Below, piece by piece: positions 1-32,000 of a DNA stretch of 32,000 nucleotides. The stretch covers positions 38,201-70,200 of the forward strand of contig CAYMOR010000035.1 of NCBI GenBank assembly GCA_964392045.1. Reading direction: 5' to 3'. A program made the translations under genes and the position numbers. The notes under the pieces were generated by a model. It ran no database searches and was not told the origin of the DNA. It saw only the letters and a program-made list of their open reading frames with translations. The first letter of the stretch is position 1. Each line of letters starts with the position of its first letter. The DNA comes from an uncultured Haliangium sp. Lineage in GTDB: Bacteria > Myxococcota_A > Polyangia > Haliangiales > Haliangiaceae.

Positions 1-31
1 GTCGCCGCACAACGCGCGCGGCTTTTCGCGC

Positions 32-1885
32 TCAGCGACTGTCGGAGCGGCCCAGCGGGTGGAGTGTGAGGTAGATCTCGCCAGCGGTGGCGGTCGCGTG
101 GCCCGGGGCGGCCGAGAGGATGACGGCGACCTCGATCAGCTCGCCGTCGTCGCCGCCGAGCGAGAGTACCCGCTTGACCGGCTGGCGCAGCGTCGCCACC
201 GCCTCCAGGTCGTGAAGCAGGTTGGGATAGACCTCCGCGAACGGGCTCTCCATGAGATGCAGCGACGAGTCGGAGTCTTCGACGCCGAGGAACTTCCAAA
301 ACGCGTGGTTGGCGAGCCGCACGCGACCCTCGCGGTTGAGCGTCGCCAGCGGGATGGGGGCGTACTCGAACACCTCGGCGGGCGCCTTGCTGCGCTGCTG
401 CGCGACGGAGCGCGATCGCTGGCGCGAGTTTCGGCTCGAACTCGACGAGCCGCGCCGCACCCGCCCGGGCAGCGGCATGCCCAGCATGTTCATCAAGGTG
501 CGCAGCTCGTACATGAAGCTGCTCACGTCGGCGTGGCGCTGCTCAGGATCTTTCGCGGTCGCGCGCGAGATGATGTCATCGACGCGCTCATCGATGGTGC
601 CCTCGAGCTGCTCGGACACTTTCGGCACCGGCCGATCGACCTGCATGCGAAACACCTGCTCGATGGAGCCGCGGAACGGCAGGCCGCCGATCAGAAGCTC
701 GTAGAACATCATGCCGAGCGCGTAGATATCGCTGTACGTAGACGGCGCGCCGCCGTAGATGCGCTCTGGCGCGAGGTATTCCGGCGTGCCCTCAATACCG
801 CCGACGTCTTTGTTCACGGTGGCGCGGGCGAGCCCAAAGTCGAGCAGCTTGGGCAGGCGGCGGCGCTCTTGGGTGCGCGTGAGCAGGATATTTTCAGACT
901 TGATATCGCCGTGAATAATCGATTGATCGTGGATGTATCGCAGTGCCTCAGCGATCTGCCAGATGATGTCACACGCGACTTTCGGGGCGAAGCGGCCCTT
1001 CTTGTACAGGCGATGAAATAAGGTCTCGCCCTTGAGCAGCTCCATGACCATAAACAGGCCGAAGCGATCGTCGGTGCCGTAATCGACGATGGTGCAGATG
1101 TTCTCATGGGACAGCGAGCTGGCCAGCTTGGCCTCGCGATCGAACATCTCGCGGATCTTGGGGTCGGTCGCGATCGGCGCCTTGATCAGCTTGAGCGCGA
1201 ACGGCTTGCCGAGCACTTCGTGGCGCACCCGCATCACGCGGCCCATCCCGCCGCGACCGATCTGGCCCTCGACCAGATAGCGACCGCCGATCATGTCGCC
1301 GCTGCGCGCGCCCCGCTGTGGCGGCGCGGCCGCGGGGGCGACCTGCGCGGGGGCGACCTGCGCGGGAGCGACCTCTTTGACGTCGTGCTGTGAGGTGCGC
1401 GCCGCATCAGACGCCGGGCCTAGCTCAGCGGCGGACGACGCGGCAGGAGAACTTGGACGCTGCCCCAAGATCGCCTGTGCATCGAGGGCGTGGGTCTCGG
1501 CCGCCGCGTCGACCTCCTCACCAGCGGCCGGCGCGTGCTGACCAACCCCCGGCGCGCTCGGCACGGCCGCCCCAGCGGCCAGCTGAGGATGGCTCGATCC
1601 ATGTCCCGCGCCCGGATGTGACCCTTGGCTCGGGTCGAGAATCACGGTTGCGTCAGGATCGTCTGGGTCATCGCGAAACGAGTCGCGCTGGCCCGCACTG
1701 GGCTGGCTGGCTGGCGGTGCATCGGGCGCCGGGGTCGCAGCCGCGCCGCCCGACTGGTGGGGGGGCGGTGTGGAGCGGAGCTTGCGCTGCTGGGCCTCAG
1801 ACGGCACAAATCGGAGCGTCGCGCGGCCCGCGAGGGTGGGCAGCAGCGAGTCTTCGAAGGGTGGATCATCAGAGCGCTGGGACAT
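32..1885 (-). CDS. Hanks-type Ser/Thr protein kinase with a low-complexity N-terminal region and a PAS-like C-terminal domain
   Basis: 617-aa ORF with the standard kinase motifs: GRGGMGRV (Gly loop), FALKLIK (VAIK Lys), [11 protein letters not shown] (catalytic loop), DFGLAR (DFG) and GTPEYLAPE (APE). About 200 aa of Ala/Pro/Ser-rich sequence precede the kinase domain. The last ~110 aa ([18 protein letters not shown]...) look PAS-like, which I have not verified. Confidence 0.9.
1336..1375 (-). repeat. In-frame 15-bp tandem repeat (~2.6 copies) encoding (APAQV)n in the kinase N-terminal region
   Basis: The plus strand reads gcgacctgcgcgggg / gcgacctgcgcggga / gcgacctc. The protein reads [14 protein letters not shown]. 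Coordinates are approximate. Confidence 0.7.
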
Positions 1886-2091
1886 ATCACACGTGATTCC
1901 CTAAGCATGGAAATCGCTAGTTATGCTACCAAATTTTGGCCCATCAAGCGGCTTGATTACTGCTGAAAAGCCCGCCCTGCTGGCCGGCTGCGACGCCCGC
2001 GCGAGTGACCGCGGCGGCCAGGTACTGCGCTGACTGCGAGCATCGTTATGACCTGGCGACAGCAGCGCGTGAAAGCTGATACGGTGCAGCC

Positions 2092-2541
2092 ATGGCGATT
2101 CCAAACGTAGGCGACACCGCGCCGGACTTCGAAGTCACAGACACCGAGGGGCAGACCCATCAGCTCTCGAGCATGGTGAACAAGGGGCCTGTCATCCTGG
2201 CCTTTTTCCCCAAAGCGTTCACCCCTGGCTGACGGCGCGAACTCTCATCGTACCGGGACCGGTACGACAAATTCCAAGGCCAGAACGCCGAGATCTTGGC
2301 GGTTTCCACCGATAAAGAGACCACCCAGGCGTCATTTCGACGCGAGATCGGCGCGCCGTTCGCGTTCATCGCGGACACCGGCGGCGAGCTCACCCGCAAA
2401 TACGGCGTGAAGACCCCGCTGGTGACGTTCGCCAAGCGCTACACCTTTGTCATCGGCAAAGAGCGCAAGATCCTGCACGTAGACTCGGGCAAGAACGCGG
2501 TCGACACCGACGGCGCGATGGAAGCCTGCAGCTTGTACTGA
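2092..2541 (+). CDS. BCP/AhpC-TSA family peroxiredoxin with an in-frame TGA (2230-2232) at the peroxidatic Cys position; candidate selenocysteine protein, alternatively a TGC-to-TGA pseudogene
   Basis: ATG 2092 (first start after an in-frame stop at 2077) gives [46 protein letters not shown]. Then comes TGA, and the same frame continues as [59 protein letters not shown]...[15 protein letters not shown] to the stop at 2541. The frame was checked codon by codon: 2092, 2230 and the track ORF start 2296 are all in frame 1. FPKAFTPG-[C]-T/R-x-E is the canonical Prx active-site context. Confidence 0.7.
2248..2267 (+). promoter_or_regulatory. Candidate bacterial SECIS-like hairpin downstream of the in-frame TGA
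   Basis: tcgtaccg-GGAC-cggtacga forms a perfect 8-bp stem with a 4-nt apical loop beginning GG. The stem starts 15 nt after the TGA. The apical loop begins 24 nt downstream of the first base after the TGA (23 intervening nt), which falls inside the spacing window I recall for bacterial SECIS models. Confidence 0.45.
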
Positions 2542-2552
2542 ATCGCTTGGCA

Positions 2553-2569
2553 CGCGTCACCCGGACGCG
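2553..2569. terminator. Possible bidirectional terminator hairpin in the 29-nt gap between convergent genes
   Basis: cgcgtc-acccg-gacgcg forms a 6-bp GC-rich stem with a 5-nt loop and no U-tract. It lies between the peroxiredoxin stop (2541) and the stop of the minus-strand binding protein (2571). Confidence 0.3.
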
Positions 2570-2570
2570 G

Positions 2571-3488
2571 CTATTGCGGATAGAGCAGCGCCGAGAGCCG
2601 CGGCAACGCGACATCCACGCGCGGCCCCGGCGACATGAAGAAGCTCTCCTGCAGCACGTGAACGCGCCCAGCCGCGACCGCCGGCAGCTCGGGCAGGCGC
2701 TCCCAGTCCGCGCCCGCGCGGGCTGCGGCCTCGCCCGGCACGACGTCGAGGATGACGGTCGGCTGCGCTCGCAGCAGCTGCTCGGCCGACAGTTTCGGGT
2801 AGCGCACTTGATACCCGGCGAGGGCGTTGTCGGCGCCGACGAAGCCGAGTAGCTGATCGAGGTAGCTGCCGGGCCCAGCGGCAACCAGGTTGCCCAAGCC
2901 GCCGTGCTCGCGATCGACGACCGCGAGCACGCGCGGGCGCGGGCTGTCCGGCGCACGGGCGCGGGCTTTTTCGGCGACACTCGCGATCGCCGCATCGATC
3001 GACGCGATGGCCGCCGCCGCCGCCGCCTCACGCCCCAAAGCGGCGCCGGTTTTCGTCAGGCCAGTGCGGACATCGTCGATGGTGTGCATCGACAGCGACA
3101 GGGTCTTGACCCCGGCCGCCGCCAACCCCTCCGAGACCTCGCCCTGCACCGCGTCGGCAATAACCAGATCAGGCGCCAAGGTGACGATCACCTCGAAGTT
3201 CGGCCGCAGAAAATCTCCCACCTTGGGTAGCTCATACACTTCGGCCGGGTACGTCGAGTAGCTGTCCACGCCCACCAACAGGTCGGTGGCGTCGAGCGCG
3301 GCGACCAGCTCAGTCGCCGACGGCGTCAGCGTGACCACGCGCCGCACCGCGGGCGCTTGCTCGGCTTCCTTCGCGGTCGCGTCTGGACGCTCGCGACACC
3401 CGGTGGCGCCGCTGAGAGAACCGATCAGACACAGGAGCGGCGCGACCCACGCCAGGGCGCCCACAGGCGATCGCGACATCGACAGCAT
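2571..3488 (-). CDS. Periplasmic ABC-transporter substrate-binding lipoprotein, BtuF/iron-siderophore/haem type (Peripla_BP_2-like)
   Basis: 305 aa with a lipoprotein signal (LLCLIGSLSGATGC). VVTLTPSATELVAALDATDLLVGVDSYSTYP...LPKVGDFLRPNFEVIVTLAPDLVIA matches the B12/siderophore-binding protein N-lobe pattern. No cognate permease or ATPase gene is adjacent. Confidence 0.75.
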   Translation of the reverse strand: MLSMSRSPVGALAWVAPLLCLIGSLSGATGCRERPDATAKEAEQAPAVRRVVTLTPSATELVAALDATDLLVGVDSYSTYPAEVYELPKVGDFLRPNFEVIVTLAPDLVIADAVQGEVSEGLAAAGVKTLSLSMHTIDDVRTGLTKTGAALGREAAAAAAIASIDAAIASVAEKARARAPDSPRPRVLAVVDREHGGLGNLVAAGPGSYLDQLLGFVGADNALAGYQVRYPKLSAEQLLRAQPTVILDVVPGEAAARAGADWERLPELPAVAAGRVHVLQESFFMSPGPRVDVALPRLSALLYPQ

Positions 3489-3562
3489 CGGCGTTCAGGC
3501 CTATCACAAGCGCAGCAGCCGCGCACCTCCTCACTCGGGCACGCCGCCGACGCGCCACCACC

Positions 3563-4849
3563 GTGAGCACACTCATACCTTGCGTCGTGCGGGTCCTTCA
3601 GACCATGCTCGAGAGCGTGAGCTTTGAAACGCCGCCCACCATCCGCACCTCCATCGACGACTCGACCGCAGACAGCGCCGCGCACCGGTCTGCCGCAACC
3701 CCCGAGTATCGCCACCAGACCTCGCTGATCCGCTGGTTAGCTGCGCTGCTGCTGATCGTCGCGGGTGCGCTCATCTGGACCTTGCTCAAGCAGCCCGGCC
3801 CTCGCGCCGCGACCAGCTCGCACCACGGCGACACCGCCCTGACCACGCCTGAGCCGCGCGCGGTCACGGCCCGCGGCAACCTCGCCGATGACGAGACCGC
3901 GACCATCGAGCTGTTCCGCAGCGTGTCGCCGTCGGTCGTCCACATCACCAACCTGCAGGCCCAGCGCGACGACTTCAGCCTCAACGTGCTGGAGATCCCG
4001 CGCGGCACCGGCTCGGGCTTCGCGTGGGATGAGGACGGCCACATCGTCACCAACAATCACGTGATCCAAAACGCCGACCGCGTCGCGGTCACGCTCAGCG
4101 ACAATACCGTCTGGCCGGGCACAATCGTGGGCACAGCGCCCGAGAACGATCTCGCCGTGATCCGAATCAACGCACCTCCCGAGAAGCTCACGCCGATCTC
4201 CGTCGGCGCCTCAGTGAACCTGCAGGTGGGGCAAAAGGTGTTCGCGATCGGCAACCCATTCGGCCTCGATCAGACCCTGACGACCGGTGTCATCAGCGGC
4301 CTCAACCGCGAGATCAAGTCGGCCGCCGAGCGGCCTCTTTACGACGTCATCCAAACCGACGCCGCCATCAACCCCGGCAACAGCGGCGGCCCACTGCTCG
4401 ACAGCGCCGGGCTGCTGATCGGCGTCAACACCGCGATCTTCAGCCCCTCCGGGGCGTACGCTGGCATCGGCTTCGCGGTCCCGGCCGACACCGTCAACCG
4501 GGTCGTCCCGCAGCTCATCGCCAACGGTCGCGTCGTCACACCGGGGCTCGGCATCATCGCGCTCGACGACAGGAGCGCCAGGCGGCTGGGCCTCGAGGGC
4601 GTCGTGGTGCGGACCGTTCAGCCCAACAGCGCCGCAGACAAAGCCGGCCTGCTCGGCCTCATGATCGACTCGCTCGGGCGCCAGATGCCGCGCGATATCA
4701 TCCGCGGCATCGATGGCACCCCGCTGCGAACGATCGATGATCTGTACCGCGTCCTCGACGACAAGCGGGTCGGCGACGAGGTCACCCTGCAGGTCCAGCG
4801 CGGCAGCGAGCAAGTACCGGTCACACTCATGCTGCAAGATCTACAGTAG
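3563..4849 (+). CDS. HtrA/DegP-family (S1C) serine protease with an N-terminal TM anchor and a C-terminal PDZ domain
   Basis: The catalytic triad contexts are present: HIVTNNHVI (His), NDLAVIRI (Asp) and TDAAINPGNSGGPLLD (Ser). The TM segment is LIRWLAALLLIVAGALIWTLL. The C-terminal part is PDZ-like (GVVVRTVQPNSAADKAGL...IIRGIDGTPLRTIDDL). The track start is GTG 3563, and ATG 3605 (MLESV...) is an alternative. Confidence 0.9.
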   Translation: MSTLIPCVVRVLQTMLESVSFETPPTIRTSIDDSTADSAAHRSAATPEYRHQTSLIRWLAALLLIVAGALIWTLLKQPGPRAATSSHHGDTALTTPEPRAVTARGNLADDETATIELFRSVSPSVVHITNLQAQRDDFSLNVLEIPRGTGSGFAWDEDGHIVTNNHVIQNADRVAVTLSDNTVWPGTIVGTAPENDLAVIRINAPPEKLTPISVGASVNLQVGQKVFAIGNPFGLDQTLTTGVISGLNREIKSAAERPLYDVIQTDAAINPGNSGGPLLDSAGLLIGVNTAIFSPSGAYAGIGFAVPADTVNRVVPQLIANGRVVTPGLGIIALDDRSARRLGLEGVVVRTVQPNSAADKAGLLGLMIDSLGRQMPRDIIRGIDGTPLRTIDDLYRVLDDKRVGDEVTLQVQRGSEQVPVTLMLQDLQ

Positions 4850-4860
4850 CGAGCTGCGCA

Positions 4861-5544
4861 TCACGCGGTCGGGATCACGCCTGGGATCTGCCACTCTTTC
4901 AACAGCTGGCTGAGTTCATAGCTGCGCTCTCGCGGCGCCTGGGCCCTGCTGGCCGCAGGCCGGGCAAACGCAGTGTCACCGTTGAGCGCCTTGCGCAGCC
5001 GGACCCGCGCCTCGTGAATCCGCCACGCCACCGTCCCCGGCGAGCACGCCTGCACCACCGCCGCCTCGGCCTGGCTCAGCCCCTGCAGCGCGACCAGCAC
5101 CACCGAGGTGCGCATCGCGGCCGGCAGCTTGTCGAGCGCGGCGACCAAGCGGCGGTAGGTCTCGCGCAGCACCGCCGCGCGCTCGGGGTCGCCTTCGGCA
5201 TCAACGGCCACCGCGCGGTCGACGCGCGGATCGTCCATCGTGGTCTCGCGCCGCCGCGCCCGCGCGCGACAGACGTTGATCGAGCGATTGACCGCGATCC
5301 GATACACCCAGGTGAAGAACTCGCTGCGCCCTTGAAAGCTGTCGAGCGCCTTGTACGCCTTGAGAAACGCCTCTTGCGCAATATCGTCAGCGTCGGTCTC
5401 GCGCCCGGTGAGGTGCAGTGCCAACGCGAAGATGCGCGGGCGGTAGCGCCGCACGAGCTCGCTAAATGCACGGTCGTCGCCCGCTTTGGCGCGTACCACC
5501 AAAGCAGCAACATCTACTTCGTTATCGGGTCTCCTCGTGACCAT
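4861..5544 (-). CDS. ECF-type RNA polymerase sigma-70 family factor
   Basis: 227 aa. Region 2 reads AFSELVRRYRPRIFALALHLTGRETDADDIAQEAFLKAYKALDSFQGRSEFFTWVYRIAVN. Region 4 reads LSQAEAAVVQACSPGTVAWRIHEARVRLRKAL. The gene converges on the HtrA gene with only 11 nt between the two stops. Confidence 0.9.
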   Translation of the reverse strand: MVTRRPDNEVDVAALVVRAKAGDDRAFSELVRRYRPRIFALALHLTGRETDADDIAQEAFLKAYKALDSFQGRSEFFTWVYRIAVNRSINVCRARARRRETTMDDPRVDRAVAVDAEGDPERAAVLRETYRRLVAALDKLPAAMRTSVVLVALQGLSQAEAAVVQACSPGTVAWRIHEARVRLRKALNGDTAFARPAASRAQAPRERSYELSQLLKEWQIPGVIPTA

Positions 5545-5587
5545 GCCTACCTTAGACGTCCAACATCGCTCTAAGCTTGGAAAAATC

Positions 5588-6814
5588 TCACAACTTCAGC
5601 GCCAAAAATCCAATGACAATTAGCAGGCTCACGAAAAACAAGGCCGCGAGCCCAATCAGCGTCCACACGCGATAGTCGCGCAGTCGCGCCAGTATCGGCA
5701 ACCCGACGTCGGCGCCGCCCAACCATGGTTGGGGATCGGGTGGCGATGCGTTCATCGCGTGGCCGGGCGCGTGCGGCGGCCCAGCGTGGACCGCAGCCTG
5801 ACCAGCCCCGCTCGCCAGCGCCCGGCCACCTCGATGGGACCCGCTCGGCGCCCCGGCGGCCTCCACCACAGGTGATACGCCGCTCGCGGCCACCGCGCCA
5901 GCAGGCTGCACAGCCACCCCCACAGCCCCGCCTGGCCGCGCGACCGCGTCGCCAGCCGCCCACGCGCCCCCACTCCCGACCGGCCCCGCCGCCGCGCCAG
6001 CTGCCGCCGCTCCCCCACTCCCGACCGGCCCCGCCGCCGCGCCAGCTGCTGCCGCTCCCCCACTCCCGACCGGCTCCGCCGCCGCGCCCGCAGGCACAGA
6101 CGCCAGCGACACCTGCCCTCGCGCGGCGTGGGCCGACGCCGCGCCCGGCTGCGGCACACGTCGTCCGGGCCGCCCGCGTGCGGGCGCCGCTGCCGCGACC
6201 ACACGGGCCGCGCGCAGCGAGAAGCGAAGCGGCTCGACCCGCCCGACCGGGCGCGCGCCGTAGCGCTCCAGCAGCGGCTCGAGTGCCAGCGTGGCCTGCG
6301 CTTGATCGATCACAACCTCGGTGACCGCACCCGCGCGGAAAGTCAGCGCGATCTGCTCGGCGCCGCCCGCCACGACAACGTTACAAGACAGCGCCCGCTC
6401 ATGACACTGCGCCGCCACCTCAGACAGGCTCGCGGGCCGCCCCGCAGAGGTCCGCGACGCGCGTGTGAGCCGGGGCAGCTCCTGGCGCAGCTCGAACATG
6501 CCGTCGCGCAGCGCCAGCAGTTCATCGAGCGCGCGCTCAGCGGCGAAGTCGCCAAAGCTCACCTGCTCCACAGCGCCAGCGCGCACCAGCAGTTGGCCCT
6601 CGCGACCCCACGACGAGATTCGTATTCGACCAGTGAGCCGATGGGTCTGACACAGCGTGAGCAGCATGTCGCACGACCACTCGCTCAGCGAGCCGTCGAA
6701 CCTGGTGTGCTGCTCGCGATATGCTCGCCGACGACCCATCGCCCTCAGGATAGCAAGCTGGCTCGATCCGCCGCGAGGCAAAATAGCGCCGATACGCGCC
6801 GCCGAGCGGGCCAC
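5588..6814 (-). CDS. DUF4388 (PatA-N-like) domain protein with an Ala/Gly/Pro low-complexity repeat region and a C-terminal TM anchor
   Basis: GSLSEWSCDMLLTLCQTHRLTGRIRISSWGREGQLLVRAGAVEQVSFGD...ALDELLALRDGMFEL fits the DUF4388 pattern G-L-x3-L-x-D-L-L-Q-x5-TG-x-L. There are three 15-aa repeats, [15 protein letters not shown]. The extreme C-terminus carries a TM helix (LIGLAALFFVSLLIVIGFLALKL). The start is uncertain, with M26 at 6739 as an alternative. Confidence 0.7.
   Translation of the reverse strand: MARSAARIGAILPRGGSSQLAILRAMGRRRAYREQHTRFDGSLSEWSCDMLLTLCQTHRLTGRIRISSWGREGQLLVRAGAVEQVSFGDFAAERALDELLALRDGMFELRQELPRLTRASRTSAGRPASLSEVAAQCHERALSCNVVVAGGAEQIALTFRAGAVTEVVIDQAQATLALEPLLERYGARPVGRVEPLRFSLRAARVVAAAAPARGRPGRRVPQPGAASAHAARGQVSLASVPAGAAAEPVGSGGAAAAGAAAGPVGSGGAAAAGAAAGPVGSGGAWAAGDAVARPGGAVGVAVQPAGAVAASGVSPVVEAAGAPSGSHRGGRALASGAGQAAVHAGPPHAPGHAMNASPPDPQPWLGGADVGLPILARLRDYRVWTLIGLAALFFVSLLIVIGFLALKL
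5967..6090 (-). repeat. In-frame 45-bp tandem repeat (2 perfect-looking copies plus a diverged third) inside the DUF4388 gene
   Basis: The plus-strand unit cccccactcccgaccggccccgccgccgcgccagctgccgccgct begins at ~5967, ~6012 and ~6057. The third copy diverges after ~30 nt. Confidence 0.8.
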
Positions 6815-6847
6815 TCAGCGCGGCGTCAGGTCGCCACCAGCGCGGCG

Positions 6848-7270
6848 TCAGTTCATGAGGCGATCGCCGCTCGCGATCTCCGCGGCGAGCGTGAACGGCG
6901 CGATCACCGCGTCGAACCGCTCCCCGTCATCGCGATACATCTGATACGAGCCGTGCATGGTCCCGACGGCAGTCGTGAGCACACAACCGGAGGTGTACTG
7001 AAACGACTGCCCCGGCGCCAAGCGTGGTGTCTCCCCGACCACACCGGGCCCCTTCACCTCGTCGACACTGCCGTTGCCGTCGGTGATGATCCAGTGGCGC
7101 GTGCGCAGCTGCGCCGGATCAGTGCCCTCATTCGCGATCGCGACCGTGTAGGCGAACACGTAGCGGCTGTCGTCTGGTGACGACTGATCGGGCAGATAGA
7201 CCGACCGAACGGTGACGCGGATTCCCTGCGTAGATGCGACCGAGGTGGGCTCTGCGACCAAGTTGTTCAC
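6848..7270 (-). CDS. apaG: ApaG (DUF525) protein
   Basis: 140 aa. GIRVTVRSVYLPDQSSPDDSRYVFAYTVAIANEGTDPAQLRTRHWIITDGNGSVDEVKGPGVVGETPRLAPGQSFQYTSG is a close match to the ApaG family pattern as I remember it. Confidence 0.85.
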   Translation of the reverse strand: MNNLVAEPTSVASTQGIRVTVRSVYLPDQSSPDDSRYVFAYTVAIANEGTDPAQLRTRHWIITDGNGSVDEVKGPGVVGETPRLAPGQSFQYTSGCVLTTAVGTMHGSYQMYRDDGERFDAVIAPFTLAAEIASGDRLMN

Positions 7271-7324
7271 CCGCCGAATGTGCCGCGCGCGCAGCCCGGA
7301 CGCAAGCCCAACGGCCGGTGAAAC

Positions 7325-8482
7325 CTATTTGCTCGTGCCTTCGACGAAGCGCTTGAGCAGGTACCACTTGATGACGCGCAGCTCATCCGGCTCGGCTTCC
7401 ATGTCGTTTTCGATCATGCGGTCGATAAGTTCATCGACCTCGTCAGCGCTCTGCGGCGGACTGCTGTCGACGTCGGAGAGTTCGTGACACAGCGAGCAGG
7501 TGTCCTCGTACGTCGAGCGCGCCATCGCCTCGTCGATCTGCGCGTCGGCCAGCTCGGCGGTGGGCGGCACCGTGGCCTCATCGGCGACTGCCTCGCCGCC
7601 CTCGCCACCTTCACCGGTGCCCTCGCCGCCCTCGCCAGCAGCGCCCTCGTCGGCGGCTTCCTCGCCCTCGGCGACAGCCTCGAGCAGCGCGTCTTTGCGC
7701 TCCTCCGCCGCTCTGAGCTGCTTGAGCGATTTCTGAATATCGGGGGTAATCGCGATCAAATACGCAGTCACCTTCCACTGCTCATCTTCGAAGATGGGGT
7801 CGAATAGCGCCGGCTTCTCAGCCATCCGAGTAACCGTCCGATACCACCCCGATGGGGTCCGCGGCTTGGACAGGATGGTCTTGAGATCATGACACTTAAC
7901 GCAGTTATCGAGCAGCACAGAGCGGCCGTCGCGGAGCGCATCGGCCATGGTCAGCGCCTCGATAGACACCTCCTCTGGCAACCCAGCCATGGGCAAAAGC
8001 CGCTGCACCCGCTCGATGCTGGCGTCGGCGTAGACATCGCCGCCCGGAGCCGACTGAGCCAGCGCGCGCTCCTGAAACACAAACGGGATCGATAACCCGA
8101 GCAGCAACACCGTACACAACATAATGGTCGTACCGAGATACGGCATCCACTCCTCGAAATGGCGAAAGAAGCGCATAATCGAGATCTTCAACACCAGTAA
8201 GAAGCCGATGGTGATACCGAGGACAATGTGGGCGACGGTCCGCGGGGGGAACTCGACCTGGTATTCCCACATCCGCGGCACCATCTCCGACATGATCAGG
8301 ATGTAGACAATCACAAACAAATACCCAAGCGCTCGGTGGGTATACATAAGTGGCTTGGGGGCCGCGCTGGTGCGAGTCTTCTTATCGAACGGAAACCCCC
8401 ACAACCAGTACATGAGGAACGTGGCGGCTAAGCCCAACAGAAGAAAAATAATCCCGAGTTTCGCAATCGTTGCGCTGTCCAT
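7325..8482 (-). CDS. Membrane-anchored dihaem c-type cytochrome: 4-5 N-terminal TM helices plus two CxxCH domains joined by an acidic linker
   Basis: 385 aa. TM helices include IIFLLLGLAATFLMYWLW, ALGYLFVIVYILIMS, VAHIVLGITIGFLLVLKI and GTTIMLCTVLLLGLSIPFVF. The haem-binding motifs are CVKCH and CSLCH. The first sits in the context CHDL...RTPSGWYRTVTRM, which resembles the haem domain of quinohaemoprotein amine dehydrogenase-like proteins. That resemblance is from memory and unverified. Confidence 0.7.
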   Translation of the reverse strand: MDSATIAKLGIIFLLLGLAATFLMYWLWGFPFDKKTRTSAAPKPLMYTHRALGYLFVIVYILIMSEMVPRMWEYQVEFPPRTVAHIVLGITIGFLLVLKISIMRFFRHFEEWMPYLGTTIMLCTVLLLGLSIPFVFQERALAQSAPGGDVYADASIERVQRLLPMAGLPEEVSIEALTMADALRDGRSVLLDNCVKCHDLKTILSKPRTPSGWYRTVTRMAEKPALFDPIFEDEQWKVTAYLIAITPDIQKSLKQLRAAEERKDALLEAVAEGEEAADEGAAGEGGEGTGEGGEGGEAVADEATVPPTAELADAQIDEAMARSTYEDTCSLCHELSDVDSSPPQSADEVDELIDRMIENDMEAEPDELRVIKWYLLKRFVEGTSK

Positions 8483-8817
8483 GAGTTATCCGCGTCCTTT
8501 CAGCGACACATCGATACCAGAATTTGCCGCGTCTGCGGACGCCACCGGCGCGAAACCCGACACCACCGCCACGTGCCCCGCTCGACGTGCCCCCTATCTA
8601 CGCGCCAGGTTCACTTAGGTCACGCGAGGCGATGACGCCGCGCTGCATAGAATCGCCTGGCGCTGCCCCTATGTGCAAGTCGACACGACCAATCGCGACC
8701 GATCGCGACCCAACAGCGCGCTGCAGCGCTCGCGCGCGTGTATCACTCTGGGATATGGTTCTCCCCACGCTGGCGCGAGCGTCTTGGTTATAATGTACAG
8801 CCACACGGAAACGATAC

Positions 8818-12846
<4,029 letters not shown>

Positions 12847-12891
12847 GATCCCCTCATTGCGGGCGACAGTGAGCTTTGCGAAGATGCGCTC

Positions 12892-13350
12892 GTGGATGTT
12901 GTCGTGGTCGTACTCGCGTCGCTTCTCGGCGTGTTGATCCTGGTCGCGATCTCATGGCTCGCGGGCGGCATACAAGACACCGCGCTCCACACCGTCGAAG
13001 ACGCGCAGGCACAAGCCCGCGTCGCCCACCCCAACTTTGCCGCCGAGCGGGTGCTGCTGGGGCACGACCGACGCGCGGCCCTGGTCGCCGACGAGCGCGG
13101 CGCGGCGCTCATGGCCATCATCACCCTCGGCGATCGGTTCGTCACCCGCCGCCTGCGCCCCGGCTCGCTGCAGCGCGCCGCCGTCACCGACGACGGGCGC
13201 GCCGGTCGCGCGCTGGTGCTGACCACTTCCGACCTCACCTGTCGCACCATCTCGGTCGCGCTCGATCCCGCGGGCGACGCCGCCGACGACCTCGATTTTT
13301 GGTTGGCCGCGAGCCAGCGATTGGTGACATCTTCACAGCACGGAGACTGA
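12892..13350 (+). CDS. Hypothetical small membrane-anchored protein
   Basis: 152 aa with an N-terminal TM helix (VVVVLASLLGVLILVAISWLAGG). Codon usage is GC3-rich, like its neighbours. Its stop lies 3 nt before the ATG of the next gene, suggesting co-translation. I recognise no family. Confidence 0.55.
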   Translation: MDVVVVVLASLLGVLILVAISWLAGGIQDTALHTVEDAQAQARVAHPNFAAERVLLGHDRRAALVADERGAALMAIITLGDRFVTRRLRPGSLQRAAVTDDGRAGRALVLTTSDLTCRTISVALDPAGDAADDLDFWLAASQRLVTSSQHGD

Positions 13351-13353
13351 GCC

Positions 13354-14295
13354 ATGGAGCTACCCAATCCCATCCAGTGGGCGATCCCGTTCTTTATCGC
13401 CCTCATCATCCTCGAGCTGACGCTGTGGAAGCTGCGCCGCCGCGCGCGCTACGAGACCCGCGACATGGCCGCCAGCCTCTCCATGGGCCTCGGCAACCTG
13501 ATCAGCGGCGCGCTCACCGGCGGGGTCATCTTCGCCCTCCAGCTCTGGGTCCACCAATACCGCGTATTCGATATCGGCTACAGCTGGTGGGCGTTCGTGC
13601 TGGCGTTCTTGGTGCAAGATCTGGCGTTCTACATCGGCCACCGCCTATCCCACGAGCACCGCTGGTTCTGGGCCAACCACGTCACCCACCACTCCAGCCA
13701 GCACTACAACCTCAGCACCGCCCTGCGGCAGCCGTGGCTGGGCCTGTTCACCGGCCTGTTCGTGCTCAGCTTGCCGCCGGTCCTGCTCGGCATCCCGCCA
13801 GCGCTGTACGCCTTCGTCGGCGGCGTCAACTTGATCTATCAGTTCTGGATTCACACCGAGGTCATCGACCGCATGGGGCCCCTGGAGTGGGTCCTCAACA
13901 CCCCGAGCCATCACCGCGTCCACCACGCCGTCAACCCCGAATACCTCGACTCCAACTACGGCGGCATGCTGATCATCTGGGATCGCCTGTTCGGCACCTT
14001 CGTCGCCGAGCAGCGCGCCGAGCAGCCCCGCTACGGGTTGGTCAAAAACATCCGCACCTTCAACCCGCTCAAGATCGTGAGCCACGAGTACCTGAGCATC
14101 TTCCGCGACCTGGCCAGCGCGCGCTCACTCAGCGAGGTCAAAGGCTATCTGTTCGGGCCGCCGGGGTGGAGCCCAGACGGCTCGCGCCAGACCAGCGCGG
14201 ATATCAAAGCCGCCTGGAAACGCTGGCAAGCCGGCGCCGATGGGATCGGCGCCGGCTGCAAGATTCCTAATGACGCCGCCCAGCGCGGCGCCTAA
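13354..14295 (+). CDS. Fatty acid hydroxylase/sterol desaturase superfamily membrane di-iron enzyme, alkylglycerol monooxygenase (AGMO/TMEM195)-like
   Basis: 313 aa. The histidine boxes are HRLSHEHRWFWANHVTHHSS and HHRVHH. The string HYNLSTALRQPW closely resembles the AGMO signature as I recall it. WDRLFGTF is typical of the family. Confidence 0.8.
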   Translation: MELPNPIQWAIPFFIALIILELTLWKLRRRARYETRDMAASLSMGLGNLISGALTGGVIFALQLWVHQYRVFDIGYSWWAFVLAFLVQDLAFYIGHRLSHEHRWFWANHVTHHSSQHYNLSTALRQPWLGLFTGLFVLSLPPVLLGIPPALYAFVGGVNLIYQFWIHTEVIDRMGPLEWVLNTPSHHRVHHAVNPEYLDSNYGGMLIIWDRLFGTFVAEQRAEQPRYGLVKNIRTFNPLKIVSHEYLSIFRDLASARSLSEVKGYLFGPPGWSPDGSRQTSADIKAAWKRWQAGADGIGAGCKIPNDAAQRGA

Positions 14296-14324
14296 TTCGC
14301 GTCTAGCAAGACACTAGGCCGCGA

Positions 14325-15173
14325 CTACGGGCCCGCGGGAATGCAGACGTCGTCGTCGGGGTCGAGGCCGAACTCGGCGCCGTTGTCGTCGCCGCACACG
14401 AGGTCGCCTTCGCAGTCGTCATCGCTGTCGCAGTCGCCCTGGCCGGCTTCGCACGGGCAATCCTCGGTGCAGAACTCACCCGAGCCGTTGCGCGAGTCAG
14501 GCGGGCAGCTGAGGCACAGGTCGAGGTCGGGGTCGGAGAAGCCAAACTCAGTGCCGACGTTGTTGTAGCACTCGAGGCCGGTCGCGCAGTCGCTGTCGTC
14601 GTCGCAGTCGCCTTCAGCCTCATCGCAGGGGCAGCCGGGGTTGCAGTAGTCGACGGTGCCATTGGCCGAGCTCGGCAGGCACGACGCGCACACGTCGGTG
14701 TCGGGATCTTGGCCGAACGAGGCCCCCACGTTGCGGTAGCAGGTGAGGCCGGACGCGCACTCGGTGTCGTCGTCGCAGTCGCCCTCGCCCTCGTCACAGG
14801 CGCACAGCGCCGAGCAGTAGGTGCTGGTCCCGAGCCGCTCCTCGCCGGGGCAGGCGCAGACGTCGGTGCCGGGATCGGCGTACCCGAACTCGGTCCCGAC
14901 ATTAAAGGTGCAGCGCAGGCCGTCTAGGCACTCGTCGCTCGAGTCGCAGTCGGCTTCGCCGATGTCGCACGGGCACTCTTCGGTGCAATACCCGTCATCG
15001 CCGGGCTCGCCGACGTGGCAGTCATCGGCGAGCGTGCCGACCGCGGCTTCAGACGACAGCGAGGCCGCGGCGGTGTCAGCGGGCTGAGCCTCGGGCTGCT
15101 TGTCGACGGTACACGCCGCCAGCGCAACCGCGGCGATACCCAAAAGTACGCAGGTTCGAAATCCTTGAATCAT
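14325..15173 (-). CDS. Secreted lipoprotein made of four tandem ~57-aa, 8-cysteine, Asp-rich repeats (unclassified)
   Basis: 282 aa with a lipobox (VALAAC). Four repeats follow the pattern C-x(10-11)-YC-x3-C-x-C-x2-GEGDCDxDxxC-x2-GLxC-x2-NVGxEFGxxDPxxDVC. An AAGGAG-like RBS lies upstream of the ATG. Confidence 0.8.
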   Translation of the reverse strand: MIQGFRTCVLLGIAAVALAACTVDKQPEAQPADTAAASLSSEAAVGTLADDCHVGEPGDDGYCTEECPCDIGEADCDSSDECLDGLRCTFNVGTEFGYADPGTDVCACPGEERLGTSTYCSALCACDEGEGDCDDDTECASGLTCYRNVGASFGQDPDTDVCASCLPSSANGTVDYCNPGCPCDEAEGDCDDDSDCATGLECYNNVGTEFGFSDPDLDLCLSCPPDSRNGSGEFCTEDCPCEAGQGDCDSDDDCEGDLVCGDDNGAEFGLDPDDDVCIPAGP

Positions 15174-15960
15174 TCCTTATCTCTCCTTCTCTAGACAGTT
15201 GTGGTCATTACGCGAGGGTCGCCAGTACAGCACCGACGCAGCGCTAGACGAATACAGATCATCTGAGTTTCTTAGCCACTCAAACCGATCATATCGTTCG
15301 CACAAAGCACACAAGGCACACAAGGCCGCACAAAGCGATTCGCCCCCAAGCGACTCAGCTCTTATAACTCAATGTTATTCCGACACGCAAACAAGTTTAT
15401 TATATTTTCACGAATCAGTAACCATATGTAGGCAATGTAGAGATTGATACGGAAAGATCTCATAATCGCTACAATGGCCCGCGCTCACCAGCGCCCGGTG
15501 AGGCGGCAAATTCATCAATTTCAGCTATCTAGCAGCGGGGCGCGAAACGCGTCGAGATCAGACCCGACTGCAACTGTCTGTGAAGTTACGCGATATACAA
15601 CATGGTCAATTAGTCAACATTCACCCAACGTACTTCAGGTTACTGGATATACGCATGCAATCCATTAATCAGTTTCCATATGATGTATCTTAGAAGACAT
15701 GAAATATGAGCGCCTTGCGGGATAATGCTGCGATGGTTCATCCAACCGCGAGCGTCCGCCCCGCATCGCGCACAGCACAGCGCCGATCACCTGCCCTGTC
15801 CGCGTAAAGACGAGCCCGCTTCACGCAAAACCCAAGCGCTAATTGACAGATACTGTTAGAACACAACCTGCCTGCCTCACGCGCAAACCAGCGGCGGGCG
15901 CCAGCTCGAACGCCGCGCACGCGTCACACATGCACAGCGCGCTGACGCGACCTCAGCCGC
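15174..15960. other. Anomalous AT-rich non-coding island (~0.8 kb)
   Basis: Hand counts of four 60-nt lines (15361, 15421, 15601, 15661) gave 30-42% G+C, against roughly 70% in the flanking genes. The only ORFs here are short and lack the GC3 bias of the neighbours. The island lies between the stop of the 15961-17289 gene and the start of the 14325-15173 gene. Confidence 0.8.
15300..15337. repeat. CA-rich short direct repeats (gcacaaag / cacacaagg x2 / ccgcacaaag) about 130-165 nt upstream of the Cys-repeat lipoprotein start
   Basis: Read directly from the sequence: gcacaaagcacacaaggcacacaaggccgcacaaagcg. This could be a regulator-binding array, but its function is unknown. Confidence 0.5.
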
Positions 15961-17289
15961 TCAGCGTACCGCGATGGCCGCGCACTCGATCGTGATATCG
16001 ATCGCGCCACTGTCGAACGACACCCGATCGCTGAGCACCACCGTGCGCGCGACCGACTGGGGCTGGAGGGTGAGCCGCAGGCTGGCCCGCTGCTGCGTCC
16101 CGTCCGGCTCCGACAGCACACAGCCGATCTCTGCCCCGCCGCAGTCGTCGCGCTCGAGCGCCGAGATCGCGAGCGGCTGCTGCGATGTGGCGATGATGTC
16201 GCAGTGCCCTGAGCCGGTGTCGCCGACGCCGGGCAGCACAAAGCGGTAGGTGAGGCTGCCGGCATCGAAGGGCGTGCCGACCCCATCGACCGCGCGGGCG
16301 AAGCTGCAGCTCGGCGCCATCACATACGGGCCAAAATCGCTGACCGTAAGCCCTGAGGTAGTGAGTTCCTCTGCCGGGCACGCCGGCGCGTCGCTGAGGC
16401 CGATATCGAGCTGAAACGCACCGCCCGCTTGCACCCCGTCGACCAGCACCGCAACCACCTCTCCGGCGCGCAGGAACCGAACCACCTCCGCCCCCAGCTC
16501 ACCAGACGCCGCGATGTTACAGCCCAGCTCGCGATCGCTGCAGCGAGCGCCCTCGAGCAGCCCGACCAGCGGCCTGAAGCTGCCGGCCTCGGCGCGGAAA
16601 TAATATAAGCCATCCGCTGGCGCGACCCAGTGATAAGCCCGGTCTTCCACGCCGTCGCCGCCGCACTGCACGCTGTGATCGTCGCCAAACCCCACCGTCG
16701 ACTGATCGAGCGGCACCGACTGCCCCTCCAAGTCGATGTCCGGGCACGTGACCCGCTCGACGTGAAGCTCGCCAACGCCGCGATCGCCTGCCACCCCATC
16801 GACCACCAGAATCATCGGCTGCCCGCCGGGCAGCTTCGTCACCAGCTCGGACTGCGCCAGCTCATCGATGTTGTTGTTACACGCCAGCTCAGCGCCGCCG
16901 CACTCGTCGTACACAGCCAACACGGTGTCGAAGCCGGAGCCAAAGGTATCGATGACGTAGTAGTCAGTGGTCGGCGGGGTCCACAGGAACACCTGCTCGG
17001 GGCTGCCCGCGCCGCCACAGCTATTGGTGATCGCGTCATCGGCGAGATCGGTATCGACCGGGGTGGTCCCGGTCGGCCCGCTCACCGGGTCGCTCACGCA
17101 GCTGGTGTCGATGCTGCGCGCGTCTGGCGGCGCGGCGTCGGCGGGGCCGCCGGTCATGCCGTCAGCATTGACGCGCGCGTCTGCTGCGCCACCCCCGTCG
17201 ACCGTGTCGCTGGGCGACAGCGACTCGATCCCCAAGATCTGACTACAGCCACCGACGACGACCAGCGCCAAACTGCCCCACAGATACAT
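15961..17289 (-). CDS. Secreted lipoprotein with three tandem ~120-aa Cys-containing beta-sandwich-like (PPC-like) domains
   Basis: The start is taken at internal M56 (MYLWGSLALVVVGGC, signal peptide plus lipobox). The track start at 17454 would overlap the 3' end of the upstream gene. The domain pattern repeats, for example DYYVIDTFGSGFDTVLAVYDECGGAELACNNN...ILVVDGVAGDRGVGELHVE, then GLYYFRAEAGSFRPLVGLLEGARCSDRELGCN...VLVDGVQAGGAFQLDI, then a third copy. Confidence 0.7.
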   Translation of the reverse strand: MYLWGSLALVVVGGCSQILGIESLSPSDTVDGGGAADARVNADGMTGGPADAAPPDARSIDTSCVSDPVSGPTGTTPVDTDLADDAITNSCGGAGSPEQVFLWTPPTTDYYVIDTFGSGFDTVLAVYDECGGAELACNNNIDELAQSELVTKLPGGQPMILVVDGVAGDRGVGELHVERVTCPDIDLEGQSVPLDQSTVGFGDDHSVQCGGDGVEDRAYHWVAPADGLYYFRAEAGSFRPLVGLLEGARCSDRELGCNIAASGELGAEVVRFLRAGEVVAVLVDGVQAGGAFQLDIGLSDAPACPAEELTTSGLTVSDFGPYVMAPSCSFARAVDGVGTPFDAGSLTYRFVLPGVGDTGSGHCDIIATSQQPLAISALERDDCGGAEIGCVLSEPDGTQQRASLRLTLQPQSVARTVVLSDRVSFDSGAIDITIECAAIAVR

Positions 17290-17383
17290 GAGACCGCGCC
17301 GCCAGGCAGCGCCTGCAGCCCGCGCGGCTCGCTCACGACCAAAAACCCTGTGTCCATGGCCGCAGAATAGCGTGCCTTGACCG

Positions 17384-19411
17384 CTACGGCTCGCCGTCGT
17401 CGGCGACCAAACCGAGCACGCCGCGGATATCGCTGGCGCCGCCGCCACTGCCACCGCCGAGCGGCAACTTTTCGAGCAGGCGCCCAGCCACCTCGGCCAC
17501 GCTGTCGCCGCCCAGGATCGCTAGCGGCGAGAGGTTCTTGCTCAGCGCGGCGGCCATCTGCTGCCCGGCCAAGCTCTTGAGGGTCGCGATCAGCTCGGGC
17601 GAAAGCGCTTCCATCTGGGCCCGAAACGCGGCCGAGCGGGCCTCGAGGGATGCGCGCTCGAGCGCCGCCTCGCGCTCCTCGGCCTCGAGCCGCGCCTGGG
17701 CCAAGATACGCGCGGCCTCGGCCTCGTGGCTGGCGCGGCGCAGCTTGTCGAGCTTGTCGAGCGCGAGCACCGTGTCTGTGCGCGCCAGTTCCACCTCGCG
17801 GCGCGTGGTCTCGTGCTCGGCCGCCTTCGTGAGGGTGTCGATCTGGGCGCTGTACACGTCGCGATTGACCGACTCCTTGAGCTGCTCATCGCCGAGCCGC
17901 AACTGCTCCTGCTTGCGCGTGATGGTCGAGACGATCGCCATGCGCTGGGCGTCGCACAGCATCGCCTTGACGTCCTCGTCGAGGATCTGCACATCGAGCA
18001 CCTCGACGTCGTAGACCCACATGCCGTTTTCCTTGAACAGCCGCCCCTCGCGCTCGCCGCTGTCGCCGCGCGGGCCGAGGATGGCGCTGCGCAAGATGTC
18101 GGTGCTGGTGGCGTGAAACGAGTCGATCGAGCTGGCCCGCGCCGCCGCACGGATGATCGAGCCCAGGTGGTCGCACAGCAGGCCGACGTAGTTCTTGACG
18201 CTAAACCAGCGCTCAGAGTCACCGACGAATGAGACCCGATACGACAGCAGCACTGCCAGCTCGACGTGATCGGCGGTCTTGACCCGCACCAGATCGGAGA
18301 CCTTGTTGCCCTGCACCTGCAGAAAACAGGTCGGCAGAAGCTCATCGTCGGTCTTGGGACGACCGGTCGAGAGCGTCAGCACCTCCAGCTCCTCGTCGTA
18401 GTCCAAGATGCGGGTCTGGGGGCCGGTGAGCACCTCGCGGCGGCTTTTGGCCGAGATCATCACCGCGGTGCTGGGCGGGACATAGATCGACAGCGCGCGG
18501 CTGGGATTGTGAGCGTCGGCGTCGAGCTGATACAGAACCGCGTGGCGGGCGTCGAGCCGGCGCGAGATCAGCTCCTCGCGGGTCGGGTCCACCAGGTAGT
18601 TGATCGGCCCCTCGACCGTCGAGATCTTGCCGGAGCCCAGCTCGCGCACGTAGATCGCGGCCTTCTCTGCCAGCGGGATCGGCTCGACCACCCCGACCAC
18701 ATCGACGTTATCCGTGGGAAAGAACACCCCCTCGCGACCGCGCAAGAAGATGTCCTGACCGGCGAGATAGCTGCCCGGCGGCACCTGATCGGCCTCTTTG
18801 GCCTCAAACGGCGCGATGACCCGCACGTGCAAGCCGCGGTTCTTCTCCATGCGCCAGGCCCGGCGCACATAGCTGCCGTCGCGGTTGGGGACCACCTCGC
18901 GACCGCTCGGGGGGATATAAAAGCTGCGATCGGTGCCGCGGATGATGTGCTCGCTGCCGATGGGCTCGTCGGTGCCGAGGTCATCGTACACCCGGACCAC
19001 CAAATACTCATCCTGGCGCAGCGCGTGGCCGTCCAGCACCTTGGCCTGCTGCCCCGGCCAGAGCGGGAACTCCACCGGCCCCGGGACCACCACCTTGCGG
19101 CCAAAGCGCAGCGGGATGGCCGAGTTGGCACCTTTTACCGGCTTGTCGTCCTCATTGACCGGCGGGTTCTCGAGGATGATGTACTGCGACGACGACGCGT
19201 ACGCGAACGAATACACGCCCATCCCGGCCTCCTCGCCGCGCACTGGCACGAACCGGCCGTCGCGGAGGATGATCATGCGCTCGGTGTTCGACAAGCTGAT
19301 CTTGGTGGGGCCGACGTAGAGAACGATGTCGCCTTTGGTCAAGTCCTGCACATAGGCGTACTCATTGGGGGCGACCAGAATGTCGCGCTCACGGATATCA
19401 CGATCTGCCAT
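17384..19411 (-). CDS. Major vault protein (MVP) homologue: MVP repeats, shoulder (SPFH-like), cap-helix coiled coil and cap-ring
   Basis: 675 aa from ATG 19411. By eye it is collinear with rat/human MVP at four points:
- N-terminus: ILVAPNEYAYVQDLTKGDIVLYVGPTKISLSNTERMI vs [38 protein letters not shown].
- Shoulder: EVLTLSTGRPK...VRVKTADHVELAVLLSYRVSF vs FTVLSLSAGRPK...[22 protein letters not shown], and FSVKNYVGLLCDHLGSIIRAAARASSIDSFH vs [31 protein letters not shown].
- A ~150-aa A/E/R-rich helix.
- C-terminus: FRAQMEALSPELIATLKSLAG vs FKQMTEAIGPSTIRDLAVAG. Confidence 0.8.
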   Translation of the reverse strand: MADRDIRERDILVAPNEYAYVQDLTKGDIVLYVGPTKISLSNTERMIILRDGRFVPVRGEEAGMGVYSFAYASSSQYIILENPPVNEDDKPVKGANSAIPLRFGRKVVVPGPVEFPLWPGQQAKVLDGHALRQDEYLVVRVYDDLGTDEPIGSEHIIRGTDRSFYIPPSGREVVPNRDGSYVRRAWRMEKNRGLHVRVIAPFEAKEADQVPPGSYLAGQDIFLRGREGVFFPTDNVDVVGVVEPIPLAEKAAIYVRELGSGKISTVEGPINYLVDPTREELISRRLDARHAVLYQLDADAHNPSRALSIYVPPSTAVMISAKSRREVLTGPQTRILDYDEELEVLTLSTGRPKTDDELLPTCFLQVQGNKVSDLVRVKTADHVELAVLLSYRVSFVGDSERWFSVKNYVGLLCDHLGSIIRAAARASSIDSFHATSTDILRSAILGPRGDSGEREGRLFKENGMWVYDVEVLDVQILDEDVKAMLCDAQRMAIVSTITRKQEQLRLGDEQLKESVNRDVYSAQIDTLTKAAEHETTRREVELARTDTVLALDKLDKLRRASHEAEAARILAQARLEAEEREAALERASLEARSAAFRAQMEALSPELIATLKSLAGQQMAAALSKNLSPLAILGGDSVAEVAGRLLEKLPLGGGSGGGASDIRGVLGLVADDGEP

Positions 19412-19421
19412 GGGCCTCGGT

Positions 19422-19427
19422 CTCCTT
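19422..19427 (-). promoter_or_regulatory. Shine-Dalgarno site (AAGGAG) for the MVP homologue
   Basis: The minus strand reads taAAGGAGaccgaggcccATG, a 10-nt spacer to ATG 19411. This supports the internal Met rather than the track start at 19564. Confidence 0.55.
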
Positions 19428-19692
19428 TTACTCACGGTTGGCTGGCCTCCCACAGGCCGCTCACGGCGCAGCCTGACGGCGCCCGACGAGGTCGGGCAGA
19501 GGGTGGGTCGGTCTCGTCTCATCAGCAAAGCGCGTGCCGAGCGCGAGGCCGCGCCGATACACAACCCCCTCGCGCGCTCTCTGATCGCAAATCGTACACC
19601 TGCGCCGAAATGACGCGACCGATCCGGGCCGCGGTGAAGCAGCGACCCACATGCCCTTGCCGGTGACCGCCAGCGGTGGCATCGTCGCAGCT

Positions 19693-20886
<1,194 letters not shown>

Positions 20887-20897
20887 GCGCGACGCTT

Positions 20898-20911
20898 CGG
20901 CCGCCCGGCCG
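20898..20911. terminator. Possible bidirectional terminator hairpin in the 29-nt convergent gap
   Basis: cggcc-gccc-ggccg forms a 5-bp GC stem with a 4-nt loop and no U-tract. It lies between the TDO stop (20886) and the MscS stop (20916). Confidence 0.25.
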
Positions 20912-20915
20912 TGCG

Positions 20916-21893
20916 CTACGGCGACGCCACCTGCGCCGCCCGGTGGATCACCGTCGGCGGCTGCACGCCCTGCTCGCGGTACGCGCGCTTAACCCGCTCG
21001 GTCACATCGCTCTCAAACAGCTTCTCGTAGCGCACGTCGAGCACGTAGGCCTTAGCCCGCAGCCGGGTCGCCAGGTAGCTGTCCTGAATCACATCGTTGA
21101 CCAGCACCAACACCGGCTTCTCGAGATACACGAACCGGCTGGTCCGCAACGCCTCGTACACGATCCGCTTGGCCACCCGGATGTCGCTGTCGATGGCGAC
21201 ATAGAAGTCCATCACGATCTGCATATCGAGAGCGCCAGCGTTGCCGGAGACCACGACTTCAGTGAGGAAGCGGTTATTCGGGATCGTCACCAGCGAGTCG
21301 TCGAGCGTCACCAGCCGCACCGAGCGCAGCCCGATCGACGAGATCTCGCCGTACTGCCCGGCTACCGTGACCCGATCTCCAACCTGGAACGGTCGGTCGA
21401 ACAAGATCGTGATGCCGGCCAGCACCGAAGAGGCCAGATCTTTGAGCGCAAACCCCACCGTCACCGCGATCGTGCCGCTCAGGGCTAAGATGGCCTCGCG
21501 CTCGAGCTGCACAGACGAGCTGACGACGATCAGGATCGCCACCAGATAGATGGCGAAGCGCAAGATGGTGCTCACCTGCTGGACCAGCAGGCGGCGATCG
21601 GAGAAACGATCCCCGAGCCGCTCGGCCAGCCCGTTGACGAACCGCAGCGCCAACGCCGCGATCGCGATCGCCAACAGCGCCACGATGAAGCCGCTTGGGC
21701 GCAGAAAGCGCAAGATCTTGGCCGCGTCTTCGCCCTCCTGCGCATGCGCCAGCACCGGCCAGGCCAAAAGCCCGAGGACCAAGGCCAGCCCCACCGCCGA
21801 CCTCGCGGCGGGGCGCCTCCACCCTGCCGGGGATCCCCATAACGAGCACATTGTGCGGCACATTTGCAGAGATAGCTTCACGATACTGCTCAC
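20916..21893 (-). CDS. MscS-family small-conductance mechanosensitive channel
   Basis: 325 aa. LKDLASSVLAGITILFDRPFQVGDRVTVAGQYGEISSIGLRSVRLVTLDDSLVTIPNNRFLTE is the classic MscS pore-helix/beta-domain signature. The track GTG start forms a GTGA overlap with the stop of the upstream 1357-aa gene. Internal ATGs at 21863 and 21851 are alternatives. Confidence 0.85.
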   Translation of the reverse strand: MSSIVKLSLQMCRTMCSLWGSPAGWRRPAARSAVGLALVLGLLAWPVLAHAQEGEDAAKILRFLRPSGFIVALLAIAIAALALRFVNGLAERLGDRFSDRRLLVQQVSTILRFAIYLVAILIVVSSSVQLEREAILALSGTIAVTVGFALKDLASSVLAGITILFDRPFQVGDRVTVAGQYGEISSIGLRSVRLVTLDDSLVTIPNNRFLTEVVVSGNAGALDMQIVMDFYVAIDSDIRVAKRIVYEALRTSRFVYLEKPVLVLVNDVIQDSYLATRLRAKAYVLDVRYEKLFESDVTERVKRAYREQGVQPPTVIHRAAQVASP

Positions 21894-24800
21894 GAGTAGA
21901 GGAGGTGGCGACGGCGCAGGTAGCGGATGATCGACTGCTGCCAGTGAATGCTGAGCCGGACCCGCGCGGTGCTCGAGTTGAGCACCAGATAGCCGTGCTC
22001 ACAGCAATAATCGACCGCGAAACGGCAAAAGTCGGGCGAGAGATTCGACACCGCCGCGAGTTCGTCCACGTTTATGTTCTCGTGCTCGACCACGGCCGTG
22101 AGCACAAACGCCATGTCGTCCGAGAGCGCCTCTAGGGCCTGAATCCGGGGCGCGGCGAATAAGTGGACGCGCGCGGTCCGAGTCTCCTCGTCGGGCACCA
22201 GCGAGCGCAACCAAAAGTGGGTCGCGACCCGCGGGTTGCCGGCCGTGAAGTCCCACAGCAGCCGAAAATAGCCGCGCGAAGTGCGGATGATCTGGGCCCG
22301 CGTACCCACGCCTTCGATGTTTGTGACCAAAAGGTCGGTAAAGTTGCTGCGATAGCCGGCCCGCCGCATGCGGGTGAGGATCAGCCGCCGCAGCTCCTCA
22401 TCGGTCCACGGCGGCATCTTCACCACGCGCCGAAAATACGCCACGCCGCCGGCAATGTTGGCCAGGTAGTCCCAGGCCACATCGTTGAAGCCGAGCACCC
22501 AGAACACCTGCTCGCAGGTCTGATTGACGATGCGCGTGAAGGTCTCCCAGGCGCGGAAGCCATCGACCTGCCGCAGGAAGAAGTTGTGGCAGCCATCGAG
22601 CGCCATGATCCGCGGCCCCTGGTCCCGGATCGCCTGGATCAGGTCCTCCTCGCTCGAGAACACCACCGGCCCGATGGTCTCCTCACCGCCCTGCGCGGCT
22701 GGCACCGCGAGCTCGAGCAGCCCGCCAAGCGCCGCGATCAGCGCCGCCGACTGGACGTACTTGGTGGTCACCTCGACGCTCGTAATCGGCGCCTCCAGCT
22801 CACTCTCGAGCATCGAGAGCACGGTGCTCTTGCCCATGCCGCGGGCGCCGACGATGACCACCGAGCCCTGCACCCGCTGCTCCTGCCAAGCCGCAAACGC
22901 GTCGCGGATCTCGGCCAGTACCTTGGTCTTGACCGGACGATCGGACGGCGTCAGCGCGCCCGCCGGGAACGCCGCCTGCAGGTCTTTGGGCAGCTCCTCG
23001 ACCCGCTCTAGCACCCGGCCGTGCTCGGCGGCGTGCTTCTCGACCCGACGCCGAAACATAAACGCCAAAAGCCGCTTGGCGGCGTCGAGGTTGGCGACCT
23101 CATCGCGGGCCCAGATCGTCAGCCGGGTGATGATCACGCTGGTTAAGGCCACGAAGGTGAGCGCCGCACCGTAGAAGCGGTGGCCGTGGCTCGCGATCAG
23201 CTGGGTGAGCTTCGAGCCGGGCTTTAAGTAGGTGACCACCAGCTCGGCGATGGTCTTGCGGTGGATGTGGATATAGACACCGGCGAGCACGATGCCGATC
23301 CACAGCGCGATCCGCATGAACAGCGCGTAGACCAGCGCCTCGCCCATACCGACCGTGATCAGCGCTCGCACGATCAGAACGATGCCGAGATAACCGGACA
23401 GAAGCCGCCACACCCGCCGCACCAGCTTCCACGAGATCGGCGCACGCGGCAACGACGCGGCGTTCACGGCCGCCTGAGCCGGCGGATTCGCTGCGGCGCT
23501 CGCCGACCCGGACGCTCGCTGCGCCTCGTCGCCACCGCCACGCGCGCCCGTTCCCGCTCCGTCGCGCGCACCTGCGCCCGCTCCGTCGCGCGCCCCCGTG
23601 CCCGCTCCGTCGCCGCGAGTGTGCTCAAAGCCGGCCTCGTCAAACTCGGCATTCTCGCGCGCGCGCTCCTGGGTCCGCGACTCGAGTACCGCCGTGATCC
23701 GCTCGACCAGGCGCATCTGGACCCGAAACGTCGCGAACCAGAACCCAATCGGGTGCAGAATGCGCGCCTCTGGCGGCGCCTCGGCATCGCCGCCGAGCTG
23801 CCAATACACCAGCTCGATCGCCGCCAGCCACAGCAGCGCAGGGCCAAAGCTGCGGGCGAACTCGCACAGCCGCGCCAAGAACAGCGTCCACGGCCCCACC
23901 GGCAGCGCAGTGCCGATGAGTTCGACCGCGCGCAACATCCAGCCATCCCAGCGGCGCAGACAAAACCGCAGCACAAACAAGATAAAGGCGATATCGAAGA
24001 TCCACCACAGCGCGCGCCCCAAAGTGCCGTAATCACGCAAAAGCGACAGCCCGGCGCCCAGCTCCTCGACTCGACGATTGAGCCAGTACGCGGCGCCGAC
24101 AGCCGCTTGGGTGGCCTCTTGCCAGAGCTGGCCCTGGGTCCGAGCGGACAGTGGGCTGGCCAGCATCTCGCGACGGGTCTCGGGCAGTGTCTGCCACAGT
24201 GTCATGCGGGCCCGATAGAGGGCCGTGATGTGCTCGTAATACAGCCTCACGCGCTCTTGCGTCAGCTCGCGTAGATCGGCCTCGTAGGTGCGAGCGCGCT
24301 TGGACAGCGCGCTCCTAAGCTCCTCCAGCTCGGCCCGGCCGGCCTCGTATTCGTCCGGCAGCGCCCGCACCTCGACACGCAGCGAGCCCGGCCTGGGCGC
24401 GGGCGCGAGCCCGGTGAGCAAGCCGAAGATCTCGGGCAGCGCGACCAGGCGCGCGCGCGCCAGTGCCGCCCGCAGCTGGTCGTGAAGCTCGGCCCGGGTG
24501 CGCTCGCGGGCGCGCGCCAGGGCGCGCTCGTCATCGTCTTCATCGGCGGCCACAGCGGCCTCGACGCGCTTGAGAAAATCGTCGCGCTCGGCCCCGAGCT
24601 GGTCGCGCTCGTCCACCACGGTCTGGCGATAGGCCAAGACTACCTCTTGCTCAAACCGGCCCTGCTCCTGCTGGACGTGATACAGGCGGGCTCGCTCGGC
24701 GCTCAGTGTGGCCTCGGCCCGCGACGCCGCCCGCGCTTGCTCAGAGCGCGCCGCCTGCTCGGCGTCGGCCGCGGCCTGGACGTCGCGCGCGGCCCGCTCG

Positions 24801-25963
24801 GCGGCCGCGGCAATCGCCCGCGCGCTCTCACCAACGAGTTCCTGCGCGGCTCGCCGGGCCGGCTGACTGCGGCCGAGATACGACCAGCTGGCCTCGACCA
24901 GCGCCAGCTCGCGCAGCGCCAACTGACCCCGCAGCTGCACCTGCTCCAAGCGCGCCGCCCGCACCGCCGCGAGCGCGTCGGCGGCGGCCTCCGCTGCGGG
25001 CTGACGCGGATCGCGCGCGCGCCTGCGGCCAGCGGCCGGCGCCGCCGCAGCGTCCGACTGCCAGCTCTTCGTCAGGGTGTCCTCAATCGCCGCCCAGTCG
25101 CTGGCCTCGGCGTGCAGCGCGACCCGCCGTCTGGTCAGCGCGTCCCGGAACGCCGCCACCGCGTCGGCGTCGGTGAGATCGACGTCGCTGGCCGGCCACA
25201 GCGCAACCGTCGGTTGGGCGTGGCCCGCCCGCGCGCCACCGTCTCCATCAGGGCCATCAGAGCCGTCAAGACCATCAGAGCCGTCAGGACCATCAGGACC
25301 GGCGCCACCGCGACCGCCGACCACGCCGCCGTCTGCGCCCCCTGGCCCGGCCAAGTTCGGCTCGCTGTCCTCAAACCCGTCCGCGCCAGCCGCGACCCCC
25401 GCATCCGCCATCGTACCGACGCCCGCGTCAGCCGCGGGCGCAAGCGCGGTGAGCCACGACGACAGCACCGACTCGGGCGCCACCGGCGGCGCCACCTCCG
25501 CCAGCCCCGCCGCCAAAAGGCCCGGCGGGGGCTCGACGACCTCGGCCGCCAGCCCCGTCACCGCCTCGATGCGGGCCTCGAGCGCCGCGCGCTCCCGGGT
25601 CAAGGCGTCGAGCTGCCGACTCCGCCAACGCGCCAGCTCGGCCTCGTCTACCGCCAGCCCGGCATCGGTCCACATCGCGCCGCCGACCACGCCCCACAGC
25701 GCCGTCGCCGCCGCCTCCCAGGTGCTGTGGAGCGTGTCGCGATCTGGTACCACGCCGCCCAGCGCCGCGCCGTCACCCGCGCCCGGCGGTGACCCGGGCC
25801 CAGCATCGGGCGGCGCAGCCGCAGCGGGCGCGGCTGCCGCCAACATCAGCACGAGCATAGATAGCGCACGCACGGCGACACCATACCGCGCGGGCGACCG
25901 CGTCCGCCACTTACCGGCGCCGCGCGGCTGAGCGGCGGCGCACGCTCCAGCGCCGCTGCTCAA
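21890..25963 (-). CDS. Giant envelope-spanning protein: signal peptide, ~600-aa periplasmic coiled-coil/low-complexity region, ~7-8 TM helices, cytoplasmic P-loop (AAA+/STAND-like) ATPase and a winged-helix-like tail
   Basis: 1357 aa.
- Signal-like N-terminus: [21 protein letters not shown].
- Long Ala/Arg/Glu heptad-like stretches.
- TM clusters: [22 protein letters not shown]..., [87 protein letters not shown].
- Walker [14 protein letters not shown] at nt ~22823-22849.
- Walker B-like [12 protein letters not shown].
- [16 protein letters not shown] and [11 protein letters not shown] resemble the lid/sensor-2 region of ORC/Cdc6-, ExeA- or Arch_ATPase-type NTPases.
The exact start is uncertain: TTG 25963, GTG ~25873 or ATG 25858. 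Confidence 0.75.
23544..23615 (-). repeat. In-frame 24-bp tandem repeat x3 encoding DGAG(T/A)GAR in a loop of the giant protein
   Basis: The plus strand reads ...cccgctccgtcgcgcgcacctgcg / cccgctccgtcgcgcgcccccgtg / cccgctccgtcgcc. The protein reads [28 protein letters not shown]. Coordinates are approximate. Confidence 0.7.
25245..25300 (-). repeat. In-frame 9/18-bp tandem repeat encoding (DGxDGS)-type sequence in the periplasmic part of the giant protein
   Basis: The plus strand reads ccatcagggccatcagagccgtcaagaccatcagagccgtcaggaccatcaggacc. The protein reads [22 protein letters not shown]. Coordinates are approximate. Confidence 0.65.
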
Positions 25964-26265
25964 TCAGGGATCGCGCCGGGCGAGCCCTGATCTGATACCC
26001 CGGCGTCAGCGACATCGCCCTCAGCACCCTCAGTGCCCGGCTGCGCTGCTGGCGGCGAGCTGGGCGGCGGCGGTGGCGGCGCAGGGACACGCGCCCCGGC
26101 GTCGCCAAAGAACCCCTCGGTCGAGACGTCGTGATGCGGCTTGGGATCGGGCCAGAACAGAAACCCCAAGGTGGTGGTGATGATGCCCAGGATGATCATC
26201 CCGCCGAGCGGCAGGATCAGCGCGTATTTGTGATCGCCGGGATTAAACGGATGCGAAGAACTCAT
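25960..26265 (-). CDS. Small single-pass membrane protein with a Pro-rich acidic tail
   Basis: 101 aa from internal ATG 26265 ([38 protein letters not shown]...[10 protein letters not shown]...). That ATG forms an ATGA overlap with the stop of the upstream pseudouridine synthase gene. Its own TGA overlaps the TTG at 25963 of the giant ORF. Confidence 0.55.
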
Positions 26266-27563
26266 CGCTGTCCTGGCTTTAGCACACCCGGCCCGGAAGA
26301 TCTCGCGGGCGCCGCCAGCGCCGGGGTGACGACATCGCGGCGATCGAGAAACTCGCGCAAATCGGCCGGCAGCGGGCACTCGATCCGCACCGGCTGACCA
26401 GACACTGGGTGCGGCACGGTCACCGCCGCGGCGTGCAGCGCCTGCCGCGGCAGCACCAACAGCGCCCGCAGCGCGTCGCTCATGCCGTGGTCGCAGTAGT
26501 CGGCGAACACATCATCGCCGTGGGCGTAGAGCTTATCGCCGACGATCGGATAACCACACGCCGCCAGGTGAGCGCGGATCTGGTGCTGGCGACCAGTCAC
26601 CGGGGTACACCGCACCAACGCCGCGTGCGGCCGCCGCAAAAGCACCCGCACCCGCGTGAGCGAGGGCAGCCCATCGCCCCGCACCACCATGCGGATGCCG
26701 ATCCGGGCCGCGCTGTCGTTCACCAGGCCCAGCGGCAGGTCGATGTCGTAGTCGTCAACGTCGCTGTCGCCCGCGTCGCCCGCGTCACCCTCATTGGGCC
26801 ACGGTGGATCGCCCCACACCACCGCCAGATACACCTTCTGCACCCGCTTATCGGCGAACGCGCCTTTGAGCCGCGCCGCCATCTCACGGCCGCGGGCGAG
26901 CACCAGCGCCCCCGAGGTCTCGCGGTCGAGGCGGTGGCAGATCTGCAGCGCTTGCCCCGGCAGGTGCTCCGCGAGCACCCGCGTGAGGGTGTTGAAATAA
27001 AACCGTGCGGACGCGTGTACGGGTAACCCCGCCGGCTTGTCGATGACCATCATCGCGCCGTCGTCGTGCAAAATCTCAAACCAGCGCGGACACGGCGGCT
27101 CGGGCCGCGCCGGGCGGCGAATCACGATCTCGTCGCCGACCTTGACGCGGGCGCTCGGGGCCAGCGCGAGGCCCCGCACCGGCAAAAGCTGGGTGCGAAT
27201 GATGCGCTGAATCTTGGTCCGCGACAGCCGCGGGATGTGACGCTTCAAGTAGTGGTCGAGGCGAAACCCGGCGTCGTGCTCCTCCACCCGGAAGCGCCGC
27301 TCGACGATCCGCGGCTGGCCGCGCTCGTCGAGGTGGACATCGACCCCCATATCGAACTCGACGCCCACCGATCGGCGCTCGGCGGCTACCTCGGCCGCCG
27401 CACTGGCCGTCACCCCAGCAGCAATCCCAGCCGCAATAGTCGCGTCCCGGCTCGACCGATCGGGCGATAACCCGTCATCCCCAGCGCCGCCAGCGCGGAC
27501 GTCGGCGTCGCCCCGATCTCGACCCAGCGCGCCGCGCTCAGCGCTATCATCGTTCTCGGACAC
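26262..27563 (-). CDS. RluA/RluD-family pseudouridine synthase with an S4 domain and a ~90-aa low-complexity N-terminal extension
   Basis: 433 aa. The S4-like segment is [24 protein letters not shown]. The catalytic motif is [22 protein letters not shown] and HQIRAHLA blocks are also present. The start codon is GTG. Confidence 0.9.
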
Positions 27564-27590
27564 CCAGACTCGCGGCCTCGGCGGCCGGCC

Positions 27591-28667
27591 TCAGTCGACC
27601 ACCAGCGCGCCGCTCTCGACATCGTCGAGCGCTTCCATGCGCCGGCTGGTCTCATTGAACTCATCGAGCCGGCGCGCGCCTTCCATCAGAAGCTGGGTGA
27701 TCGACGCCGCGACCCGGTCTTCCATCTGCACATCGCCGGGCTTGAACTCAAACCGACCCTCCGTCCACTTGAGGAGATAGTAGACGCACTCGGCGTCTTC
27801 CATCCCCCACGACAACTCGCCGAACTCCTCTTCCTCCGCGTCGTCGTCGTCGCCGCCCTCGCCGCCGGGTATGTAATCGAGGGTCGCGTGAATCACCCGT
27901 CCCGCCTTGAGATAAATCTCAGCCACGCCCTCTTGCTCGTGATGCAGTATCAAGATGCCGCTCTTCTGCTCCATCTCGAGCATCGTGAGCAACATCGGCA
28001 GCCCGATCTCGCTCAGGTTGCCGGCGAGCGCAGTCTCGAGGTGGACCTGCTCGCCGTCAGCGCCGCCCTCGCCGTTGCTATCGCCCGGGCGGGCCGCCGG
28101 CTCCACACCGCTGATCGGTCGCCGCCGGTGTCCGTCCCCATCGGCGGCGGTACTGGCGCGCAGCTCGGCGTTTGAGCCTACCGCCAGCGTTGGCTCAGCT
28201 TGGCTGGTGGCGCGCTGCGCGCTCAGCTGAGCCGCAGCCGAGGTCTCCGGGGCGCTGGCCGGCCGGGCCGCGCCATCATCGCTGTCGGCGGCGGGCTGGG
28301 TGCGCCGCAGGGTGCGCGCGACGCGCAGGTCGAGTTCTTCAAACCGAAATGGTTTCGGCAGGTAGTCGTCGGCGCCGAGCCGAAACCCGTGAATCCGGTC
28401 GTCGTCCGAGCTAAGCGCAGTCAAGAAGATCACCGGGATATGCCGCAGCGCGGGGTGTTCGCGCATGCGCCGCACCAGCGCCCAACCGTCCACATTGGGC
28501 ATCATTACGTCGGTGATGAGCAGGTCGGGCGGGTTGCTCAGCGCGCGCTCATAGGCCTGCTCGCCATCTGGCGCCGTATCGACGTCATAGCCGCGCTTCT
28601 TGAGCACAGTGGTGACCATGCGCAGAATCCACGCATCGTCATCGGCGACTAGAATTCGCGGAGCCAT
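27591..28667 (-). CDS. Response regulator: receiver domain plus C-terminal DUF4388 domain
   Basis: The receiver reads [18 protein letters not shown]...[17 protein letters not shown]...PVIFLTAL...DDYLPKPF. An Ala/Ser-rich linker follows. The C-terminal part, [48 protein letters not shown], fits the DUF4388 pattern. The start is taken at M9 (28667), while the track start is 28691. Confidence 0.85.
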
Positions 28668-28723
28668 GACCTCTGTTAACGTAGCCACCACCGGCAGCGG
28701 CTGTCAAAACATGAAATGACCAT

Positions 28724-29788
28724 TCATCGTGTGTGTGCAGGAGCCCGTGCGGGAAATCCTGAGACCGGTATCGGCGCTTCTCCCAATAGCGTGGCGTCGA
28801 GCCAGGAGAGATCACCGGGCGTGCCCTCAGATGTGGCCGGCGCGACCGGCCGCGACGAGAAGCGCACCAGCCCCGACGCGGTGCTAAACAGCATCCTCCG
28901 GTCGCTATCGATATGCAACACCCGAAACCGATCTCCTGCCGCGAGCCCCGAGATCGGCTGCTGAATCGCAAACGCGCGCCCCTCGACCCGGGCTAACAGC
29001 GCCTCGGCCGGAGCCGCATCAGTTCCAGCCGTCCACCCGAGTAACCACAAAATACCGGCGTGATCGACCGCTGCCGCCTGCGGCTCCCAGGCTGCCCATT
29101 TCGGATCTCGGGTAACCAAAGTCGCGGCTCGCGCTCCGACGCGCAAGATTGCACCCTGTTGCGAAATGGCATACACCTGCGCGCCCGGATGACCCACCAG
29201 CGAGCTGACGTGGTCGTCGTCCGCGAGCGAGAGCCGAATGGGGGTCTTGGCGCCGCTGGGTTGAATCCGAACCAGTTGTTTTTTGACCGTCGCGGCCAAC
29301 ACCCGCCCGCGCTCATCCGGCCACAGCGCGGTGACCCGCGCCCCCAGCGTCGCCAGGCGGTCCCAGCGGGATTCACGCCAGACGTAGACATGTCGTCCGA
29401 CAGCGAGCGCCGGGCCGCCGCCGCGCGCGAGAATGGTTCGGCCGCGATTGGGCAGCGGGTGCGCGTGCCACACCGCTTGGTCGAGGCGAAACACCGGGGC
29501 CACCGCACCACTCGCAAACAGCCGACCCGCCTCGACCTCGATCGCACCGCGCACGGGCACGCCAATCCCGCCCTCAAAGCGGCGCCGCCAGGTCCCCGGA
29601 CGCGCGTCATCGGGCTCGAACACTTGCCCGCTCGCGCCGATCAAGAGCCCCTGTCTGGCGTCACCGTGGCCGCCGACGACCGCGCGGATCTCGGCCTGCG
29701 CGGCGTCTCCACGCGCCAGCTGCGGCGTCATCAGCCACGCGCAGGTCAGCGCGCCGATGACGATCGATGCGGCCCCCCGACAGCTCAT
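28724..29788 (-). CDS. Hypothetical secreted protein, possibly beta-propeller-like
   Basis: 354 aa with an N-terminal signal-like segment (AASIVIGALTCAWLMTPQLARG). Gly/Ala/Arg-rich ~45-aa segments recur with a hydrophobic strand periodicity. The start lies 2 nt after the stop of the upstream lipoprotein gene. I recognise no family. Confidence 0.6.
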   Translation of the reverse strand: MSCRGAASIVIGALTCAWLMTPQLARGDAAQAEIRAVVGGHGDARQGLLIGASGQVFEPDDARPGTWRRRFEGGIGVPVRGAIEVEAGRLFASGAVAPVFRLDQAVWHAHPLPNRGRTILARGGGPALAVGRHVYVWRESRWDRLATLGARVTALWPDERGRVLAATVKKQLVRIQPSGAKTPIRLSLADDDHVSSLVGHPGAQVYAISQQGAILRVGARAATLVTRDPKWAAWEPQAAAVDHAGILWLLGWTAGTDAAPAEALLARVEGRAFAIQQPISGLAAGDRFRVLHIDSDRRMLFSTASGLVRFSSRPVAPATSEGTPGDLSWLDATLLGEAPIPVSGFPARAPAHTR

Positions 29789-29790
29789 CG

Positions 29791-30243
29791 CTACTCGGTC
29801 TCTTGGCCGGCCTCGTCCCCGCCAGCCTCGTTCTCGCCGGCCTCGTTCTCGCCGGCCTCGTCCCCGCCGGCCTCGTCACCCGCGGCGCCGCGCAGGCTGT
29901 CGACAAAGTCGCCTTTGCACGACTCCAGCTCTTCCACGCTCTTCGCGGCGATCATGCACTGCACCGACTCGCGGGTGGCGCTGCCGCGGCACGACCGCAC
30001 CGCAGCCCGCGGTGAGACCCCGTAGTTGGTCCCAGCGGTGTCGTACAGATTGCGAATGTTGGCGACCGCTTTGGTGCAGTCCTCTTCCTTGGGACGCCCA
30101 CAGGCGGTCAACGCCATGACCAACGCCAGCAGCGACACAGATAGCAGCGGTGCCAGACGCGACGAGAACAGACGCGACGAGAACAGACGCGACGAGAACA
30201 GACGCGGCGAGAATAGACGCGAGGAGGAGAGACAGCGATTCAT
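29791..30243 (-). CDS. Small lipoprotein with tandem pentapeptide repeats at both termini
   Basis: From ATG 30243: MNRCLS-SSRLF-SPRLF-SSRLF-SSRLF-SSRLA-PLLSVSLLALVMALTAC (lipobox). The 4-Cys mature domain ends in GDEAG-GDEAG-ENEAG-ENEAG-GDEAG-QETE. The track start at GTG 30282 is an alternative. Confidence 0.65.
   Translation of the reverse strand: MNRCLSSSRLFSPRLFSSRLFSSRLFSSRLAPLLSVSLLALVMALTACGRPKEEDCTKAVANIRNLYDTAGTNYGVSPRAAVRSCRGSATRESVQCMIAAKSVEELESCKGDFVDSLRGAAGDEAGGDEAGENEAGENEAGGDEAGQETE
29805..29879 (-). repeat. In-frame 15-bp tandem repeat x5 at the 3' end of the lipoprotein gene
   Basis: The plus strand reads gccggcctcgtcccc / gccagcctcgttctc / gccggcctcgttctc / gccggcctcgtcccc / gccggcctcgtcacc. 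Coordinates are approximate. Confidence 0.8.
30155..30229 (-). repeat. In-frame 15-bp tandem repeat x5 in the signal-peptide n-region at the 5' end of the lipoprotein gene
   Basis: The plus strand reads agacgcgacgagaac x3, then agacgcggcgagaat, then agacgcgaggaggag. Coordinates are approximate. Confidence 0.8.
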
Positions 30244-30348
30244 GTCCGGTCCTGTCGACGGATTCGAGGTAACGTAAAACACCGCGCGATCCTAGCAAAG
30301 CCCTCACGAGATTGTGTCAGACGCGGCGGAGTTTCGACTCCCAGCCAC

Positions 30349-31239
30349 CTACGACGGCGACGACTCAGACTTGCCGGGCGCTGCTGGCGACCCGGCCGCG
30401 GTCGGATGCTGGTCGTCATCGCCATCGCCCGCTGCCACGGCCGGCGCCGAGCGGCCCAGCTTCAGCCCCATCATCGCCAAGCAGCGGGCCACGTACAGCC
30501 CGTTCACGGCCGTGTACGCCCAGAAGTAGAGATCGAGGCGGCCAATGACGGCCAACAGCCAGATGTAGCTCGGATAGTGGACCACCGCCCGCGCGGCGTG
30601 CTCCAGGCCGGTCACGACCCACCCAGTGGCGCCGCTGCGGCGCTTGATCACGGCCGGCTGTCCGTCCTCGGTCGGCGGCGGCGCGCCGTACTCTGGCCGC
30701 CGCATAAACGACGTACACGCGATCCCAGAGGCCAAACACACCAGCCCGAGCACGCCGACGAGCAGATACAGCTCGGCGTCCTCTGGCCAGTCGGAAAATC
30801 GGTATAGATGGACGGTGACGCATCCGTAGACCAAGAACGCCTTGATCTCATCCATCAGGAAGTCGAGCTGATGGCCGAGCACCGAGGCTTGCCGGCGCAG
30901 GCGAGCCAGCTGACCGTCTGCGCAGTCGAGCACGAACGAGACCTCAAACACCACCACCGCCGCGAGCACCCACCCGTAGCGCGCGCCCGCGAGCAACATC
31001 GCGCCAGACAGCGCGCACACCGCGAGCGACAGGAACGTGAGCTGATTGGGGGTCACGCGGGTGTTGCGCAGCCCGTACACCAGCGCAGCGGCCAGCGGCC
31101 GGCACACCCACTCGGTCCAGCGGTTGATATCCCGCTTCTTCTTCGAAGCTCGATAAATCGCTGCGATCTCAGCCAGTGCCGACATGCCAACGCTCACCAT
31201 AACGCAGCTCGCCAAGCTCTGCACCTCCCCCGCCCCCAA
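30349..31239 (-). CDS. CDP-alcohol phosphatidyltransferase family membrane enzyme
   Basis: 296 aa. [29 protein letters not shown] matches the D-x2-DG-x2-AR-x8-G-x3-D-x3-D signature, and the protein has multiple TM helices. The start may be internal (M14 at 31200 or M19 at 31185), because 31239 leaves only 43 nt to the divergent gene. Confidence 0.85.
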
Positions 31240-31282
31240 CCCGGCGCATCCGGCGCGGCGATTTTGCGCTAGGCTAGCCGAG

Positions 31283-32000
31283 ATGCTTCACCACTACGCC
31301 CCCAACCGTCACGCCGGGCCCTGCGGCACCGACGAGCGCGTGTTCGGCCACGCGCAGCCGGCCACCGGGGCCCCTCAGCGCGACCCTAGCGCGCGCCGCT
31401 GGGCGCCGCTGACCGCGACCGCGCTGGGGCTGGCGCTCGCGGCCACCCCCGCACTCAGCGCGCCCGCCGCCGACCCCGCGGCCAGCGCCGCGCGCGGCGA
31501 TGGCCGCCCGAGTGGCCAGCTCGCGACCGTCGCGCACGCTCCAACCGCGATGGTGGTGGTGCCCGCCGGCCCGTTCCTGATGGGCGCGAGCGAGGCCGAG
31601 CTGCGCAACCTCGGCGAGGCCTGCCGCCAGAGCTACGGCCCGCTCGCCGACTACTGCGACCAAGACCTCAACCAGAAGTCGCTGGTCCACCGGGTGTATC
31701 TAAGCGCATTCGCCATCGACCGCTACGAGGTCAACACCAGCGAATATCGCCAGTGCGTGGCCGCCGGCGGGTGCGAGGCGGCGGCGCTGGTCGCTGGCGA
31801 CGAGCGCTTCCTGCGCGACGACTGGCCGATGGTCAACGTCACCTGGCACGACGCCAACGCCTACTGCGCGTGGCGCGGCAAGCGCTTGCCAACCGAAGCC
31901 GAGTGGGAGAAGGCCGCGCGCGGCACCGACGCCCGGCGCTGGCCGTGGGGCGACCGCTATCGCTCCGACAGCGTCAACCACGGCCAGTGCGAATCCGAGG
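31283..32000 (+). CDS. Formylglycine-generating enzyme (FGE/SUMF1) family protein, 3'-truncated by the window end
   Basis: This open reading frame is not in the track because it runs off the window. The signal-like segment is [22 protein letters not shown]. It continues [14 protein letters not shown]...[29 protein letters not shown]...[34 protein letters not shown], the typical FGE-sulfatase domain. ATG 31283 was cross-checked against the antisense track ORF ending at 31274. Confidence 0.85.

Follow-up and report, generated by a model that had tools for sequence, protein, structure and literature searches.

What vaults do has resisted explanation for about 40 years, and reviews, to our knowledge, still call these particles exclusive to eukaryotes. 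The locus described here raises the question of whether a bacterial chromosome encodes a complete major vault protein (MVP) and, if it does, what such a protein would build. A reading made from the letters alone (hereafter the sequence-only reading) had assigned MVP architecture to positions 17384-19411 of the window, i.e., the whole 32-kb stretch of DNA that was analysed; these limits do enclose an ORF of 675 aa, with the correction that it lies on the minus strand. We identify the window protein as a full-length, colinear MVP homologue. Moreover, we place at about 0.6 the probability that it is a resident, vertically inherited MVP-family member in a Haliangiales-type myxobacterium, able to self-assemble alone into a shorter vault-like shell.

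The longest possible ORF at the locus begins with a TTG at 19564; the ATG listed in Table 1 is confirmed as the start by alignment with homologues, all 39 of the 39 aligned beginning at the M1 equivalent with 'MAERD(I/V)RERDILVAP'. The N-terminus of the window protein is hydrophilic and charged (MADRDIRERD). Codon usage is native (GC3 of 0.89; r = 0.97 vs the 12 other window genes), and the neighbouring divergent tryptophan dioxygenase, MscS channel, and AAA_22 protein have syntenic counterparts in Haliangium sp. (79% identity), in keeping with the earlier view, built on an AAGGAG ribosome-binding site and codon usage, that the gene is resident. A promoter scan found no sigma-70-like promoter for the gene. 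No terminator was found to separate its stop codon from the lipoprotein gene downstream; a single terminator-like site follows that gene. An operon of the two genes was considered and set aside, as the promoter and terminator signals are too weak and the lipoprotein is not adjacent to MVP elsewhere. An exact-sequence look-up of the 675-aa protein returned no record, and an NCBIfam search returned no meaningful model.

The Pfam models to which the sequence-only reading had pointed gave a mixed outcome: MVP_shoulder (PF11978) matched strongly (E 2.2e-29; 102 bits vs a cut-off of 25; model positions 3-118 of 118), Vault_3 barely passed its cut-off (29.2 vs 28.8 bits), Vault_4 fell below its own, and neither PF01505 'Vault' nor PF17794 Vault_2 matched the window protein. 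Against rat MVP, phmmer aligned query residues 141-645 to rat 284-825 (E 3.5e-30), a stretch that covers R6-R9 and continues from the shoulder through the cap helix into the cap-ring region; a family profile strengthened this match to E 2.8e-55, with a second stretch adding R2-R4. Identity to mammalian MVP is ~21%, and sequence matches in the PDB at E<=0.01 are to MVPs only. An R1-only profile (residues 1-66) found MVP in the PDB at a colinear position (14-45 to rat 11-42), with a nonsignificant E of ~0.3. The motifs that had been quoted from the locus (GPTKISLSNTERMI, LSTGRPK, KTADHVELAVLLSY, FSVKNYVG, and IDSFH) are all present in the translation; their pairing with rat MVP falls within the significant HMMER alignment for all except the N-terminal one, which is colinear and weak by sequence (E ~0.3).

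Structural comparison points the same way. All of Foldseek ranks 1-16 are MVP, with vault shells at E 2.4e-35 to 3e-29, and the N-terminus of the window protein picks out the murine R1-R7 crystal structure (E 1.6e-14; TM 0.51). By comparison, the best SPFH cage reaches only E 2.8e-7, these cages spanning 3e-7 to 1e-4. The similarity is thus not confined to an SPFH shoulder and includes a modelled repeat stack; together with the rat MVP alignment, vault-shell matches near E ~1e-35, and colinear domains, this upholds the proposed MVP architecture.

The AlphaFold monomer (pLDDT 79.6) contains a β-repeat stack at residues 10-361, a shoulder, and a helix at residues 479-610 (Table 1). Where about five repeats had been expected, the model and alignments give six. 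The cap-ring segment (residues ~605-650) was aligned to rat 783-825 by HMMER but has pLDDT <50 in the monomer model. The likeness of the cap helix to TolA and flotillin was taken as compositional (Flot E 0.004, below the cut-off), and the hydrophobic periodicity of this helix is not significant (best period of 3.0, equalled in 11% of shuffles). By column conservation in the family alignment, R1, which makes the waist contact in eukaryotic vaults, ranks highest (0.90), with the cap-ring segment at 0.78 and the shoulder at 0.77 coming next. Within LSTGxPK, residues S348, G350, P352, and K353 are invariant in short and long forms alike.

Table 1. Features of the MVP-homologue gene and domains of its 675-aa product, in window coordinates.
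Feature	Coordinates	Strand	Basis
MVP-homologue CDS, 675 aa + stop	17384..19411	-	ORF and translation; ATG at 19411, stop codon 17384-17386
Shine-Dalgarno AAGGAG	19422..19427	-	Read in sequence; ATG 10 nt downstream
Repeat 1 (aa 8-56), MVP R1 equivalent	19244..19390	-	Model strands 10-56; conservation 0.90; weak match to rat 11-42, E ~0.3
Repeat 2 (aa 57-119), has FPLWPGQ (rat FPLYPGE)	19055..19243	-	Profile, query 67-259 vs rat 48-232; model strands
Repeat 3 (aa 120-176), generic MVP repeat, alignable to R3 or R6	18884..19054	-	Rat alignments and model
Repeat 4 (aa 177-233), R4/R7-like	18713..18883	-	Rat alignment, model, comparison of short and long forms
Repeat 5 (aa 234-305), R8-like, short helix 288-293 (model)	18497..18712	-	Sub-threshold Vault_4 at 245-288; aligned to rat 377-456
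Repeat 6 (aa 306-362), R9-like, ends in LSTGxPK 'keyhole loop'	18326..18496	-	Vault_3 at 323-358, 29.2 vs cut-off 28.8 bits
Shoulder (aa 363-478), SPFH/band-7-type α/β fold	17978..18325	-	Pfam MVP_shoulder 369-478; model secondary structure
Cap helix (aa 479-610), single continuous, ~132 residues, Ala/Glu/Leu/Arg-rich	17582..17977	-	Model; aligned to rat cap helix ~647-800
Cap-ring-like segment (aa 611-650), 'PELIATLKxLGxQQLAxxLSKNLSPLAILGGxSV'	17462..17581	-	Conservation 0.78; aligned to rat 783-825
C-terminal tail (aa 651-675), variable, Gly-rich, probably disordered	17387..17461	-	pLDDT <50; conservation 0.30

The window protein belongs to a large bacterial radiation. Its relatives form 673 clusters at 90% identity and 1141 clusters at 50% identity (522 of the latter with E<=1e-30), and they span many phyla, with at least 468 species genomes containing them. 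The protein is 97% identical to one from a Haliangiales MAG, with identities to hundreds of bacterial proteins ranging from 53 to 97%; members of its clade from Myxococcaceae and Archangium share 51-54% identity, while the long forms of Enhygromyxa salina and Nannocystis are more distant, at 33-34%. MVP homologues in bacteria were already known, myxobacterial and other examples having been published in 2013 (PMC3762200) and 2019 (bioRxiv 10.1101/872010), and a five-repeat archaeal (Asgard) form followed in 2026 (PMC12962969). The novelty first attached to this locus was thus overstated, and the gene adds no new principle beyond these published homologues; the spread of the family is, however, far wider than usually stated.

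Length within the family varies with the repeats. An extra repeat unit is present in 0-4 copies among relatives, the window protein having none; the ~850-aa relatives carry 1-4 such units just ahead of repeat 4 (after residue ~183) plus a sizeable insertion preceding the final one, bearing out the earlier placement of the size deficit N-terminal to the shoulder. The mean length of bacterial MVPs has been given as 822 aa (10.1101/2023.11.10.566534). A neighbour-joining tree, built without bootstrap and with a single outgroup fragment, hints that the form with zero extra repeats may be derived; the bacterial forms all lie at about the same distance from rat MVP.

Could the gene nonetheless have come from a eukaryote, either through recent transfer to a bacterium or as contamination of the assembly? 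Transfer from eukaryotes was proposed in 2013 for cyanobacterial MVPs (PMC3762200). Here, the protein is far closer to its bacterial relatives than to mammalian MVP, and the gene sits in typical myxobacterial surroundings, with matching codon usage, a bacterial ribosome-binding site, and synteny in a related genome. On the strength of codon usage, synteny, and family size, we reject both scenarios as exceedingly improbable.

The genomic context offers no partner. Across 81 loci, ORF clustering detected no conserved neighbour within 4 kb of the MVP gene; the commonest neighbour family occurs in at most 14 of the 81, and the top two families, both generic (Ser/Thr kinases and hybrid histidine kinases), are not consistently oriented. 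Six individually inspected contexts also differ from one another, which, with the clustering, rules out a conserved operon partner. Neighbourhoods instead vary by lineage and consist of housekeeping or signalling genes. Within the window, the large ORFs contain no TEP1 (TROVE-TIR-NACHT-WD40) or PARP4 domains, and Rfam at gathering score, searched for vault RNA and Y RNA, returned nothing; a permissive Rfam scan (E<=1) of positions 15000-20000 gave one chance match, inside the CDS. These domain and RNA searches agree with the sequence-only reading, which had seen no counterpart of TEP1, vPARP, or vault RNA. No tRNAs or tandem repeats were found in the window.

These surroundings also bear on whether the gene derives from a phage or another mobile element, e.g., as a defence or counter-defence function. 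Distant relatives (29-33% identity) do occur in three huge-phage genomes, MVP-encoding gut phages have been reported (10.1101/2023.11.10.566534), and eukaryotic vaults have been tied to NAD+ depletion via TEP1 (10.64898/2026.05.01.722283). However, PADLOC at E<=0.01 found no match for the MVP homologue or three neighbours, the window is devoid of phage, integrase, transposase, and tRNA genes, and a plasmid search with the window protein gave no matches. Along with the native codon usage and the lineage-dependent housekeeping and signalling neighbourhoods, these results make such an origin very unlikely.

How, then, might the protein assemble? By analogy with solved cages we infer a particle beyond the monomer. 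The monomer is a minimal MVP in which R1 and R2 precede two generic repeats and then one repeat resembling R8 and one resembling R9; the SPFH-type shoulder comes next, and the cap helix leads from it to the cap-ring-like segment. Many copies would pack side by side, as do those of eukaryotic MVP and of SPFH cages, such that the repeats form a wall, the shoulders a ring, and the cap helices a dome that the cap-ring segment seals. With six repeats instead of nine, each half-shell would measure about 25 nm, its wall being shortened by roughly a third. The R1 tip, which hardly varies, is a candidate contact for joining two halves, or for docking one half onto another surface. The product would thus be a hollow, soluble, vault-like shell made from the MVP homologue only.

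That one protein could suffice is plausible given (i) the lack of a conserved neighbour across the 81 loci, and (ii) the conservation of the contact-forming parts, R1, the cap-ring segment, and the shoulder being the parts through which solved vaults make contact at the waist, at the apex, and laterally (PMC12280208). Moreover, (iii) rat or human MVP alone gives vault-like particles in E. coli (PMC9778704), and (iv) the five-repeat Asgard homologue has been modelled as a closed cup (PMC12962969). Our literature searches found no bacterial MVP relative that had been studied experimentally and, in agreement with the sequence-only reading, no characterised bacterial vault particle.

The docking alternative deserves separate consideration. 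Instead of a free two-half vault, the protein might form a single dome seated, via its R1 tip, on a surface such as the cytoplasmic membrane, in the manner of HflK/C, flotillin, stomatin, and prohibitin. Its shoulder and helix match all solved SPFH cages, Pfam Band_7 is matched by 12 of 32 family members, SPFH assemblies lie against membranes (PMC12624060), and a fraction of Dictyostelium vaults is associated with the ER membrane in situ (PMC13100048). In addition, R1 is the most conserved part, yet the residues that join the halves of human vaults (F6, I7, R9, I36, and D39; interface residues of solved vaults as in PMC12280208) are not literally conserved, 'NTER' vs 'DNER' being the sole similar motif at this contact, in an alignment with E ~0.3. 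Conversely, the window protein lacks a signal peptide, a transmembrane segment, and a hydrophobic or amphipathic N-terminus, R1 bears a net charge of -1, and Band_7 gave no match to the window protein itself at E<=1. A long MVP-type repeat wall is absent from every SPFH cage, and no NfeD or FtsH protease, as membrane partners, was found near the gene. We therefore regard such a docked dome as unlikely.

A protein that keeps the MVP fold without building any cage, e.g., a scaffold (soluble or filament-forming) or a protein that binds nucleotides, is a further possibility. In its favour, no clear heptad signal emerges in the cap helix, binding of GMP or CMP was speculated upon in the 2019 preprint (10.1101/872010), and the invariant LSTGxPK loop corresponds to one lining the NAD+ site of human MVP (PMC12280208). 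There, the NAD+/ADP-ribose pocket lies between adjacent shoulders and involves R504, K506, R507, P508, H509, R511, L517, D521, F522, W545, P565, and K573 (PMC12280208). From the rat alignment and this published list, however, only about 3-4 of 13 pocket residues are kept in the window protein: R351, K353, and L364 are unchanged and N369 resembles human D521, whereas the other positions hold T354, D355, D356, L358, K370, V393, K406, and D414 (replacements including R507T, P508D, H509D, R511L, W545V, P565K, and K573D). Moreover, every experimentally studied protein with a shoulder and long helix (MVP, SPFH family) makes ring-symmetric cages, and both far ends of the elongated monomer are strongly conserved. 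A cage-free role thus seems quite improbable, and a self-assembling, shortened vault-like shell remains our preferred reading.

Extended to the family, this reading would have vault-type shells made from a stand-alone gene in many bacteria (led by Myxococcota, and in more than 10 phyla) and some archaea, with barrel length set by a labile repeat number; vaults would accordingly go back to an ancient nanocompartment of prokaryotes, inherited by eukaryotes and later given TEP1, PARP4, and RNA. We offer this scenario tentatively, as one that may well prove wrong. Of wider interest are the breadth of the family, its changeable number of repeats, and the lack of any partner gene conserved beside it. 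If the preferred reading is correct, a compact, single-gene bacterial MVP devoid of accessories would reveal what the MVP shell does alone and provide a tractable system in which core vault function could be studied in cultivable carriers such as Nannocystis exedens DSM 71, N. punicea, Enhygromyxa salina, Corallococcus coralloides, or Haliangium; the natural series of barrel lengths could also help protein-cage engineering.

Among known systems, the SPFH/band-7 cages (HflK/C, QmcA, flotillin, stomatin, prohibitin, and erlin) have the shoulder fold and long helix in common with the window protein; they are, however, membrane-anchored and without a repeat wall, and their matches are at least 25 orders of magnitude weaker than those to MVPs. 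Eukaryotic MVP (rat, human, and rabbit; PDB 4V60, 4HL8, 7PKZ, 9BW5, and 9Z4W) shares its domain order with the window protein end to end, is the top structural match, and is significantly similar in sequence over the region that starts with repeat 2 and ends with the cap ring, including the motif pairs (window protein/rat) FPLWPGQ/FPLYPGE and LSTGRPK/LSAGRPK, as well as TADH and FSV.(N/D)(Y/F)VG. By contrast, the window protein has six repeats in place of nine, lacks the long R8 insertion and any specific counterpart of the PARP4-binding repeats R3-R5, and has a cap helix of ~132 vs ~155 residues; TEP1, PARP4, and vault RNA are missing from the window, and the NAD+/ADP-ribose pocket is mostly not conserved.

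Comparable, too, are the bacterial MVPs reported from Corallococcus coralloides (H8MNI3), Plesiocystis pacifica (A6FXM1 and A6FXE2), Enhygromyxa salina, Microscilla, Saprospira, and Herpetosiphon (PMC3762200; 10.1101/872010). These belong to the same family and, for the myxobacterial ones, to the same phylum; most are longer, whereas the window protein falls in a compact ~675-aa clade without the extra repeat. The Asgard homologues, as published, are likewise shortened and possess a cap helix and shoulder, with five repeats vs six here, and a cage has been proposed for them from multimer modelling (PMC12962969). Half of these Asgard proteins group with eukaryotic MVPs in the published tree (PMC12962969), whereas the window protein lies inside the bacterial radiation in our neighbour-joining tree.

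The window protein is a real major vault protein (MVP) homolog, with six beta repeats versus the nine (R1-R9) of eukaryotic MVP. In a search against all PDB sequences, its sole matches were major vault proteins; the rat MVP match (E 3.5e-30) is a single alignment of query residues 141 to 645 with rat 284-825, which spans R6 to R9 and, beyond them, the shoulder, cap helix, and beginning of the cap ring (rat MVP domain boundaries as reported with the 2009 crystal structure). A profile built from 39 close homologs improves the rat E-value to 2.8e-55 and yields a second stretch, query 67-259 versus rat 48-232, including FPLWPGQ versus FPLYPGE in repeat 2. The profile of residues 1-66 only reaches E ~0.3 against MVP, yet is colinear (profile 14-45 versus rat 11-42); hence, of the R1 match proposed in the sequence-only reading, the position holds while the sequence support is weak, making it suggestive by sequence and mainly fold-based. 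In Pfam, the window protein matches MVP_shoulder (E 2.2e-29, residues 369-478) and, barely, Vault_3 (29.2 bits versus a cut-off of 28.8, residues 323-358), with Vault_4 under its cut-off (residues 245-288) and no match to the canonical Vault (PF01505), Vault_2, or Band_7 models.

The predicted fold agrees with this assignment. In an AlphaFold2 model built on a 39-sequence alignment (mean pLDDT 79.6), beta strands from residue 10 to 361 fall into six repeat units, i.e., one more than the ~5 originally estimated, followed by an alpha/beta shoulder (369-476), a single unbroken helix (479-610), and two short helices (618-647) preceding a disordered tail. A Foldseek search of the PDB is headed by the vault shells of rabbit, human, and rat (E 2.4e-35 to 3e-29; TM 0.61 for 4V60, normalised to the query), followed by murine R1-R7 crystal structures (E 1.6e-14, TM 0.51); only after these MVPs come SPFH cages such as those of flotillin, prohibitin, HflK/C, QmcA, stomatin, and erlin (E 3e-7 or weaker), whose likeness is restricted to the shoulder and helix. 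With vault shells at the top and a repeat stack over residues 10-361, the similarity is thus not generic band-7 likeness alone, and the rat MVP and Foldseek matches together support the original MVP interpretation.

The gene itself looks native to its host, given a GC3 of 0.89 and a codon-frequency correlation of r = 0.97 with 12 other window genes; the native codon usage, the ribosome-binding site, and all of the motifs quoted in the sequence-only reading were recovered. A longer reading from TTG 19564 is possible; however, it is unsupported because the Met1 equivalent is the start in 39/39 aligned homologs.

Features of the MVP-homolog gene and its neighbourhood (window coordinates)
Feature	Position	Strand	Remarks
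MVP-homolog ORF	ATG 19411 to stop 17384-17386	-	675 aa
AAGGAG	19427-19422	-	10 nt 5' of the MVP-homolog ATG
Tryptophan 2,3-dioxygenase	19651-20886	+	upstream of MVP gene, divergent; 239 nt between start codons
Predicted lipoprotein, 442 aa (MYLWGSLALVVVGGC...)	15961-17289	-	starts 94 nt downstream of MVP stop
1357-aa membrane protein and MscS-type channel	20916-25963	-	further off; translationally coupled, 4-nt overlap at channel start

Genomically, the MVP-homolog gene is a stand-alone unit. Its surrounding arrangement is common only to the closest species, Haliangium sp., with the neighbours in other lineages being quite different: the dioxygenase is paired with MVP in Haliangium sp. too (70% identity) but not in more distant MVP carriers, and Haliangium sp. 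(locus L001) likewise conserves the pair formed by the MscS-type channel and the 1357-aa protein, in which an Ala/Gly-rich N-terminus, a coiled-coil-like region, and a hydrophobic middle precede a C-terminal AAA_16/AAA_22 P-loop. The lipoprotein matches nothing in Pfam or PADLOC, and it is absent beside MVP in 80/80 other loci; no terminator-like site was found between it and the MVP stop. Clustering of ORFs within 4 kb of MVP across 81 loci returned no family in more than 14 loci, the top two being generic kinases. As originally remarked for TEP1, vPARP, and vault RNA, the 32-kb window holds no TROVE, PARP, vWA, NACHT/WD40, or DUF4062 domain, and no Rfam family or tRNA; there is also no PADLOC match for the MVP homolog or three neighbours, and no plasmid relative. 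Other window genes are typical of myxobacterial signalling (Ser/Thr kinase, hybrid histidine kinases, DUF4388 response regulators, ECF sigma factor). Window G+C is 60-76%, except at 15001-16000 (0.55), which is largely intergenic space between a Cys-rich gene and the lipoprotein gene and contains no tRNA, Rfam family, or tandem repeat. Positions 14325-15173 (minus strand) encode a 282-aa protein whose N-terminus is lipoprotein-like; it has no Pfam match and contains Cys/Asp-rich modules ('C..CPCD.GEGDCD.D.EC..GL.C..NVG..FG'), four in tandem, each about 55 aa long.

The family proved to be large. A homolog search gave 673 clusters at 90% identity. HMMER, run exhaustively over 1.84 billion representatives, gave 1141 clusters at 50% identity, of which 522 reach E<=1e-30, and when each GTDB species was represented by one genome, at least 468 species had relatives. 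The nearest protein (97% identical) is from a Haliangiales MAG, followed by Haliangium and Kofleriaceae proteins (64-79%). Among the matches listed, members of the window protein's own clade share 51-79% identity with it, are about 640-740 aa long, and come nearly all from Myxococcota, i.e., Haliangium, Kofleriaceae, Polyangiales, Labilithrix, Myxococcaceae, and Archangium, plus a few bins labelled Acidobacteriota, Planctomycetota, or Clostridia. The long forms, with 31-40% identity and about 800-950 aa, are carried by cultured bacteria (Nannocystis punicea, N. exedens, N. bainbridge, and Enhygromyxa salina) and by bins of Vulcanimicrobiota, Sericytochromatia, Gemmatimonadota, Spirochaetota, Bacillota, Chitinophagales, Caldilineaceae, Riflebacteria, and Schekmanbacteria. 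Relatives of about 700 aa are also encoded in two bins labelled Methanosarcinales archaeon (loci L053, 6001-8154, and L054, 3231-5135); at 39-40% identity, they are nearer to the window protein than are most of the bacterial long forms among these matches. Three huge-phage genomes (462-735 kb) encode relatives that align with about 80% of the window protein at 29-33% identity (LR756500.1, 21282-23363; LR756501.1; LR756503.1, 17491-19599), in records carrying no annotation. An 802-aa giant-virus 'prohibitin domain' protein (BFVD A0A3G5A4K1, Harvfovirus sp.) aligns with the model over 811 columns (E 3.9e-14) and may be an MVP-like protein instead of a plain SPFH protein.

Alignment of short and long forms located the length difference. 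After window residue ~183 (nt ~18863), 0-4 tandem ~40-aa units ('VRxAVxLxxGEYCxL...G.KRY..GP.VVFPEP') are present, with four in the relatives P0125 and P0127, one in most long forms, and none in the window protein, which also lacks the large insertion found ahead of the last repeat in most long forms; wall length in the bacterial family therefore appears to be evolutionarily adjustable. In a crude neighbour-joining tree (326 shared columns, rooted on a rat MVP segment as the one outgroup, no support values), zero-unit forms are a clade nested among forms with at least one unit, a few one-unit members fall within that clade, and rat MVP is roughly equidistant from all bacterial proteins. Such a tree hints that the short form may be derived, and argues for a labile repeat number and against recent transfer of the window gene from a eukaryote.

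In every solved relative known to us, shoulder/SPFH domains pack laterally into a ring and the long helices converge into a dome. Mean column conservation in the bacterial clade is highest in R1 (0.90) and next highest in the cap-ring segment (0.78), followed by the shoulder (0.77) and R9-like repeat (0.76), with the cap helix (0.59) and tail (0.30) being variable; strong constraint at both ends of a very elongated monomer is expected if both ends make symmetric contacts, as in a closed particle. In vaults, repeats lengthen the wall and R1 unites the two halves at the waist (PMC12280208), and vault-like particles form from MVP alone, even in E. coli (PMC9778704). This end-to-end pattern and knowledge of the family, on which all steps beyond the monomer draw, make it most likely (probability of about 0.6) that the window protein would by itself build a shorter vault-like shell. 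The main alternative, which we consider rather improbable, is a single dome docked to a membrane or surface. Two observations caution against the shell: the cap helix displays no significant hydrophobic periodicity, and human waist-contact residues are not conserved in the window protein, save for a resemblance of 'NTER' to 'DNER'.

For the shoulder, an NAD+/ADP-ribose pocket was recently found between human subunits (PMC12280208; 10.64898/2026.05.01.722283). Mapped via the rat MVP alignment, R351, K353, and L364 match, N369 is similar to D521, and eight other positions are replaced, suggesting that the pocket is only partly retained. The 'LSTGxPK' loop, invariant across short and long forms, could possibly have a ligand or interface role.

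The novelty originally implied for a bacterial vault protein was overstated, as bacterial MVP homologs have been published from 2013, when those of Corallococcus, Plesiocystis (two copies), Microscilla, Saprospira, Flexibacter, and Herpetosiphon were described and modelled as vault-competent (Daly et al. 2013; PMC3762200). Enhygromyxa, Saprospira, Microscilla, and Moorea proteins were analysed in a 2019 preprint (10.1101/872010), and gut-phage MVPs in a 2023 preprint (10.1101/2023.11.10.566534). Some papers still call vaults absent from prokaryotes (PMC9778704, PMC11855390), and our literature searches turned up no native prokaryotic vault that had been studied experimentally; the window gene thus belongs to a known, uncharacterised kind. 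A 2026 paper on Asgard MVP homologs, which have five repeats and were modelled as a cup, describes prokaryotic homologs as known from 'only a few Bacteria' (PMC12962969). Our analysis contributes a view of how large and phyletically broad the MVP family is, together with its lack of a conserved partner and its variable repeat number, with the window protein at the minimal end of that range.

Follow-up and report, generated by a model that had tools for sequence, protein, structure and literature searches.

A large envelope AAA+ protein encoded next to an MscS channel gene in Myxococcota, Acidobacteriota and Thermodesulfobacteriota

Related systems and the locus

The MscK and MscM channels of E. 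coli combine a signal peptide, a large helical periplasmic domain and extra membrane helices with an MscS-type pore. In other channels an MscS pore is placed under a ligand-binding module, as in the cyclic-nucleotide-binding bCNG and the EF-hand Msy1/2 proteins, where the sensor is fused to the C- or N-terminus of the channel itself and binds cNMP or Ca2+. Among ATPases, ExeA (GspA) is an inner-membrane enzyme with a periplasmic domain, and the ORC/Cdc6, DnaC and TnsC group of AAA+ proteins comprises ATP-dependent assembly switches. We know of no ATP-binding partner of MscS channels.

The locus analyzed here lies in a 32,000-nt stretch of DNA from an uncultured Haliangium sp. (the window), and resembles each of these systems in part. 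Its giant protein and the MscS protein encoded downstream together have the parts of MscK/MscM, but extension and pore are separate polypeptides, and a cytoplasmic AAA+/winged-helix module, absent from MscK, forms part of the extension. The concept of bCNG and Msy1/2 is likewise shared, whereas the candidate regulator would be a separate membrane protein of ~1300 aa with an ATP site. The giant protein matches AAA_22 (TniB-like) and, as in ExeA, joins an ATPase to a periplasmic domain; however, ExeA has the reverse order (N-terminal cytoplasmic ATPase, one TM helix, C-terminal periplasmic peptidoglycan-binding domain), its partners are ExeB and a secretin rather than a channel, and no ExeA-specific NCBIfam model matched the giant protein. 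Finally, its last ~350 residues have the fold of Cdc6/Orc1, RuvB and Arch_ATPase proteins (2qen, 2fna), Walker A included (Foldseek, 2.8e-9 to 1e-6), at a sequence identity to the structural matches of just 8-16%. Those proteins are soluble and bind DNA, whereas the module here ends a polytopic membrane protein, and its Walker B Glu is mostly absent.

Gene structure

An earlier note on this DNA had described three minus-strand genes chained by 4-nt start/stop overlaps into one translationally coupled module. The three ORFs are present (Table 1), and two of the overlaps stand: at ATGA (26262-26265) the ATG of the small ORF shares letters with the TGA that ends an RluA-family gene, and at GTGA (21890-21893) the TGA of the giant gene overlaps a GTG in the MscS frame. 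The third, TTGA at 25960-25963, is there in letters but is an unlikely start for the giant gene: in L002, an 89%-identical orthologue, the counterpart TTG is out of frame, and the earliest in-frame start is a GTG equivalent to window position 25873. Compared with this orthologue, codons 1-30 counted from the TTG show a dN/dS of ~1.25 together with indels. The TTGA start is almost certainly wrong, and GTG 25873 would be the real one. Because of the behavior of these first 30 codons, the giant protein is taken to be ~1327 aa long and its gene to begin 86 nt past the small gene; therefore, this junction would not be coupled in translation by an overlap.

Table 1. Features of the locus in window coordinates; residues of the giant protein are numbered from the TTG at 25963 taken as its start in the earlier note.
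Feature	Position	Strand	Residues or details	Basis
RluA-family pseudouridine synthase gene	26262-27563	-		Pfam, NCBIfam
101-aa protein gene	25960..26265	-	single TM helix, Pro-rich region	sequence, hydropathy
Giant gene	21890..25873	-	start GTG 25873, stop TGA 21890-21892; ~1327 aa	ORF list, orthologue comparison, dN/dS
Sec-type signal peptide	25814..25873	-	residues 31-50	sequence inspection
Acidic Ala/Gly/Asp/Pro-rich low-complexity region	25064..25813	-	residues 51-300; net charge -25	composition
Asp-Gly tandem repeat	25245-25300		within low-complexity region	Tandem Repeats Finder
Periplasmic all-helical domain	24044..25006	-	residues 320-640	AF2 model m48614c13fdcb
First membrane cluster	23699..24031	-	residues 645-755	hydropathy, family hydropathy/charge profile, AF2 helices
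Disordered Gly/Ala/Asp/Arg-rich loop	23438..23656	-	residues 770-842	pLDDT <50
24-nt x3 repeat (8-aa x3)	23541-23613		within disordered loop	Tandem Repeats Finder
Second membrane cluster and juxtamembrane helix	23021..23431	-		hydropathy/charge profile, AF2
AAA+ alpha/beta domain	22424..22936	-	residues 1010-1180	Pfam AAA_22, AAA_16; Foldseek
Walker A, GARGMGKS	22826-22849	-		translation
Walker B, IMALD	22595-22609	-	followed by Gly, not Glu	translation
AAA+ lid domain	22154..22423	-	residues 1181-1270	AF2, Foldseek
Sensor-2 motif, GNPR	22229-22240	-	in lid domain	translation
Winged helix and basic C-terminal tail	21893..22141	-	residues 1275-1342 and 1343-1357	Foldseek, MarR_2, YusO
MscS-family mechanosensitive channel gene	20916..21893	-	325 aa from overlapping GTG	Pfam, NCBIfam, solved structures

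The worry that this long frame might be several genes fused by mistake is not borne out. GC3 in the giant frame is 0.76-0.94 along nearly the whole ORF, each segment from codon 61 has a dN/dS of 0.05-0.35 relative to the 89%-identical orthologue (0.35 in the low-complexity region, residues 51-300), and ~120 homologues share the end-to-end layout. Purifying selection thus acts on every segment of the gene, which is a single one.

As for the downstream gene, its identification as MscS holds: the product matches MS_channel_2nd (1.2e-18) and MS_channel_3rd (22.3 bits, cut-off 21), as well as the NCBIfam MscS and MscK models, and aligns with the solved MscK and MscS cores (7uw5, 3udc and 2oau; 5e-18 to 1e-14), best of all with that of MscK (7uw5, 5.1e-18). 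An N-terminal stretch resembling a signal peptide is followed by three TM helices, a beta domain and the C-terminal domain. GTGA is a plausible start, since -4 overlaps provide the sole starts that retain the signal peptide in two other loci (L004 and L028). Initiation at the ATG at +26 or +38 instead (21863 or 21851, giving 315 or 311 aa) is possible.

Envelope and membrane regions of the giant protein

The architecture read earlier from the sequence, i.e., signal peptide, long periplasmic helices, two hydrophobic groups, cytoplasmic P-loop, ORC/Arch-ATPase-like lid and winged helix, agrees with the AF2 models (pLDDT 83-87) and with Foldseek. Most members of the family have N-termini resembling signal peptides. 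The periplasmic domain, modeled mostly at pLDDT >90, contains helices of 91, 61, 38 and 56 residues, is weakly similar to the corresponding region of the family member P0003, and gave no match in a Pfam scan of the window protein and 41 family members. Since this domain ranges across the family from about 70 aa to >600 aa, whatever it senses would not be tied to one conserved fold. The likeness of the N-terminal half to MscK/MscM, also proposed in the earlier note, holds for the layout, but homology was not detected by Pfam, hhalign or Foldseek: the Pfam MscS_porin and MscS_TM models match neither the window protein nor the 41 family members, an hhalign comparison between the family and MscK of E. 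coli returns a probability of 1.8%, and MscK/MscM is found neither among the matches listed from a profile search of PDB sequences nor among those listed from Foldseek.

The first membrane cluster has clear TM helices at residues 650-669 and 705-721 and a helix at 735-755 that is only moderately hydrophobic. Both tandem repeats reported earlier are present, but the repeat-containing loop between the clusters is a lineage-specific insertion, its alignment columns being occupied in the family at 0.04-0.32. Many family members have six hydrophobic segments, whereas a periplasmic N-domain and a cytoplasmic ATPase require an odd number of spans. It is with the second membrane cluster that the conserved core of the family starts; the three hydrophobic helices of this cluster (residues 845-958) are conserved and precede a basic juxtamembrane helix (residues 960-981, family consensus LAFLFRRRxEK). 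Besides the ATPase, this cluster, the juxtamembrane helix and the C-terminal tail are the best-conserved regions, and they would be the parts best placed for contact with a membrane partner.

Helices as long as those of the periplasmic domain (91 and 61 residues) also suit an envelope-spanning, ATP-dependent sensor or tether with its main job elsewhere, e.g., in monitoring or maintaining the architecture of envelope or periplasm. MscS would then be functionally linked to it as an output or safety valve, but the ATPase would have no direct control over gating. The strict linkage to MscS and the switch-like AAA+ domain (see below) are also compatible with such a role. However, conservation is lowest in the periplasmic domain, which is nearly absent in, e.g., P0006, whereas the conserved core of the protein is membrane region plus ATPase, and there is no other conserved partner gene from which to build a larger machine, all of which makes this explanation unlikely, if still worth keeping in mind.

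A predicted nucleotide-binding module of the ORC/Cdc6 type

AAA_22 is the sole Pfam family to reach threshold in the giant protein (27.8 bits, cut-off 27), and 39 of 41 members match it (best, 3.8e-14). The best Foldseek matches are Cdc6/Orc1 (7jgr_G at 2.8e-9, 2qby_A, 1fnn_A), RuvB, 2qen/2fna and heptameric TnsC. The motifs GARGMGKS, IMALD and GNPR translate as previously stated, and their key residues are widely kept among 111 family members: the Walker A Lys in 101, the Walker B Asp in 108, Asn or Ser at sensor 1 in 82 (Asn1160 in the window protein) and the sensor-2 Arg in 92, with the Gly and Pro of GNPR nearly invariant. By contrast, the residue following Walker B is Glu in just 13 of the 111. 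The sensor-2 stretch GNPRxA resembles the GDAR of Cdc6 and the GTPR of RuvB; the motif after strand 5, PWxExEIxxLIxxR, is likewise similar to its Cdc6 counterpart. Judged by these residues, the site looks functional for nucleotide binding and sensing. Conservation of Walker A, the sensor-2 Arg and sensor 1 without that of the Walker B Glu points to a nucleotide switch and not to a processive motor; hydrolysis could be slight or lacking altogether.

The same features bear on whether the giant protein is an AAA+ chaperone that serves the MscS heptamer encoded with it and no other, helping in its assembly, insertion or quality control. AAA+ proteins often serve as assembly factors, and a one-to-one gene pairing with near-zero intergenic distances is what such a factor might show. 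Nevertheless, fold and motifs are of the ORC/Cdc6/RuvB switch type rather than that of Clp/FtsH unfoldases, the family does not conserve the catalytic Glu, and canonical MscS channels elsewhere in bacteria assemble without helpers, leaving this role improbable.

The Foldseek alignment runs the length of the Cdc6/Orc1 and RuvB chains and so may take in their winged-helix domains. The earlier note had suggested that this end of the protein might couple envelope signals to DNA. A membrane-tethered, ATP-dependent DNA-binding protein, controlling transcription of the operon or anchoring the chromosome to the membrane through a Cdc6/Orc1- or MarR-like winged helix, would fit with structural neighbors (Cdc6/Orc1, RuvB and TnsC) that are all DNA-binding AAA+ proteins, with matches of the winged helix to MarR_2 (5 of 41 members) and to the MarR-like YusO (1.7e-4, profile search of PDB sequences), and with a C-terminal tail that is basic (median net charge +4) and whose motif is kept across the family. 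Yet the winged helix is net acidic (median -4 in the family), with no conserved basic residues in the putative recognition helix. The charge and this helix weaken the DNA-coupling alternative, which would also leave the universal MscS pairing and the conserved multi-helix membrane domain unexplained; we give it little credence.

Conserved pairing with MscS

The giant protein belongs to an unnamed family with 606 cluster representatives (50% identity) at E<=1e-30 and 2467 at E<=1e-3, with members in Myxococcota, Acidobacteriota and Thermodesulfobacteriota. That its homologues always adjoin an MscS gene, the point on which the earlier interpretation depended, proved true in all 35 assessable loci, which span these three phyla and comprise the window, L001-L028, L030-L032 and three further distant members, one locus having an in-frame fusion. 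In every case the MscS ORF lies directly downstream on the same strand, its candidate start codons being -4 to +60 nt from the stop of the giant gene. No other conserved neighbor was found in the loci surveyed. Pairwise divergence of the C-terminal half of the giant protein correlates with that of the neighboring MscS (r=0.90, reached by 0 of 2000 permutations), which argues that the pair is inherited as a unit, although shared species phylogeny could account for most of the correlation. P0132, the one natural in-frame fusion of the two, lacks MscS TM1-2 and the tail of the giant protein and is of doubtful topology, and therefore lends a complex weak support.

Operons do group genes that are loosely related in function, and the two genes might be cotranscribed simply for common regulation, e.g., under osmotic or envelope stress, with neither physical nor mechanistic coupling. 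Set against this are adjacency in 35/35 loci across phylum-level divergence with constant order, strand and short gaps, the co-divergence and the want of any other conserved neighbor, and there is only a small chance that co-regulation is the whole explanation. Smaller still is the chance of an anti-phage (or abortive-infection) system whose NTPase sensor would open the channel as effector, so that the membrane potential collapses. Such a pairing of NTPase and membrane effector is common in defense systems, and a few members have weak Pfam NACHT/nSTAND matches; however, PADLOC returned no meaningful match, the sensor-like domain is periplasmic rather than cytoplasmic, the flanking genes are housekeeping genes that differ from locus to locus, GC content equals that of the surroundings, and the protein has a sensor-2 Arg, as is usual in classical AAA+ proteins but not in STAND proteins.

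A proposed two-gene AAA+/MscS module

The conserved unit is best read as a two-gene operon, presumably transcribed as one message, and not as three genes. The earlier observation is partly confirmed in this form, and the interpretation given with it partly supported. Gene 1 encodes an envelope-embedded AAA+ protein with a Sec signal peptide, a variable periplasmic helical domain long enough to span much of the periplasm, 5-6 conserved hydrophobic helices, and a cytoplasmic ORC/Cdc6/RuvB-type AAA+ domain with winged helix and basic tail; gene 2, starting within a few nucleotides of the gene 1 stop, encodes a canonical small MscS channel. We consider it possible, at slightly short of an even chance, that the two products, made together, act as a single membrane complex in which the AAA+ protein is a nucleotide-dependent regulatory or accessory subunit of the MscS heptamer. 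In such a complex its membrane helices would pack on the channel, its periplasmic helices would report the state of the envelope, with the signal passing toward the channel, and ATP binding or slow hydrolysis would toggle assembly states and so set or reset the readiness of the channel to open. NTP-dependent gating or resetting is in this sense a reasonable hypothesis. A closed AAA+ ring would probably clash sterically with the MscS cytoplasmic vestibule; thus, any AAA+/MscS complex would have to adopt another arrangement. The pairing, seen in every locus assessed, suggests that this MscS channel works with an ATP-binding partner.

The upstream genes, for the 101-aa protein and RluA, accompany the pair in its closest relative only and are therefore placed outside the module. 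A homologue of the 101-aa protein occurs in one of 33 loci, that of the 89%-identical L002, and this small TM protein is a lineage-specific neighbor rather than a part of the conserved module. With no third conserved neighbor and no real start at TTGA, the three-gene coupled module is not supported. Overlaps of 4 nt occur commonly in operons and by themselves are unremarkable; the non-chance signal at this locus is the conserved pairing with MscS, not the overlaps. As a separate observation, over the first 115 nt of the 101-aa gene the differences from L002 are mostly synonymous.

An unannotated family of membrane AAA+ proteins paired with MscS channels

The 4-kb minus-strand gene of the window (the giant) belongs to a family for which no curated model was found in Pfam, NCBIfam or PADLOC, and whose members, all from MAGs or metagenomes, are called 'AAA family ATPase' or 'hypothetical protein' where they are named. 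The family was recovered by an exhaustive HMMER scan of cluster representatives (50% identity clusters) with residues 640-1357, with 2467 representatives matched at E<=1e-3, 606 of them down to E<=1e-30; word-indexed homologue searches yielded only 3, 5 and 12 proteins, low-complexity words having probably crowded the candidates. Members are typically 800-1200 aa long and carry a signal-peptide-like N-terminus, an extracytoplasmic part of varying length (~70-650 aa), hydrophobic helices (4-6 detected) and a Walker A motif ~100 residues past the last of these, with a conserved core that runs from residue ~845 of the giant to its end.

A same-strand MscS-family ORF lies directly downstream of the giant in the window, in L001 and L002 (the latter the 89%-identical orthologous locus) and in 29 of the 30 scanned loci, a narrow, MAG-only sample retrieved with a single conserved peptide pattern from an 8-sequence alignment. 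The thirtieth, L029, was left out of the count, its sequence stopping 80 nt past the giant. Most of these 30 loci belong to Myxococcota (Haliangium, Kofleriaceae, Polyangiaceae, Sandaracinaceae), and some to Thermodesulfobacteriota and Acidobacteriota/Thermoanaerobaculia. Three distant family members checked singly (P0071, P0100 and P0107) show the same arrangement. In total, MscS adjoins the giant in 35/35 assessable loci, as a separate gene in 34 and fused to it in one, and the linkage anticipated by the earlier note is thus clearly upheld, no unlinked homologue having been encountered among them. In the scanned loci, candidate MscS starts fall between -4 and +29 nt from the giant stop; in other loci the distance reaches up to +60 nt. 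The contig of another distant member, P0119, stops 170 nt past the giant, with an ORF bearing a signal peptide that begins 3 nt after the giant stop; directly upstream of this giant (L038, 105-2848) lie two extra MscS genes and a DUF432 gene, and the second upstream MscS gene overlaps the giant start by 17 nt.

The two genes also diverge together, the pairwise divergences of giant and MscS correlating at r=0.90, a value equalled in 0 of 2000 permutations. Co-regulation of the two genes without any coupling could account for their adjacency, and we regard this explanation as improbable. No third conserved gene was detected by all-against-all ORF clustering of 33 loci (window included), which returned the giant, MscS and shadow ORFs only, and the small TM protein and RluA recur in L002 only. 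Since MscS alone is kept beside the giant, the module comprises two genes rather than the three first proposed. The small 101-aa protein itself carries one TM helix and a stretch rich in Pro, matches no family and is conserved only in the 89% relative, where its changes are mostly synonymous; its ATG overlaps the RluA stop.

The single fusion, P0132 (1183 aa; L034 4001-7552, also L035 and L036), joins a giant-family protein in frame to MscS: the giant part is cut within the winged helix, and the MscS part that follows lacks TM1-2 and consists of TM3 with the beta and C-terminal domains. It occurs on 7 contigs, the three places shown coming from three JGI samples with consecutive accession numbers. 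Giant and MscS parts meet where a short stretch (LRE|R) is similar in both, as expected of a product of deletion, and the topology of the fusion is doubtful. Immediately upstream is a 276-aa gene with MS_channel_1st_1 helices. As Rosetta-stone evidence this protein was down-weighted, since it lacks MscS TM1-2 and resembles the outcome of a microhomology-mediated deletion.

Gene boundaries and one-gene status of the giant

GC content is ~67% throughout the window, whose closest relatives are Haliangiales/Haliangium MAGs (89% identity for the giant-family protein P0002, 64% for locus L003). Four co-oriented ORFs occupy the minus strand between 20916 and 27563, and the tetranucleotides by which three of them had been described as chained (ATGA at 26262-26265, TTGA at 25960-25963 and GTGA at 21890-21893) are all found in the sequence, with differing standing as junctions. 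ATGA is a real stop/start overlap, its partners being the RluA gene and the small ORF. That the giant really starts at TTGA is very improbable: its counterpart in L002 leads into TAA, the giant ORF there sharing the small gene's frame, and the earliest possible start in L002 is a GTG equivalent to window position 25873. Moreover, codons 1-30 of the ORF as first read show a dN/dS of ~1.25 together with indels, against 0.05-0.35 in all later segments. Because of the L002 frame and of the high dN/dS and indels in these codons, the start is placed at V31; the revised protein, judged from sequence comparison, very likely has about 1327 aa and begins 86 nt past the end of the small gene. At the giant/MscS junction the GTGA overlap is present and offers a plausible MscS start, but ATGs at +26 and +38 would also keep the signal peptide; in L004 and L028 the -4 overlapping start is the sole one that retains it.

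The concern that the giant might be an artefactual fusion of several genes was ruled out by GC3, dN/dS and homologue architecture. In-frame GC3 is 0.76-0.94 except in one 50-codon block, which holds the Asp-Gly repeat, the low-complexity parts are also under purifying selection, and some 120 homologues share the N-to-C layout. A promoter and terminator scan gave 0 promoter-like sites and 2 terminator-like ones, both within coding sequence and fewer than expected by chance, and Rfam and tRNA scans found nothing.

Positions of genes (nucleotides of the window) and of segments of the giant (residues numbered from the TTG at 25963)
Feature	Position	Strand	Remarks
Hybrid histidine kinase	8818-12846	+	1342 aa
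Vault protein homologue	17384-19564	-	likely start near 19414, ~676 aa
Tryptophan 2,3-dioxygenase	19651-20886	+	
MscS ORF, 325 aa	20916-21893	-	ORF
MscS, N-terminal part	21700-21893	-	leader-bearing type
Giant ORF, 4 kb, limits of the earlier note	21890-25963	-	ORF
Disordered loop of giant with (GAGxGARD)x3 repeat	23438-23656	-	repeat in frame
DGxDG repeat	25245-25300	-	in frame, in acidic N-terminal region of giant
101-aa ORF	25960-26265	-	ORF
RluA-family pseudouridine synthase	26262-27563	-	TIGR00005, 204.7 bits (Pfam/NCBIfam)
Response regulator fused to DUF4388	27591-28691	-	
Signal peptide [20 protein letters not shown]	residues 31-50		plausible Sec type, predicted from sequence
Acidic Ala/Gly/Asp/Pro-rich region	residues 51-300		net charge -25; DG(P/S/L)DG tandem repeat inside
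All-helical domain	residues 320-640		confident AF2 model; helices of 91, 61, 38 and 56 residues
First membrane cluster	residues 645-755		two clear TM helices, plus a third helix of moderate hydrophobicity
Disordered loop with 8-aa x3 repeat	residues 770-842		lineage-specific insertion; family column occupancy 0.04-0.32
Second membrane cluster	residues 845-958		three conserved hydrophobic helices
Conserved basic helix	residues 960-981		consensus LAFLFRRRxEK
AAA+ alpha/beta domain, lid, winged helix, conserved basic tail	residue ~1010 to end		tail ends ...RYLRRKHLLYS

The AF2 models of the giant are confident (mean pLDDT 83.5 and 87.3). Of its hydrophobic helices, which number 5-6, an odd count would have to span the membrane for the N-domain to be periplasmic and the ATPase cytoplasmic; yet six hydrophobic segments occur in many family members, and a family-wide positive-inside charge analysis gives two five-span models, both imperfect. 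Both tandem repeats differ in length between the window and L002, and the L002 indels cluster in these segments.

An ORC/Cdc6-type module with a nucleotide site

In Pfam the giant matches only AAA_22 (marginally, at 27.8 bits against a cut-off of 27) and AAA_16, and AAA_22 matches 39/41 family members (best 3.8e-14). The three-domain fold, with an alpha/beta base, a helical lid and a winged helix, is present in the AF2 models at a pLDDT of ~90. The best Foldseek matches are Cdc6/Orc1, RuvB and 2fna/2qen, each with probability 1.00, and the PDB neighbours comprise Cdc6/Orc1 (7jgr_G at 2.8e-9, 2qby_A, 1fnn_A), RuvB, the archaeal ATPases 2qen and 2fna, Apaf-1/CED-4 and TnsC. The ORC/Arch_ATPase-like lid and winged helix recognized earlier from sequence alone are borne out by these models and neighbours. 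A kinship with STAND NTPases (NACHT/NB-ARC) was considered and rejected: matches are weak and confined to 2-7 of 41 members, with best E values of 1.6e-4 to 1.3e-3; the family keeps its sensor-2 Arg; and the giant stops directly past the winged helix, with no C-terminal repeat sensors. ExeA (GspA) has an N-terminal cytoplasmic ATPase, one TM helix and a periplasmic peptidoglycan-binding domain, whereas the giant shows the reverse order, 5-6 hydrophobic helices and no peptidoglycan-binding domain.

Motif conservation was scored over 111 family members. In Walker A (GxxGxGK[ST]; GARGMGKS in the window) no Gly position varies and 101/111 keep the Lys, and the Walker B Asp (IMALD in the window) is kept in 108/111. 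The position that follows it is occupied by Asp in 35 members, by Asn and Glu in 13 each, by Leu in 11, by Gly in 10 and by Arg in 9, so that the catalytic Glu of the hhhhDE motif is absent from the window protein (IMALDG, with Gly) and from most members. At sensor 1, 48 members have Asn (Asn1160 in the window) and 34 have Ser, and the sensor-2 Arg of the lid (GNPRxA; GNPR in the window) is present in 92. The motifs thus point to an intact site of the ORC/Cdc6/RuvB type, suited to nucleotide binding and sensing and, in most members, devoid of the canonical catalytic glutamate, a pattern that suggests a switch whose hydrolysis would be slow or conditional. Regarding the possibility, raised earlier, of a degenerate non-catalytic P-loop, the motifs are not degenerate, but neither are they those of a canonical hydrolase, the Walker B Glu being missing.

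To our knowledge, such AAA+/winged-helix modules are otherwise known from DNA transactions; here the module ends a polytopic membrane protein. That the giant might be a membrane-tethered DNA-binding protein is suggested by this fold and weakened by the winged helix, which is net acidic and has no conserved basic recognition helix, although the C-terminal tail is basic; we consider this role unlikely.

A canonical MscS and no detected kinship of the giant to MscK/MscM

The 325-aa partner matches Pfam MS_channel_2nd (67.4 bits, cut-off 20.2, E=1.2e-18) and MS_channel_3rd (22.3 bits against 21), and its residues 59-303 align to E. coli MscS 30-269 (2oau, 6rld) at about 1e-14. The alignment to solved MscS structures spans TM1 to the C-terminus, including the TM3 pore helix and the cytoplasmic alpha/beta domain; the best structure match is, by a small margin, the MscK core (7uw5, 5.1e-18). 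By these matches the protein is a canonical small MscS, an ordinary channel. Among the partner channels of the window and L001-L032 there are two kinds of N-terminus: the Polyangia/Haliangiales type bears a signal-peptide-like leader, and the other type lacks one; a motif of roughly (I/L)(L/I)xF(L/V)RxxG just before TM1 is common to both.

The earlier note had likened the N-terminal half of the giant to the extension of MscK/MscM channels. This kinship was tested four ways for residues 31-960 and rejected, the likeness being one of layout only: both proteins combine a periplasmic helical domain with extra TM helices and are tied to an MscS pore. MscS_porin and MscS_TM gave no match at E<=1 for the window protein or at E<=0.01 for 41 members, and when the family profile was compared with E. 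coli MscK by hhalign the probability was 1.8%, in a test that used a single MscK sequence and is thereby of limited sensitivity. MscK/MscM is likewise absent from the 60 best PDB profile matches and the 50 best Foldseek matches (1057-residue model), where, apart from one coiled-coil and one MarR-like protein, all matches listed are P-loop/AAA+ proteins. Moreover, unlike the MscK/MscM extension, the giant is not covalently fused to a channel core in the 34 loci with a separate gene, and the sole fusion places the channel after the ATPase rather than after the TM extension.

Possible roles of the giant-MscS pair

MscS channels are the textbook case of direct gating by membrane tension, needing neither energy nor partners. 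A dedicated AAA+ partner in every assessable locus suggests that nucleotides control at least one MscS branch, or that this branch reports to a switch that binds ATP. With at least 606 clusters (50% identity, E<=1e-30), the partner family is large and spans several Gram-negative phyla, and the pairing provides a first functional handle on this big, wholly unannotated group of membrane proteins. What is new is the partner family and its obligate pairing; searches of the literature for MscS with AAA, ATPase, Cdc6 or Myxococcota brought up no account of MscS channels having an AAA+ partner.

The two genes are always adjacent and co-diverging, and they encode a polytopic membrane protein and a canonical MscS. 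From this we infer, tentatively and just short of an even balance of belief, that the two proteins form one membrane complex in which the AAA+ giant serves as a nucleotide-dependent accessory or regulatory subunit of MscS. The conserved second membrane cluster, the juxtamembrane helix and the basic tail would be the likely contact elements, and the variable periplasmic helices would be the input facing the envelope. A bolder version, possible but rather doubtful, is that of a first ATP-controlled bacterial mechanosensitive channel, in which the polytopic AAA+ switch would surround or dock on the MscS heptamer and its nucleotide state would determine at what threshold the channel gates, or bring it back from inactivation; a helical probe spanning the periplasm might inform that nucleotide state. 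Were ATP really to control gating, the mechanism would be categorically new, and channels so far regarded as gated by tension alone would become a valve that depends on energy and on the state of the envelope.

The same envelope-facing helices would also suit a sensor or tether of the envelope for which MscS is merely the output or safety valve, which we hold to be fairly unlikely. Constant pairing would be expected as well of a dedicated assembly factor, a role that we consider unlikely for the giant. Least probable is a defence system: PADLOC, run on three proteins, gave no meaningful match (its sole one, Cas2 at E=0.038, was spurious, with no stretch passing alone), and the flanks of the pair are housekeeping and variable.

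Other genes in the window

The window also encodes a bacterial protein homologous to the major vault protein of eukaryotes (Pfam MVP_shoulder 2.2e-29, Vault_3 1e-6), which is adjoined by a tryptophan 2,3-dioxygenase gene, and this pair is also found in L002. The DUF4388 response regulator and the hybrid histidine kinase, which carries Reg_prop beta-propellers, are typical myxobacterial signalling genes, unlinked to giant-MscS in other loci.
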